NCBI GenBank assembly: GCA_963726245.1
Contig: CAVSBT010000031.1
Span: 1 to 64,000, forward strand
Direction of reading: 5' to 3'
DNA length: 64,000 bases
From: an uncultured Chloroflexia bacterium
GTDB taxonomy: Bacteria > Chloroflexota > Dehalococcoidia > DSTF01 > JALHUB01
The position numbers and the translations under genes are program-made. Of this stretch, positions 1-64,000 are shown one piece after another (positions within the stretch are counted from its first letter, which is position 1; every line of letters starts with the position of its first letter). The notes under the pieces were generated by a model. It was given only the letters and a program-made list of their open reading frames with translations. It did no database searches and was not told where the DNA came from.

Positions 1-1315
1 CTGGCCCTCCGCCAGGCGGACGAAGCCGACAAGCGCCTCGCCGCCGGCGACGCCGCGCCCGCTCACCGGCGTGCCCGCCGCCATCAAGGACGTCATCTGC
101 ACCAAGGGCGTGCGCACCACCTGCGGCTCGCGCATGCTGGAGAACTTCGTCCCGCCCTACAACGCCCACGTGACGCGAGCGCCTGCTCGAGGCCGGCCTG
201 GTGATGGTGGGCAAGGCCAACATGGACGAGTTCGCCATGGGCTCCTCCACCGAGAACTCCGCCTTCCATCCCACCCACAACCCCTGGGACCTGGAGCGCG
301 TGCCCGGCGGCTCCTCCGGCGGCTCCGCCGCCGCCGTGGCCGCCGGCGAGGCCATCTACGCCCTGGGCTCGGACACCGGCGGCAGCATCCGCCAGCCGGC
401 CTCGCTCTGCGGCGTCGTGGGCATGAAGCCCACCTACGGCCGCGTCAGCCGCTTCGGCCTGGTGGCCTTCGCCAGCTCCCTCGACCAGATCGGCCCCCTG
501 ACCAAGGACGTGACCGACTGCGCCCTGGTGCTGAACGCCATCGCCGGCCACGACCGCCGCGACTCCACCTCCGCCCCCCTCGACGTGCCCGACTACACGC
601 CAGTCGCTCATCCCCGACCTCAAGGGCCTGCGCGTCGGCGTGCCGCGGGAGTACTTCGTGGAGGGCATGGACGACGGCGTGCGCGCCTGCATCGAGGCCG
701 CCGTGCGCCAGATGGAGGCGCTGGGCGCCGAGGTCGACTGGGAGGTCTCGCTGCCCAGCACCGGCTACGCCCTGGCCTGCTACTACATCATCGCCCCCAG
801 CGAGGCGATCGGCCAACCTGGCCCGCTACGACGGCGTCAAGTACGGCTACTCCGACATGCAGCGGCGAGAACATGTGGGAGAACATGGAGCGCACCCGCC
901 AGTACGGCTTCGGCGACGAGGTGAAGCGGCGCATCATGCTCGGCACCTACGCCCTCTCCGCCGGCTACTACGACGCCTACTACCTGAAGGCCCAGAAGGT
1001 GCGCACCCTCATCCGCCGCGAGTTCGACGCGGCCTTCCAGCGCTGCGAGTGCTGGTGACCGCCGTCTCGCCCACGCCCGCCTTCCGCTGGGCGAGAAGGT
1101 GGACGACCCCCTGCAGATGTACCTGAGCGACGTCTGCACCATCCCGGTGAACATCGCCGGCCTGCCCGCCATCTCCGTGCCCTGCGGCTTCGTCGACGGC
1201 CTGCCGGTCGGCCTGCACATCATGGGCAAGCCCTTCGACGAGGCGCACCATCCTGCGCGTCGCCTACGCCTACGAGCAGGCCACCGAGTGGCACAAGGCG
1301 AGGCCGCCGCTGTAG
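1..1315 (+). CDS. gatA: Asp/Glu-tRNA amidotransferase subunit A (5'-truncated, several apparent sequencing frameshifts)
   Basis: Amidase signature across frames: [97 protein letters not shown]; TAG at 1313-1315. Confidence 0.95.
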
Positions 1316-1350
1316 GAATCAGAGACTCGCCAACATCGTGGGCAGCAGAG

Positions 1351-2176
1351 ATGCAAGGGTTTGGGAATAGCTTCGAGGACGACTGCAAGACCCTCCTGGG
1401 CCTGTTCATCGAGGTTGGGGAAAGCCTGAAGGTGCCCGGAAGAGTCGGCAAGGCTGCCTGACAGTGAACCGCTGGTGGGCAAGGTCGTTTGCCACGCATC
1501 TTCCATTCTGTACCTGTTCCGCGGCACGCGGTTAGACGACATACCACCAGCCCCAGTTGACTTGTCGACCACGCTTCGATTCAGGTCATCACCAGGGCCC
1601 TGTTGGAATCCGTCTGGGCCTTCCACCATGTTTTTCTAGAGCCCGAGACCGAAGACGAGTTCACATTTCGCCATTCGTCCTGGATGATAGCAGGGCTGGT
1701 GCAGCGGCAGAAATACCAGCTCTTACACCTTCCGCGAGACGCCAACTCGCCGACGAAAAACAGGTGATCGACGGCCATCGCGGGGCCCTGCAGCGGACGA
1801 AAGCCTTCGCAGAGCTGTCGGCAAAACAAAAGGAAAGAGCACTGAACGGCCAACTCTGGCGCCCCCCACCTCTGCGGGCCACGGCCACCGCTTTCTTGGG
1901 CAACAGGTTCGGCGCCACGGTCTACTCGTGGCTCTCCAGCTACCAGCATGGCGATGCCTTGAGCGCCATCGAGATCCGTGAAGCAAGAAGCCGCAAGACA
2001 GGCGACAAATAGCCGAAAGCCTGCTGGTCCTAGTCGCCGTATCCATTAGTCAAATGATCAGGGCCTATGTGCGGCTCTGGCCCGAGCTCGAAGCGATCAC
2101 AAGTCGTAACCCGAACATCGAAAGCCTGGTTGAGGCGTACGTCCGGTTTCCCCACACCGAGCCGGATATAGACTGA
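1351..2176 (+). CDS. Hypothetical protein, DUF5677/HEPN-like (frameshifted), in a lower-GC insert
   Basis: Stitched frames give ..[37 protein letters not shown].., i.e. R-x-x-x-E and Y-x-x-L-S-x-x-x-H motifs resembling DUF5677; codon usage differs from neighbours. Confidence 0.45.
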
Positions 2177-2188
2177 ACGGAAGCCCCC

Positions 2189-3182
2189 ATGCCCTGGCGA
2201 GCGAAGCTCAACGCCGACCCCCTGCCCTGGCTCCTGGAGCCGGACAACCCCTCCGTGCGCTACTTCGCCCTGCGCGACCTCCTCGACCGCCCCGAGCACG
2301 ACGCCGACCTGCGCGCCGCGCGAGCCGCCATCATGGACAGCGAGCCGGTGCGCGCCATCCTCGCCGCCCGTCACGCCGATGGCTACTGGGTGAAGCCCGG
2401 CCCTGGCTACACGCCCTAAGTACACCAGCACCGTCTGGCAGCTCATCATCCTGGCCGACCTGGCCGCCGACGGCGCCGATGAGCGCATCCGCCAGAGCTG
2501 CGAGTACGTCCTGTCTCACGCCCAGGCCGGCAGCGGCGGTCTCTCTGTCAACGCCGCTCCCAGCGGCGTCATCCACTGCCTGAACGGCAACCTGACCTAC
2601 GCCCTGCTCGCCCTCGGCCTCCCCCGGACGACGACCGCATCCAGCAGGCCCTCGACTGGCAGGCGCGGGCCATCCTCGGCGAGGACGTGACGTTCTACGC
2701 CTCCGGCACCACCGGCCCCGGCTTCGAGTGCGTCGCCAACTGGGCCCTGCCCTGCGCCTGGGGCGCCATCAAGGCCCTCAAGGCCTTCGCCCTCCTGCCG
2801 CCCGAGGCCCGCACGCCCCGCATCCAGCGCGCCGTCGACGCCGGCGTCGAGTTCATGTTCAGCCACGACCTGGCCCGCGCCGATTACCCCTGCCAGGACG
2901 GATAAGCTCCAACTGGTTCAAGTTCGGCTACCCTTTGAGCTACACCAGCGATATCCTGGAGGCGCTGGAGGTGCTCGCCGGCCTCGGCCATCCGCCTTGG
3001 CGGACGACCCGCGCCTGGCCAACGCCATCGAGTTCGTTCTCTCGAAACAGGACGGCCAGGGGCGCTGGAAGCTGGAGCACACGCTCAACGGTAAGATGTG
3101 GGTCGACATCGAGCAGAGGGGCAAGCCCAGCAAGTGGGTCACCCTGCGCGCCCTCCGCGTCCTGAAAGCCGTTGGCACGTGA
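2189..3182 (+). CDS. Prenyltransferase/squalene-cyclase-repeat (alpha/alpha barrel) protein (frameshifted)
   Basis: WLLEPDNPSVRYFALRDLL, ADGYWVKPGPGY, WFKFGYPLSYTSDILEALEVL, SKQDGQGRWKLE (QW-like repeat), SKWVTLRALRVLK. Confidence 0.7.
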
Positions 3183-3480
3183 TCGCATCCGAGCTCCGTC
3201 ATTCCGAGCGAAGCGAGGATCTGGGGAGCGGCATCTGCAGAGCCCGCCTCAGGCGGGGTCGAAAAATCATTCGCGTCCTGAAGGCCTGCACGTACGCTGT
3301 CATCCGTCTGAGCGAAGCGAGGAATCTGGGGAGGGGCATCGTGCGACATGCCCCCGCTCAGGCGGGGGTCGAAAATGAGCCCTCCGCGTCCTGAAAGCCT
3401 CGGCACGTGATGCGCGCGCTCTCGTTGCCATCGAGCCTCCCTGTCATTCCGAGCGAAGCGAGGAATCTGGGGAGGGGATA
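3150..3480 (+). repeat. Three tandem units: copy of upstream gene 3' end + GTCATTCCGAGCGAAGCGAGGAATCT REP-like palindrome (+ CCCCGC-TCA-GGCGGGG hairpin in units 1-2)
   Basis: Gene-end copies at 3150-3183, 3272-3294, 3379-3411; REP-like copies at 3198-3226, 3298-3331, 3442-3477; hairpins at 3243-3257 and 3351-3368. Confidence 0.85.
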
Positions 3481-3528
3481 GCGCAATCATGCCCCGAGCG
3501 GAGCAGACGCACCAGGAGGTGACCAGCC

Positions 3529-3988
3529 ATGGATCTAGACCCGGCCCAACAGCACATGCTAAAGGGCTACGAGTGATCGGAGTCCGTTCTCCTGGCCGTG
3601 TGCCAGGAACTGGGCATCGAGAGCCCCCTCATCCCGCGCATGGCCTCCGCCTTTGGCGGCGGCATGGGCGGCCTCGGCTCCGTCTGCGGGGCCGTCTCCG
3701 GCGCCATGATCGCCATCGGCCTCGCCCACGGCCGCGACGAGCCCTGGCAGCCCCGCGACCAGGTCTACGACCTCGCCCGCAAGGTCTACCGCGGCTTCCA
3801 GGAGGAGATGGGCTCCACCATCTGCCGCGACCTCACCGGGCCTCGACCTGACCACGCCCGAGGGCGTCCAGCAGATCTACAGCTCCGGCGTGGGGATGCG
3901 CGTCTGCCTGCGCGCCGGCTCGACCGCCTACCGCCTGGCCCTGGCCGCCCTGCGCGAGGCCCAGGAGGGCAGCGCCCCTGCCGGCTGA
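3529..3988 (+). CDS. C-GCAxxG-C-C family redox (seleno)protein; UGA at 3574-3576 read as Sec
   Basis: RBS AGGAGGT 3514-3520, ATG 3529; MDLDPAQQHMLKGYE-U-SESVLLAVC..FGGGMGGLGSVCGAVSG..GSTICRDL..VC; UGA falls at the first conserved Cys; SECIS-like hairpin follows; one frameshift near 3840. Confidence 0.85.
3590..3608 (+). promoter_or_regulatory. Bacterial SECIS-like hairpin
   Basis: TCCTGGC-CGTGT-GCCAGGA; apical loop contains GU and starts 20 nt after the in-frame UGA. Confidence 0.7.
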
Positions 3989-4220
3989 GGAACCGGTCGA
4001 GGTCGCCTGCTACGCCGGCGCCCGCTACCCCGAGCGGCCCCAGCGCGTGACCTGGCGTCGCGTCCAGCGCCTCGTCGTAGACGTCGAGCGCGAGTGGCGC
4101 GAGCCGGGGCGCCACTTCTTCCAGGTGCGCCTCGAGGGTGACCTATCGCTGACGCTTTGCTATGATGAGCCCAACGATCGCTGGACGTGCCGGATCCCGC
4201 CCGGGCCGTCGAGGAGGTAG
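3978..4220 (+). CDS. Small hypothetical protein (frameshifted)
   Basis: VEVACYAGARYPERPQRVTW..VEREWREPGRHFFQVRLEGDLSLTLCYDEPNDRW; GC3-rich codons, packed between neighbours. Confidence 0.55.
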   Translation: MPAEEPVEVACYAGARYPERPQRVTWRRVQRLVVDVEREWREPGRHFFQVRLEGDLSLTLCYDEPNDRWTCRIPPGPSRR

Positions 4221-4229
4221 CTTCCACCC

Positions 4230-5423
4230 ATGTCCGCCGAGACACCGTCCCTGGCCCCGCCGAGTTCGTCTCCCGCCGCGTGCGGAGCATCCCCGCCTCC
4301 GGCATCCGCCGCTTCTTCGACCTCATCGGCAGCATGGAGGGCGTCATCTCCCTGGGCGTCGGCGAGCCCGACTTCGTCACGCCCCGGCAGCTCACCGAGG
4401 CCGCCATCCGCTCCCTGAACGAGGGCCACACCCACTACACCTCGAACTACGGCCTCCTGGAGCTGCGCCAGGCCCTCTCCGCCCACCTGGAGCGCCTCTA
4501 CGGCGTCCGCTACGACCCGGCGTCAGCGAGATCGTCGATCACCGCCGGCGTCAGCGAGGCCCTGCAGCTCGCCATCCACGCCGCCCTCGACCCCGGCGAC
4601 GAGGTGATCTGCCCCGAGCCCTGCTTCGTGGCCTACCAGCCCTGCGTGACCCTGGCCGGCGGCGTCTGCGGTGCCCGTGCCCACCGAGCCGGAGAACGAC
4701 TTCCTGGTCCGCGCCCCCGACCTCGAGGCCGCCGTCACCCCCCGCACCAAGGCCATCCTCCTCGGCTACCCCGAACAACCCCACCGGCGCCGTGATGACC
4801 CGCGACGACCTCCTGCCCATCGCCGACCTGGCCGCCCGCCGCAACCTGCTGGTCATCGCCGACGAGATCTACGACCGCCTGACCTACGGCGTCCAGCACA
4901 CCTGCTTCGCCTCGCTGCCCGGCATGCAGGAGCGCACGATCCTCCTCGGCGGCTTCTCCAAGGCCTACGCCATGACCGGCTGGCGCGTGGGCTGGGCCTG
5001 CGCCCCCGCCGACATCCTCGAGGCGATGATGAAGGTGCACCAGTACATCATGATGTGCGCGCCCACGCCCTCGCCAGTACGCCGCCCTCGAGGCCCTGCG
5101 CAGCGGCGAGGAGCCGGCGCAGGCCATGATGCGCGGAGTACGACCGCCGCCGCCGCCTCATCGTCGACGGGTTCAACCGGCTGGGCCTCACCTGCTTCGA
5201 GCCGAAGGGCGCCTTCTACGCCTTCCCCTCCGTCCGCAGCACCGGCCTCTCCGACGAAGACTTCACCGAGCGCCTGCTGCGGGAGGAGAAGGTGGCGGTG
5301 GTGCCGGGCTCCGCCTTCGGGGCCTGCGGCGCCGGCCACGTCCGCGCCTGCTACGCCACCCCCTACGAGCAGATCGAAGAAGCGCTCGAGCGCATCGGCC
5401 GGTTCGTAGCGCGCGTGCGGTAG
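4230..5423 (+). CDS. PLP-dependent aminotransferase class I/II (frameshifted)
   Basis: SGIRRFFDL, ISLGVGEPDF, YTSNYGLLELR, PNNPTGAVM, IADEIYDRL, GFSKAYAMTGWRVG, PKGAFYAFP. Confidence 0.93.
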
Positions 5424-5591
5424 GCGCGGCTGCGCCAGGGAACGGCCCCTCAGCTCGCACACCCGGTAGCCGCGACGCGCAACCCGCACGTTCGCGCTGG
5501 ATCTCAAAGTGGTTGCCTTAGCGCCTGTGATTGTTTACGCTTTGGCTCGCCCACACTTGGCTAATCCAAAAACGCCGATCTCGGAGTACAT

Positions 5592-6457
5592 ATGGCCGAT
5601 GCCCGTGTCGTATGCCGGTGCGTTCGATGCGGTCGCGCTCGACGTGATACCCGCCTAGCCGCCTATTGGACTTGTGCCCCATGCGTCGACGAACTCCTGG
5701 TTGCCTTTAGCCAGGAAGTCCCCGTTTGGGAAGGCAACGAGGTACAGGGTTACTGCTCGGTGTGCAACGACCGGAACGTCGTGCGACTTCGGCAGTGGCT
5801 AGTCTGCTTGGTCTGCGAACGAGTCACCAGAAGAATCGACAGCGGGCGGGTGGCAGTTAGGTTTGTGGCACGTGGTGGGGCGACAAGGTTCGCGCCCCAG
5901 TCCCCCAACTCCACCTACAAGAAACAGACCCGCGAATTTCGCCCCTATCAAGAGAGAAACGCTGGCACGAGGCAGCTAATGCAGACTTTGTCGGTGTGGA
6001 CACGGCGGCGAACCGAGAATTGTTCACTATCGAACTGAAGACGGGGTCAAGTTCCATTGGCGGGGCAGGCGGCATGAGTCAGTTCCAGCTGGACACCAGC
6101 GACTGTGACCAGATACTGGAAGTCGCCGCACGACGGCAGCTGCCCGCTTACGTCCTGCATGCTCAGGTTGTAGAGCAATATGAGCCGCCGACGACCTACT
6201 ATCTGTCCTTTGGGGTTGGTGGACCGATTTGTTTAGGTTGGCGGATGCGTTTCTCGGTTGTTCGCCCCCGAGAACGGAGCGAAGAAAGCCGCATTCCCAG
6301 AGGCCGTCTCCTCCAGGCAATCGCTACCTTCGGGCCGGCCATCCCTGACCTCGACTATGACCGCCTGGCAGAACGGGTTCGCCGAGAGGGGATCCCACGT
6401 TCGCTATCAGTTGTGCCGACGCGGTCGGAGTGGCTCGCCAGATCCCGTTGTTCGTGA
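5592..6457 (+). CDS. Putative restriction endonuclease: N-terminal double Zn-ribbon + PD-(D/E)xK-like domain (frameshifted)
   Basis: Four CxxC pairs (CVRC, CAPC, CSVC, CLVC), then NADFVGVD..FTIELKTG; convergent with an adenine methyltransferase. Confidence 0.55.
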
Positions 6458-8094
6458 GTCCCTCTCACCAGCCTTTCGACGAGACCGACATCAAGTTGCA
6501 GTATGTCACCCACCGAACGCGTCAGTTCACGCCGGCTTGCGAAGGCAGTGTAGTCCTTCATAGGCGGTGCCAACCGGTACAGTTGTGAGGAAGGTTGCAG
6601 CTCCGCATATGGAACTAGAAGTTCGGGGACGTCCGAGGGCAGAAGGTTGTAGACTCCACCGCCGTACTGTTGCGCTTGGGAGCGAATGGCTACTTTTCCG
6701 AAGTCGGAATTCAGCACCGCTAGCAGAGGCAGGAGCCTATCGCCTCTCTTCGGACGAATCTCAATGAAGTCCTCGTTGCCGACCCATCCGGCCTGATTCC
6801 ATATGGCGCTCAACGCCTATAGACTCTTCGCGGCAACAAGATGGGCCAGCGTCCCCGCCTATTGAGGTGGTGACGGAGTTGTACCATCGGGAGCGGCCGC
6901 TCCTTCTGAGCCGGGGCGAGGGCCGATCCCCAGATGCCGTGCAAGATTTCCACGAACGCGGACCTCCTGAGTCGACCGCCAGTCAACGTGTCTCCTGGCA
7001 CCAGGTCAGTTCGTGCATTGGCTCCGCCGGAGCAAATACGTAATGTGATGGTTGCTCGCGAGAAGAGACCACGATTGTCGGGACGCTCCGCGGGCTGAAG
7101 GCGAGCGGCTCCAGATATTGCTGTTCTATGCCTACGGACTCGCGCGGGAGGCGCTGAGGATGAAGAAATCAAGCGCAACGCTCTGAACACCAATCCTGGA
7201 CTCCGCGAGCTTTCGCAGGCTGCAAAACTTTCCCGTTGCCTCCAGCTCGAAGATGATGTCTGGCCTCTTGAGCAGAAAGCTCCAAGAGTTCCCGGGCGGA
7301 GCGCGCGCTGTGGCGCACGTGCAACAAAGAAGTCGGCGTGGTCGCCGTCGTCAAGTTTAGCGATGCCGTCAAACGTGTATCCGGTAAGAGCCCGCTTGGT
7401 GTTGACGAAGAGCACGTTCTCGGCCCTCTTCACCCTTTCTCGGCGAGCAGCAGGACGCTCTTGACCAACGCGTCCGGGAATAGCCGAGTATCGAAGCCGA
7501 CCACGGCCCTGACAGCGTACTCGTGCATCAAGAATGCCTTGAAATCCCTTCCAAATTTGGTGTCTAGCCGGTACGTGGCGTGCACAACCGCCAGTCGCCC
7601 GCCGGGCGCAAGAACAGGATTGACGTAGAGCTGAAAAGCATTAGAGGTCAGCGAGGAGTAGAGCTTCCCCCAAATCGAGTGCAGGCAGAACCCTTGACCC
7701 GACGGCGTCAATCGAACTGAGGTACACCCGGCTCACATAAGGGGGATTACCGACGACTGCGCTCAGTGGCGGATAGACGGGCCCGAAGAGGTCGCCATGG
7801 CGTACGTTCGGGAATAGCCGGCCCTGGCAGGAGCTGGCAATGCGCTGGACATCTACAGAACGCGTCTTCATCAAGCTCAGAGCCATAGACCTGCGCGCTT
7901 CCTTGTATCGCACCGAGAGCGGACAAACGGTTGTAGGCTTCCATGGCGAAGACGCCTTCCCCGATGCCGAAGGTCTAGCACTAGCGCCTCGGGACTGCTG
8001 ACCGCCCAATCAACTAGGAATCGGCAACGCCTACGGCGTGTAGACAGCCCCCGACCCTCTTTCTCGCCAACCGGCTCGTCGTCACTGCTAACAT
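6410..8094 (-). CDS. N6-adenine DNA methyltransferase, gamma class (Eco57I/HsdM-like), many frameshifts
   Basis: Motif X GAVYTP, motif I VLDLGIGEGVF, YGSELD, motif IV AVVGNPPYV, LAPGGRLAVV, FPDALV; C-terminal LAVLNSDF..QQYGGGVYNLLPSDV. Confidence 0.85.
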
Positions 8095-8101
8095 CAACCA
8101 G

Positions 8102-8132
8102 AATAATGAGCGCTAGCGCTCCCATTTGTCAA
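8102..8132 (-). promoter_or_regulatory. Putative methyltransferase promoter containing a perfect 14-bp palindrome
   Basis: TTGACA (8132-8127) followed by GAGCGCTAGCGCTC (8108-8121) and a weak -10-like CATTAT overlapping its end. Confidence 0.5.
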
Positions 8133-8331
8133 GGGGGTTATGGGCCGATTTTCGCCCCCTTTTCGGGCGGTTCTGGGCGAAACCCCCCAAGGACTCGAAA
8201 TCGACTAACCAGTCTCGCCTGTACTTGTGCCGACGTATTCTGCCTGAGGCCAGCAAGCGGCGCAGATGCGCGGGCGATACCCGGGTCAATTGGCTCGCGC
8301 GGTTGACTGTGATATAGCGGGGCTCCATCAT
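8113..8331 (-). CDS. Small helix-turn-helix protein (excisionase/HTH_17-like); possible RM controller
   Basis: YITVNRASQLTRVSPAHLRRLLASGRIRRHKYRRDWLVDFESL matches the Xis/MerR-like wHTH pattern. Confidence 0.75.
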   Translation of the reverse strand: MMEPRYITVNRASQLTRVSPAHLRRLLASGRIRRHKYRRDWLVDFESLGGFAQNRPKRGRKSAHNPLDKWER

Positions 8332-8501
8332 GGCAGCTCATCCGGCACAACGCCGGTCTCTGTTCACATCATCGCTATGCTCGCTGACCGCTTTCACAAT
8401 CTCCCGCACCACTGCCGCGACCAGCTACTCGCCTCTCGGTTCCAACGACCCAATGCCACCTCGCCATTCTATCACCAGGACGCGCGTCCTATGATGGGCC
8501 G

Positions 8502-8556
8502 GTAGGGGCGAACGGCTGTGCGCCCTCGCGTAGGGGCGACCCCCTGTGGTCGCCCC
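8502..8556 (+). repeat. Pair of GTAG-type REP palindromes
   Basis: GTAGGGGCGAACGGCTGTGCGCCCT and GTAGGGGCGACCCCCTGTGGTCGCCC: GTAG tetramer + GC hairpin typical of RAYT-associated REPs. Confidence 0.75.
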
Positions 8557-8592
8557 CGCCCATCGATGACAGACACAGAAAGGAGACCCTCA

Positions 8593-9010
8593 ATGCCAAA
8601 CAGCCCCCGGCAAGCGAGGCGGCAAGCGACCCGGTGCCGGCGCCCCCAAGGGCAACCTCAACGCCCTCAAGCACGGGCGGCACTCCGCCCAGCTCCGGGC
8701 TCTCCTCGTGCTCTTCCACAACCCCGCCGTCCGCGACCTCCTGACCCGCCTCATCCAGCGCCAGGCTCGCCGCAACGCCCAACTCCACCGCGACGCCGCT
8801 GCCGTCGGCCTCTGGCTCGACCATCTCACCCCCTCCACCCCACCTCCCATTCCCCTCCCCGCGCTCAGCCGCCGCCAGACCCGCCTCTTCGCCCGGGCCC
8901 TCGTCGACCACCTCCAGCGCCCGCCACAACAATCAACCAAAACGGGCCCCAAAGGCCCGCTCCCAGATTCAGACGAAAAGAAAAAACTCCAACACAATCA
9001 AACGCCGTCG
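8593..9010 (+). CDS. Hypothetical protein with GAPKGNxNAxKHG motif (phage small-terminase-like N-terminal motif)
   Basis: RBS AAGGAG, ATG 8593; after an indel reads GAPKGNLNALKHGRHSAQLRALL; 3' end uncertain. Confidence 0.5.
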
Positions 9011-9013
9011 GCC

Positions 9014-9839
9014 CTACTCCCTCCACTCCCTGCCCGCCGCCAGCCGCAGGAAGTCCGCGTGGGCGCCCGGCGCCCCGGCGATGACCCCCTCGCTGCGGAT
9101 GCCCATCGGCCCGCCGTCGCGGTCGCGTGATGGCGCCGCCGGCCTCGCGCACCAGCAGGATGCCCGCCGCGATGTCCCAGGGGTAGAGCATGTGGTGCAC
9201 GAACAGGTCGAAGCGACCGCAGGCGGCGTAGGCCAGCCCCAGGGCCGCGCTGCCGATGATCCGCACGCTCTGCATCCCCGGCCACAGCTCGCGCACCAGC
9301 GATAGCGCCCGCGCCGCCCGCCCGTCGTCGTAGCCCATGTCCACGGCCAGCACCGAGGCCATCACGCTCTCCTTGGTCGACGCGCGGATCGGCCGCTCGT
9401 TCAGGAAGGCGCCCCGCCCCGCCTGGGCGCAGGAACTCCTCGCCGCGGACGGGCTCGAAGGTCAGGGCCAGCAGCGGCTCCTCGTTGTGGCAGAGCGCGA
9501 TGTTGATGCAGAACATGGGGATGCCGCTCAGGTAGTTGCGCGTGCCGTCCAGGGGGTCCACCACCCACATCCAGCCCTCGCGCGGCCGCGGGCGCGTCGG
9601 CGTCGCCGTCTCCTCCGACAGGATCGAGTGGTCGGGGTACTCGGCGGCCAGGATGGCGTGGATCGCCCGCTCCGAGGCCAGGTCCGCCGCCGTCACCAGG
9701 TTCCCCCGCCCCTTGGCCCGCACCTCCTGCGGCTTCCCCAGGCCCGTCCATCACGATGCGGGCGGCCTCCTGGGCGCAGCGGCGGGCCACCTCCAGCGGC
9801 GTGCGGCCGCTCCGGGACGAGGGGCAGGTCAGGAGCCAT
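9014..9839 (-). CDS. suhB: Inositol monophosphatase family protein (frameshifted)
   Basis: NLVTAADLASE, ILSEE, WVVDPLDGTRNY, GSAALGLAYAACGRFD, PWDIAAGILLVREAGG. Confidence 0.9.
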
Positions 9840-9992
9840 AGGGCGCCATCGGCGGGTTGGTGCTCGACCCCCGCCTGAAGGCGGGGGCATCGGAATCGAC
9901 CTCCCCATGCCCCAGCCTTTAGGCTGGGGTGATAAGAAGCCCAGAACCGACCAGCCCATGAGCCATTTCTCGTCAGGAGCCATAGGGCGCCA
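9828..9992 (-). repeat. 123-bp palindromic insert flanked by 21-bp direct repeats of the trpS-stop/suhB-start overlap
   Basis: GTCAGGAGCCATAGGGCGCCA at 9828-9848 and 9972-9992; hairpins at 9864-9890 and 9910-9929. Confidence 0.85.
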
Positions 9993-10969
9993 GCAGGCCC
10001 ATCTTCTCTTTGACTTCGGTCAGCGTCTGGCGGGCGATGGCGCGGGCGCGGGCGGCGCCGTCGGCCAGCACCTCGTCCAGGTAGCCGGGGCGGGCGGCCA
10101 GCTCGGCCCGCCGCTCGCGGAAGGGCGCCAGGGCGCGGTTGATGCCCTCGGCCAGGAGCTGCTTGCACTCCACACAGCCGATGCCGGCCGTGGTGCACTT
10201 CTCGTAGACCCAGGGCACCTTATCGGGGTTGAAGAAGTGGTGCAGGCTGTAGACGTTGCACACCCAGGGCCGGCCGGGGATGTTGCGATGGGTGCGCTGG
10301 GGGTCGGTGACGGCGGTCATCACCCGCCGCTCCGTCTCCTCGGGCGTGGCCGCCAGCGCGATGTCGTTGTTCAGGCTCTTGCTCATCTTGTTGACGCCGT
10401 CCAGCCCGATGATCATCGGCGCCTCAGTGAGGCTGGCCTGGGGCTCCGGGAAGGTCTCGCCGAACAGGCGGTTGAACCGGCGGGCGATCTCGCGCGCCAG
10501 CTCCAGGTGGGGGAGCTGGTCCTCGCCCACGGGCACCGTGTCCGCCTTGTAGAGGATGATGTCGGCGGTCATGAGCACCGGGTAGCCCACCAGGCCGTAG
10601 TTCACGTTCTCCGGGTGGAGGCGCACCTTCTCCTTGAAGGTGGGCACGCGGGTCAGCCAGCCCAGGGGGGTGATCATGCCCAGCAGCGTCGGCCAGCTCC
10701 AGCACCTCGGGCACGTGCGACTGCACGTAGAGGATGGTCTGCTGCGGGTCGATGCCCGCCGCCAGCAGGTCGAGGGCGGTGCTCAGCACGTTCTCGCGCA
10801 GGCGGTCCGTCTCCTCCAGCGTGGTGAGGCTGTGGATGTCGACCACCGAGTAGACGCAATCGTAGTCCTCCTGGAGGGCCACGAAGTTCTGGATGGCCCC
10901 CAGGAAGTTGCCGATGTGCTGGCTGCTGGTGCCGCGGATGCCCGCGAAAACGCGACCCTTCTTGCCCAC
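9973..10969 (-). CDS. trpS: Tryptophanyl-tRNA synthetase (one frameshift)
   Basis: HIGN motif (HIGNFLGAI), YPVLMTADI, VPVGEDQLPHLELAREIARRFN, KMSKS. Confidence 0.96.
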
Positions 10970-11185
10970 CTCAGCGTCCTTTCAGACTAGCCGAATGGTA
11001 GCATACGGCCCGATTCAGGGACAAGGAGCGCAGGGCGCTTGACATCCCTAGCGGCCCTCCTCGAGCGTATTAAATATAATTCGCATTAGCATCTGGCCCT
11101 GGAAGGGAGACGCTATCGAAAGGCGCAAAGTGGACCCACCGCAGGACAGGCTTCGGCTTCTTAGCAGAGCAAGGAGGAGAGAGCC

Positions 11186-11446
11186 ATGACGTACCACATC
11201 GAGTCGCCGCACACCAAAGAGGAGTGCCTCCAGGCGCTGGACGAAGTCTTGGCACGGGGCCCCCAGCTCCTGGCGCAGTTCGACTGGGGCTGCATGGCCG
11301 GTCAGCACATTGGCTGGGCCACCGTGGACGCGGGCAGCGAATCCGAGGCCCGGAACATGGTGCCGCCCATCGTGCGCAACAAGGCGCGCATCATTCCGGT
11401 CAACAAGTTCAGCCCGACCCAGATCGAGTCGTTCCACAAGATGTAG
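11186..11446 (+). CDS. Small hypothetical protein with H..C..WGC..GxH motif, paralog 1
   Basis: Intact ORF, strong [10 protein letters not shown]; closely similar to 11529-11861. Confidence 0.85.
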   Translation: MTYHIESPHTKEECLQALDEVLARGPQLLAQFDWGCMAGQHIGWATVDAGSESEARNMVPPIVRNKARIIPVNKFSPTQIESFHKM

Positions 11447-11528
11447 ACCGCATATCGTCGGTCGCATTCCTGGACTTCGGGGGCGGGGGAAGCACTCCCG
11501 CCCCCAGACACCCAAGGAGTAAAGAGCC

Positions 11529-11861
11529 ATGACCTACCTGATCGAGGCGCCGCACTCCCCTGACGAGTGCGTACAAGCGATGGACGAGGCGCTGGCAAAG
11601 GGGCCCCGCTTCCTGGCCCAGTTCGACTGGGGCTGCGTGGAGGGCGAGCACACCGGCTGGGCCACCGTCGAGGCGGAGAATGAATCCGAGGCCCGAAGCA
11701 TGGTCCCCGCCGTCGTGCGGAGCAGGGCGCGCGTCGTCAGGGTGGGCAAGGTCACCCCCGACCACATCAACGCCATGCTCTACCTTCCCAGCGAGGCCGA
11801 AGGCCCGGACGACGTGCCAGACCCGTACGAGATGATACTGGCCGGGCCGGACGAAGAGTAG
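11529..11861 (+). CDS. Small hypothetical protein with H..C..WGC..GxH motif, paralog 2 (acidic C-terminal tail)
   Basis: Intact ORF, RBS AAGGAG; MTYLIEAPHSPDECVQAMDEALAKGPRFLAQFDWGCVEGEHTGW. Confidence 0.85.
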   Translation: MTYLIEAPHSPDECVQAMDEALAKGPRFLAQFDWGCVEGEHTGWATVEAENESEARSMVPAVVRSRARVVRVGKVTPDHINAMLYLPSEAEGPDDVPDPYEMILAGPDEE

Positions 11862-11913
11862 CTCCGAGGCAGCTGAAGCACAGGGACGTCATCAGTCGGA
11901 CGAGGAGGTCACA

Positions 11914-12271
11914 ATGGCAGCAGCAGAGCGGAAGGACTTCAAGTCTCCCGATGAGGTTCGCACCTTCGAGAAGGGCAAGGCGCAGCTCCTGAACATGAAC
12001 GGCGGCGTTGTCGGTCGCTTCACTCTGGAGCCCGGCTGGCGCTGGTCCCAGCACGTGAAGCCGATAGCGGGGACGGAGTGGTGCGAAGCCCCCCATTTCC
12101 AGTACCACGTCTCGGGCCGGCTCCACGTCGTCATGTCCGACGGCACAACGTTCGAGGCGGGGCCCGGCGACGTTACCATGCTGCCCCGCGGGACACGACG
12201 CCTGGGTCGTTGGGGACGAGCCGGTGGTCGTGATCGACTGGTCGGGGGCCACCAACTACGCCAAGAAGTAG
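11914..12271 (+). CDS. Cupin-domain protein (one frameshift)
   Basis: [56 protein letters not shown]. Confidence 0.85.
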
Positions 12272-12337
12272 GCCTCGCTAGCGCACAGAGAGTCGTGGCT
12301 GAACAGGCCCCGCAGTAGGGATAGCGACTTTCGAGCC

Positions 12338-14002
<1,665 letters not shown>

Positions 14003-14093
14003 GACGGAAGTATACTACCGCAGCCGATCTGAACAAAACGTCAAAAGGGGCTGAGCTCTGCAGCTACGACTAGCAGCTACGACCTTCAGTGCC

Positions 14094-16544
14094 CTAGCTC
14101 ACCTCGGCCGTGAGCCTGCCCCACAGGTGCGATACCTGACGGGCCAGCGGGCGGTGCTCTGGGCGAGCCAGCGCCGGGTCGGCCTCCAGCAGGCGGGCGG
14201 CCTCGGCCCGCGCCTGCTCGAGGAGGTCGATGTCCGACAGGCGGGCCACCTTCAGGTCGGGCAGGCCCGTCTGGCGGGTGCCGAAGTACTCGCCGGGGCC
14301 GCGCAGACGCAGGTCCTCCTCGGCCAGGCGGAAGCCGTCGTAGATGCTCTCCATCAGGCGCAAGCGCTCCTGGGCCTCCTCCGATGGGTTCTCCGACAGC
14401 AGGATGCAGTAGCTCTGGTGCTCGCCGCGGCCGACGCGGCCCCGGAACTGGTGAAGCTGCGACAGCCCGAAGCGGTCGGCGCCCTCCACCAGCATCACGG
14501 TGGCGTTGGCCACGTCGATGCCCACCTCCACCACGGCGGTGGACACCAGGATGTCCAGACCGGCCGTCGCGGAAGGCCCGCATCTGGGCCTCGCGCTCGG
14601 CCGCCGGCAGGCGGCCGTGCACCAGGCCCAGGCGCAGGTCGGGGAAGACCTCGCGGGCCAGATGCTCGTACTCCTGCACCGCCGCCTTGGCGGCGATCGC
14701 CTCCGATTCCTCGACCAGCGGGCAGATGATGTAGGCCTGCCGTCCCTGCTGCACCTGCTCCCGCACGAAGCCGTAGGCCTCGTCCCGCTCGTGCGGGAGG
14801 GCGCGGATGGTCTTGACCCGCTTCCGGCCCGGCGGCATCTCATCGATGAGCGAGATGTCCAGGTCGCCGTAGACGGTGAGGGCCAGGGTGCGCGGGATGG
14901 GCGTGGCGGTCATCACCAGCACGTGGGGACAGCCGCCCTTGGCCCGCAGCGCGGCCCGCTGCATGACGCCGAAGCGATGCTGCTCGTCCACCACCACCAG
15001 GCCCAGGCGGGGGAAGTCGACCTCCTCCTGGATGAGGGCGTGGGTGCCGATGGCGATGTCCACCTCGCCGCCGGCCGATGGCCTCCTGGGCGGCCGCCTT
15101 GTCCTTGGCCGCGCAGGCTGCCGGTGAGAAGGGCCACCCGCAGCGGCTTGCCCAGGTACGGCGGCTGGAAGACACCGCTCCACAGCGGTTCGCCGCCCGT
15201 CGCTGAAGAGGGCGCAGATCGTGCGGTAGTGCTGCTCGGCCAGGATCTCGGTGGGGGCCATGATCGCCCCCTGGCAGCCGCTGGCCGCCGCCGCCAGCAG
15301 GGCGGCCGTGGCCACCACCGTCTTGCCGCTGCCCACGTCGCCCTGGAGGAGGCGGCTCATGGGCACCGTCGCGGGCGATATCGGCTGCGATCTCGGCCAT
15401 CGACCCGCCGCTGGGCGCCGGTGAGCGAGAAGGGCAACGGCTGCCACGAAGCCCTCCAGCGCCGCCGCGGCAGGCGCCAGAGGGTGGGCACGGCCGCTGG
15501 CCTGCCAGGCCTGCCGCCGCTTCAGAACGCCGACCTGAATTGTCAGCAGCTCCCGCAGGGCCAGCGAGCGCCGGGCGCGTCTCCGCAGCCTCCAGGCTAT
15601 CAGGGTAGTGCATCTGGCGCAGGGCGCGGGGCAGCGGCCAGAGGCTCAGGCGCTCCTGAGTGGCCGGTGGCATCGTATCCGGCACGCGGTCGGCGAAGGC
15701 GTCCAGGGTCTCCTTGGCCAGCCGCCGCACTACTCGCGGCCAGAGGCCCTCGGTGAGGGGATAGACGGGCACCAGGCGCGCGGTGTGGATCAGGTCGTCG
15801 GAGGTGAGGGCCTCGTACTCCGGGTTCTCCATCTGCCGCCGGCCGCGGAAGACGGTGACGCGTCCGCTCAGGGCCAAGCGCGTGCCCGGCCGCAGCTGGC
15901 GGGCGATGTAGCGCTGGCCCCACCAGATGACCCGAAGGGTGCCCGTGTCGTCGCCCACGATGGCCTCGGTGCCCTTGAGGCGGCGGCCCATGGTAGTCTC
16001 CGCCGCCGTCCAGACCGTGGCCAGCACCGTCTGCTCCTCTCCCACCACGAGCTGCGATATGGGCCGGATGTCGGCGAAGTCGCTGTAGCGATGGGGAAAG
16101 TGGTAGAGCAGGTCGCCGATGGTGCGCACGCCCAGCCGCGCGAGACGGGTCGCCGTGGCCCGGCTCACCCCCCTGAGCACCTCGATGGACGAGTCCAGGG
16201 TCAGACCGCCAACTGCCGGCGGCGGCGGCGGCAGCGGCGCCGGCGTCCGGCCCTTCGCCGGCGCCGTGGGCGCCGCTCGGACGCGGCCTGGCCGGACCGG
16301 GCTCGTCAGGGCCAGCAGGCCCTCCACCCAGCGGCGGCGCTCGCCTGGGGCCAGGCCCGCGTAGCCGCGCGAGGGCAGGGCCCGCAACGCCTTCCGGAGA
16401 CGGGCGCTGGCCGCCGAACGGTCTGGCCTTCAGCAGGCGGCGCAGGAAGCCGTCCAGCCCCCCGATGACGGCGGTGTCGGCGAAGCCCTTGGCCCGTTCC
16501 AGCTCCAGGACCTTGCGCAGGCTCTCCACCGGCGCCTCGGCCAA
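14094..16544 (-). CDS. recG: ATP-dependent DNA helicase RecG (frameshifted)
   Basis: LLQGDVGSGKT, MAPTEILAEQH, VDEQHRFGV, MTATPIPRTLAL, RFGLSQLHQFRGRVGRG, DLRLRGPGE. Confidence 0.96.
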
Positions 16545-16548
16545 TGCC

Positions 16549-17388
16549 CTAGCGTCCCTCCACCACACCCACGCCCACGATGCCGGGCCCACCGTGGGTG
16601 CCCAGCACCGGGCCGAATCGCGTTGCGAAAACCTGGGCGTGGGGGAAGGCCATGGCCAGCCTCTCCCGGATGAGCTCCGCCTCGTCGGGCGTGGTAGAGT
16701 GGCCGACGGCGGCCATCGTCACGTTCTGGTGGCGCACCGCCGCCTGGATGATCCGCTCCACCCCTTGCACCCGCGTGCGCACCCGCTCCACGGGATAGAG
16801 CTCGCCCTCGCGCATGGAGAGGATGGGCTTGATCCTGAGCATCGTCCCCAGGTAGGCGCGCGCCCGCCCGATGCGCCCGCCGCGGCGCAGGTACTCCAGC
16901 GTATCCACCATGAACTGAATGGACAGCCGGCCGGGCACGCTCTCGGCCGCCGCCTTCACCTCCTCCAGACTGGCGCCGGCGCGGGCGGCCGCCGCCGCCT
17001 CCATGATGGCGAAGCCCATGCCCAGGGATATGCTCTGCGAGTCCACCACGGCGATGCGCCCGGGCTTGTTGATAGAATCGGCGGCGGCCTGGGCTATCCT
17101 CACCGTGGCCGACAGCTTGCCCGACAGGTGAATGGAGACAATGGAGTCGGTCTCCTCCAGCAGGCGCTCGTAGACCTCCTGGAAGTCGCCCACCGAAGGT
17201 GCCGAGGTGGTGGGCAGTTGGCGGCTCTTGACCAGCATCTCGTAGAACTCTTCGGCGGTGATGTCGATCCCCTCGCGATAGCTCACATCGCCGAAGATGA
17301 CGTGCAGCGGCACTATCGTCACCCCCAGCTCCTGGGCCATGCGGGGCGTGAAATCGCAGGTGCTGTCAGTGACTATCTTGACCGCCAA
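16549..17388 (-). CDS. DegV family fatty-acid-binding protein (FakB-like)
   Basis: IVTDST, PTTSAPS, LSGKLSAT, TLEYLRRGGRIG, GPVLGTHGGPG. Confidence 0.93.
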   Translation of the reverse strand: MAVKIVTDSTCDFTPRMAQELGVTIVPLHVIFGDVSYREGIDITAEEFYEMLVKSRQLPTTSAPSVGDFQEVYERLLEETDSIVSIHLSGKLSATVRIAQAAADSINKPGRIAVVDSQSISLGMGFAIMEAAAAARAGASLEEVKAAAESVPGRLSIQFMVDTLEYLRRGGRIGRARAYLGTMLRIKPILSMREGELYPVERVRTRVQGVERIIQAAVRHQNVTMAAVGHSTTPDEAELIRERLAMAFPHAQVFATRFGPVLGTHGGPGIVGVGVVEGR

Positions 17389-17517
17389 GCGCCGAAACCT
17401 CGCTGCTGGCTAGTATACCAACGGCGCCCGCCCCGCAAAAGCCAAAGGGAGGCCCCGACGAACCGACCGTTCTGGATACCGTGGCGGAAGTGGAGCGCGT
17501 GCAGGCAGAGACGCCCC

Positions 17518-19188
17518 TCACTCCGCCGAGACGATGTAGTAGTAGTGGGGTTGGCCTCCGCACACGACCTCGACGTCATGCTGAGGATGGAGGCGGCGCA
17601 GCTCGCGGGCCAGGACGTGAGCGTCGGATTCGCTGGTGTCCTCGCCGTAGTAGAGGGTGATGAGGCTCAGCTCATCCAGGGGCAGATAGCTCAGGGCCGC
17701 CTTCACCGCCGCCGCCGGCGTCTTCTGGGCCACCTTGAGCTCGCCGTCCACCACCGCTATCGCCTGACCTTCGCGGATGCGCAGCCCGCCGACGCGGGTG
17801 CTGCGAATGGCCCGCGTCACCTCCACCGTGTGGACGGTGGTGCGCGCCTCCTCCATGGCCTCCACGTTGGCGTCCAGGTCCAGGTCGGGGCTGAAGGCGA
17901 GAAGAGCGGCCACCCCCTGCGGCAGGGTGGTGGTCTTGACCACCCGCACCTCCTTCTGGGCAGAGGGGGATGGCCTGCTGGGCGGCCATGACGATGTTCT
18001 TGTCGTTGGGGATCAGGATCGCCTTGTCCGAAGGACACTGCTCGATGGCGTCCAGCAGCTCGCGGGTGCTGGGGTTCATCGTCGGGCCCGCCGCGCACGA
18101 CGGCGGTGGCGCCCACGCTGCGGAAGATCTGCTCCATGCCCTCGCCGGCCACCACCGCCACCGTGGCGATGTCCGCCGGCTCCGCGGCCACCGTCTGCCG
18201 CTGGTGCATGGCCAGGAACTGCTCGGCCTGGGCCTCGATGTTGTCCACCTTCACCTGGTTCAGGCGGCCGAAGGCAGTGCAGAAGCTGAGGGCGGCGCCG
18301 GGGTCGTCCGTGTGGACGTGCACCCGCACCAGGCTCTCGTCGCCCACCACCAGCACCGAATCGCCCAGCTCCAGCATCCGCTCCCGAACGCTGTCGACGG
18401 GCATACCCTCGCCCGACACCAGGAACTCGGTGCAGTAGCCGTACATGGCCTGACCCATGGGCGTGCATCTGCGCGTGCATCTGGCTGGTAACGGCCAGCC
18501 AGTCGTGCTCCAGCTCCTCGCGGCCTACCGGCGCGCCGACAGGCGCTTCCTCCTCCTCCCCGCGCAGGTAGCGCAGCGAGCCCTCCAGCATCACGTAGAA
18601 GCCCTGGCCGCCGGCGTCCACCACGCCGGCCTCGGCCAGCACCGGCAGAAGGGTGGGCGTCCTGGCCACCGACTCGCGGGCGGCCTCGGCGGCGGAGGTC
18701 ACCACCGCCAGGATGTCTCGCCCGTCGCGGTGGGCCTCGATCTCGGCGGCGGCGGCCGCCTCTCGCGCCACCGTGAGGATCGTCCCCTCCCGCGGCTGGC
18801 TGACGGCCTTGTAGGCGCCGGCCGCCCCCTCGCGCAGCCCCGCGGCCAGGCCGGCTGCATCCAGCCGCTGCTGCTCGCGGGCGGCCAGGGCCAGGCCGCG
18901 GATGATCTGCGAAAGGATGACGCCGGAGTTGCCGCGGGCGCCCATCAGCGCCCCCCTGGACATCGCCTCCAGCATCGCCTCCGCCCGGTCGCTGTCGACG
19001 CGATAGGCCTCCTCCAGCGTGGAGCGCATGGTGAGGTACATGTTGGTGCCGGTGTCGCCGTCGGGCACGGGGAAGACGTTGATGGCGTTCAGGGACTCGA
19101 CGTGGCGCTCCAGCCAGGCGGTGGCCGTGGCGAACATCGCCCGCAACTCGCTGCCGGAGAGGGAAGTGACCGCCGCTGGGCCGGTCAT
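17518..19188 (-). CDS. DAK2-domain fatty acid kinase subunit A (FakA/YloV-like, frameshifted)
   Basis: NAINVFPVPDGDTGTNM, GARGNSGVILSQ, EGTILTV, VDAGGQG, YGYCTEF, VHVHTDDPG, GGQPHYYYIVSAE. Confidence 0.93.
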
Positions 19189-19360
19189 AGGACGGCTTCT
19201 AGATAGAGATGCGCTCTTCTCTGAGAGCACGAAGCGGAACGCGATACGAGCGGCCGTTTCAACTCACCTTGCTCTTGGGCGACGGAGGATGCTATCATTG
19301 CCTGCGGCTGAATTCTACCCCCAGCCACAATCAGACGCAAGCGAGGCGGGAGCGGCTATC

Positions 19361-19604
19361 GTGGCACAGATGCGCTATCTGCGGCAAGGGAACGATGTAC
19401 GGGCGGAACATCCGCCACAAGCACTCGGGGCGGTGGGAGCGCCGCGCGCCTCGCACCAATCGCGTCTTTCGGGCCAACGTCCACAAGCAGGTGGTGACCA
19501 TCGGCGGGCAGCCGGTGCGAGTCGCCATCTGCACCCGCTGCCTGCGCACGCAGCTCAAGGCCGCGACGCTAGGCACCGCAGACTCAGGCCCCGACAGCCC
19601 CTAG
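19361..19604 (+). CDS. rpmB: 50S ribosomal protein L28 (Zn-binding CxxC form)
   Basis: CAICGKGTMYGRNIRH..RTNRVFRANVH..ICTRCLRT. Confidence 0.9.
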
Positions 19605-20273
19605 GCCCCCTCCCGCACCTTCGCCAGCGCCTCCTTGAGCCGCGCCATGTTCTCCGCCACCGAGGCGCGGTCGTTGAACACGGCCGAGGCCGCCACCAGC
19701 ACGCAGGCCCCGGCCCGCACCGCCGCCGGCGCCGTCTCCGGCCCGATGCCGCCGTCCACCTCGATCTCCGCCGCCAGGCCGGCGCCGTCAATCAGGCGGC
19801 GCAGGCGCTCCACCTTGGGCAGCACCTCGGGGATGAAGCGCTGGCCGGACCAGCCCGGGTTCACCGCCATCACCATCACCTGGTCCAGCTCGCCCAGGAT
19901 CTCCTCCACGGCCGCCGCGGGCGTGGCCGGGTTGAGGCAGACGCCGGCCCGCTTGCCGCGGGCGTGCACCTCCTGCACCACCCGGTGGAGGTGGCGGCAG
20001 GCCTCGACGTGGACGTTGATGATGTCGCCGCCGGCGTCCATGAACGCCCCGATGTGGCGCTCCGGCTCTTCGATCATGAGGTGGACGTCCAGGGTGAGGT
20101 CGGTGATCTCCGCGGACGGCCGCCACCAGCGGCGTGCCGAAGGAGATGACGGGCACGAACCGCCCGTCCATGACGTCGATGTGGATGTAGTCGGCGCCGG
20201 CGGCCGCCGCCTCCCGCACCTGCTCCCCCAGGCGGGAGAGGTCGGCCGAGAGGATGGACGGCGCCAGCTTCAC
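19601..20273 (-). CDS. rpe: Ribulose-phosphate 3-epimerase (frameshifted)
   Basis: [46 protein letters not shown]. Confidence 0.95.
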
Positions 20274-20282
20274 TGCCGTTGA

Positions 20283-21688
20283 TCACGACCCTTGGCCCTC
20301 CAGCCGCTGCCGCGCCCGCTTGAGCGCCGCCGTCACCTGCCGCGGCGACGTGCCGCCGGGCACGTCCCGCGCCTCGATGGCGGCGCGCGCGTCCAGCCGC
20401 CCGAGCACGTCCTCTTCGAACAGCGGCGAGAAGCGGCGGTACTCCTCCAGCGATAGCTGGCCCAGGGCCTTGCCCTGCTCCTCGGCGTAGCGCACCAGCC
20501 GCCCCACGGCCTCGTGGGCCTGGCGGAAGGGGACGCCGCGCTGGGCCAGGTAGTCGGCCAGGTCGGTGGCCAGCGTGTAGCTCTCGGCCGCCGCCGCCGC
20601 CATGCGCTCGGCGTTCACGCGCAGGCTGGGGAGCATCGCCGCCAGCACGTCCAGCGTCGCCAGGAGCGTGTCGACGGTGTCGAACAGGCCGGCCTTGTCC
20701 TCCTGCAGGTCGAGGCCGTAGGCCAGCGGCAGGCCCTTGAGCAGCGTGAGGATGCCCATCAGGTTGCCGTAGACGCGGCCGGTCTTGGCGCGGGCCAGCT
20801 CGGCCACGTCCGGGTTGCGCTTCTGGGGCATGATGCTGGAGCCGCCGGCGAAGGCCTCGTCCAGCTGCGACGAAGGCGAACTCGGCGCGTGGACCAGAGG
20901 ACCAGCTCCTCGCACAGCCGCGACAGGTGCATCATGCGTGATGGCCGCCGCCGCCTGGAACTCGACCACGCAGTCGCGGTCGGAGACGGCGTCGATGCTG
21001 TTCTCGGCGATGCGGGCGAAGCCCAGCTCGCGGGCCACGAACTCGCGGTCGATGGGGTAGGGCACGCCGGCCAGGGCGCCGGCGCCCAGCGGCAGCTCGT
21101 CGGCGCGCGAGCAGGCAGTCGCGGAAGCGGCCGGCGTCGCGGTCCAGCATCTCGAAGTAGGCCAGCAGGTGGTGCGCGAAGAGCACCGGCTGCGCCCGCT
21201 GGAGGTGGGTGTAGCCGGGCATGACCACCTCGCGGTTGGCCTCCGCCAGCTCCAGCAGCGCGCCCTGGAGGCGGCGCAGCGGCGGCCAGCACGTCGCCGA
21301 TGGCCTCCTTCAGGTAGAGGCGCAGGTCGGTGGCGACCTGGTCGTTGCGCGAGCGGGCGGTGTGCAGCCGGTCGGCGGCCTCGCCGATCCTCTCCCGCAG
21401 GGCGGCCTCGATGTTCATGTGCACGTCCTCCAGCTCGCGCCGGAAGACGAAGCGCCCCGCCTCGATCTCCTGCCGGATCTCCTCCAGCCCGCGCACGATG
21501 GCCTCGGCGTCGGCGGCGGGGATGATCCCCTGGCGGGCCAGCATGCGGGCGTGGGCGATGGAGCCGGCGATGTCCTGCTTGTACAGCCGCCGGTCGACGT
21601 CGATGGTGGCGGTGAAGGCCTCCGCCCGCGGGTCGGTGGCCTTGGCGAAGCGGGCGCCCCAGACCTTGCCTGGCTTGCGCTCAGCCAT
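20283..21688 (-). CDS. argH: Argininosuccinate lyase (frameshifted)
   Basis: [60 protein letters not shown]. Confidence 0.96.
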
Positions 21689-22456
21689 GGTTCAGGACCG
21701 GGAGCTGGGTCAGCTCCCAGAGGCTATCGATGGTGTAGTCGGGGGCGATCTCGCCCACCACCTCCAGCTTGTCGGCGCCCACCTCCGTCGGTTCGTTCAG
21801 GGGCGGGCGCTTCCAGACGGCGACCATGCCCAGGGCCTTGGCGCCGGCCACGTCGCAGCGCAGCGAGTCGCCCACCATCATCGTCTCCTCCGCCGTCACG
21901 CCCAGCGCCTCCAGGGCGTGCTGGAAGATCTTCGGGGTGCGGCTTCAGGTAGCCCACGTCGGAGGAGATGGTCGACCACGCCGAAGAATCCGCCCAGGCC
22001 GTACTCCTCGAGCTCCGCCATGAAGCGCGGCCCGCCGAAGGCGCGGTCGGTGACGGCGCCCAGCTTGAAGCCGCGCTCCTGGAGCCAGCGCAGCGTGTCC
22101 AGGGCGTCGGGGAAGAGGGTGCGCCCGAAGAACTGGCCGCCCAGGTTCCAGGCGTCCCACAGCTCGTGCGCCTGCTCGTCGGTCAGGCGCAGGCCGAAGC
22201 TGCCCGCCACCTCGGCGCAGAGGTCCAGGTAGTCGGGGCTCACGTAGTCGGTGTGATAGGCCTCCGCCGTCAGGCGCTCCACGGCCACGCGGATGTCGCG
22301 GCCCAGGAACAGGAGCCCGCCCTCAGGGTCGATGCCCCACGTGCGCAGGAGGGCGTTGATGCGGCGCACCGTCTCCTCGCGGATGACGATGTGCGGCGGC
22401 ATGTTGGGGAAGTGCCACAGCGTGTCGCCCAGGTCGAAGAGCACAGCCTTAATCAT
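21681..22456 (-). CDS. HAD-superfamily hydrolase, paralog 1 (frameshifted)
   Basis: [36 protein letters not shown]. Confidence 0.9.
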
Positions 22457-23241
22457 GTCGAAGACCCGCCGGGACCGAAGATGGGGAGCTCCGTGATCTC
22501 CCAGAGGCTATCGACGACGTAGTCCGGCTGGTGGTTGGGGATGAGGCCCTGCTTCTGCCAGTCCATCTCCCACTGGGCGTAGGCGTCGGTGCGACGCTTC
22601 CAGACGGCGGTCATCCCCAGCTCCTTGGCGCCACCCACGTCGGCCCGCAGCGAGTCGCCCACCATCACCGTCTCCTCTGGCGACACACCCAGCGCCTCGA
22701 GCGCGTGTTCGAAGATCTTGGGGTGCGGCTTCAGGTAGCCGATATCGCACGACGCCACCACCAGCTCCACGATGCCGTCCAGGCCCTCCTCCTCGAAGTC
22801 GCGCAGCAGCGGCTGCCCGCCGAAGAGCGTGTTCGTGACACAGGCGACGCGATAGCCCCGCTCGCGGGCCCAGCGCAGAGTGGCGGCCGTGTCCGGAAAG
22901 ATCGTCCGGCTGAGGAAAGCACCCTCGGGGCGGCAGGCCTCCCACAGCTCACGCGCCTGCTCCAGGCCCAGCTCGACGCCGCGCTCGGCGGCCAGATCGC
23001 GCAGTACGGCGGCCGGGTCGGGGCTCACCAGGTGGGTGCGATAGGCCTCCAGCTCGGCGAGCTGCGATTTCAGGAACGCGTCCAAGGCCAGCCGCCGCAA
23101 GCCATCGTCGGCGGGCAGGCCCCAGCTTTCCAGCACAGCGACCGCCCGCCGGCTCGCCTCCGCCCCCAGCTCGGCCGGCGCAGGCATCCGCGGGAAGTGC
23201 CACAACGTATCGCCCTGGTCAAACAGGATGGCGCGGATCAT
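22453..23241 (-). CDS. HAD-superfamily hydrolase, paralog 2
   Basis: AILFDQGDTLW, GYLKPHPKIF, MVGDSLRADVGGAKELGM. Confidence 0.9.
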   Translation of the reverse strand: MIRAILFDQGDTLWHFPRMPAPAELGAEASRRAVAVLESWGLPADDGLRRLALDAFLKSQLAELEAYRTHLVSPDPAAVLRDLAAERGVELGLEQARELWEACRPEGAFLSRTIFPDTAATLRWARERGYRVACVTNTLFGGQPLLRDFEEEGLDGIVELVVASCDIGYLKPHPKIFEHALEALGVSPEETVMVGDSLRADVGGAKELGMTAVWKRRTDAYAQWEMDWQKQGLIPNHQPDYVVDSLWEITELPIFGPGGSST

Positions 23242-23244
23242 GGC

Positions 23245-24081
23245 TCACCCAGCCCGAATGCCCGGGCCGTCACTGCCCGACCTCAAAGGAGCTGCGAGCC
23301 GAGGACACGGGAGCCGTAAACTAGTCCTCACCGTTACCTGAACGCTGTAGAACCCTGGGTGATCCGTCGACGCCCCCTGAAGATTGATCCAGGGAAGACA
23401 AACGTGACCGCGTCCCTGGCGCCGCTGTGGGTCGGGGCAAGGGTCGTTGACCACGCCGCCTTCGTCGTAGGGGGACCGAACGATGCAGACGAACTCCTTA
23501 GCGTCGTCAGCAACCGCATGAATCTTGACCCCCTCGCCTATGCCCACGCGCGCAGGAAAAAAGGAAATCTCGGCATCCGACCGACCCCTCAAGCGTGTCC
23601 GAACCGACGGTCCCGCCTCGGCCGCCAGTTCAGCCAGGCTGGCTGCGCGGGCTGTCGATACGCTCACCGCCTCGACGCGGCTGGCAAGCTCGTCGAGCTT
23701 GTGCTGCACCTCGTCGGCGCTTGCCGCCTGCCGCAGTTCCTCCTTCAACGCGTCCATTTCCTCGGATATCTGCTGGAGCCTGTCGGCTGACTCGCCGGTT
23801 TTCTCCGCAACCTCGGCCGCCGCCCCGGCCTCGTGACGAAAGCGTCCAGCATGCGGTTGAACTGCTGTTGCTGCGCGTGCACCAAGGTATGTGTCATGCC
23901 CTTCAGCTCGCCTATCAGACCCTGCATGTCTGTCCTGAAGCCCAGACACACTACCTTCGACGCCGCGAAGGTGGTCCGTCGTCGCCTTGTATGTCTGAAA
24001 CTGGATGTAGACGCCGAAGCCAGCAGCGCTTACAGCGAAGAGCAACGCGACGATCGCCACTATGAGCGCCGCGACATCCAT
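23245..24081 (-). CDS. Hypothetical N-terminally membrane-anchored coiled-coil protein (lower-GC insert, frameshifted)
   Basis: MDVAALIVAIVALLFAVSAAGFGVYI transmembrane segment; heptad-rich LQQISEEMDALKEELRQ; ATG overlaps the argG stop. Confidence 0.6.
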   Translation of the reverse strand: MDVAALIVAIVALLFAVSAAGFGVYIQFQTYKATTDHLRGVEGSVSGLQDRHAGSDRRAEGHDTYLGARAATAVQPHAGRFRHEAGAAAEVAEKTGESADRLQQISEEMDALKEELRQAASADEVQHKLDELASRVEAVSVSTARAASLAELAAEAGPSVRTRLRGRSDAEISFFPARVGIGEGVKIHAVADDAKEFVCIVRSPYDEGGVVNDPCPDPQRRQGRGHVCLPWINLQGASTDHPGFYSVQVTVRTSLRLPCPRLAAPLRSGSDGPGIRAG

Positions 24082-25307
24082 TACTTGCCCTCCTCCTCCA
24101 GCATCTGCGCCCGCGCCTGCACCCGCACCGGCAGGCCCCACACGTGGATGAAGCCCGGCGCTGCGCTCTGGTCGTACACGTCGCCCTTATCATACGTCGC
24201 CAGCGAAAAGTCATACAAGCTCTTGGGCGACTTGCGCCCTACCACCACCGCCGACCCCTTGTGCAGCCGCACCCGCACGCTGCCGGTCACGTGGCGCTGA
24301 GTGCTGCGCACGTAGGCCGCCAGGTCCTCGCGGTGGGCGGTGAACCAGAGGCCGTTGTAGATCAGGTCGGCGTACTCCTGCGCGATGCGCTCCTTCAGCC
24401 GCACCTGCTCCTTCGACAGGCACATCTGCTCCAGCGCCCGGTGCGCCCGCAGCAGCGTCACCGCCGCCGGCGCCTCGTATATCTCCCGCGACTTGATGCC
24501 CACCAGGCGGTTCTCCAGGTGGTCGATGCGGCCCACCCCGTGCTCGCCGGCCATCTCCGCCAGCCGGCCGATGAGCGAGACGCCGTCCAGCTCGCGGCCG
24601 TCCAGGCTCACCGGTATGCCCTGCTGGAAGCCGATCTCCACGTAGGCCGGCTTCTCCGGCGCCGCCGCCGCCGACTTCGTCCACTCGTAGACGTCCTCCG
24701 GCGGCTCCGCCCAGGGGTCCTCCAGGACGCCGCACTCGATGGCGCGCCCCCACAGGTTCTCGTCGATGGAGTAGGGGCTCTCCTTGGTGACCGGCACCGG
24801 GATCTGGTGCTTCTGGGCGTAGGCGATCTCGTCCTCGCGGTTCATCCCCCACTCGCGCACCGGCGCCACGATGCGCAGGTCGGGCGCCAGGGCCTGCACG
24901 CTCACGTCGAAGCGCACCTGGTCGTTGCCCTTGCCCGTCGAGCCGTGGCCGACGGCCGTCGCCCCCTCCTGCCGCGCCACCTCCACCAGCTTCTGGGCGA
25001 TGAGCGGCCGGCCGAGGGCGGTGGCCAGGGGGTACTGCCCCTCGTAGATGGCGCCGGCGGTCAGGGCCGGGAAGATGAAGTCGCGCACGAAGGCCTCCTG
25101 GACCTCCGCCCAGCGGAAGGCGACGGCGCCCGCGGCCAGGGCGCGGCTGTGCAGCGTCTCGCGGTCCTTCTGCATCCCCACGTCCACAGTCAGGGCGACG
25201 ACGTCGTAGCCGCGCTCCTCCTTCAGCCAGCGCACGGCCACGGAGGTATCGAGGCCACCGGAATAGGCAAGGATCAGCTTCTCAGGCATGTCTCTCCTCT
25301 CTGCCAC
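24081..25307 (-). CDS. argG: Argininosuccinate synthase
   Basis: LAYSGGLDTS, HGSTGKGNDQVRF, YSIDENLWG, ENRLVGIKSREIYEAP. Confidence 0.97.
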   Translation of the reverse strand: MAERRDMPEKLILAYSGGLDTSVAVRWLKEERGYDVVALTVDVGMQKDRETLHSRALAAGAVAFRWAEVQEAFVRDFIFPALTAGAIYEGQYPLATALGRPLIAQKLVEVARQEGATAVGHGSTGKGNDQVRFDVSVQALAPDLRIVAPVREWGMNREDEIAYAQKHQIPVPVTKESPYSIDENLWGRAIECGVLEDPWAEPPEDVYEWTKSAAAAPEKPAYVEIGFQQGIPVSLDGRELDGVSLIGRLAEMAGEHGVGRIDHLENRLVGIKSREIYEAPAAVTLLRAHRALEQMCLSKEQVRLKERIAQEYADLIYNGLWFTAHREDLAAYVRSTQRHVTGSVRVRLHKGSAVVVGRKSPKSLYDFSLATYDKGDVYDQSAAPGFIHVWGLPVRVQARAQMLEEEGK

Positions 25308-25319
25308 TTCTTCCCAGGC

Positions 25320-25651
25320 TCAGGGCGACGGCGAGGCCCCGGTCGATAGCACGCATGTCGGCCGCGGCATGGTCCCCAGGCGGCGCAGGATCAGAGCGCT
25401 ATGCAGGGTGGCGAGCTTGGCCCGGGCCAGAGACGGAGTCACCAGCCCGGCCTCCTGCCAAGCCACGATGCGATGGTCGCCCGGCCTTGGCGGGACCGCC
25501 AGCTTGCTGGTGATCTGGGCGATGATGACGTCGCGGAGGCCCTGTGGTAGGCATTGCTGCTCACCACGACCGCTGGCCTCTTCTTGGTGACGAGACGCTC
25601 CGAAAACGGGAACGGCACGAGGACCACGTCGCCCCGCTCATAGCTGGTCAT
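25320..25651 (-). CDS. PemK/MazF-family toxin (frameshifted)
   Basis: MTSYERGDVVLVPFPFSERLVTKKRPAVVVSSNAY..DVIIAQITS..AGLVTPS. Confidence 0.9.
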
Positions 25652-26071
25652 AGACAGAGTCCTCCGGGCTGTCCCACTCCTCCGCGAAGGAGGCCTCCGA
25701 CAGCTTTGCCAGAGCGGCCGTCTCCTCCAGACGCTCCGGCCCCTCCTGCCCCAGGCCCAGCTCCCGCACCGCCGCGGCGTAACTGAGTAGCGGACGCTGC
25801 CGCCCGGCAAGGGAAGCACGGACAGGTAGCCCTTCTTCACCTGCTGGCCCACCCACTGATACTGGGTGCCGCGCTCCCTCAGCGTGCGTGAACAGCCGTC
25901 TCTGGGCATGCTGTTGCCGGCCCAGTAGATCTCCTCCAGGACGGCCTTCCGCCGCTCGTAGGGATCCGGCTGCTCCTCCGACGAGCCCAGGAGAGCCTCC
26001 AGTCGGTCCAGAATGTCCCTGATGGCGCGCAGGCCCTCTCGCAGCTCGCTCACGATCAATCTGTTCGGCAT
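25638..26071 (-). CDS. Putative antitoxin (~145 aa, acidic W-D-x-P-E-D-x-x-Y-D-x-L C-terminus; frameshifted)
   Basis: RBS AGGAGG; overlaps toxin start; ends LSEASFAEEWDSPEDSVYDQL as in small antitoxins upstream of PemK genes. Confidence 0.7.
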
Positions 26072-26144
26072 TGGTGACCTCCTGTTATGCAATTGGTTAC
26101 CAATTGGTCACCAACATTCTACCGCCGTATCCCTCTGTCGTCAA
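26071..26144 (-). promoter_or_regulatory. Sigma70 promoter and tandem palindromic operators of the TA operon
   Basis: TTGACG(26144-26139)-17bp-TAGAAT(26121-26116); TTGGTNACCAA at 26093-26103 and 26104-26114, partial copy at 26071-26079. Confidence 0.8.
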
Positions 26145-27339
26145 GCCTTTTCTTCCTCCAGTTTCCCCAGCACCCCATCGATGATCTCCACCGCCCGGTC
26201 CAGCTCCTCCTCGCTCACCACCAGGGGCGGCATCAGGCGCAGGGCGGTCGGCTTCACGTTGTTCACGATCAGCCCCTCCTCCAGGCAGGCGCGCTGGGCC
26301 GCCTCCGCCAGCTCGCCGTCCAGCTCGATGGCCCAGAGCAGGCCGCGGCCGCGCACCTCCGTCACCAGCGGGTGGCGGTCGGCCAGGCTGCGCAGGCGGC
26401 GCTCCAGGTGCTGGCCCCTTGGCCGCCACCTGGCCCGGGATGTCGTTATCGATGACGTACTTCAGCACCGAGTAGCCCACGTGGGTGGCCAGCGGGTTGC
26501 CCCCGAAGGTCGAGCCGTGGTCGCCGGGCGACGAAGACGGCGCAGTGCTCCTTGGCCAGCAGCGCCCCGATGGGCACGCCGCCGGCCAGACCCTTGGCCA
26601 GGGTCATGATGTCGGGCTCGACGCCGTAGAGCTGGTGCCCGAACAGCGCTCCCAGCCGCCCGATGCCCGTCTGCACCTCGTCCAGGATGAGCAGGATGCC
26701 CGCCTCGTCGCACCAGGCGCGCACCTGGCGCAGGTAGTCGTCGTGGGGGACGTTGACGCCGCCCTCGCCCTGGACGGGCTCCAGCATCACGGCGCAGGTC
26801 TTGGCGTCGGTGGCGCGCCGGATGGCCTCCACATCGTCGAAGGGCACGTGCACAAAGCCCTCGGGCAGGGGCAGGTAGGGCAGCTTGTACTTCTCGGTGC
26901 CGCCGGCGGTCAGAGTGGCCAGGGTGCGGCCGTGGAAGGCGTGCTGGGCGCAGATGATCTCGTAGGCGCCGTCCCTCTTCTCCTTGCCCCACTTGCGGGC
27001 CAGCTTGATGGCCCCCTCGATCGCCTCGGCGCCGCTGTTGGCGAAGAAGACGCGATCCAGGCAGCTATTCTCCACCAGAAGCTGGGCCAGGCGAAGCTGG
27101 GGCACGCTGTAGACCAGGCTCGACACGTGGATGAGGCGTCGAGCCTGCTCCGCCAGAGCCGATACCACCACCGGGTGGCAGTGGCCCAGGCTCACGGTGG
27201 CGATGCCCGCCACGAAGTCCAGGTACTCCTTCCCCTGGTCGTCCCAGACGCGCACGCCCTGCCCTCGCACCAGGGTCACCGGCAGGCGCTTGTAGACGGA
27301 GAAGAAGTAGCGGCTCTCCAGCTCTTGCCAGTCGGTCAT
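26141..27339 (-). CDS. argD: Acetylornithine aminotransferase (frameshifted)
   Basis: YLDFVAGIA, NSGAEAIEGAIK, FHGRT, EPVQGEGGV, DEVQTGIGR, TLAKGLAGGVPIG, HGSTFGGNPL. Confidence 0.95.
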
Positions 27340-28142
27340 TGCGCCTCCTCGCTCCGGACCGATGATCGTGCCCGCCAGCTCGCCCCGCTCCACCGCCGCC
27401 AGCAGGGCGTGAGGCTGGCGGCCGTCGATGATGGCCGTGCGCGTCGCCGCCCGTCGCGGCCCGCAGGCAGGCCTCGACCTTGGGGATCATGCCGCCGGAG
27501 ACGACGCCTTCCTCCACCAGCGCCGCCGCCTCCTCGGCAGACAGGCGAGCCAGGGAGCGGCCATCGCGGCCGGCGATGCCGGGGACGTCGGTCAGGAAGA
27601 CCAGCCAGCGGGCGCCCAGGGCCAGGGCCACCTCGCCGGCCACGGTGTCGGCGTTGATGTTCAGGATCTGGTTCTGCGGGCCCTCGTCCTCCCACAGGAG
27701 GCCCAGGGGCGCCACCACCGGCAGGTAGCCCGCCGTCCAGCAGCCGCCGCAGCATATCGCCGTCCACCCGCTCGATCTGCCCCACGTAGCCCAGCTCGGG
27801 GTCCAGCGGGCTCACGCGGATCAGGGCGCCGTCGGCCCCCGACAGGCCGATGGCCGGCCGCCCAGGGCGTTGATGGCCGCCACCAGCTCCTTGTTGATCA
27901 GCCCGGCCAGCACCGCCACCACCACCCGCAGCGAGGCGGCGTCGGTGACGCGCAGGCCGCGCACGAAGCGAGTCGGCGTATCGTGCGAGCTTCAGCCACT
28001 CGCTGATGGCGGCGCCGCCGCCGTGCACCACCAGCGGCCGCCAGCCCTGCCCCTGGAGGGCCACCAGGTCCTCCAGGGTCGTGTCGTGGCTGCCCAGCGT
28101 GCTGCCGCCGATCTTGACCACCAGGATGGGCGATTCGCTCAT
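27336..28142 (-). CDS. argB: Acetylglutamate kinase (frameshifted)
   Basis: [39 protein letters not shown]. Confidence 0.95.
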
Positions 28143-28143
28143 G

Positions 28144-29379
28144 TCAGGTCGTGTAGGCGCTGTTCAGGCGCACGTACTCCTCGGTGATGTCGCTGCCCCA
28201 GGCGGTGGCCGCGCCCTCGCCCAGGCCCAGGTCCACGCGAATGTGCACCTCCGCGCGCCGCCAGGCAGGCGCGGGCCTGCGCCTCGTCGAAGGGCAGGGG
28301 CGACCCCTGCCGGTAGAAGCAGACGCCGCCTTCCCCGGCGCCGATAGCAGGATCACGGTCTTCTCCTCGATCATCTCGGCGCCGCTGTTGCCCACCGCCG
28401 CCAGGATGCGCCCCCAGTTGGGGTCGCAGCCGTAGACCGCCGTCTTCACCGCCAGCGAGCGCACCACCTCCCGCGCCGCCCGGCGGGCGTCCGCCGGCGA
28501 GGCGGCGCCCTCCACCCGCACTCGATGACCTTGGTCGCTCCCTCGGCGTCGGCGACGATGGCCTTGGCCAGGTGGACGCAGCAGCCTGGTCAGGGCCGAG
28601 CGGAAGGCGCCGGCGGCCGGGTGCCCTGCGTCGATGGGCTCGCCGCCGGCCAGGCCGTTGGCCAGGACGATGACCGTATCGTTGGTGCTGGTGTCGCTGT
28701 CCACGTCGATCATGTTGAAGGAGGCGTCCACCGCCTCCCGCAGGCAGGCGCGCCAGGTAGGGCTGGGCCAGCGGCGCGTCGGTGGTGATGAAGCAGAGCA
28801 TGGTGGCCATGTTGGGGTGGATCATCCCCGCGCCCTTGGCCACCGCCCACAGCGTGTACTCCTCGCCCTGGCGACCGCAGCGGCCGCCCGTCGCACTTGG
28901 GCCGCGTGTCGGTGGTCATGATGGCGCGGGCGAAGTCGGCACCGCCGCGCGGCCGAAAGCTCGATGCGCGGCACCGCCATCGCGCACCCGCTCCATCGGC
29001 AGGAAGGTGCCGATGACGCCGGTGCTGGCCACCAGCACGTCCTGCGGCCGGATGCCCAGCTTGGCCGCCGCCAGCTCGGCCATCTCGCGGGCGTCGGCCA
29101 GGCCCTGCTCGCCGGTGGCGGCGTTGGCGCAGCCGCTGTTGGCGACGATGGCCTGGGCGCGACCGTCGGCCAGGTGCTCCTGGCAGAGGAGGAGGGGCGC
29201 CGCCTTCACCCGGTTGCTGGTGTAGACGGCCGCGGCCGTGCACGGCGCCTCGGAGACAGGATGCCCACGTCCAGCTTGTCCGACGTCGGGCCGGATGCCC
29301 GCCCGGACGGCCCCCGCCAGGAAGCCCGCGCGGCAGGGGAACGCTGCCTTCGGGTGATCAATTCGCGCTCGTTGCTCAT
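28144..29379 (-). CDS. argJ: Ornithine acetyltransferase/N-acetylglutamate synthase ArgJ (frameshifted)
   Basis: [62 protein letters not shown]. Confidence 0.95.
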
Positions 29380-29394
29380 GATGGCCGACTCGCT

Positions 29395-30434
29395 CTACGG
29401 GTAGACGGCGGGCTGGTCGAGGCCAGTCGCCTCGGGGAAGCCCAGCATCAGGTTCATGTTCTGGATGGCCTGGCCCGCCGCGCCCTTCACCAGGTTGTCG
29501 ATGCAGCTCACCACCACCAGCCGGCCCGCCCGCACGTCCACCGTCGGGTAGACCAGGCAGAGGTTGTTGCCCCAGGTGTGCTTGGTCTGCGGCGGCTCCG
29601 GCACCACCCGCACGAAGGGCTCGTCCCGGTAGACCTCTTCGTACAGCTCGCGCACGGCCGCCTTCGCCCCCTCGCCCGCGGGCAGCCCGCCGTCGGCCAG
29701 GGAGGCGTAGCAGGTGGTGAGGATGCCGCGGGTCATGGGCATCAGGTGGGGCTGGAAGGTAACCCGCGGCGGGGTCGGAATCCGGCCAGAGGCGCGCCAG
29801 CTCCTGGACGATCTCCGGCAGATGGCGGTGGCCGCCCAGGGCGTAGGCCGACACGCTTTCGTTGGCCTCGGCGTAGTGGTAGGCGAGGCCCAGGCTGCGG
29901 CCGGCGCCGGACACGCCCGACTTGGCGTCGATGACCACGTCCGGCTCGATGATGCCAGCGCGGGCGGCCGGCGCCAGGGCCAGCAGCGCCCCCGTGGGGT
30001 AGCAGCCGGGGTTCGCCACCAGCCGCGCCTCGCGGACGGCGGCGCGGTGGAGCTCCGGCAGGCCGTAGACGGCCTGAGGCAACAGCTCCGGCGCCGGGTG
30101 CTCGACGCCGTACCAGCGCTGCGTACTCGGCGGCGTCGGTCAGGCGGAAGTCAGCGCTTATGTCGACCACCGGCAGGCCCCGCCGCACCAGCGGCGCCAC
30201 CGCCTCGGCGCTGGCGGCGTGGGGCAGGGCCGAGAAGGCGAAATCGACGTCGTCCAGCTCCTCGACGACCGTCAGGTCCAGCGGCCAGAGGTGGGGGAAG
30301 ACCTGCGCCAGCGCCTTGCCGGCGGCGCTGCGGCCGGTGACGCAGACCACCTGCGCCTCCGGGTGCAGATAGAGGAGGCGGGCCAGCTCGGCGCCGGCGT
30401 AGCCTGTGACGTTTATGATGCCAACCTTGACCAT
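29395..30434 (-). CDS. argC: N-acetyl-gamma-glutamyl-phosphate reductase (frameshifted)
   Basis: NVTGYAGAEL, ALPH, DISADFR, VANPGCYPT, SGVSGAGR, HRHLPEI, DNLVKGAAGQAIQNMN. Confidence 0.96.
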
Positions 30435-30496
30435 ATCTGCCGTTCCTAGGCCCCTCACTATACTCAGGGCCTCTTCGCTGGACAACCCAACCCCCG

Positions 30497-30531
30497 AACA
30501 AACAAAGCGCCCCACCGCGACGTGGTGGGGC
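30497..30531 (-). terminator. Intrinsic terminator (attenuator 3:4 hairpin) upstream of argC
   Basis: mRNA GCCCCACC-ACGUCGC-GGUGGGGC followed by GCUUUGUUUGUU. Confidence 0.8.
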
Positions 30532-30561
30532 TTAGCGAAGAGCGTTCTACGGCTCGGTGGG

Positions 30562-30663
30562 CTATCCGGGCGGCGTCGTGCGGCAAGCACCCCCACGCCA
30601 CTGGGAGCGACGTCGCTCTCGTCGGAGGGGCGCCTGCTGCTGGACAGCCGTCATCGGAAGCAT
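30562..30663 (-). CDS. Putative arg-operon leader peptide MLPMTAVQQQAPLRRERRRSQWRGGACRTTPPG (33 aa, 7 Arg)
   Basis: ATG lies 6 nt after the -10 box (leaderless); control codons CGA CGA GAG CGA CGT CGC; overlaps alternative helices and precedes the terminator. Confidence 0.7.
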   Translation of the reverse strand: MLPMTAVQQQAPLRRERRRSQWRGGACRTTPPG

Positions 30664-30669
30664 GGGCCA

Positions 30670-30698
30670 ATGATAGAAGCCACCGGACAACGTGTCAA
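30670..30698 (-). promoter_or_regulatory. Sigma70 promoter of the arg leader
   Basis: TTGACA(30698-30693)-17 bp-TATCAT(30675-30670). Confidence 0.85.
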
Positions 30699-30771
30699 GA
30701 GCTACTCACAGCGGTCTTGTCTCGCCGCCTGCCCGCACGTCTGTAACCGATTCGTTCCTTCGGCGTCTTAA

Positions 30772-32976
30772 GTGGTGAATAGCAATACCGCTTCAGAAGT
30801 GCCAACAGGCCAGGGCACGCGCTGGCCCACGCTCGTCGACGGACGTTACCGGACACACAACAAGTGCGACGACAAATCGAGGCGCTCCGCCAGCTGGCAA
30901 GCTCGCTGTAGAGAGCCCTGCCGGGAACGAGACCCTTGCCCGCGCGGCCAGCATCATCCGCAAGGCCACCGGTGCAGGCGAGGTGCTACTGGTCTATGCC
31001 GAGGACCAGGAGCTTTCTCACCTGCTGCGATGCGGCGGATGGCCCACGCGCCGACCTGACGCAGGGTGCCCTGCGGTCGTCCAGCGTCACACCGCGCAGG
31101 CGAGCGGGCCGGTGGCCTTCAACCTGGTAGGTCACCCGGGTCGAGGACTTCACCAGCGCCCTCAGCGGCGACCAGCGTGAGTTCCTGGGCGTTCTCCGTG
31201 CCCACCACTGAGAGCGCATCCGAGATCTGCATCCTCCGGGGCCCCTGGGAGCAAGAGGCCACGCTCGCATCCTGTGCTTCATGGAATCGGCGACGCCCGC
31301 TCTCGCCGTCATCCTGGAGCGTTTCCTCAACGCCGGTCGCGGCCAGCGCCTGGCCCAGCAACTCCAGACCCTGGCCAACGCGGCCCAGGTGCTCACCCGA
31401 TCAGAGGATGTGGAGGCGGCCCTGAGAGACCTGGCGACCGCTATCTCCGCGGCTACGGGTTTCGAGTACATAGTGAACATCGATCTTTACGACGCTCCTA
31501 CCGGCCGCTTTGTCCTCCGCATCCTGAGCGACCACCGCCATACTGCGAAGACCCTCGGGCAGATCTGGGGGGCTAGCCTGAACCCCGAACAACCCGACCC
31601 CTGGGACACAGAAGTGATGCGCGCTCTGCAGCCGAGGTTCTCTCCCGACATGCAAAGCGATCCACTATATCCAGACCATGTGCGGAAGTTCTACGCTCGC
31701 GCCCTACTCAGGTCTGCAGTGGACTTTCCCCTGCTGTTTCAGGACGAGTTCCTGGGTACGATGAGCTTCGTCTCCTTCAAGCCCCGTACGTTCTCGCCGG
31801 AGGAGGTCAGCCTTCTCCAGGGTTTTGTCAGCCAGACCGCCATGGCTCTCAAGGCGCTGCAGATGCACACGGACCTGCAGCGGTACGCGCAAGAGATCAA
31901 GAGATCCGCCGACCAGTACATCGCTACCACGAATCTAACAAGCGACATCATTGCGAAGCTCGATGCCCGCGGCAACTGGGTCTTCCTCAACGACGCCGCT
32001 TGCCAGTTCCTCGGAGGGCCTAGGGAGGCACTTCTAGGCGCTGACTCTGCGGCTTGGGTGCACCCCGATGACCGAGAGCTGACCGCCCAGACGGGTCCGA
32101 GACACGAGAGCGAAGCGAGGGCTCACAACAGGACTTGTGAACCGCATGGTCACACCGGTGGGAACGAGGGTGGTGGAATGGGACGGCTACCCTCTCTTCG
32201 ACAACGAGGGCCTGTACATCGGGATCCAGATGACCGGCCGTGACATCACCGAGCGCAGGCGAAATGGAGGAGGAGCGGGAGAGACTGTACGCCGAGCTGG
32301 AGGGAAGGGCAATCACCGACGGCCTCACCGGCCTCTATAACCACGCCCACTTCTACCAGCGCCTGCGCTGAGGAGATAGACCGCTCCAAGCGGTACAGTC
32401 GCGGATTCGCCGTGGTCATGATGGATGTCGACAACTTCAAGCGCTTCAACGACTCCTGCGGCCACCAGGCCGGTGACGAAGTGCTGCGCCTCGTTGCCGA
32501 CGGCATCCGGTCAGGGATGAGACGGTCCGACCTCGCCTTCCGCTACGGCGGCGATGAGTTTGCGGCCATCACTGCTGCACGCCGACTCAGCAAAGGCACG
32601 GACGGTGATCAGCCGCATCAATAGGCGCATCACCAAGAGGTTGAACAGATGACCGAAGGCTACCGGTGATCTGGGCCTCAGCGCCGGCGTCGCCTGCTTC
32701 CCCGGCGACGGGACAACCGTAGACGAGTTGGTGCGGATAGCAGATGCCGCCCTGTACGATGCGAAGCGGCTGCTCAAGGGCCCGCGCCGTCGAGGCACTC
32801 GCGTTGGCGGGCGCTTCTTCAGCAAGCTAACGGAGAGACAACGAGCCGCTCGCGAAGCTCCCCGGAAACGCCCACACCTCGCGGTATGCCCTGTCGAGCG
32901 CCGCCCGTCGCGCTCGCTCTCGAATGGGCGTAGCGCACACCGGAAAGCAGTCCGAAGGAGCCGGAAGAGCACATAG
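30772..32976 (+). CDS. GAF-PAS-GGDEF diguanylate cyclase (frameshifted; ends uncertain)
   Basis: GAF ([22 protein letters not shown]), PAS (FLNDAAC..VHPDDRE..GRDITER), [36 protein letters not shown]-site, RYGGDEF. Confidence 0.85.
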
Positions 32977-33056
32977 GCCACCACCGTGAGGACTATGAGC
33001 CACATCAGCAGGGCTGCTAACATGCCAACCACAAACAGCACTGCTCTCCTTCCTCC

Positions 33057-33312
33057 CTATTGTGCCCCCTTCGGCCGCTTGAAGAAGAACATGTAGCTGG
33101 ACACTTGGGAGCCGCCCGGCCCGCCCGCCCATGACTCCCCGCTAAAGGTGCTGATGAAAGGCTGCACGGACACCAGCTCCGACCCCTGTCGGCCCAGTTC
33201 GGCTACTTTGTCCGCGCCCTCCCATGTCCCGACCACGAGGGTCTTTCCGCCTCTCTTCTCCCCGCACCCCCACCCAGCGCACCAGGTGCCACGTGTACTC
33301 CCACTCCGGCAT
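33057..33312 (-). CDS. DUF4177-like small protein (frameshifted)
   Basis: MPEWEY..AELGRQGSELVSV..YMFFFKRPK pattern. Confidence 0.55.
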
Positions 33313-33384
33313 CTCGTCCCCCATCCGCTTCAGCCAGAGGCCAATCCGCTTGAGGCGGATAACCGTTCGACATCCGTTGTGAGA

Positions 33385-34311
33385 CTAGCGCGCCAGCCGG
33401 TACAGCCCCTGCCTCCAGCGCCAGCCGCAGCGCCTCCCCGTACTCCTCGCCCGTGATCCGCCGCGACAGCTCCGGGTAGCGGTCGGCCTTGTTCTCCGGC
33501 CGGTACTGGGCCATCACGTTCACGTAGGAGTGCACCGATAGCTCCCGGGCGATGAAGCGCATCACCTCGGCCGTGCCCGCCAGGCCCTCGGGCAGCACCA
33601 GGTGGCGGATGATGAGCCCCCGCACGGCCACGCCGTCCTCCATCCACCAGGTCGCCCACCTGGCGGTGCATCTCCTTCACCGCCGCCCTGGCCACCGGAT
33701 AGTAGTCCTTCACCAGCGAGTACCTGCGGGCGATGGCTTCGTCGGCGTACTTGATGTCCGGCATGTAGATGTCGAAGACGCCGTCCAGCAGGCGCAGCGC
33801 GTCCAGCGAGTCGTAGCCGCCGGTGTTGTAGACCAGCGGCACGCGCAGCCCGCCCTCGATCGGCGTATGGCAGCGCGGCCAGGATCTCGGCGCACGTGGA
33901 CGGTGGGCGAGACGAAGTTGATGTTGTGGCAGCCCAGGTTCTGCAGCTTGAGCATCGCCCCCGCCAGTTGCTCGTCGGTCACCGGCCGGCCCCAGCGGGC
34001 CTGCGATATCTCCCAGTTCTGGCAGTAGACGCAGGCCAGGTTGCAGGACGTGAGGAAGATGGTGCCCGACCCGCCCGTGCCCACCAGCGGCGGCTCCTCG
34101 CCGAAGTGGGGGCTGAAGGACGATATCACCGCCCGCGCGCCGATGCGGCAGAAGCCCCGCTGGTCGTCGGCGCGGCGGTCCACCTTGCAGCCCGCGCGGG
34201 CAGACCCGACAGGGGCTGGCCATCAGCTCCCAGGCCGCGTCGATGCGACGGCGCAGCTCCTGCGGCGAGAGCGTGCAGATACGACGGCTTGTGCACGGCG
34301 GCCCTGCTCAT
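33385..34311 (-). CDS. Radical SAM protein, PflX-like (frameshifted)
   Basis: HFGEEPPLVGTGGSGTIF, CNLACVYCQN (CxxxCxxC), HNINFVSP, DIYMPDIKY, EMHRQVG, IIRHLVLP, NVMAQYRP. Confidence 0.9.
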
Positions 34312-34361
34312 CGCTCTCAGTATAGCAATAGCGGCTCTCGCGGAGCACCGCTCCCTCTTGG

Positions 34362-34426
34362 CCGCTCATGGTGAGCTTGTCGAACCATGGCACCCCGCTC
34401 ATCCTTCGACAGGCTCAGGATGAGCG
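34362..34426. repeat. Inverted doublet of (C/G)TGAGCYTGTCGAA REP-like elements
   Basis: CGCTCATGGTGAGCTTGTCGAACCA facing CTTCGACAGGCTCAGGATGAGCG; further copies at 35124-35150 and 58459-58483. Confidence 0.8.
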
Positions 34427-34432
34427 AAATGC

Positions 34433-35097
34433 TCAAGCACCGCCGAGGGGCAGCCGGGGCCAGGGGGCACTGGGGGCACAGCGGCCGCTGCGCCTTGCAG
34501 ATGCGGCGGCCGTGCCTGATGAGGCTCATGTGGAACGGATAGACCTCGTCCGGCGCCAGCATGCCCTCCAGCAGCTCGTGGGCCTTCTCGGCGCCCGTCA
34601 CTGCGCTGGCACCAGCCCCAGGCGCCTGGCCACGCCGGTAGACGTGGGTGTCCACCGGCAGGGCCGGCATCCCCAGGGCGAACATCAGCACGCAGGCGGC
34701 GGTCTTGGGCCCCACGCCGGGCAGCGAGCGCAGCCAGGCCTTGGCCTCCGCCAGGGGCATCTCCTGCAGGAAGGACAGGTCGAAGGAGCCCAGGCGCCGC
34801 CACACCTCCTCCACGATCGCCTTGATGCGCGGCGCCTTGATGCGGGCCAGGCCGCCCACCTGGATCGCCTCCTCGATCGCCGCGCGGGTCGGCGCCCAGC
34901 AGCGCCTCCCAGGTGGGGAAGCGCAGGCGCAGGCGGGCGAAGGCGCGGCCGGAGTTGGCGTCGGAGGTGTTCTGGGAGAGGATGGTGAGGACAAGCTCGG
35001 TCATGGGGTCGCCGTGGGGCCGCCAGAGCAGCTCGCCGTACTCCTGGCGCAGAAGCTCGATGATCTCCCTGGGCGTCAGACGGCCATTTCCCTCCAT
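34433..35097 (-). CDS. nth: Endonuclease III (HhH-GPD, 4Fe-4S) (frameshifted)
   Basis: TILSQNTSD, LPGVGPKTAACVL, PVDTHV, HGRRICKAQRPLCPQCPL..CP. Confidence 0.92.
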
Positions 35098-35123
35098 CCT
35101 AGCACAGGGGCGGTTCCCCCTCA

Positions 35124-35150
35124 CCGCTCAGCCTGAGCCTGTCGAAGGCA
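35124..35150 (+). repeat. REP-like element
   Basis: CGCTCAGCCTGAGCCTGTCGAAGGC, same family as 34362-34426. Confidence 0.7.
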
Positions 35151-35305
35151 GCGAGTCGGCGGGGCCGCATTGGTCGACAGCTCACCAGAGCTGCTGGGGA
35201 CAGAGCGCGATCGCGATCCCCGTCGTGGCTCGAAGGTCACCAGCCGTTCCCTTGTGGCTGCCCAAAGGCGGCCCGTATACTGGTATGAGTCCTGGAGGAG
35301 GGTGC

Positions 35306-36358
35306 ATGACGCGGGAAGAGGTCCGCCTGACGGCCCTCGCCTCCTGCGCCGGTTGAGCCGGCAAGGCGGGCGCTGAAGCCCTGGCGCAGGTCCTGCGCCA
35401 GCTCAACGAAGTGCATCGCGCGGCGCCCACTTGCCCAACCTGCTGGTGGGCCTGGACGCTCGCGACGACGCCACCGTCTATCGCCTGAACGACGAGCAGG
35501 CGGTGGTGCTATCGGTGGATTTTTTTGCCCCGCTGGTGGACGACCCCTACGCCTTCGGCGCCATCGCCGCCGCCAACGCCATGAGCGACGTCTACGCCAT
35601 GGGCGGCGAGGTGCTCCTGGCCCTGAACGTGGCCGCCTTCCCCGACGACCTGAGCCAGGACATCCTGGCCGATATCCTGCGCGGCGGCGCCGACAAGGTG
35701 CTCGAGGCCGGCGGCCTCATCGCCGGCGGCCACACCATCATCGACGAGGAGCCCAAGTACGGCCTCTGCGTCATGGGCCTCGTCCACCCCCAGCAGGTCC
35801 TCACCAAGGCCGGCGCCCGCCCCGGCGATGCCCTCTACCTCACGCAAGCGCCTGGGCACCGGCATCATCACCACCGCCGCCATGCGCGACCTGGCCGAGC
35901 CCCGCCACCTGGAGTCCGCCATCGAGAGCATGCTGCGCCTCAACCGCCACCCCTCGCACATCGTGCGCGAGGTGGGGTGCCACGCCCTCACCGACATCAC
36001 CGGCTTCGGCCTGCTGGGCCACGCCCAGGAGATGGCCGAGGCCAGCGGCGTGGCGCTGCGCATCGAGGCCGGCCGCGTCCCCATGTTCGAGGGCGCCCTG
36101 GCCTACGCCGCCCAGGGCATCCGCACCGGCGGCGAGTCCCGCAACCGCCAGTTCTTCAGCCAAAGGTGCGCCTGGCGGAGGGCATCGCCGACGAGCTGGC
36201 CTCCGTCCTCTTCGACCCCCAGACCTCGGGCGGGCTGCTCATCGCCGCCTCGCCGGAGCAGGGGCGAGAGCTGGAGCGCGAGTTCGCCGCCGCCCATGAG
36301 TCAGCCTCTGGCGCATCGGCGAGGTGATCGGGGGCAAGGGATCGTAGTCCTGCCCTAG
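35306..36358 (+). CDS. selD: Selenophosphate synthetase, selenocysteine-containing (UGA 35354-35356; frameshifted)
   Basis: RBS GGAGG; MTREEVRLTALASCAG-U-AGK, DDATVY, VDFFAPLVDDPYAFGAIAAANAMSDVYAMGG, GGHT, TDITGFGLLGH, DPQTSGGLL. Confidence 0.95.
35381..35401 (+). promoter_or_regulatory. SECIS hairpin of selD
   Basis: CTGGCGCAG-GTC-CTGCGCCAG, loop 33 nt after UGA; apical GCAGGUC resembles the E. coli fdhF SECIS. Confidence 0.75.
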
Positions 36359-36372
36359 GCGCCGGGACTCCC

Positions 36373-36900
36373 ATGCGCATCCGCGACTTCCTGATACTGG
36401 TGCAGGAGCGGCTGGAGCCCCTCCTGCCGCCGGAGCTGCGCTCCTTCCAGGCCCGCATCCGCTTCACCCTCCTCCAGGTCTACTTCGACCATCCCTCCAT
36501 CCACTACGAGGTCTGGCCCCAGAAGAAGACCGGCCGCATCGAGATCGGCCTCCACTTCGAGGGGGAAGGCGAGAAGAACTACCGCTGGGCGGCCGTCCTG
36601 GCGGAGCGCATGCCCGAGGTGCAGGCCGCCCTCGGCCCGGCCATGGAGCTGGAGGAGTGGACGCCCACCTGGACCCGCCTCCACCAGACGCTGCCGATGG
36701 GGACGCTGGACGAAGGGCAGGCTAGACGAGGCGGCGCAGGACGGCTGGCGGCCCTCATCCAGACGATGGAGCCGATCCTGGAGGAATGCCGCCCGCTGCT
36801 GGGCCAGGCGCCCTGCGCCGAAGCCCGCCCCCGGCGCCCCGTGGGCGGCCCCGCTACGCCCGCCTGCGCCGCCGCCGTGGGGCGGTCGCGGCCCCTTCCC
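36373..36900 (+). CDS. Hypothetical protein downstream of selD (3' end uncertain)
   Basis: Clean high-GC3 ORF: [26 protein letters not shown]. Confidence 0.7.
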
Positions 36901-37869
36901 TTAGCAGGGCGACCACGCCCATGGCGCCCGAGTAGTCGCCCAGCTCGGCCTCTACCAGGCGCACCGCCTTCAGGGCCTCCTGCATGGCGCGGCGCGCCAT
37001 CTCCGCCCTGGCCGGGCCCAGGTAGAAGATCGCCCGCATGTGGCGGAGCCCGCCGCCGATGATGATGACCTCCGGGTTGAAGATGTCACGTAGGTGGCGA
37101 GGCCTATGCCCAGATAGTAGCCCGCCCGCTGGATGATGCGCGCAGGCCTCGGGGTCGCCGGCCACGGCGGCCCGGCAGACCGTCTCGGCGGTGAGCTCGC
37201 CCTCCTCCTCGGCCAGCCTGGCCAGCAGCGGCGAGCCGCCCCGCGGCGACGAGCCTTCCCCTCGAGCGGCGATGGCCCGCCCGGAGGCCAAGGCCTCCAC
37301 GTGGCCCGGCTTGCCGCAGCCGCAGAGGGGGCCGTCGGGGTCGATGGTGATGTGGCCGATCTCCCCGCCGCGCCCGTGGCCCCTCGGTAGAGCCTGCCGT
37401 CGAGATGAGGCCGCCGCCGATGCCGGTGCTGACGGTGATATAGACGATGTGGCGGCAGCCCCGGCCGGCGCCGTAGACGAACTCGCCGTAGAGCGGCAGC
37501 GGTGGCGTCGTTCTCCAGGTAGACGGGCACGCCCAGCCGCTCGTCCAGGTACTGGCAGATGGGCACGTCATGCCAGCCGGGCAGGTTGGGGGCGCTAGGG
37601 GATGCACCCCCGCCCGGAGTCGATGGGCCGGGCGAGCAGATGCCCACCGCCGCCAGGTCGCCCGGCTCGAGCCCCGCCTCCGCCAGAGCCGCCTCCAGGG
37701 AGCCGCGATGCGCTCCAGCACCACCTCCGGCCCCTCCTGCGGCGCTGGTGGGCCGCCGGTCCTCCCCCAGACGGCGGCCGTCGCCGTCGGCGACGACGGA
37801 GAGGATCTCTGCTGCCGCCCAGGTCCACCAGCCCCCAGGTATTCGTCCTACGCCCGCTGCTCCTGCCAT
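36854..37869 (-). CDS. ROK family sugar kinase (glucokinase-like; heavily frameshifted)
   Basis: [57 protein letters not shown]. Confidence 0.9.
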
Positions 37870-37945
37870 GGCAGACTCCTCCGGCACGAAGGAAACGGCG
37901 AGGGCCTCAGGGTCTGTTCCGCCCCTTCGGCCCCCCAAGCTGTGC

Positions 37946-38442
37946 CTATCGTGAGCCTGTCCTGAGCCCTCCGAGGGCCAGCGCGTCATCGCGAGGCTTC
38001 TCGGCGCGGGCCAGATGGTGTGACAGTCCTCGCCCCTTGATGGCCGCCAGGGTGGCCTGCCGCTCCTTCTCCCGCAGCTCGGCCATCGCCTTGTCGAACA
38101 TGGCCACCGCCTCCGGCCGGCCGGTGGCCTCGCAGCGACGGCGGATGCGGGCGGCGATGCCGCACTGCTCCAGGAAGACGATGCTGTGGGGCCAGGGGAA
38201 GAACATGAACCGCTCCGGCGGGCCGAAGCTAGGGCGCTCGCGGCCCAGCCAGTGGAAGCGCTCCTCCACGGTGGCGACCGGCTCCACCAGGGCCACCAGC
38301 GGCCCCTCCTCGGCGGTGGAGCGGGTGTCCACCAGCAGGCGCTCGGGGAACGTGCGGAAGATGATGGTGAACACGTCGCACAGGTCCACCACCTTCTCCA
38401 CCTCGCCAGGTCCACCAGCAGGCCGTTCTCGGTGTACACCAC
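37946..38442 (-). CDS. Conserved hypothetical protein (frameshifted)
   Basis: MYTENG..DVFTIIFRTFPERLLVDTR..VEERFHWLG..FMFFPWPHS; host-like codon usage. Confidence 0.65.
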
Positions 38443-38477
38443 TTCCCCCTGCCCTTAGTCTAGCCGCCCCGGAAAGC

Positions 38478-38512
38478 TAGAACCAGCAACCGCAGTCGGT
38501 TTGCTGGTTCTA
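38478..38512. terminator. Long hairpin downstream of groEL (terminator or REP-like)
   Basis: TAGAACCAGCAACCG-CAGT-CGGTTTGCTGGTTCTA. Confidence 0.5.
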
Positions 38513-38551
38513 TGGCTTTGAGTCTACAGCCGCGCTGTGCGGCGCCGCCCC

Positions 38552-40182
<1,631 letters not shown>

Positions 40183-40192
40183 CTAAGACGGA

Positions 40193-40219
40193 TTAGCACT
40201 CCTGCCTGGGGAGTGCTAA
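40193..40219. promoter_or_regulatory. CIRCE element (HrcA operator)
   Basis: Perfect TTAGCACTC-N9-GAGTGCTAA upstream of groEL. Confidence 0.95.
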
Positions 40220-40487
40220 TCATATTTTTAGCCTATCGCGGCTACGGGTGCAAGATAAGCTAAGAAACGTTCACGGTCATAAGTGGGCGTTCATACCGTC
40301 TGCAGGCCATCACACGACGTATTTCTTATGCTACATCCCCACATCATGCGCTATTCGCCATGTGAAACCCCAATCGTTCTGAACCCCACCGCTTCTGCCG
40401 GCCAATGCGCGTCATCAAGGGTTTAGAGAGCGTTCTGCGATGGAAAGCCCCTCCATAGGGGCGGCGGCAAGCGGTAACCGTTGGCCG

Positions 40488-40516
40488 TTGACACGGCATC
40501 ACCTCTATGGTAAGAT
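40488..40516 (+). promoter_or_regulatory. Sigma70 promoter for gltB
   Basis: TTGACA-17 bp-TAAGAT. Confidence 0.7.
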
Positions 40517-40611
40517 GCATGCGCAATTAACACGTCTATGGCGCCGCATGCCGTAGACTGAGGGGCCAACAATAGTTTATCCTCTACGGCATCTTTGGTG
40601 CTGAGGTTGGC

Positions 40612-40895
40612 ATGCTCGACCCGAAGCAGGTCAAAGGCTCCCTCTACGACCCCAGCTTCGAGCAAGATAGCTGCGGCGTGGGCTTCGTCGCCCGGCCCAG
40701 CGCGTCGCCCAGCCGCGACATTGTGGAGATGGCCCTCGAGGCGGTGGCCAACCTCACCCACCGCGGCGCCGTCGACGCCGACGCCAAGACCGGCGACGGC
40801 GCCGGCATCCTGGTGCAAATCCCCTGCCGCTTCCTCCAGCGCGAGGCCCGGAAGCTGGGGCTGCGCCTCACCACCGCCGACGCCCTGGCCGTGCC
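40612..40895 (+). CDS. gltB: Glutamate synthase large subunit, N-terminal fragment truncated at the segment junction
   Basis: [41 protein letters not shown]. Confidence 0.9.
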
Positions 40896-42453
40896 GGAAT
40901 GGTCTTGTTCTGCTGGCCGAGGATGCCTTGCTTGAAAGTGGGGCGGAAGAAGAGAGCAGCTGGTCGGTTGAGCGCCCGAGTAATCTGACCGCCATTTTTG
41001 ATCTGGATCTGGACAGCGAGGGCGAGCTGGAAGAAAGCTTGCATCCGATCGACCAGGAGGATGACAGCCCGGGCGGAGGGCTGATCACAAAGACCCGCGA
41101 TCTTTCCGGAAACCAGTTGGATCCGGTCAAGGCCTATCTCCAGGAAATGGGTTCCGTCGGCCTGCTTTCCTCGGACGAGGAAACCGAGATCGCCAAGAAG
41201 ATCGAAGACGGGGAAAAACTTATCCAGGACACCCTCCTGACCACGCCGCTGGCCGTTGAATACCTGCGCGAAGTGGCGGACAAGATGCTCGCCGGAAAAC
41301 GGACCATCGCCGATATTCTGCGCGGCCTGGATGAAACAGACAATCAGGTCAATGAAGAAAAAAAGGAGCACTTCCTTTGGCAGATCAGCGAAGCGCACCG
41401 GCTCAACGAAGAGCTTTCGGCCTTCCGTCTCGATCTGCTTGATCCCGCAATAACCAAGGGTGAAGCCCAGAAAATCAGGATCCGCGTCAAACGCAATACC
41501 AAGGCGATCGCCAAACTTTTTGAGCACGATCGCATCAGCGCCAAGCATCTCTCCGCCATCATCAGCCGGCTGCGCAAACAAGGGGCCAAACTTACCCCGC
41601 CGGCCCAGATCAGGGAAGACAAAGCCAAATATCCCCTCTTTCTTCAGGGGTGCGTCAAAACCCATGGCATCGATCATGAATCCCTGACCACCCTGCTTGC
41701 CGAAGTCACGGACGGGGAAAAAGTAAGCCGCGAATCAAAAAACGCCTTGGTGCAGGCCAATCTGCGCCTCGTGGTCAGCGTGGCGAAAAAGTATGCCAAT
41801 CGGGGGCTGCAGTTGCTCGATCTTATCCAGGAAGGCAACATCGGCCTGATGAAGGCCGTGGAAAAATTTGAATACCGTCGGGGCTACAAGTTCAGCACCT
41901 ATGCCACCTGGTGGATCAGGCAGGCCATCACCCGGGCCATTGCCGACCAAGGGCGCACCATCCGCATCCCCGTGCATATGATCGACACCATCAACCGGCT
42001 CCTCAAGGGCGCCAAGGATTTCTCCGGGAAACAGGCCGTGAACCAACCCCCGAGGAAATGGCCGAACGGCTCGATGTCGATTTGAGCAAGGTCAAGAATA
42101 TCCTGAAGATCGCCAAGGAGCCCCTCTCCCTGGACACCCCCATCGGCAGCAGCGAAGACAGCTATCTTTCCGATTTCATCGAAGATGTGGACTCCCTGTC
42201 GCCGGACGAGGCAACCGCCATGGAAAGCCTGCGGGAAAATCTCCGCAACGTCTTGCGCACCCTCTCCCCCCGGGAGGAGCTGGTCTTGCGCATGCGTTTC
42301 GGCATCGACACCTCGGTTGACCTGACCCTGGAAGAGGTTGGCGACAACTTCGCCGTAACCAGGGAGCGGATCCGCCAGATCGAAGCCAAGGCGCTGAAAA
42401 AACTCAAACACCCCACCCGGCGCAATCTGCTGTTTGCCTTTTATAACGATTAG
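40896..42453 (+). CDS. rpoD: Primary sigma factor RpoD-like (5'-truncated; one frameshift near 42025)
   Basis: [88 protein letters not shown]. Confidence 0.93.
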
Positions 42454-42599
42454 TCGGCTGTTCCGCCGAAGAACAGAGCTTCCCTTTCAGGAGACTCTGT
42501 TCTTCGGCGCCCGCGCCTGACAATGCCTTTGCCCAAAAAAACCGCTGCCTATCCGGCACTGGATCTTCAGCCCCTTCCATCCCTTGCGGTCTTGCTGAC

Positions 42600-43716
42600 A
42601 TGGACACCAGACACCAGTGGCTCTCCCTCGCCTTTACCCCGGGGCTTGGCCCAGCCACCCTCAAAAAACTTGTTGAGCGGTTCGGCTCCGCCCGGCAGAT
42701 TCTCGCGGCGAGCCGCAAGGAGCTTGAGGAATGTTCCTTTTTGCGCAAAGACTCCCTTGCCTGCCTGTGCGACCAGAGGAGCATTGCCGAGGCGGCGGCG
42801 GACAAAGAGCTTCGCCTGGCGGAAAAAGCCGGCACTATCCTGCTCTGCTGGGACGATCCGCTCTTTCCCCCCCTGCTCAAGGAAATAAACGACCCGCCGC
42901 CGATTCTCTATGTCTTGGGCTCCCCGCAACTCCTCAGCGCTCCGGGCATCGCCATGGTCGGAGCGCGAGCCGCCTCCTCCTACGGGTTGCAGGTGGCTGA
43001 GCGGCTGGCCACGGAGCTGGCCCGCCACGATCTTGTCATCACCAGCGGCTTTGCCCTGGGGATAGACACCGCCGCCCACCGGGGGGCACTGGCGGCAGGA
43101 GGTAAGACCATTGCGGTCATGGGCTGCGGCCTGGACATTGTCTATCCCAGCCAAAACCAGAAGACTCCATGAACAGATCGCCACTCACGGCGCGATAATC
43201 AGCGAAAGCCCTCTGGGGACTATGCCGGAAGGGTTTCGCTTTCCGGCGAGAAACCGGATTATCAGCGGTCTCTCCCTGGGGGTCGTGGTGGTGGAAGCCG
43301 CCCACCGTTCCGGGACCCTGATCACCGCACACCAGGCCTTGGAACAGGGGCGGGATGTTTTTGCCATCCCCGGCAGGATCGATTCCCCGAAAAGCGAAGG
43401 CTGCCACCGCCTGATCCAGGAAGGCGCAAAACTCGTGCACAGCGGAGCGGATATCCTTGCGGAACTGGCCCTGACCGCCCCGGCCTCCCCTCCGGAAACA
43501 AGACCGCAGGCCCCGCCCCTTCCCGAGGAAGAGGGGAAGGTCTTCTCCCTTCTCGAAGTCTACCCCAGAAACATCGAAGAGATTATCCAGGCGGCGCAAC
43601 TGCCATCCCACAGGATAAGCGAGATCCTGCTTCACCTCGAACTCCGTGGCTTGGTGGCTTCTTTACCGGGCAAACAGTACCAAAGGCTTGCGGAACCACA
43701 TTCGTCCAGTGTATAA
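42600..43716 (+). CDS. dprA: DNA-processing protein DprA (one frameshift)
   Basis: AMVGAR, SGFALGIDTAAH, FPARNRIISGLS, VVEAAHRSGTLITA, C-terminal wHTH. Confidence 0.95.
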
Positions 43717-43780
43717 GGCCCCTAGAGAAAGAGGCGCAGCTGCGCCAGCTTAACAAAACCGCACAGATCACCAGGATACC

Positions 43781-46075
43781 ATGTCACAATCGCTCATCAT
43801 TGTTGAGTCTCCGGCCAAGGCCCGGACCTTGCAGAAATATCTCGGCAAAAACTTTACGGTCAAGGCTTCGGTGGGTCATATCATCGATCTGCCGGTTAAA
43901 ACCCTGGGCGTTGATATTGCCAATGATTTTGCCCCCCAATACGTCACCATCCGGGGCAAGGGCAAAATCATCAGCGACCTGAAAAGCGCGGCGGAGAAGG
44001 CGGACCAGATTTATCTGGCCCCTGATCCGGACCGCGAGGGGGAGGCCATTGCCCACCATATCGCAGAAATTTTGCAATCCACGAACAAGCCCATCCACCG
44101 GGTTCTCTTCCATGAGCTCACAAAAAAAGCCATCCTCGCCGCCATCGAGCAGGCAACCGAGGTCAACCAGCAGCGTTTCGAAGCCCAGCAGACCCGGCGC
44201 ATTCTGGACCGTCTGGTGGGCTATCAGATCTCCCCTCTGCTGTGGGACAAGGTCCGCCGAGGATTAAGCGCCGGCCGGGTGCAGTCCGTCGCGGTCCGCA
44301 TGGTCTGTGAGCGCGAGCAGGCCATCGAGGCCTTTGTCTCCGAAGAGTACTGGTCCATCCACGCCACCCTGGAAGGAAAAACTCCCCCGCCCTTTGTCGC
44401 CCAGCTCGACCAGGGTTACGGAAAGAAGATTGATCTCAAGAAAAATAAGATCGGAACCGATAGCGAGGCGCAGGCCATTGTTGCCGCAGTGCGGGATGCT
44501 TCTTTTCTGGTGGAGAGCCTGGAGAAGAAAAAGAAGAAGCGCAACCCGAGCCCGCCCTTCATCACCAGCACCATGCAGATGGATGCCAACCGCAAGCTCC
44601 GCTTTTCCGCGAAAAAAACCATGACCCTGGCCCAGCGGCTCTATGAGGGCATCGAGTTGGGCGCCGAAGGCCCCACCGGCCTGATCACCTACATGCGGAC
44701 AGACTCCACCCGGATCAGCAACGAGGCCCTGGAAGAGGCCCGGCAGTATATCGGCACCGCCTTTGGGGAACAATTCCTCCCTGCCAAGCCGAATATCTTC
44801 AAAACCAGCAAATCCGCCCAGGACGCCCACGAAGCCATCCGCCCCACCGATGTACGCAACACCCCGGAAAAACTCGCCCCGTTTCTGGAAAAAGACATGC
44901 TGGCCCTCTACTCCCTGATCTGGAAACGCTTTCTCGCCTGCCAAATGGCCCCGGCCGAGTATGACCAAACCACCATCACCCTGGTGGCGGCCCGCGACTT
45001 TGTTTTTAAGACCGTAGGCTCCATCGTGCGTTTTCAAGGCTTCATGGCCCTGTACGAAGAGGCGGTGGACGAAGGTGCTTCTTCCGGGGATGGCAGGGAA
45101 GGGGACAACGCCGCCCTGCCGGACCTGAAAAAAGGCGAGACCGTCTCCCTCCTGAGCATCGAGCCGAAGCAACACTTCACCCAGCCGCCACCCCGGTATA
45201 CGGAGGCGACCCTAGTGAAAGCCCTGGAGGAAAACGGGGTGGGCCGCCCCTCCACCTATGCCTCCATCCTTTCCACCATCCAGGAGAAGGAATACGCCCT
45301 CCTGGTCCAGCGCAAATTCATGCCCACCGACCTGGGCAAGCTGGTCAACGAGCTGCTGGTCGCCCATTTTCCGGATATCCTGGACATCGAATTCACCGCC
45401 TCCATGGAGGAAAAGCTTGACGAGGTGGAGGCCGGTAAAAACCAGTGGCTCAAGGTCTTGCAGGATTTTTACACGCCGTTCAGCAAAACCCTGGACGCAG
45501 CCAAGGAGGAGATGAAATCGATCAAGAAAACGACCATCCCCACCGACCTGCCTTGTCCGCTCTGTGACGGAAAAATGGTGATCAAGTGGGGAAAAAACGG
45601 CGAATTCCTTGCCTGCGAGAAGTATCCGGTGTGCAAACACACCCAGGATTTCACCAGAAACGACGAGGGCAAGATCGTGCCCATCGAGAGGGAGCAGCCA
45701 GCCGAATCAGGCGAACTCTGTGAAAAATGCGGCAAACCCATGGTCTTTAAAAATGGACGTTATGGCAAGTTTCTCGCCTGTTCCGGCTATCCGGCCTGTA
45801 AAAACATCCGCGCCACCGGGACCGGGGTTCCCTGTCCGGAAGCAGGGTGCACCGGGGAACTCATCCAGAAGATATCCAAGCGCGGCAAGGTCTTTTACAG
45901 CTGCAACCGCTATCCCAAATGCACCTTCGCCCTGTGGGACAGGCCGGTCAATGAGCCGTGCCCGCAGTGCGGGTCTGCCTATCTTCTTGAGCGGGAGACG
46001 AAAAAAAGCGGTTTGCAGTTGCATTGCCCGAACAAGGAATGCGGGTATACAAAAAAGATCGGCGAGGAAGAATAA
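43781..46075 (+). CDS. topA: DNA topoisomerase I
   Basis: IVESPAKA, DPDREGEAIA, SAGRVQS, ITYMRTDS, GRPSTYA, C-terminal Zn ribbons. Confidence 0.98.
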   Translation: MSQSLIIVESPAKARTLQKYLGKNFTVKASVGHIIDLPVKTLGVDIANDFAPQYVTIRGKGKIISDLKSAAEKADQIYLAPDPDREGEAIAHHIAEILQSTNKPIHRVLFHELTKKAILAAIEQATEVNQQRFEAQQTRRILDRLVGYQISPLLWDKVRRGLSAGRVQSVAVRMVCEREQAIEAFVSEEYWSIHATLEGKTPPPFVAQLDQGYGKKIDLKKNKIGTDSEAQAIVAAVRDASFLVESLEKKKKKRNPSPPFITSTMQMDANRKLRFSAKKTMTLAQRLYEGIELGAEGPTGLITYMRTDSTRISNEALEEARQYIGTAFGEQFLPAKPNIFKTSKSAQDAHEAIRPTDVRNTPEKLAPFLEKDMLALYSLIWKRFLACQMAPAEYDQTTITLVAARDFVFKTVGSIVRFQGFMALYEEAVDEGASSGDGREGDNAALPDLKKGETVSLLSIEPKQHFTQPPPRYTEATLVKALEENGVGRPSTYASILSTIQEKEYALLVQRKFMPTDLGKLVNELLVAHFPDILDIEFTASMEEKLDEVEAGKNQWLKVLQDFYTPFSKTLDAAKEEMKSIKKTTIPTDLPCPLCDGKMVIKWGKNGEFLACEKYPVCKHTQDFTRNDEGKIVPIEREQPAESGELCEKCGKPMVFKNGRYGKFLACSGYPACKNIRATGTGVPCPEAGCTGELIQKISKRGKVFYSCNRYPKCTFALWDRPVNEPCPQCGSAYLLERETKKSGLQLHCPNKECGYTKKIGEEE

Positions 46076-46082
46076 CAGGAAG

Positions 46083-46874
46083 TTACAGCTTGCCCTGAAT
46101 CAAATAGGCGGTGTAACCGACAATCTCATAGAGCATCCCGTAGGTATCCTCCAACCCATCGCCGGAAGGAACGAAACTTTCCTTGGTTATCGGTCTGTTG
46201 TCCCTCGAAACAGAGAGCAGGTCCGGGCTCAGACCCTGCTTCCGGAAGAGCGCCGCGGCCCTCCGCATATGATTGGCCGAGGTAATGAGCAGAATCCGCT
46301 TGATGTCCTTGCTCTCGCAGTATGCCTTGACGCTTTTTGCCTCGGCCAGGGTATTGCGGACCTTGCCGTGGACTGCGATCTTTTGGGGGTCAATGCCCTG
46401 CCTTTCCAGAAGACCAAGGAGGATTTTGGTCTCGTTCACCCCTTTGATACTCACATTGCTGAGAAGAAGGGTGTCGGCCAGGCCGCTTTTTATCGCCGCA
46501 GCCCCCATAAGTATCCGCGCTGAACTCTGCCCCAGCTGCTGGTAGTCGGATACATATTTGAAGATCTCTTCTTCATTCTCCGCCGCATGTCTCACATACC
46601 ATTTATAATCAACCATCCCCCCCAGCACCACGGCGGCATCATACCTGCTATGCCGGTCCACCGTATCCGCCACCGACCATCTGGCCATAACAATCTGTGA
46701 AGTATAGGGGATACTGACGCCATAGAGGTAGACCAGAAGCAGCAACAGGCCGAAGCGTGTCCGTTCCTTCTTAAGCAGCAGAACCAGGCCAATAAAAAAT
46801 ACCGGGAAGAGCGGATTGAGAAAAAATCTGGCCACATCCTGGACGGTATAAAAAGGCATGGCAACAACCCTCAT
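46083..46874 (-). CDS. YdcF/DUF218 (ElyC-like) membrane protein
   Basis: N-terminal TMs, VVLGG, RNTLAEA, LITSANHMRRA, YEIVG. Confidence 0.85.
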   Translation of the reverse strand: MRVVAMPFYTVQDVARFFLNPLFPVFFIGLVLLLKKERTRFGLLLLLVYLYGVSIPYTSQIVMARWSVADTVDRHSRYDAAVVLGGMVDYKWYVRHAAENEEEIFKYVSDYQQLGQSSARILMGAAAIKSGLADTLLLSNVSIKGVNETKILLGLLERQGIDPQKIAVHGKVRNTLAEAKSVKAYCESKDIKRILLITSANHMRRAAALFRKQGLSPDLLSVSRDNRPITKESFVPSGDGLEDTYGMLYEIVGYTAYLIQGKL

Positions 46875-47098
46875 CGTGCATCAACAGAGAAAGCCACGTT
46901 GTAACGAAATATGACTACAGTAATAGTTATTTCTCGTCACGGCTCCTAACAGGCGGCGCGCATTTGCCGCATTCCTGTCAGGTATACCTGCAAAACTGTC
47001 CCATTACCATCCACAAAAATAAAGCTCGCTTGCCAAAAAGACCGATAAGGACATATGATAAGGACATACGTTGCGCAAGGACACCAGGAGGCAACCCA

Positions 47099-47452
47099 AT
47101 GATTTCCGGCATCCATTCGGCACTTTCCGGCCTGACCGCCATCCAGAAAAAGATTGAATCAAACGCCAATAATGTGGCCAACGTCAATACGGATGGCTAC
47201 AAAAAAACGCGGGTTACCCTGCACGAACAGGAATCACAGGGCATACAGGCTGTGGTGCAACAGATCCAGACGCCCGGGCCGATGGTGTATGAACAAACAT
47301 CCGCGGGAGACGCCCTGGTTGAAAAATCAAACGTGGAACTGGGCGAAGAGTTGCCCAGCATGATGTTAAGCCGCCGCTTTTTTCAGGCCAACCTGAAAAC
47401 CGTGCAGATCGAGGATGAAATGCTTGGAAGTCTGCTGGACATCAAGAGCTGA
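47099..47452 (+). CDS. Short flagellar basal-body rod/hook family protein (orphan)
   Basis: ALSGL..ANNVANVNTDGYK (rod N-term), SNVELGEE..FQANLKTVQ..DEMLGSLLDI (rod C-term); RBS AGGAGG. Confidence 0.85.
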   Translation: MISGIHSALSGLTAIQKKIESNANNVANVNTDGYKKTRVTLHEQESQGIQAVVQQIQTPGPMVYEQTSAGDALVEKSNVELGEELPSMMLSRRFFQANLKTVQIEDEMLGSLLDIKS

Positions 47453-48743
47453 AAGGGTTTTCCTGCCAGGTTATCCTGCCGCCCATGATGGTCAACACCG
47501 CCTTTCCCTGCAGCTCCCAGCCAAGAAAGGGAGAGTTCCTGCTCTTGGACTGAATACTCTCCTCGGTAAAAACAAACTTCTTCTCTGGATCAATTACCGC
47601 TATATCCGCCGGTGCGCCCACAGAAAGCGTCCCGCCGGGCACCCCGAGAATCCTTGCCGGATTCACCGAAAGCAGCTCCACCATCCGCCGGGCATCAAGC
47701 TGATTTTCCCGAACAAGTTGCAAGGTTAAAGGCACTGCTGTTTCCAGGCCGATTATGCCGTTGGCCGCCAGATCAAACTCCATATCCTTGTCAAGCTCGC
47801 CATGCGGCGCATGATCCGTGGCAATGGCGTCAAGGGTTCCGTCCCGCAAAGCCTCCCGGACCGCAGCAACATCCGCCTCGGTTCGCAGGGGAGGATTCAT
47901 TTTCGCCAGGGTGTTATAGCCATCCACCGCCATCTCGGTGAGGGTAAAATAATGGGGCGCTGTTTCCGCAGTAACGGCCACCCCTTTCTCCTTGGCCCTC
48001 CTGATCAAAGCCAACGACTCCCTCGTACTGACGTGGGCGATATGGATGGGCCGCCCGGTAAATTCGGCCAGGGCCAGATCGCGATAGACCATGATTTCTT
48101 CGGCGACATGGGGGATGCCCCGCAGGCCAAGCCGGGTGGCCAGCGCTCCATCGTTCATCGCGCCACTGTGACTGAGCGTCATCTCCTCGGCATGGGAAAT
48201 AACCAACAAATCGTGATTGCCCGCATACTCAAGGGCGCGGCGCATGAGCTGACTGTTGCCCACCGGCAGGCCATCATCGGTTACGGCAACCGCCCCGGCC
48301 TGACGCAGTTCGCCAAACTCGGCAAGTTGTTCCCCATTGCTGCCGCTGCTGATCGCCCCCACCGGGTAGACCCTGGCAAAACCGGCTTCCGCCGCCTTTG
48401 CCAGAATGAATACGGTCACGGTCTGATTGTCATTGACCGGTTTGGTGTTCGGCATGGCCGCCACGGCGGTAAAGCCCCCCGCCGCGGCAGCGCGGGTTCC
48501 CGTTGCGATGGTTTCCTTGTACTCCTGGCCTGGTTCACGCAGATGCACATGCATGTCGATCAGCCCCGGCACCACCCACTTCCCCGCCAGGTCATAAACA
48601 ATGCCCCCTGTCTGCTCGGGAAGAGAGCCTGGCTGGGCCACCGCGCTTATCCTGCCATCGACGATCAACACATCTTGGATCTGATCAATCCCGTTCACCG
48701 GATCAATCACGCGCCCATTCTTTAAGAAAATAAGTCCGGGCAT
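47442..48743 (-). CDS. pyrC: Dihydroorotase
   Basis: DMHVHLREPG, MPNTKP, HAEE, HIAHVST, KMNPPLR, ATDHAPH. Confidence 0.96.
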   Translation of the reverse strand: MPGLIFLKNGRVIDPVNGIDQIQDVLIVDGRISAVAQPGSLPEQTGGIVYDLAGKWVVPGLIDMHVHLREPGQEYKETIATGTRAAAAGGFTAVAAMPNTKPVNDNQTVTVFILAKAAEAGFARVYPVGAISSGSNGEQLAEFGELRQAGAVAVTDDGLPVGNSQLMRRALEYAGNHDLLVISHAEEMTLSHSGAMNDGALATRLGLRGIPHVAEEIMVYRDLALAEFTGRPIHIAHVSTRESLALIRRAKEKGVAVTAETAPHYFTLTEMAVDGYNTLAKMNPPLRTEADVAAVREALRDGTLDAIATDHAPHGELDKDMEFDLAANGIIGLETAVPLTLQLVRENQLDARRMVELLSVNPARILGVPGGTLSVGAPADIAVIDPEKKFVFTEESIQSKSRNSPFLGWELQGKAVLTIMGGRITWQENPFSS

Positions 48744-48744
48744 G

Positions 48745-49677
48745 CTAATCGCCTCCCATTATCAGATAAAGCAAAGCCATCCGCACAGCCACCCCGTTGG
48801 TAACCTGCTCCAGAATCACCGAACGGCTGCCATCGGCAAGCTTGGGATCGAGCTCAACCCCCCGGTTTATCGGGCCGGGGTGCATGATGATCGCCTCCGG
48901 TTTGGCGGCGTCCGCCACCTTTTGCGAAACTCCAAAAAATTTCGCATATTCCCGCAGGGATGGGAACAGTGGATCCTGCTGACGCTCTTTCTGAATCCGC
49001 AGGGCCATGATCACATCGGCCCCATCAACAGCCTCCATCACGGTCCGGCTGACCTGGGCGCCCAACTCCTCAATGCCGGGAGGGATCAGCGTCGCCGGAC
49101 CGCTCACCGTAACGGACGCCCCCATCTTGGAAAAACCGATGATATTTGAATGCGCCACCCGGCTGTGGGCTATATCGCCAATAATGGCGATTTTGAGCCC
49201 CGCGATCCCGCCCTTGGCTTCCCGGACCGTCATCAGGTCGAGGAGACCCTGGCTTGGATGCTCGTGGGTTCCGTCCCCGGCATTGATCACGGAGGCGTTG
49301 ATATGATCGGCCAGCAGGCGAGCCGAGCCTGAGCGGGGATGCCGGAGGATGATGCAGTCCGGATTCATGGCGGCGAGATTCCGCGCGGTGTCAATGAGGG
49401 TTTCCCCCTTCACCGTGCTGCTGCCCGAGTTGGAGATATTAAAGGTGTCCGCGCTCATGCGCTTTGCGGCAACTTCAAAGGAAAGACGGGTCCGGGTGCT
49501 TGGCTCAAAGAAAAAATTGATGATGGTTTTGCCGCGGAGGGTCGGGACTTTTTTTATGGATCGGGAAGAAATTTCCTTAAACGATTCTGCGGTCTGCAAA
49601 ACGGCCTGAATATCTTCCGCGGAAAAATCGGCAAGCCCAAGGACATGTTTGTGGCTGAATCGGTACTCGGGATCCAT
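48745..49677 (-). CDS. pyrB: Aspartate carbamoyltransferase catalytic subunit
   Basis: FFEPSTRTRLSFE, NAGDGTHEHPSQ, HSRVA, LRIQKER, MHPGPINRG. Confidence 0.97.
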   Translation of the reverse strand: MDPEYRFSHKHVLGLADFSAEDIQAVLQTAESFKEISSRSIKKVPTLRGKTIINFFFEPSTRTRLSFEVAAKRMSADTFNISNSGSSTVKGETLIDTARNLAAMNPDCIILRHPRSGSARLLADHINASVINAGDGTHEHPSQGLLDLMTVREAKGGIAGLKIAIIGDIAHSRVAHSNIIGFSKMGASVTVSGPATLIPPGIEELGAQVSRTVMEAVDGADVIMALRIQKERQQDPLFPSLREYAKFFGVSQKVADAAKPEAIIMHPGPINRGVELDPKLADGSRSVILEQVTNGVAVRMALLYLIMGGD

Positions 49678-49900
49678 ACGATTCTTTCCGTGAAAATATC
49701 AGCGCGACCGGTGGGGAGATCCCGTACGCTAAAATTATGAGGAGTAACGCCGCATCAATTCAGAATAGAAAAAACGGGCGCCATTGGTCCAGAACTTTTT
49801 TAAGAGCCGTTACGAAATAACTATTCCGTAACCATTCCGTTACGGCTCCTCATCGCCGTTAACAGCAGCGTAAGCACCGCTGCTATTTTTGAACAACGGC

Positions 49901-50521
49901 TTAAGGAATTATTTTGCCAAGCCGACTCCAGCGCACCGTGAAATTTGCACTGTCCCATGACCAGTACAGCATAAAAGCCTTGCCCCTGATGGCCTTGAGA
50001 TCAACAAATCCCCAGAATCGGCTGTCGTGGCTGTTGTCACGGTTATCCCCCATGACAAAGACGGAGCCGGGCGGCACGGTTATCGGCGCCATATTGTCTC
50101 TGGGAGAAGGAAGAACCTCCGCCTCCAGATTCACGGCGTTTGGCTCCACAAAAGGCTCTCCGTTGACAAATACCTTTTTGCGCACAATTTCAACCCGGTC
50201 CCCGGCAACCCCCACAACCCGCTTGATAAAATCCTGGGAAGGGTTTTGCGGATACTTGAAAACAATGACATCATGCCGCTGGGGATCACCCACGGCGATC
50301 CAGGCGGCCCCGCTCAGTGGGTTTTTCACGCCATAGCCAAATTTGTTGACCAGGATGTGATCGCCAACCAGCAAGGTGGGAATCATGGAACCGGAAGGGA
50401 TTTTGAAAGCCTGCACCACAAAAGTTCTGATGAAAAATGCAAGCAGCAAGGCAATAATGATTGCCTCGGCATATTCACGCACAACAGATTTTCCCATGAC
50501 CTTGCCAGAAGTTTTCTTCAA
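49901..50521 (-). CDS. lepB: Signal peptidase I
   Basis: FKIPSGSMIPTLLVGD, DFIKRVVG, GDNRDNSHDSRFWG. Confidence 0.95.
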   Translation of the reverse strand: MKKTSGKVMGKSVVREYAEAIIIALLLAFFIRTFVVQAFKIPSGSMIPTLLVGDHILVNKFGYGVKNPLSGAAWIAVGDPQRHDVIVFKYPQNPSQDFIKRVVGVAGDRVEIVRKKVFVNGEPFVEPNAVNLEAEVLPSPRDNMAPITVPPGSVFVMGDNRDNSHDSRFWGFVDLKAIRGKAFMLYWSWDSANFTVRWSRLGKIIP

Positions 50522-51000
50522 CACGTTTGATCCTCGTCTCGCAATCTGTTCATCCAGGGAATACAAGAGCCATCCAGCGGCAGGCCCGTCACCCGGAAAG
50601 GTGGCCACAAAATAAGCGAAGACCGAAATAAATACAAGGGGCGGAATGCGCTCTGGCCAAGAAATTCTCTGAATTCCGGCCCATAATAATCCTGAATTAT
50701 TCCCAGAAGTACGAACCACATGTAGTGGCAACCATTTATGAAAAACACAACATATCGATATTTTTAAGTTTTTTCTGACCAGCCATTCCCCTAGCTCTCC
50801 CTTCAATTACTCAATTTTTATGAGAAAAATCCACGATCTATCGCTTACTTTATTCTTGACACCATGTTTTTTTTGTGTCTCTAATGCAATTAAATAGATG
50901 AAATTATAATCACCAAGCGCAGTTAGAAAGTATTCCGCGCGGCAACCGATAGTCGGCCTGCGGATGTGCACAGCCAGAAAATCTTGGTCACGGGGAGCTC

Positions 51001-52098
51001 ATGGGCAAATCCGGTTTCAAAAAATTACAATTGCCATCCTTGCATATCCCTTTTCTCAAAAGGCAAACACTCTCCATCGGCCTTGATATTGGCTCCCATG
51101 CCGTGAAGATCTGTGAACTGGCGGAAACGGGCAACGGCTATCAGCTCGTAGCCCTGGGAAGCGCCCTGCTTCCCCCCGATTCTCTTGAAGACGGCGCCTT
51201 GCAGGATCCGGAGGCCGTGGGCAAGGTCATCACCTCTCTGGTCAGCAATCTGAAAATCAAGAACAAAAAGGTCGCCATCTCCATTTCAGGATACTCCGTC
51301 ATCGTCAAAAAAATAAATCTGGCGGTGATGACCGAAGAGGAGCTTGAAAAACACATCGAATCAGAGGCGGAGCAGTATATCCCGTTCGATATTGAAGACG
51401 TCTATCTGGATTTCCAGGATCTGAAAACGAACACCGCGACCGAAGACCGCACGGATGTCATGCTGGTTGCGGCCAAACGGGATGTCGTGGACGGATATCT
51501 CAACATGTTGCGGGCGGCAGGCCTCCAGCCGGTTGTCGTTGACGTGGATGCCTTTGCCCTGGAAAACGCCTTTGAGGCAAATTTTAGCCTGGCGGACAAT
51601 GTCGCCCTGGTGGATATTGGCGCCTCAAAAATGAACATCAATATCATCTCCCATGGCTCTTCAATTCTGGCCCGAGACGTTGTCCTCGGCAGCCGACAGT
51701 TGACCGAACAGATAGAAAATCTTTTTGGGGTCAGCTTTGAAGAGGCAGAGGCCTTGAAAACGGGGGAAATTGTCTCTAAAGAAAAGCAGGAAGAGCTTGA
51801 AGCCCTTTTTGCTAATACCTGCAGTCAGTGGGTAACAGAGGTAAAACGCGCCATTGATTTTTATTATTCCAATCATCCGGACGAAACGATTTCAAAAATT
51901 GTCCTGAGCGGTGGCGGTGCAAAAATACAGGGCCTTACCGAGTTTTTTGAAAAAGAGACCGATATCCCTGTCGAAATTTTCAACCCTTTCAAGCAAGCGG
52001 CGGTGGATAGCAGAACCATCGATCCTTCCTATCTGAAAAGCATTGCTCCGGAAATGACCCTTGCTGCCGGTCTGGCAACAAGGCCGGTGGAGGTATAG
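51001..52098 (+). CDS. pilM: Type IV pilus assembly protein PilM
   Basis: IGLDIGSHAVK, EAEQYIPF, DVMLVAAK, VDIGA, LSGGGA. Confidence 0.95.
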   Translation: MGKSGFKKLQLPSLHIPFLKRQTLSIGLDIGSHAVKICELAETGNGYQLVALGSALLPPDSLEDGALQDPEAVGKVITSLVSNLKIKNKKVAISISGYSVIVKKINLAVMTEEELEKHIESEAEQYIPFDIEDVYLDFQDLKTNTATEDRTDVMLVAAKRDVVDGYLNMLRAAGLQPVVVDVDAFALENAFEANFSLADNVALVDIGASKMNINIISHGSSILARDVVLGSRQLTEQIENLFGVSFEEAEALKTGEIVSKEKQEELEALFANTCSQWVTEVKRAIDFYYSNHPDETISKIVLSGGGAKIQGLTEFFEKETDIPVEIFNPFKQAAVDSRTIDPSYLKSIAPEMTLAAGLATRPVEV

Positions 52099-52102
52099 CC
52101 GC

Positions 52103-52654
52103 ATGATCCGCATCAACCTCCTGCCGATCAGGCAGCTAAAAAAAAGACAACGACTGAAGACCGAGCTTCTGGGGTTTTCCGCCGTCCTTGTTCTGGTCTT
52201 GCTTGTTCTTGCTGTCGGCTGGTTTGCCTTGGCCGGAAAAATTACCAACCTAAAGGATGAGCTTGTTGCGCTTGAGAAAAAAAAGCAGTCATACCAGCCC
52301 ATCATGAAACAGATTGACACCCTGAAAAAAGAGAAGCAGATGGTGGAACAGAAGCTGGACTCCATAAAAAAACTCCAGGCCGGCGCCCAGGTTACGGTGC
52401 GCGTCCTTGACGAGGTGGCCTCACGCACCCCGACAAGCCGCATGTGGCTCAACTCCCTGCAACAGTCCGCCGGACGCTTGCAGCTGCAAGGCATTGCCCT
52501 GGATAACGAAACCATTGCCCAATACATGCAGCAACTGGAAGCCTCCGAGTATTTTGAAAAGACGGAATTGACCAGTTCTGCGCAGACGGACGTTGCCAAG
52601 CAGAAGCTGAAATCTTTTGCTCTCACAATAAATGTTATCGTACCGAACAGTTAA
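52103..52654 (+). CDS. pilN: Type IV pilus assembly protein PilN
   Basis: MIRINLLP motif, single TM, coiled coil. Confidence 0.93.
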   Translation: MIRINLLPIRQLKKRQRLKTELLGFSAVLVLVLLVLAVGWFALAGKITNLKDELVALEKKKQSYQPIMKQIDTLKKEKQMVEQKLDSIKKLQAGAQVTVRVLDEVASRTPTSRMWLNSLQQSAGRLQLQGIALDNETIAQYMQQLEASEYFEKTELTSSAQTDVAKQKLKSFALTINVIVPNS

Positions 52655-52674
52655 TACCTTGGGCGGGAGAAGCC

Positions 52675-53325
52675 ATGGCGCTTGACATAAAAAAAATCCA
52701 GGCGGGCCTTGAGAAGTTTCTCGACAGCAAGGTAAGCCGGATTGAGATGAAGCAAAAGATGCTGATCGCCGCGGCAGCCTGCATCCTGCCATGCGTGGCC
52801 TTCTTTTTTCTTGCCTATTCCCCGAAAACCAGCGAGATAAAAACCCTTGAAACAAAAAAGGCCGGAATCGAAGAGGAAATCCGAAAAGTAGAAAAAATCG
52901 CCAGCGACCTTGACAAACACAAGGCGGAAATGGCTGAGGTTCAACGGTTGTTTTCCGAGGCATCCCTATTGCTGCCCGATCAAAAAGAAATCCCCTCGCT
53001 CCTGGCCACCATTTCCGGGCAGGCCACCTCTTCAGGCCTGGATGTTCTTTCCTTCAAACCGCTTGCCGAAAAACCACAGCAATTTTACGCGGAAATTCCG
53101 GTGGATATCGCGGTGCAGGGACCATACCATGATGTGGGCGTTTTTCTTGACAAGATCAGCAAGCTCCCCCGTGTTGTCTCCGTAAACAATATCAAAATGG
53201 ATTCCCCCAAACAGACGGGCGGAGTAATGATCCTGAATTCAACATTTCAACTTGTCACCTACCGCTTTCTCGATCCGGCCGAAGTTGCGGCCAGCGCGAA
53301 TAAAAATGTAAAAGGAAAGAAGTAA
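52675..53325 (+). CDS. pilO: Type IV pilus assembly protein PilO
   Basis: LPDQKEIPSLL, FYAEIPV, GPYHDVGVFLDKISKLPRVV. Confidence 0.93.
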   Translation: MALDIKKIQAGLEKFLDSKVSRIEMKQKMLIAAAACILPCVAFFFLAYSPKTSEIKTLETKKAGIEEEIRKVEKIASDLDKHKAEMAEVQRLFSEASLLLPDQKEIPSLLATISGQATSSGLDVLSFKPLAEKPQQFYAEIPVDIAVQGPYHDVGVFLDKISKLPRVVSVNNIKMDSPKQTGGVMILNSTFQLVTYRFLDPAEVAASANKNVKGKK

Positions 53326-53393
53326 CAGGTCTGCGACACGAAATTAAAGGGTTACAGAGCGATAACCGTTGCCTTCGGCGAGAACCACTCATC

Positions 53394-53919
53394 ATGATGA
53401 ACAGCGTGTACTCAAAAAAATTCTTCCTCGCGCTTGCCCTTACTGGAAGCATGTGCTGTGTGGGCGCATGGGAGACAGCCTCTGCCCAGACCGAGACTGT
53501 CTCGCCCAGGCGTCATCACCGATCCGGTCCAGGCTTTGGAAACAGCCCTTGCAAGCGGACAACCGCCGCCTTTTGTGTATAATCGCGAAAGACCCGATCC
53601 CTTTTTCCCATTTCTCACCCAGGAAATCATGAAGGCGGATGCCAAGGCCAAGGCCGAACTGACGGGGACACAAAAATTTGAACCAGCCCAGTTGACCCTG
53701 GTTGCCATCGTTTCCGGCAAGCGAGGATTACTGGCCATGGTGCAGGATTCCTCCGGCATTGGCTATGTGCTCCGCAAGGGCACAAAAATTGGGGAGACGG
53801 GAGAAGTTATACAGATTGCCCAAGACAAGGTAATCATCGAGCAATCACTGAAAAATGTGACCGGTGAACGCACATCCCGCAAAATTGAGATGATCTTAAG
53901 CAAAGAGGGAGAAAAATAA
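53394..53919 (+). CDS. pilP: Pilus assembly protein PilP (one frameshift)
   Basis: Signal peptide; RPDPFFP, LTLVAIV, AMVQDSSGIGY..GTKIG. Confidence 0.85.
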
Positions 53920-56020
53920 TGACACCCCTTATTACCCGCCTGAAATGTATCTCTGCCGGGCTGATGATATTCTGTTTTCTTTTGACCGGGACAACCTTTG
54001 CGCAAAAGACCGCATCCCAGACAAAAACGACCTACACAATATCAGGCATTACCCTTGACCAGACTGCCGATGGCTTGCAGCTAATTATCCAGGGGCGAAC
54101 ACCACCCACCTACACCATGTATGAACTCTTCGATCCCCTGCGGATCGTGCTGGACATTGCCGACGCAAGACTCATTGACTCCGCGGCGATTCCGGGAAAT
54201 CTGCCGCAGGGGCCGGTGCAGGAGATTAAAAATATCGCCTTGACCGATCAGGATCCGGCCATAGCCCGGCTGGAGATATATCTCTCCGACGACCCGGCCT
54301 ACACCATCGAAAGAAAGGGGAACAATATTGTCGTCAGTTTTGCAAAGACAATGCCCATGCCCCCCCAACTCACGCAGGCGGCACCCGAATCTGAAGTGGA
54401 ACAGCAGCCATCAACCATTGCCCGCCCGCCCGCTTCTCCGGCATCCATGCTCCAGGACATTGAGATTGACACCACCAACCCGCGCGAGACCCTCGTCTTT
54501 ATTAAAACGAACGGACCGATCACTGATTTCCAGAAGGCCCATCTCGTTAAGAGCGGTGGTCTGCCCAGCCAGAATGTATATTGACATTGCCAATGTCGCG
54601 CTGCCCGGAAAAATGCTGCAACACACGGTTGGAACTGCCTTGGCAAAAATCCGTGCTGCCCAGCGCAATTCAGCGGTTCGCATCGTTTTTGATTCCGGTC
54701 TCAAGGAGCTGTTCACCTATGAGGTGGAAAACAGACCCGATGGTTTGCTGGTAAAGATTGCCGAACCTACCCCTCCTGTTGCCGCACCCATCGTGGCAGG
54801 CCTCAAGAAGCAGAGTCCGCCCAAAAAAATAGAAGCCCCGCAACCTGAGAGCAAAAATGCTTCCCTTGCAGCCTGAACCTGCTCCTTCCCTGCCCGCAAA
54901 GGTTACACTTCCTGAGGCGCCTGCCGCTCCTGAGCCGGAAGCCATCGCTCCGGAGCTGATCGTTCCTAACTTCACCAGCGCAAAAACAAAACCAAAATCC
55001 GTTGCCACCAAACCGTCCCAGGAGCCACGGCCAGCCCAGGCAGCCGCTCCCGTTACATCCCAGAAGTCTTCAGAGAAAACCAGCAAGGCGGACTCCTTTG
55101 CCTTCGCGGGATATGAAAAACAGAAAATCACCGTGGATTTCTTTAAAATTGATCTCCACAATGTGTTCAGGCTGTTCGGTGAAATAAGCGGCCAGAATAT
55201 TGTCGTTGACGAAGGGGTTAACGGCACCCTCACCCTTGCGCTTAACGATATTCCTTGGGACTTTGCCCTGGACATCATCCTCAACCTCAAGGAACTCCAG
55301 AAAGAGGAACGGTTCAACACCATCGTCATCTCGCCAAAATCCAAACAGTTCCAATGGCCGAAAGCCGCCACGGATGCAATTGCCGTCAAGGGAGGCGAAA
55401 AGATTGAGGCCATCTCCGTAAAACAGCGCCTGGAGACGCCCAAAGGGGTTATCGAAGCGAAAACCCTCATCCAGCAAGCCACTGCCGCCGAAAAAAGCGG
55501 CCAACTCGAGAAGGCCTTGTCTCTCTATGAAACGGCCTTCGGCAACTGGCCTGAAAATGCCCAGCTCGCAAGCCGCATCGCCTCGCTCTGCCTTACCCAG
55601 TTGGGGATGAATGCCAAGGCCGTGCACTATGCCAAGGCAACGCTGACCCTTGAACCAGCCAACGCAGGGGCCGCCTTACAGGCTGCCATTGGCTCGGCCA
55701 ACATGAAAAAAACAGAAGCGGCCAAAACATACTTTGACTTGGCCATCAGCGGGGAAACGCCTCCCAGCGAAGCGCTGATCAGCTACGCTTCCTTTGCCGA
55801 AGAGTACCAGAGTTACAATGGCGCTATGGCGTTGCTTGCAAGACATGAGGCTTTGTTCGGGGATACCCTGGACACCTTGGTGGCCAAGGCCCGCATTCTT
55901 GACAAACTTGGGCATTCCGCCCAGGCCGTCGCGGCATACAATGCGGTTTTGCTTTCAGGGTACACGGTGCCGGAAGATTTGCAGCAGTTCATCAAAGGAA
56001 GAATTGCCGCAGCAAATTAA
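53919..56020 (+). CDS. PilQ-like periplasmic protein: AMIN-AMIN-Pro linker-STN/N0-TPR, lacking the secretin barrel (two frameshifts)
   Basis: DPLRIVLDI and PARMYIDI AMIN motifs; KITVDFFKIDLHNVFRLFGEISGQNIVVDEGVNGTLTLALNDIPWDFALDIIL (PilQ N0); then helical TPR-like repeats to the stop. Confidence 0.75.
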
Positions 56021-56091
56021 CTTACAGGTTGAGGCGTTTTCGGTTTTTACCTGAAATTTCTTTCACCTCAAAAAAGTATAAAGATGCCATC

Positions 56092-57791
56092 ATGAAAAAG
56101 AAAACTCAAAGCGTACTTACCTTCTTTGTCTGTGCAGCGATCAGCCTGCTGCTCACTACCGCTTGCGCACCTGCCGCCAAAACCGAGGCAACACAAGATC
56201 CTCTTGCCACAAAGGCTGCGGCGCCAGGAAAACAGGCTAAAACGCTGGAAGCTGGCCAGTTGCCTGTCCGCTTTCAGAAGCCGGCATATATGCTGGGAGA
56301 GACTTCTGCCCAAAATATTGGAACGGCGGGGGCCGAAGGCATTACAATTCCGGTTGGCGCCGATATTTCCTCCAATACCGGGCCGGTGGCGCTACGCGAT
56401 ATCATGAAACGGCTGGCCGCCTTAAAGGGCATGAACATCAGCTGGGCAAGCGATGTTGACCAGATGGCCATGGTGGATGTGGATATCCGGGCGGAGGACG
56501 ACTTTTTCAAATCACTGGACAATATCCTCCGCCAAAAGGATTATTTTCATGAAGTTCAGGGCAACTCCATTGTGGTCAAGTATCGGGAAACCCGAAAATT
56601 TCATGTGGCCATGCCATTTTTGAAATCCTCCTATAACACCGGCGTCGGCGGGGATGTGCTGGGAGGCGGCACAACTACAAGCGGCCTGAAGGGCAATATC
56701 CAGCTTACCAGCGAAAAAAACGATTTTGATATTTGGGAAAATATCAGGAAAAACCTCGACCAGATACTTGAAATCTGGGAGGAAACCACTCCTGCTCCTG
56801 TCGCAGCAAGCGTTGCGCCTCAAGGCGGCGCTCCCCAACCCCTCCCGCCGCCGCCCCTGCTGCCACCTCGACGACCAAACGCAATGTCCAGGCAGGAAAA
56901 GGGTATTACAGCATTGACAAGCCCATCGGGCTGATCACCGTGACCGCGCCGAGGCCCCTTGTTGAAAAGATTGCCGTCTATATTGAAAATTTAAAAACGG
57001 AACTGTATCGACAGATCTCCATCGAGGCGAAAATCGTTGAAGTTTCTATAGCTGATACCGAAAGCCGGGGCATCGACTGGACCCATTTCCTTTCCGGCAA
57101 GGCGCTTGATCTCACCCTGTTCGGTGCCCCTCCAGTAGCGCTTGCTTCCACCGCCAACGGGATTATCTATGATCCGAACCGCGATCTGCGAGGTCGGGCG
57201 GTGAGCCAAGTTTCTATTGGCCCTAATCCCTTTTCCCTTGCCCTGAATTTTCTCGACACCCAAGGGCAGACCACCGTGCTGGCCAATCCGAAATTGAGCG
57301 TCATGAACGGACAGCCGGGACTTATCACCGCAGGTGACAGTATCAAATATATCGACAAAGTAGAATCTCGAGTCGACGGAACAACAGGGGCAGTGACGTA
57401 CAGCATCACAACGGCAACCCTCATGTCCGGCATCGGCATGTCGGTGATCGGAACCATCTTGGACAATGATGAGATTATTCTCACCCTGACCCCGGTCACC
57501 TCAAAGCTCGATGCTGATGAGGTTAAATACAAAGATATTGGGAGTGGGACCAGCGCCAGCACTATCGGTGTTCCCAGAATTAAGTTACGGGAAATGAACA
57601 CCACCGTTCGCATCAAAAGCGGACAGGTTGTGGTAATTGGCGGCCTTATTGACAATGCAGAAACGACCGACGGGAGCAACAAAGTTCCCTTCTTTGGCGA
57701 TATTCCCCTTCTCGGCAAGCTCTTCTCCCACTCTGCCAAGTCCACCAAGAAAAACGAGCTGGTTATCATGCTGCAACCAAAAATCCTCTAG
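56092..57791 (+). CDS. Lipoprotein secretin (MshL/BfpB-like; one frameshift near 56850)
   Basis: Lipobox LLTTAC; QISIEAKIVEV..GIDW; LANPKLSVMNGQ; VVIGGLI..KVPFFGDIPLLGKLF..KNELVIMLQP. Confidence 0.9.
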
Positions 57792-57813
57792 CTTTTCTAG
57801 TTTTTAGTGCCAC

Positions 57814-57845
57814 AAAAAAGGCCCGGCAAATGCCGGGCCTTTTTT
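57814..57845. terminator. Bidirectional intrinsic terminator
   Basis: AAAAAAGGCCCGGCA-AA-TGCCGGGCCTTTTTT between the convergent secretin and secB genes. Confidence 0.92.
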
Positions 57846-57867
57846 GTTCATCAACTCTCCAAAACAT

Positions 57868-58344
57868 CTATTGCTGTTCCGCCGCCTTCTGCTTTTTTGA
57901 ATTTTCATACAGGGCATGAAAATTGATCGGCTCCATGAGAAAAGGGATAAACCCGCCATCCACCGAAACCTGGCTGATTATCTGTCGAGTAAACGGAAAA
58001 AGCAGGGCCGCGCATTCCACCGACAAGACCGGCGCCATATGCTCCTCCGGGATATTTTTCAGCAAGAACACCCCTGCATGCTCGACCTCAATGATAAAAA
58101 GCGTTTTCTCGGTTTGGCTGTTGGTCACTTTGGCGGTAATAGCCAGGGTGACCTCATAATGGTCTTCCGTCTCCAGCTTCCGGTGCTTCAGGCCCAGATT
58201 CACATCAACCTTGGGTTCGCCCTTGGCAAGAAAAACATCCGGAGCCTCGGGATTTTCAAAGGATAAATCCTTGAGGTACATCTTCTGCAACCGAAAAATC
58301 GGGGGTTGCGGGGCCTGAGCGTCCTCGTTATTTTGTTCCGCCAT
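57868..58344 (-). CDS. secB: Protein-export chaperone SecB
   Basis: YLKDLSFENP, EVEHAGVF, LLFPFTRQII..GGFIPFLMEPINF. Confidence 0.93.
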   Translation of the reverse strand: MAEQNNEDAQAPQPPIFRLQKMYLKDLSFENPEAPDVFLAKGEPKVDVNLGLKHRKLETEDHYEVTLAITAKVTNSQTEKTLFIIEVEHAGVFLLKNIPEEHMAPVLSVECAALLFPFTRQIISQVSVDGGFIPFLMEPINFHALYENSKKQKAAEQQ

Positions 58345-58458
58345 GATTCGCAATTCCTTGTCTGAGTCTGAGTTTCTGTATGGCAAACGCCACGTTTCAA
58401 CCTGCTTCTAAGTACAGCACTCCATGCTTGATGTGTTCACATTTGCCCTAAGCCGCTG

Positions 58459-58483
58459 CTTCGACAGGCTCAGCACGAACGGG
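58459..58483. repeat. REP-like element (CTTCGACAGGCTCAG family)
   Basis: CTTCGACAGGCTCAGCACGAACGGG; 15-bp core identical to 34404-34418. Confidence 0.6.
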
Positions 58484-58640
58484 ATATCAATGCGTCGAGA
58501 TAATGTCCATCGCCGTTGACACTGCACGCCATGACCTGTCCAAGGGCACTTTTTACGAACACTCCATTCTTTATAATGAAATATGCCGAAACTTCAACGG
58601 GTCTTTTACAATTTACGCCAAATCAACCGGAGAGCCACGG

Positions 58641-61501
58641 TTAGGATCTTTGCGCTCCGCACCTAAACCCTCCTGCCAGAATTTTGCTGAGAAATTGCCC
58701 GGTGTACGATTCCTCGACGCGGGCCACCTCCTCCGGGGTGCCTTGGGCGACAATGGCGCCACCCTGATCCCCGCCCTCCGGGCCGAGATCGATGAGATGA
58801 TCGGCGGTTTTGATCACATCAAGATTGTGCTCGATGATAACCACGGTATTGCCGCTCTCCACCAGACGGTTCAACACATGGAGCAGATGCTGGATATCGG
58901 CCGGATGGAGGCCGGTGGTCGGTTCATCCATGATGTACAGGGTTTTGCCGGTGCTCCTTTTGCTCAGCTCCTTGGCCAGCTTTATCCGCTGCGCCTCGCC
59001 GCCGGACAGGGTCACCGAGGACTGGCCCAGGGCAAGATAGGACAGCCCGACCTCCAGCAGGGTCTGCAGCTTGCCCTTGATCTGGGGAACCTTGGCAAAA
59101 AAGTCCAGGGCCTCCTCCACGTTCATGGCCAGGATCTCGGCGATATTCTTGCCCCGATAGGCGATATCCAGGGTATCATGATTGTAGCGTTTGCCGCCGC
59201 AGGCCTCGCAGGTCACATAGATGTCGGGCAGAAAATGCATGGCGATCTTGATCACCCCTTCGCCTTCGCAGGCCTCGCAGCGCCCCCCCTTCAGGTTAAA
59301 GCTGAAGCGGCCCGGCTGATAGCCCCTGGCCCGCGCCTCGGGCAACCGGGCCAGGAGTTCGCGCACCGGGGTAAGCAACCCGGTATAGGTGGCGGGATTG
59401 GAGCGGGGCGTGCGGCCGATGGGGCTCTGGTCGATGTCGATCACCTTGTCGATCTGCTCCAGACCCTCAAAGGCACAGCCTTTGCCGGATTGCCCCTCTG
59501 GGTGCGCGAGAATAATTGACCGCCCCCTTGAACAGGGTCTCGATCACCAGCGAACTTTTGCCCGAGCCGGAAACCCCGGTGACGCAGGTCATCAAGCCAA
59601 GGGGGATACGGACATCGATTTTTTGCAGGTTGTTGGCCGTGGCCTGCCGGATGGTGAGCCATCCTTTTTTCGAGGCGGGCCGTCGCCGCTTTTTGGGAAT
59701 CGGGATGGCCAGACGGCCGGAGAGATAGCCGCCGGTAAGGGATGCTTTATGGCGCAGCAGCCCCGCCACCTCGCCGTTGTAGACCACCTCCCCGCCGTGT
59801 ACCCCGGCGCCCGGCCCCATGTCCAGCACATGATCCGCCGCCCGGATGGTGTCCTCGTCGTGCTCGACCACCAGCACGGTATTGCCCAGATCCCGCAGCC
59901 GGGTCAGGGTGTTGATCAGCCGGGCATTGTCCCGCTGGTGCAACCCGATGCTCGGCTCATCGAGAATGTACAAGACCCCGGCCAGCCGCGAGCCGATCTG
60001 GGAGGCGAGCCGGATCCGCTGGGCCTCGCCGCCGGAGAGGGTTGCCGCCTTGCGGGCCAGCGAGATGTAGCCCAAGCCCACATCGTGCAAAAAGGTGAGC
60101 CGGTCAACAATCTCTTTTAAAATCCGCTCGGCAATGAACAGCTCCTGGGGTGTCCAGGCAAGGGATGGCAGGATTTCCATGAGCCCCCCGATACTCTGGC
60201 TGGTCAACCCATGGATATTCCACTGCCCGATTCGGACGGCCAGGGCTTCTGGCCTGAGCCTCGCCCCATGGCAGGCCGGACAGTCCTGCTCGTTCATGTA
60301 CTGTTCCAGCTCTTCCCGCACCGAGCCGGAGCCGGTCTCCAGATATCGCCGGGCCAGCTGCGGGAGAATCCCGGCAAAGGGCTTGCGGTGGGTATGCAGC
60401 CGGCGAAAACGCACATAGTCGAAGGACAACATCCTCAAAACCGCTCCCGTGCAGAATAACCTCCTTGGCCTGTTCGGGCAGTGCGGCAAACGGGGTATCC
60501 AGCGAAAAACCATATTGGCGGGCAAGCCCTGCCATGAGTTCCTGCGTATAGGTGGAGGGCGAGGTGCTCTGCCAGGGGAGGATGGCCCCCTGGTTGAGGC
60601 TGAGGCGCTGGTTGGGCACCACCAAATCAGGATCAAAAAACTGCTTCACCCCCAGTCCGCCGCATTCCGGGCAGGCGCCTTTGGGGTTGTTGAAGGAAAA
60701 AAGCTGGGTGCTCAGTTCCGGCAGGCTCTTGCCGCAACGGACACAGGCGGCATGCTCGCTGTACAGTATCTCCTTTTCGGCCTCCGGCAGCTGGACCAGC
60801 AAAAACCCTAAGCCCAACTGCACGGTGGTAGCCACGGAATCGGAGAGCCGCCTGGCCACCGAGGGCTTGATCACCAGCCGGTCCACCACCGCCTGGATGG
60901 TGTGGCGCTTGTTCTTTTCAAGGACGATCTCCTCGGCCAGATCGCGGATCTCCCCGTCGATCCGCGCCCGGACATAGCCCTCGCGGCGGAGTTTCTGCAG
61001 CACCGCCTGGTGCTCGCCCTTTTTCCCGTCCAGCAGCGGGGCCAGCAGGACGATCTTGGTCCCCTCCTCAAGGGCAAGCAGGCTTGCCACCATGTCCTGC
61101 ACGGACTGGGGCCGGATCTCCTCACCGCACTCCGGGCAATGGGGTCTGCCCACCCGGGCAAAGAGCAAGCGCAGGTGATCGTAAATCTCGGTGATGGTCC
61201 CCACCGTGGAACGGGGGTTCCGGCTGGTGGTCCGCTGCTCGATGGACACCGCCGGACTCAGCCCCTCCAGCGAATCCACCTCGGGCTTTTCCATCTGCCC
61301 CAGAAACTGGCGGGCATAGGTGGAGAGCGATTCCACATAGCGGCGCTGCCCCTCGGCATAGAGGGTGTCAAAGGCCAGCGAGGATTTGCCCGAGCCGCTC
61401 AAGCCGGTGAAAACCACCAGCCGGTTGCGGGGCAGATCCACGCTGATATTTTTCAGATTGTGCATCCGTGCACCACGGATGCTGATGTATTTCGGTTCCA
61501 T
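58641..61501 (-). CDS. uvrA: Excinuclease ABC subunit A (two frameshifts)
   Basis: [69 protein letters not shown]. Confidence 0.97.
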
Positions 61502-61512
61502 GCAATGCCAGC

Positions 61513-62844
61513 CTATCCCTTTCTTATCATTCGCGCTGCGAAAAAACCATCAAGTCCCTGCTCCGGGGTGGTACGGAGATATCCCGCCGAATCGACCAAC
61601 GAATGCGCGGCGTGCGGGAGATAGTCCCGCGCCGGGGTAAGCAGAAATTCCGGATGCTCCTGCATGAATGCGCTGATAACCTCGTCATTTTCAAGAGGAT
61701 CGGTGCTGCAAGTCGCATAGACAAGCACTCCTTCCTTTTCAAGCAGCCCGGCGGCGGTGGCCAGCAACTCCAGCTGCCGCGCCTGGTTACGCTGTAATCC
61801 CTCTACCGAACTGCTCCAGCGGATATCCGGCTGCCTCCTGACAACCCCCAGCCCGGAGCAGGGAGCGTCCACGAGGATGCCCTTAAAACGTTCCTGGCAT
61901 TGTTGCGCATACTGTTGCAGGGTTCCAGGATACAGCTCCGACGCTTTATAGCCAAGACGACAGAAATTATCTTGGAGCAACACTCTTCTCTTCTCACTGG
62001 GCTCAATCGCTACCAGACGGGCATTCTTCGAAAGAAGCTGAGCAAGGTGCAGGGCCTTGCCCCCAAGCCCGGCGCAGGCGTCAAGGTAGGAGCCGTAAGC
62101 AAACGGGGCGAGCAAATGGCAGACAAGCTGGGCAGCCTCGTCCTGTACTTGAAAAAACCCATCCCCGTATCCGGGCAGATCGGCCACGCTCCCCCGGAAA
62201 ACAGGAAGCCGTACCGCCTCCTGCGCAAACCTGCCGCGTTCGCATTCGATCCCGTTATCCCGAAGGAGACGGAGATACTCCTTCAAGGGAACCCGCGCCG
62301 TATTGATCCGCAGAACCAGCGGAGGCAACAGATTGTTTGCGGCACAGATCCGCACGGTGCGCTCCGTTCCGAATTGCTTCCGCCAACGCTCCACAAGCCA
62401 TTTCGGGTGGCTCAATACCGCGGCCGCATCATCTGGCGCGGCCAGGGATGCCTTTTCCCTGGCAATGGTTCGTAAAAGTCCGTTGACAAAGCCGCTAAGC
62501 CATTTGGGCTGCCCCGCCAGTTTCAGGGCCTGCACCGTTTCGTTGATGGCTGCGGATTCAGGAATCCGGTCCATAAAAAGCAGCTGATACACTCCAACCC
62601 GCAGGCCGGCAAGGGTAAGCGGCTTCATTTTCTTCAAGGGATGAGTGGAACTGCCGCTGATGGTCGCATCCAGATGTCCTTGCCAGCGGACAACCCCATA
62701 GACCATGGCCATGACCAACTGCCTGTCGCGTGGGTCAATGAAGCCTTTTTCGGCGGCACCACTTTCCAAAACCTGATCGAGGGGTTCCAGCGATTTCTCC
62801 CAGGCAAGGAGAGTTTCCATCGCGAAAAGCCGTGAGTTTTTCAT
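61513..62844 (-). CDS. rsmB: 16S rRNA m5C967 methyltransferase RsmB/Sun
   Basis: NusB-like N-term (FVNGLLR), [31 protein letters not shown]. Confidence 0.93.
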
Positions 62845-63569
62845 GGAATTGTCAACCCGATCACCGATGCAAACCGACCGGTAATCCCCTCACGGCGATA
62901 GGAAAAATAATTCCCGTCGCAGACCGTGCAATTCCCTGCAATCTCGATCTGTTCAGCCCGGACCCCGCACTGGCAAAGCTGATCTCTGCTGATGGCCCAG
63001 AAATCAAAGTGATTGGGCCGCGCCTGATAGCCATGGAGGGCCGCTGGCAACTCTGTGCGGTAGTTGACAAACTCCCCGCAACATGGCCCCAAAGATGGGC
63101 TGATCGCGGCATGCAAGGCGGCTGGATGGGTGCCGTAGGATTCGGTCATGGCCGCCACGGTTTTGGCGACGATGTTCGCCACGCTGCCACGCCAGCCAGA
63201 ATGGATATTGGCCACTGCTCCGTGTTCAGGGTCATACAGCATCACCGCCTGGCAGTCGGCCTGCTGGATCATCAGGCCAACACCTGGCTGATCAGTCATC
63301 AAGGCGTCATAGCCTGAATGTTCCTCATCCGCATCCGGCATTCGACCCACAACCAGAATGCTGTCCCCATGCACCTGCCTCGCCGAAACCAAACACGACA
63401 GCTTAACATGTTCCTTGAGCACCACGCGATTCCGCAGGACCACGGCTTCATGATCACCGACATGCAGGCCAACATTCAGCGAATAATATGGGGCCTTGCC
63501 CTCGCCGCCATATCGCGAAAACGTAACGCAGGTAACGGCTGGGAGATGAGAAAAATAGGCGCGATGCAC
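62841..63569 (-). CDS. pgeF: PgeF/YfiH family protein
   Basis: SLNVGLHVGD, QVHG, ADCQAV, HSGWRG, PSLGPCC, CTVC..YFSYRR. Confidence 0.9.
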   Translation of the reverse strand: MHRAYFSHLPAVTCVTFSRYGGEGKAPYYSLNVGLHVGDHEAVVLRNRVVLKEHVKLSCLVSARQVHGDSILVVGRMPDADEEHSGYDALMTDQPGVGLMIQQADCQAVMLYDPEHGAVANIHSGWRGSVANIVAKTVAAMTESYGTHPAALHAAISPSLGPCCGEFVNYRTELPAALHGYQARPNHFDFWAISRDQLCQCGVRAEQIEIAGNCTVCDGNYFSYRREGITGRFASVIGLTIP

Positions 63570-63593
63570 AAAAATCCTGAATGAAATAAGGAA

Positions 63594-63619
63594 TAAAGGG
63601 GGGACACTCCCCTATTTTA
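63594..63619. repeat. Short palindrome-like end motif next to the transposase
   Basis: AAAGGGGGGACACTCCCCTATTT overlapping the transposase stop; GGGACAnTCCC-type motifs flank this class of Y1 transposases. Confidence 0.45.
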
Positions 63620-64000
63620 TACGAGGCCGCCCAGGTTTTCTTGGTTTGAGTGACTGATTCAACCTCAATTCCAGCGCGCCTATAAAACTTTCCGAACCAA
63701 ACGGGCGTCCGGTCCGAGTGGCCCTGCGGATAACATTATCAGACTCTTCATCCCCCGTGCGGACAAACTCGGCATACCTGCTTTGCTCCTGCAAAGAGAG
63801 CCAGGAGCTGGCACCCAAGAGCGAATCCGGCGTTCCGCTCATATGGGCTTTGGCGCTGGACCAGCGATAGGTCTCCGCACCCGTAGCCAGACCGGCCTTC
63901 AATGGATTACGTTCGATATAGCGTGCCACCGCCCACAGGTATTGATAGTTTTCAACCACGCATGAAAAAAAGCGATTCTGCCAGATGCGCCCGGATTGAT
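63612..64000 (-). mobile_element. REP-associated tyrosine (Y1/HUH, IS200-like) transposase, 3' part
   Basis: GRIWQNRFFS..YIERNPLKAGL..YRWSSA..TGRPFGSESF..RKPGRP. Confidence 0.88.

Follow-up and report, generated by a model that had tools for sequence, protein, structure and literature searches.

A conserved candidate arginine leader-peptide attenuator in front of argC in Dehalococcoidia

Arginine biosynthesis in bacteria is the textbook example of control by a repressor (ArgR), while ribosome-mediated attenuation is the textbook control for His, Trp, Leu, Thr, Phe and Ile/Val. The enterobacterial attenuators trpL, hisL, leuL, thrL, pheL and ilvL have a short ORF in which codons for the amino acid made by the operon are clustered, mutually exclusive anti-antiterminator, antiterminator and intrinsic terminator structures, and the cognate operon directly downstream. 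Short upstream ORFs tied to arginine or ornithine metabolism are also found in the fungal arginine attenuator peptide (AAP) and in E. coli SpeFL, both of which detect the free amino acid via the nascent peptide and target translation or Rho. The attenuators listed in the consulted portions of two publications are those for His, Trp, Leu, Thr, Phe, Ile/Val and Cys, with none for arginine (PMC3766115; PMC1262725), and the known controls of bacterial arg genes include Arg-specific T-boxes according to the same portion of the latter.

Among the described systems, the leader orf34 of Salmonella speF is a bacterial upstream ORF whose consecutive Arg codons tie ribosome progress to arginine supply and thereby change the folding of the downstream mRNA, as described in the consulted part of PMC6386406. 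Leaderless leader peptides have been proposed for attenuation in Deinococcus deserti (PMC4007540), and the ilvB1 uORF of Mycobacterium tuberculosis has the regulatory codons LVVI, an antiterminator and a Rho-independent terminator (PMC13236596). The main texts of these two papers, the parts consulted, deal with other phyla and with Cys, Trp and branched-chain amino acids, and do not mention arginine; the supplementary list of 14 D. deserti peptides may hold an Arg example. Our search of the freely available literature found no leader-peptide attenuator of arginine biosynthesis. The terms arginine, argC, argG, Chloroflex and Dehalococc are absent from PMC2965389, and PMC4997734 was set aside as a precedent, as it concerns pyrimidine-dependent carA attenuation.

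Here we describe a leader in front of argC in the window, i.e. the whole stretch of 64,000 nucleotides of an uncultured Dehalococcoidia genome that was analysed. Judging from its sequence and that of its relatives, this leader most probably works as a ribosome-mediated transcription attenuator: it would sense charged tRNA-Arg and thereby set how much transcription from promoter P1 reads through into argC-argJ-argB-argD...argG. The features of the locus are as follows.

30693 to 30698, minus strand: −35 hexamer of P1, TTGACA, kept in 19 of the 20 family members (TTGACT in L046)
30670 to 30675, minus strand: −10 hexamer of P1, TATCAT, after a 17-nt spacer; the ATG lies 6 nt further on at 30663
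30562 to 30663, minus strand: leader ORF MLPMTAVQQQAPLRRERRRSQWRGGACRTTPPG, 33 codons plus TAG (30564-30562), read from the sequence
30626 to 30637 (nt 27-38), minus strand: segment 1, GCAGGCGCCCCU, C-rich, predicted by folding to sequester segment 2
30607 to 30624 (leader nt 40-57), minus strand: putative regulatory Arg cluster CGA CGA GAG CGA CGT CGC (RRERRR); an in-frame cluster occurs in 20 of 20 members
30583 to 30601 (nt 63-81), minus strand: segment 2, GUGGCGUGGGGGUGCUUGC, the G-run, which can pair with segment 1 or segment 3
30509 to 30531, minus strand: terminator hairpin, with segment 3 GCCCCACC (30531-30524), loop ACGUCGC and segment 4 GGUGGGGC (30516-30509)
30497 to 30508, minus strand: U-rich tail GCUUUGUUUGUU, from the sequence and a pattern scan
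30457 to 30485, minus strand: second promoter P2, TTGTCC-17-TATAGT, between the terminator and argC, with 9 of 12 consensus matches
30444 to 30447, minus strand: Shine-Dalgarno sequence of argC, AGGA, read from the sequence
29398 to 30434, minus strand: argC (N-acetyl-gamma-glutamyl-phosphate reductase), from full-length homology in three frames

Most of these elements had been proposed in a preliminary description of the same DNA, which read the leader as an arginine-sensing attenuator; this reading gains support from the comparison of relatives and from constrained folds. P1 (TTGACA-17-TATCAT), the ATG 6 nt on and the 33-codon ORF were all recovered at the minus-strand coordinates given there. 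In the pattern scan, P1 matches the promoter consensus at 11 of 12 positions, and two promoter-like sites (P1 and P2) were observed where 0.1 are expected from 50 shuffles. Transcription from P1 should start at or adjoining the A of the ATG, which would make the message leaderless; the ORF has no Shine-Dalgarno sequence and begins at the predicted 5' end of the transcript, so that the front of the leader holds a short ORF with an apparently usable start. The 8-bp GC terminator with its U-rich tail (30531-30497) was likewise found by the scan as the only such site (0.5 expected from 50 shuffles), with a stem at 30531-30509, seven GC pairs and the tail GCTTTGTTTG. Thus an intrinsic terminator lies between the leader ORF and the first structural gene, and the codon cluster is one for the amino acid of the downstream operon.

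The operon runs argC-argJ-argB-argD, a PemK/MazF-like pair, argG. The gene order argCJBD(GH) given earlier therefore stands for argC-argJ-argB-argD and argG and fails for argH, which is not found downstream of argG in the operon. Frameshifts are present in argC-argD; the frame of argC breaks near 30122 and 29765. One base is missing there in all 11 contigs from related organisms that cover 30122, and from these sequences the break there looks like an assembly error.

Arg-rich upstream ORFs and matching helices were indeed found when the regions upstream of argC were compared among relatives. Nineteen other Dehalococcoidia genomes and seven metagenome contigs have the window's design upstream of argC, giving 27 sequences with the window; these sequences are related, and the counts below are not independent events. 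The shared design comprises a promoter, a leaderless ATG, an in-frame Arg cluster, the G-run and a GCCCCACC/GGUGGGG terminator. A CCCCACC...GGTGGGG hairpin was found upstream in 15 of 111 argC loci, and all 15 have a promoter of the type TTGACA-17/18-TAnnnT, an ATG 6-10 nt on and an ORF with an Arg cluster. We then built a covariance model from 10 of these 15 leaders. It matched only the window copy in the window's own genome, and gave six matches in a sample of 150 other Dehalococcoidia genomes, five before argC and one false (L127). Over 98 sources it returned 20 sense-strand leaders, the family analysed below; a further 18 matches were rejected, 16 as antisense or partial matches of the same terminators and two as weak. 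At the phylum level, covariance model R1 gave two matches in 150 other genomes, both of them false. The 19-mer of segment 2 recovered 34 metagenome stretches, of which 27 were unrelated places and seven were window-type leaders (33-codon ORF, terminator and P2); the 19-mer is identical in L041 and these seven copies.

The 20 leader-bearing rows of a 114-row ArgC tree fall into one clade of 25 (SH-aLRT 98), and none of 500 label shuffles was as tight; a single origin of the family is compatible with this tree. Five members of the clade have no leader. A search with the 265-nt leader DNA in 40 relatives returned the window and eight short matches with E above 1e-4, none before argC, and no leader was present at 31 argC loci of taxonomic relatives, since the window's argC is not closest to the family of its bin.

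The geometry at the 5' end is conserved in the family. The −10 box is TAnnnT and the ATG lies 6-10 nt downstream in 20 of 20 members, and the same holds for the six metagenome copies in which the promoter region is present. ORF lengths range from 21 to 44 codons across the 20 members; the 33-codon frame of the window leader is complete in L131, L132, L135, L145 and L146, and the copy in L150 ends at the contig end. The first Arg of the cluster varies by subfamily (nt 40, 46, 34, 25 or 22-28), the distance from the ATG to the cluster changes in steps of three, and the frame of the ATG is held in all 20. Among close relatives the Arg codons change from CGA to CGG, CGA to CGC and CGC to CGT, all synonymous, with a single CGC to CCT, and the lone non-Arg codon inside the cluster changes from E to A; across the leaders, the Arg codons change mostly synonymously and include AGG. 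In L055 a CCG to CCC and GCG to GCC pair is both synonymous and compensatory in helix 1:2. Moreover, CGA makes up 45 of 87 Arg codons (52%) in 15 leaders versus 22 of 220 (10%) in 14 of their argC genes. It had been called rare in the genes around the window leader, and in agreement with this it accounts for 10.9% of the Arg codons (5766/52959) in 1146 long ORFs of the window's genome.

The total number of Arg codons carries no such signal. An Arg-rich frame is cheap in DNA of 67% GC; the three frames of the window leader hold 7, 7 and 2 Arg codons, the ATG frame being no richer than the others, and the count per frame was dropped as a discriminator. Relatives often have Arg-rich open frames upstream of argC as well, these being neighbouring genes read out of frame.

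The leader RNA was then folded. The minimum-energy fold of the 169-nt leader contains helix 1:2, the pairing of nt 27-38 with nt 70-81 (30637-30626 with 30594-30583) over 12 bp with three G-U pairs, just as the preliminary description had it; the helix is part of a longer hairpin that is followed by the terminator. This fold has a z-score of −3.0, and one of 200 shuffles was equally stable. A ribosome stalled on the first Arg codons would cover segment 1 with its footprint. We modelled such a ribosome by masking positions −15 to +12, its A site being set at the cluster's second Arg. In these masked folds segment 3 pairs with the G-run at most 30 nt past the mask in all 20 leaders, so that a stalled ribosome is predicted to let an antiterminator form from the 5' arm of the terminator. 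In the window, this antiterminator 2:3 joins GUGGCGUGGGGG (nt 63-76) to CCCCACC and the terminator loop; the pairing proposed earlier thus exists, in a register slightly different from the one written then. The constrained folds reproduce the 1:2 / 2:3 / 3:4 logic that had been suggested.

A strict two-state switch was obtained in 12 of 20 leaders versus a mean of 1.25% of 60 dinucleotide shuffles of each; for the window leader, 0 of 60 shuffles behave in this way. In eight of 20 leaders, segment 3 is not free when the truncated RNA is folded without a ribosome. Before segment 3 exists, a C-rich stretch further upstream ties up the G-run in 16 of 20 leaders, and the window's folds contain the anti-antiterminator 1:2. 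The energy of the window's 2:3 duplex is matched by 15% of mononucleotide shuffles and is not unusual alone. When segment 4 is added to the masked RNA, 19 of 20 leaders favour the terminator state at equilibrium (−52.4 vs −39.0 kcal/mol in the window); therefore antitermination can work only kinetically. Lee and Yanofsky reportedly found the same order of stabilities for trp in 1977.

All 15 aligned leaders have an identical terminator stem, CCCCACC/GGUGGGG, and its motif recurs in all 20 members and in the five metagenome copies that reach it, while the loop varies in sequence and length. As the stem is invariant, no covariation can come from it. RNAalifold on a MAFFT alignment of the 15 leaders recovered only the terminator and three pairs of 1:2; since the 5' halves have diverged too far for alignment, the folds were analysed sequence by sequence. 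The stop codon always lies between segments 2 and 3, 24-43 nt ahead of segment 3, so a ribosome at the stop leaves segment 2 uncovered, and helix 1:2 re-formed behind the ribosome has to do the sequestering.

From these sequences we infer a transcription start, translation of the ORF, stalling and a response to arginine, which would act together as follows. RNA from P1 would start at or within 1-3 nt of the AUG, and a 70S ribosome could load there with no need of a Shine-Dalgarno sequence. With ample Arg-tRNA, this ribosome would pass the Arg cluster and reach the UAG, and segment 1 would re-pair with the G-run behind it; segment 3 (GCCCCACC) would then be free to pair with segment 4 once this is made, and RNA polymerase would stop at the U tract. 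When Arg-tRNA is scarce, the ribosome would stall on the first Arg codons, mostly rare CGA, with its footprint over segment 1. The G-run beyond the footprint would be free as segment 3 emerges, the antiterminator would pair, the terminator would come too late, and argC would be transcribed. Transcription from P2, downstream of the terminator, would give attenuator-independent expression, to which the attenuator would add a component induced by starvation.

The second promoter had been raised as a caveat in the preliminary description, rightly, since P2 is present and conserved in the subfamily (L131, L135, L145, L146 and L163). The proximal promoter of L041-L045 and L047 is its homologue, and sister lineages in which the leader was lost have no other promoter. 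Given a conserved P2, the attenuator cannot be the sole control of argC here and governs P1 transcripts only. P2 was found only in the window/L041 subclade. In the other 18 family members, the gap between terminator and argC had no promoter-like site where searched, and the shortest gap to the argC ATG, 22-25 nt, leaves no room for a promoter; in these members the leader must consequently be the 5' part of the argC mRNA.

As for other regulators, the absence of argR noted before agrees with a search of the 83%-complete bin, which has no match to the ArgR Pfam domains PF01316 and PF02863; this result is valid for that bin, and the contig may not belong to it, which makes statements on ArgR and tRNA for the window's genome weak. 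PF02863 is also absent from 10 related genomes, and with 0 of 5 leader-bearing and 0 of 5 leaderless genomes the presence of ArgR was rejected as the feature that divides the two groups. No T-box had been seen either, and no match to RF00230 was found at the window or at 12 leader-bearing loci. Rfam gave nothing relevant at E up to 10 between 29500 and 31500, T-box included, and at the gathering score nothing matched the 12 loci, Trp_leader, His_leader, Leu_leader, Thr_leader and T-box included; the Rfam leaders share no sequence similarity with the argC leader. Public sequencing runs yielded only short contigs from relatives, at 90-99% likeness; the best run has 21% of the words and none has half. 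The single RNA run (5% of words) covers only conserved parts of argC, with nothing from 30439-31108.

Compared with the enterobacterial attenuators, the locus differs in its amino acid, arginine, in a leaderless ORF without a Shine-Dalgarno sequence, in a second promoter behind the terminator and in a ribosome that at the stop would not cover segment 2. Compared with orf34, as far as the part of PMC6386406 consulted goes, that leader controls ornithine decarboxylase for polyamine synthesis and not arginine synthesis, is read out through RNase G sensitivity, Rho termination and access to the ribosome-binding site instead of an intrinsic terminator, and has two Arg codons, a conserved 34-codon peptide and a Shine-Dalgarno sequence. 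ArgR/AhrC and the Arg T-boxes share the target and the signal (arginine, or tRNA-Arg charging for T-boxes), but here no ArgR domain was found in 11 genomes and no tRNA-binding specifier architecture is present.

The leader can be explained in other ways. The switch might be set by an arginine-responsive RNA-binding protein or a small ligand on the conserved CGACGnCCnCGA / G-run region, with the ORF a by-product of the helices, and several observations fit: C-rich and G-rich helix strands automatically give CGN codons in one frame, two or three frames have similar Arg counts, conservation of the window-type ORF in its 5' part extends to all three codon positions, as under an RNA-level constraint, and no known arginine regulator was found in the genomes searched. 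We nevertheless regard it as unlikely, because the ATG keeps its 6-10 nt from the −10 box with the Arg cluster in frame in 20 of 20 leaders despite length changes, the Arg codon changes are mostly synonymous with AGG included, the stop is always between segments 2 and 3, and the leaders have neither an Rfam match nor a conserved multi-stem aptamer-like core. A nascent peptide acting like AAP or SpeFL, with free arginine sensed in the ribosome exit tunnel and translation arrested as a result, without codon-level sensing, would suit the basic and partly conserved RxRRPRP / RRERRR motifs, whose Arg-Pro runs are plausible slow spots. Arrest at high arginine, however, would free the G-run and turn a biosynthetic operon on, a response of the wrong sign; outside the Arg codons the subfamilies have little peptide sequence in common; and the CGA bias (52% vs 10%) points to decoding speed. 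An arrest peptide is thus highly improbable, and the leader fits codon-level sensing joined to an intrinsic terminator, unlike AAP and SpeFL.

The stretch from P1 to the terminator could also be an independent unit, a small RNA of ~165 nt or a gene for a 33-aa peptide, with argC expressed from P2. Sister lineages have indeed no promoter other than P2, which is conserved in the subfamily; the strong terminator dominates thermodynamically; and the window-type copies share a fairly conserved peptide. Against this, the unit is found solely before argC in 20 of 20 genomes and as a single copy in the window's genome, the 18 members outside window/L041 have no promoter-like site of their own in the gap where searched, and across subfamilies the peptide keeps little beyond the Arg cluster and the GG that follows, all of which makes this reading very unlikely. 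That an unrelated promoter-like site, open frame and terminator came together by chance in a GC-rich spacer is scarcely credible: the frequent Arg-rich frames upstream of relatives' argC would allow it, but the comparative data already contradict it, with the whole arrangement conserved in 27 sequences, P1 at 11 of 12 consensus positions where 0.1 sites are expected, and switch behaviour in 0 of 60 shuffles of the window leader.

With attenuation by charged tRNA-Arg as the preferred reading, it is likely that a clade of Dehalococcoidia without ArgR keeps arginine synthesis under an undescribed family of classical attenuators, in which a leaderless mini-gene reads tRNA-Arg charging through rare CGA codons. 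The tandem attenuated and unattenuated promoters of the window subfamily suggest two tiers, basal expression and a boost on starvation, and the sister lineages with the second promoter alone suggest that the switch was discarded there. Attenuator only, attenuator with a second promoter, and second promoter only form a natural series for the gain, bypass and loss of a switch. The family is absent from Rfam, where a covariance model could be deposited. If the reading is true, a conserved Arg-codon attenuator would fill a gap among the amino acids under ribosome-mediated attenuation, would be a compact, protein-free arginine sensor of ~170 nt, and would provide leaderless leader peptides with a well-populated example beyond Actinobacteria and Deinococcus. 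It would also explain how the arginine pathway is regulated in uncultured Dehalococcoidia that have no ArgR.

The leader elements that the preliminary description placed before argC on the minus strand are real, and the promoter, the Arg-containing ORF, the hairpin with its U-rich tail and the second promoter were all found there. An attenuator working through the Arg codons of a leader peptide is the best-supported explanation of this predicted leader, and a very probable one. Its features, all within the window, are the following.

30698-30693, minus strand: -35 element TTGACA of P1, the promoter before the leader ORF (sequence read), 17 nt from the -10 element
30675-30670, minus strand: -10 element TATCAT of P1 (sequence read), then 6 nt to the ATG at 30663
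30663 (ATG) to 30562 (TAG), minus strand: leader ORF of 33 codons, MLPMTAVQQQAPLRRERRRSQWRGGACRTTPPG (sequence read)
30624-30607, minus strand: Arg cluster CGA CGA GAG CGA CGT CGC, within the leader ORF
30531-30509, minus strand: terminator hairpin GCCCCACC-ACGUCGC-GGUGGGGC, with tail GCUUUGUUUGUU
30485-30457, minus strand: second promoter (P2) TTGTCC-17-TATAGT, then AGGA and the argC ATG at 30434

A consensus scan returned just P1 and P2 as promoter-like sites (0.1 expected) and the leader hairpin as the one terminator-like site (0.5 expected). In the predicted fold of the 169-nt leader (z = -3.0), a long 5' hairpin precedes the terminator, and this hairpin contains the 12-bp helix described at the outset between the C-rich segment 1 and the G-run, segment 2. 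The nearest upstream gene is divergent and encodes a GAF-PAS protein (31281-32243, plus strand), so the terminator is not the end of an upstream gene. Between P1 and this gene lie about 580 nt (30700-31280) in which neither a convincing ORF nor an Rfam match was seen. Rfam searches also gave no relevant match at the window leader and none in 12 leader-bearing loci.

Among taxonomic relatives of the bin, 31 argC loci were inspected and none has the leader; at several of them a proximal TTGcCy-17/18-TATACT is the sole promoter. A search with the ArgC N-terminus, using one genome per species, added 80 loci to give 111 in all, and a CCCCACC...GGTGGGG hairpin precedes argC in 15 of them, the window counted. 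Each of the 15 shows TTGACA, then TAnnnT after 17-18 nt and an ATG 6-10 nt further on; each also has an ORF of 24-44 codons that contains an Arg cluster, and beyond it a G-run and a terminator. Arg-rich upstream ORFs, which had been proposed as a check, are present in relatives, in these 15 loci and in five more recovered by a covariance model (R1) built from ten of the 15 leaders. The five came from a class-level sample of 150 other genomes, each directly 5' of argC; a sixth match was false. In a phylum-level sample of 150 other genomes, R1 found no leader and two matches, both false, and in the window's own genome the window copy was the sole match. Over 98 sources (loci L105-L120 left out), R1 gave 20 sense-strand leaders. 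Moreover, the segment-2 19-mer retrieved 34 metagenome stretches, seven of which are window-type leaders (four of them complete, the other three truncated where the contig ends) with P2 and a 33-codon ORF as in the window, for example MLPMTAVQQQVPLRRERRPAHRRGGACRMVPPG; their terminator stem is constant and their loops are variable.

We then consider the predicted folds of RNA ending before segment 4, the terminator 3' arm. In the window, segment 1 sequesters the G-run (nt 63-81) when no ribosome is present, leaving segment 3, the terminator 5' arm, free. Masking nucleotides -15 to +12, as for a ribosome with its A site at the first three Arg codons, shifts the pairing of the G-run to CCCCACC and the terminator loop. 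The 1:2, 2:3, 3:4 logic proposed earlier was upheld by such masked folding: with the mask on the cluster's second Arg codon, segment 3 pairs with the G-run just past the mask in 20/20 leaders, and strict two-state behaviour is seen in 12/20, versus 1.25% of dinucleotide shuffles (0/60 for those of the window). Upstream sequestration of the G-run prior to segment 3 occurs in 16/20. The position of segment 1 depends on the subfamily, either just 5' of the Arg cluster or overlapping the last cluster codons, and each arrangement places it within the footprint of a ribosome stalled at the cluster. Once segment 4 is present, 19 of the 20 leaders are more stable in the terminator state, therefore the antiterminator must win by forming first. 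In the trp attenuator, likewise, the terminator is more stable and the antiterminator must form first. Since the leader stop codon lies 24-43 nt 5' of segment 3, a ribosome at the stop would leave segment 2 uncovered, and termination would follow from helix 1:2 re-forming behind the ribosome.

Several sequence-level arguments speak for translation of the leader ORF. An ATG stands at the expected 5' end of the P1 transcript in 20/20 leaders, and its distance from the Arg cluster varies between subfamilies, always in multiples of three. Close relatives show the Arg codon changes CGA>CGG, CGA>CGC and CGC>CGT, with one CGC>CCT, and the sole Glu codon of the cluster becomes Ala; in locus L055, CCG>CCC and GCG>GCC are synonymous and compensate each other in helix 1:2. 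CGA accounts for 45 of 87 Arg codons in the leaders versus 22 of 220 in the argC genes of 14 of these genomes, and its reported rarity in surrounding genes agrees with 10.9% of Arg codons in the long ORFs of the window's genome. Against translation, total Arg in the ATG frame is not above that in other frames, and in the 5' part of the window-type ORF all codon positions are conserved, a pattern that points to RNA-level constraint. The 57 tRNAs of the 83%-complete bin include tRNA-Arg anticodons CCT, CCG (two), TCT, TCG and GCG, and none with ACG, an absence unusual in bacteria if the set is complete. CGA may then be decoded by one UCG isoacceptor, which is only a lead because the bin is incomplete.

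The ArgC tree comprises 114 rows, namely 113 loci whose frame reaches 300 aa or more and the window, in which X bridges its two breaks; shorter, truncated rows were left out. One clade of 25 holds all 20 leader-bearing genes (SH-aLRT 98), and its five leaderless members (L042-L045, L047) adjoin the window and locus L041. These seven share the P2-type promoter. The simplest reading is that the attenuator was ancestral to the clade, that the second promoter then arose behind it in one branch, and that some lineages later lost the attenuator. P2 is strongly kept in window-type metagenome copies, where the distance from the U tract to P2 differs by 0-52 nt, and what the attenuator can control in the window is limited by this conserved promoter. 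A proximal TTGcCy-17/18-TATACT, 25-60 nt before argC, recurs in leaderless Dehalococcoidia (L011-L013, L015, L042-L045, L047), which suggests a common argC promoter, differently regulated or constitutive. The terminator-argC spacer is also a hot spot of short repeats: L041 (2400-2500) has a tandem 26-nt duplication immediately 5' of argC, and metagenome copies L131, L135, L145 and L163 carry, between U tract and P2, inserts of 0-52 nt with repeated GCCTGCCCTGAGCC-like units. Locus L045 (JAIVWR010000060.1) is labelled Acidobacteriota, and its ArgC and upstream region are nearly identical to those of Dehalococcoidia L044; its contig is probably misbinned.

Downstream of the leader the order is argC, argJ, argB, argD, a small gene pair and argG. 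The argCJBD(GH) operon of the preliminary description thus stands except for argH, which was not seen in the genes downstream of argG in the window. The small pair (25323-26092, minus strand) lies within the operon, and its second member shows a PemK/MazF-like toxin domain, a Pfam match at the cut-off (E = 8e-5). Single-base indels split argC, argJ, argB and argD (26100-30434, minus strand) into two or three frames each. Compared with its closest homologue argC is complete, its pieces each 79-87% identical, and two single-base breaks interrupt it, near 30122 and 29765. The former looks like an assembly error, not gene decay, because the 11 contigs from related organisms that span this position all lack one base. 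The source genome is a Dehalococcoidia bin (83% complete, contamination 6.3%) with a second argC (G000:C27:103504-103794), 72% identical over the N-terminus, before which R1 found no leader. Because this copy groups with the bin's own family in the ArgC tree and the window copy with other Dehalococcoidia, the window's contig would be either misbinned or horizontally transferred.

No ArgR domains were found in the window's bin or in ten related genomes, leader-bearing and leaderless. In the full-text literature, the full D. deserti leader-peptide list excepted, we found no description of a leader-peptide attenuator of arginine biosynthesis: PMC2965389 had no term match bearing on one, and none appeared in the accessible portions of PMC4007540, PMC3766115, PMC13236596, PMC4997734 and PMC1262725. 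The known RNA-level control for arginine, as far as the available text of PMC1262725 goes, is the T-box. Among the nearest published cases are the leaderless leader peptides of Deinococcus deserti (PMC4007540) and Salmonella speF orf34, in which two Arg codons adjust how the mRNA folds (PMC6386406). The window leader would represent a known type of switch in a new variant, for arginine.
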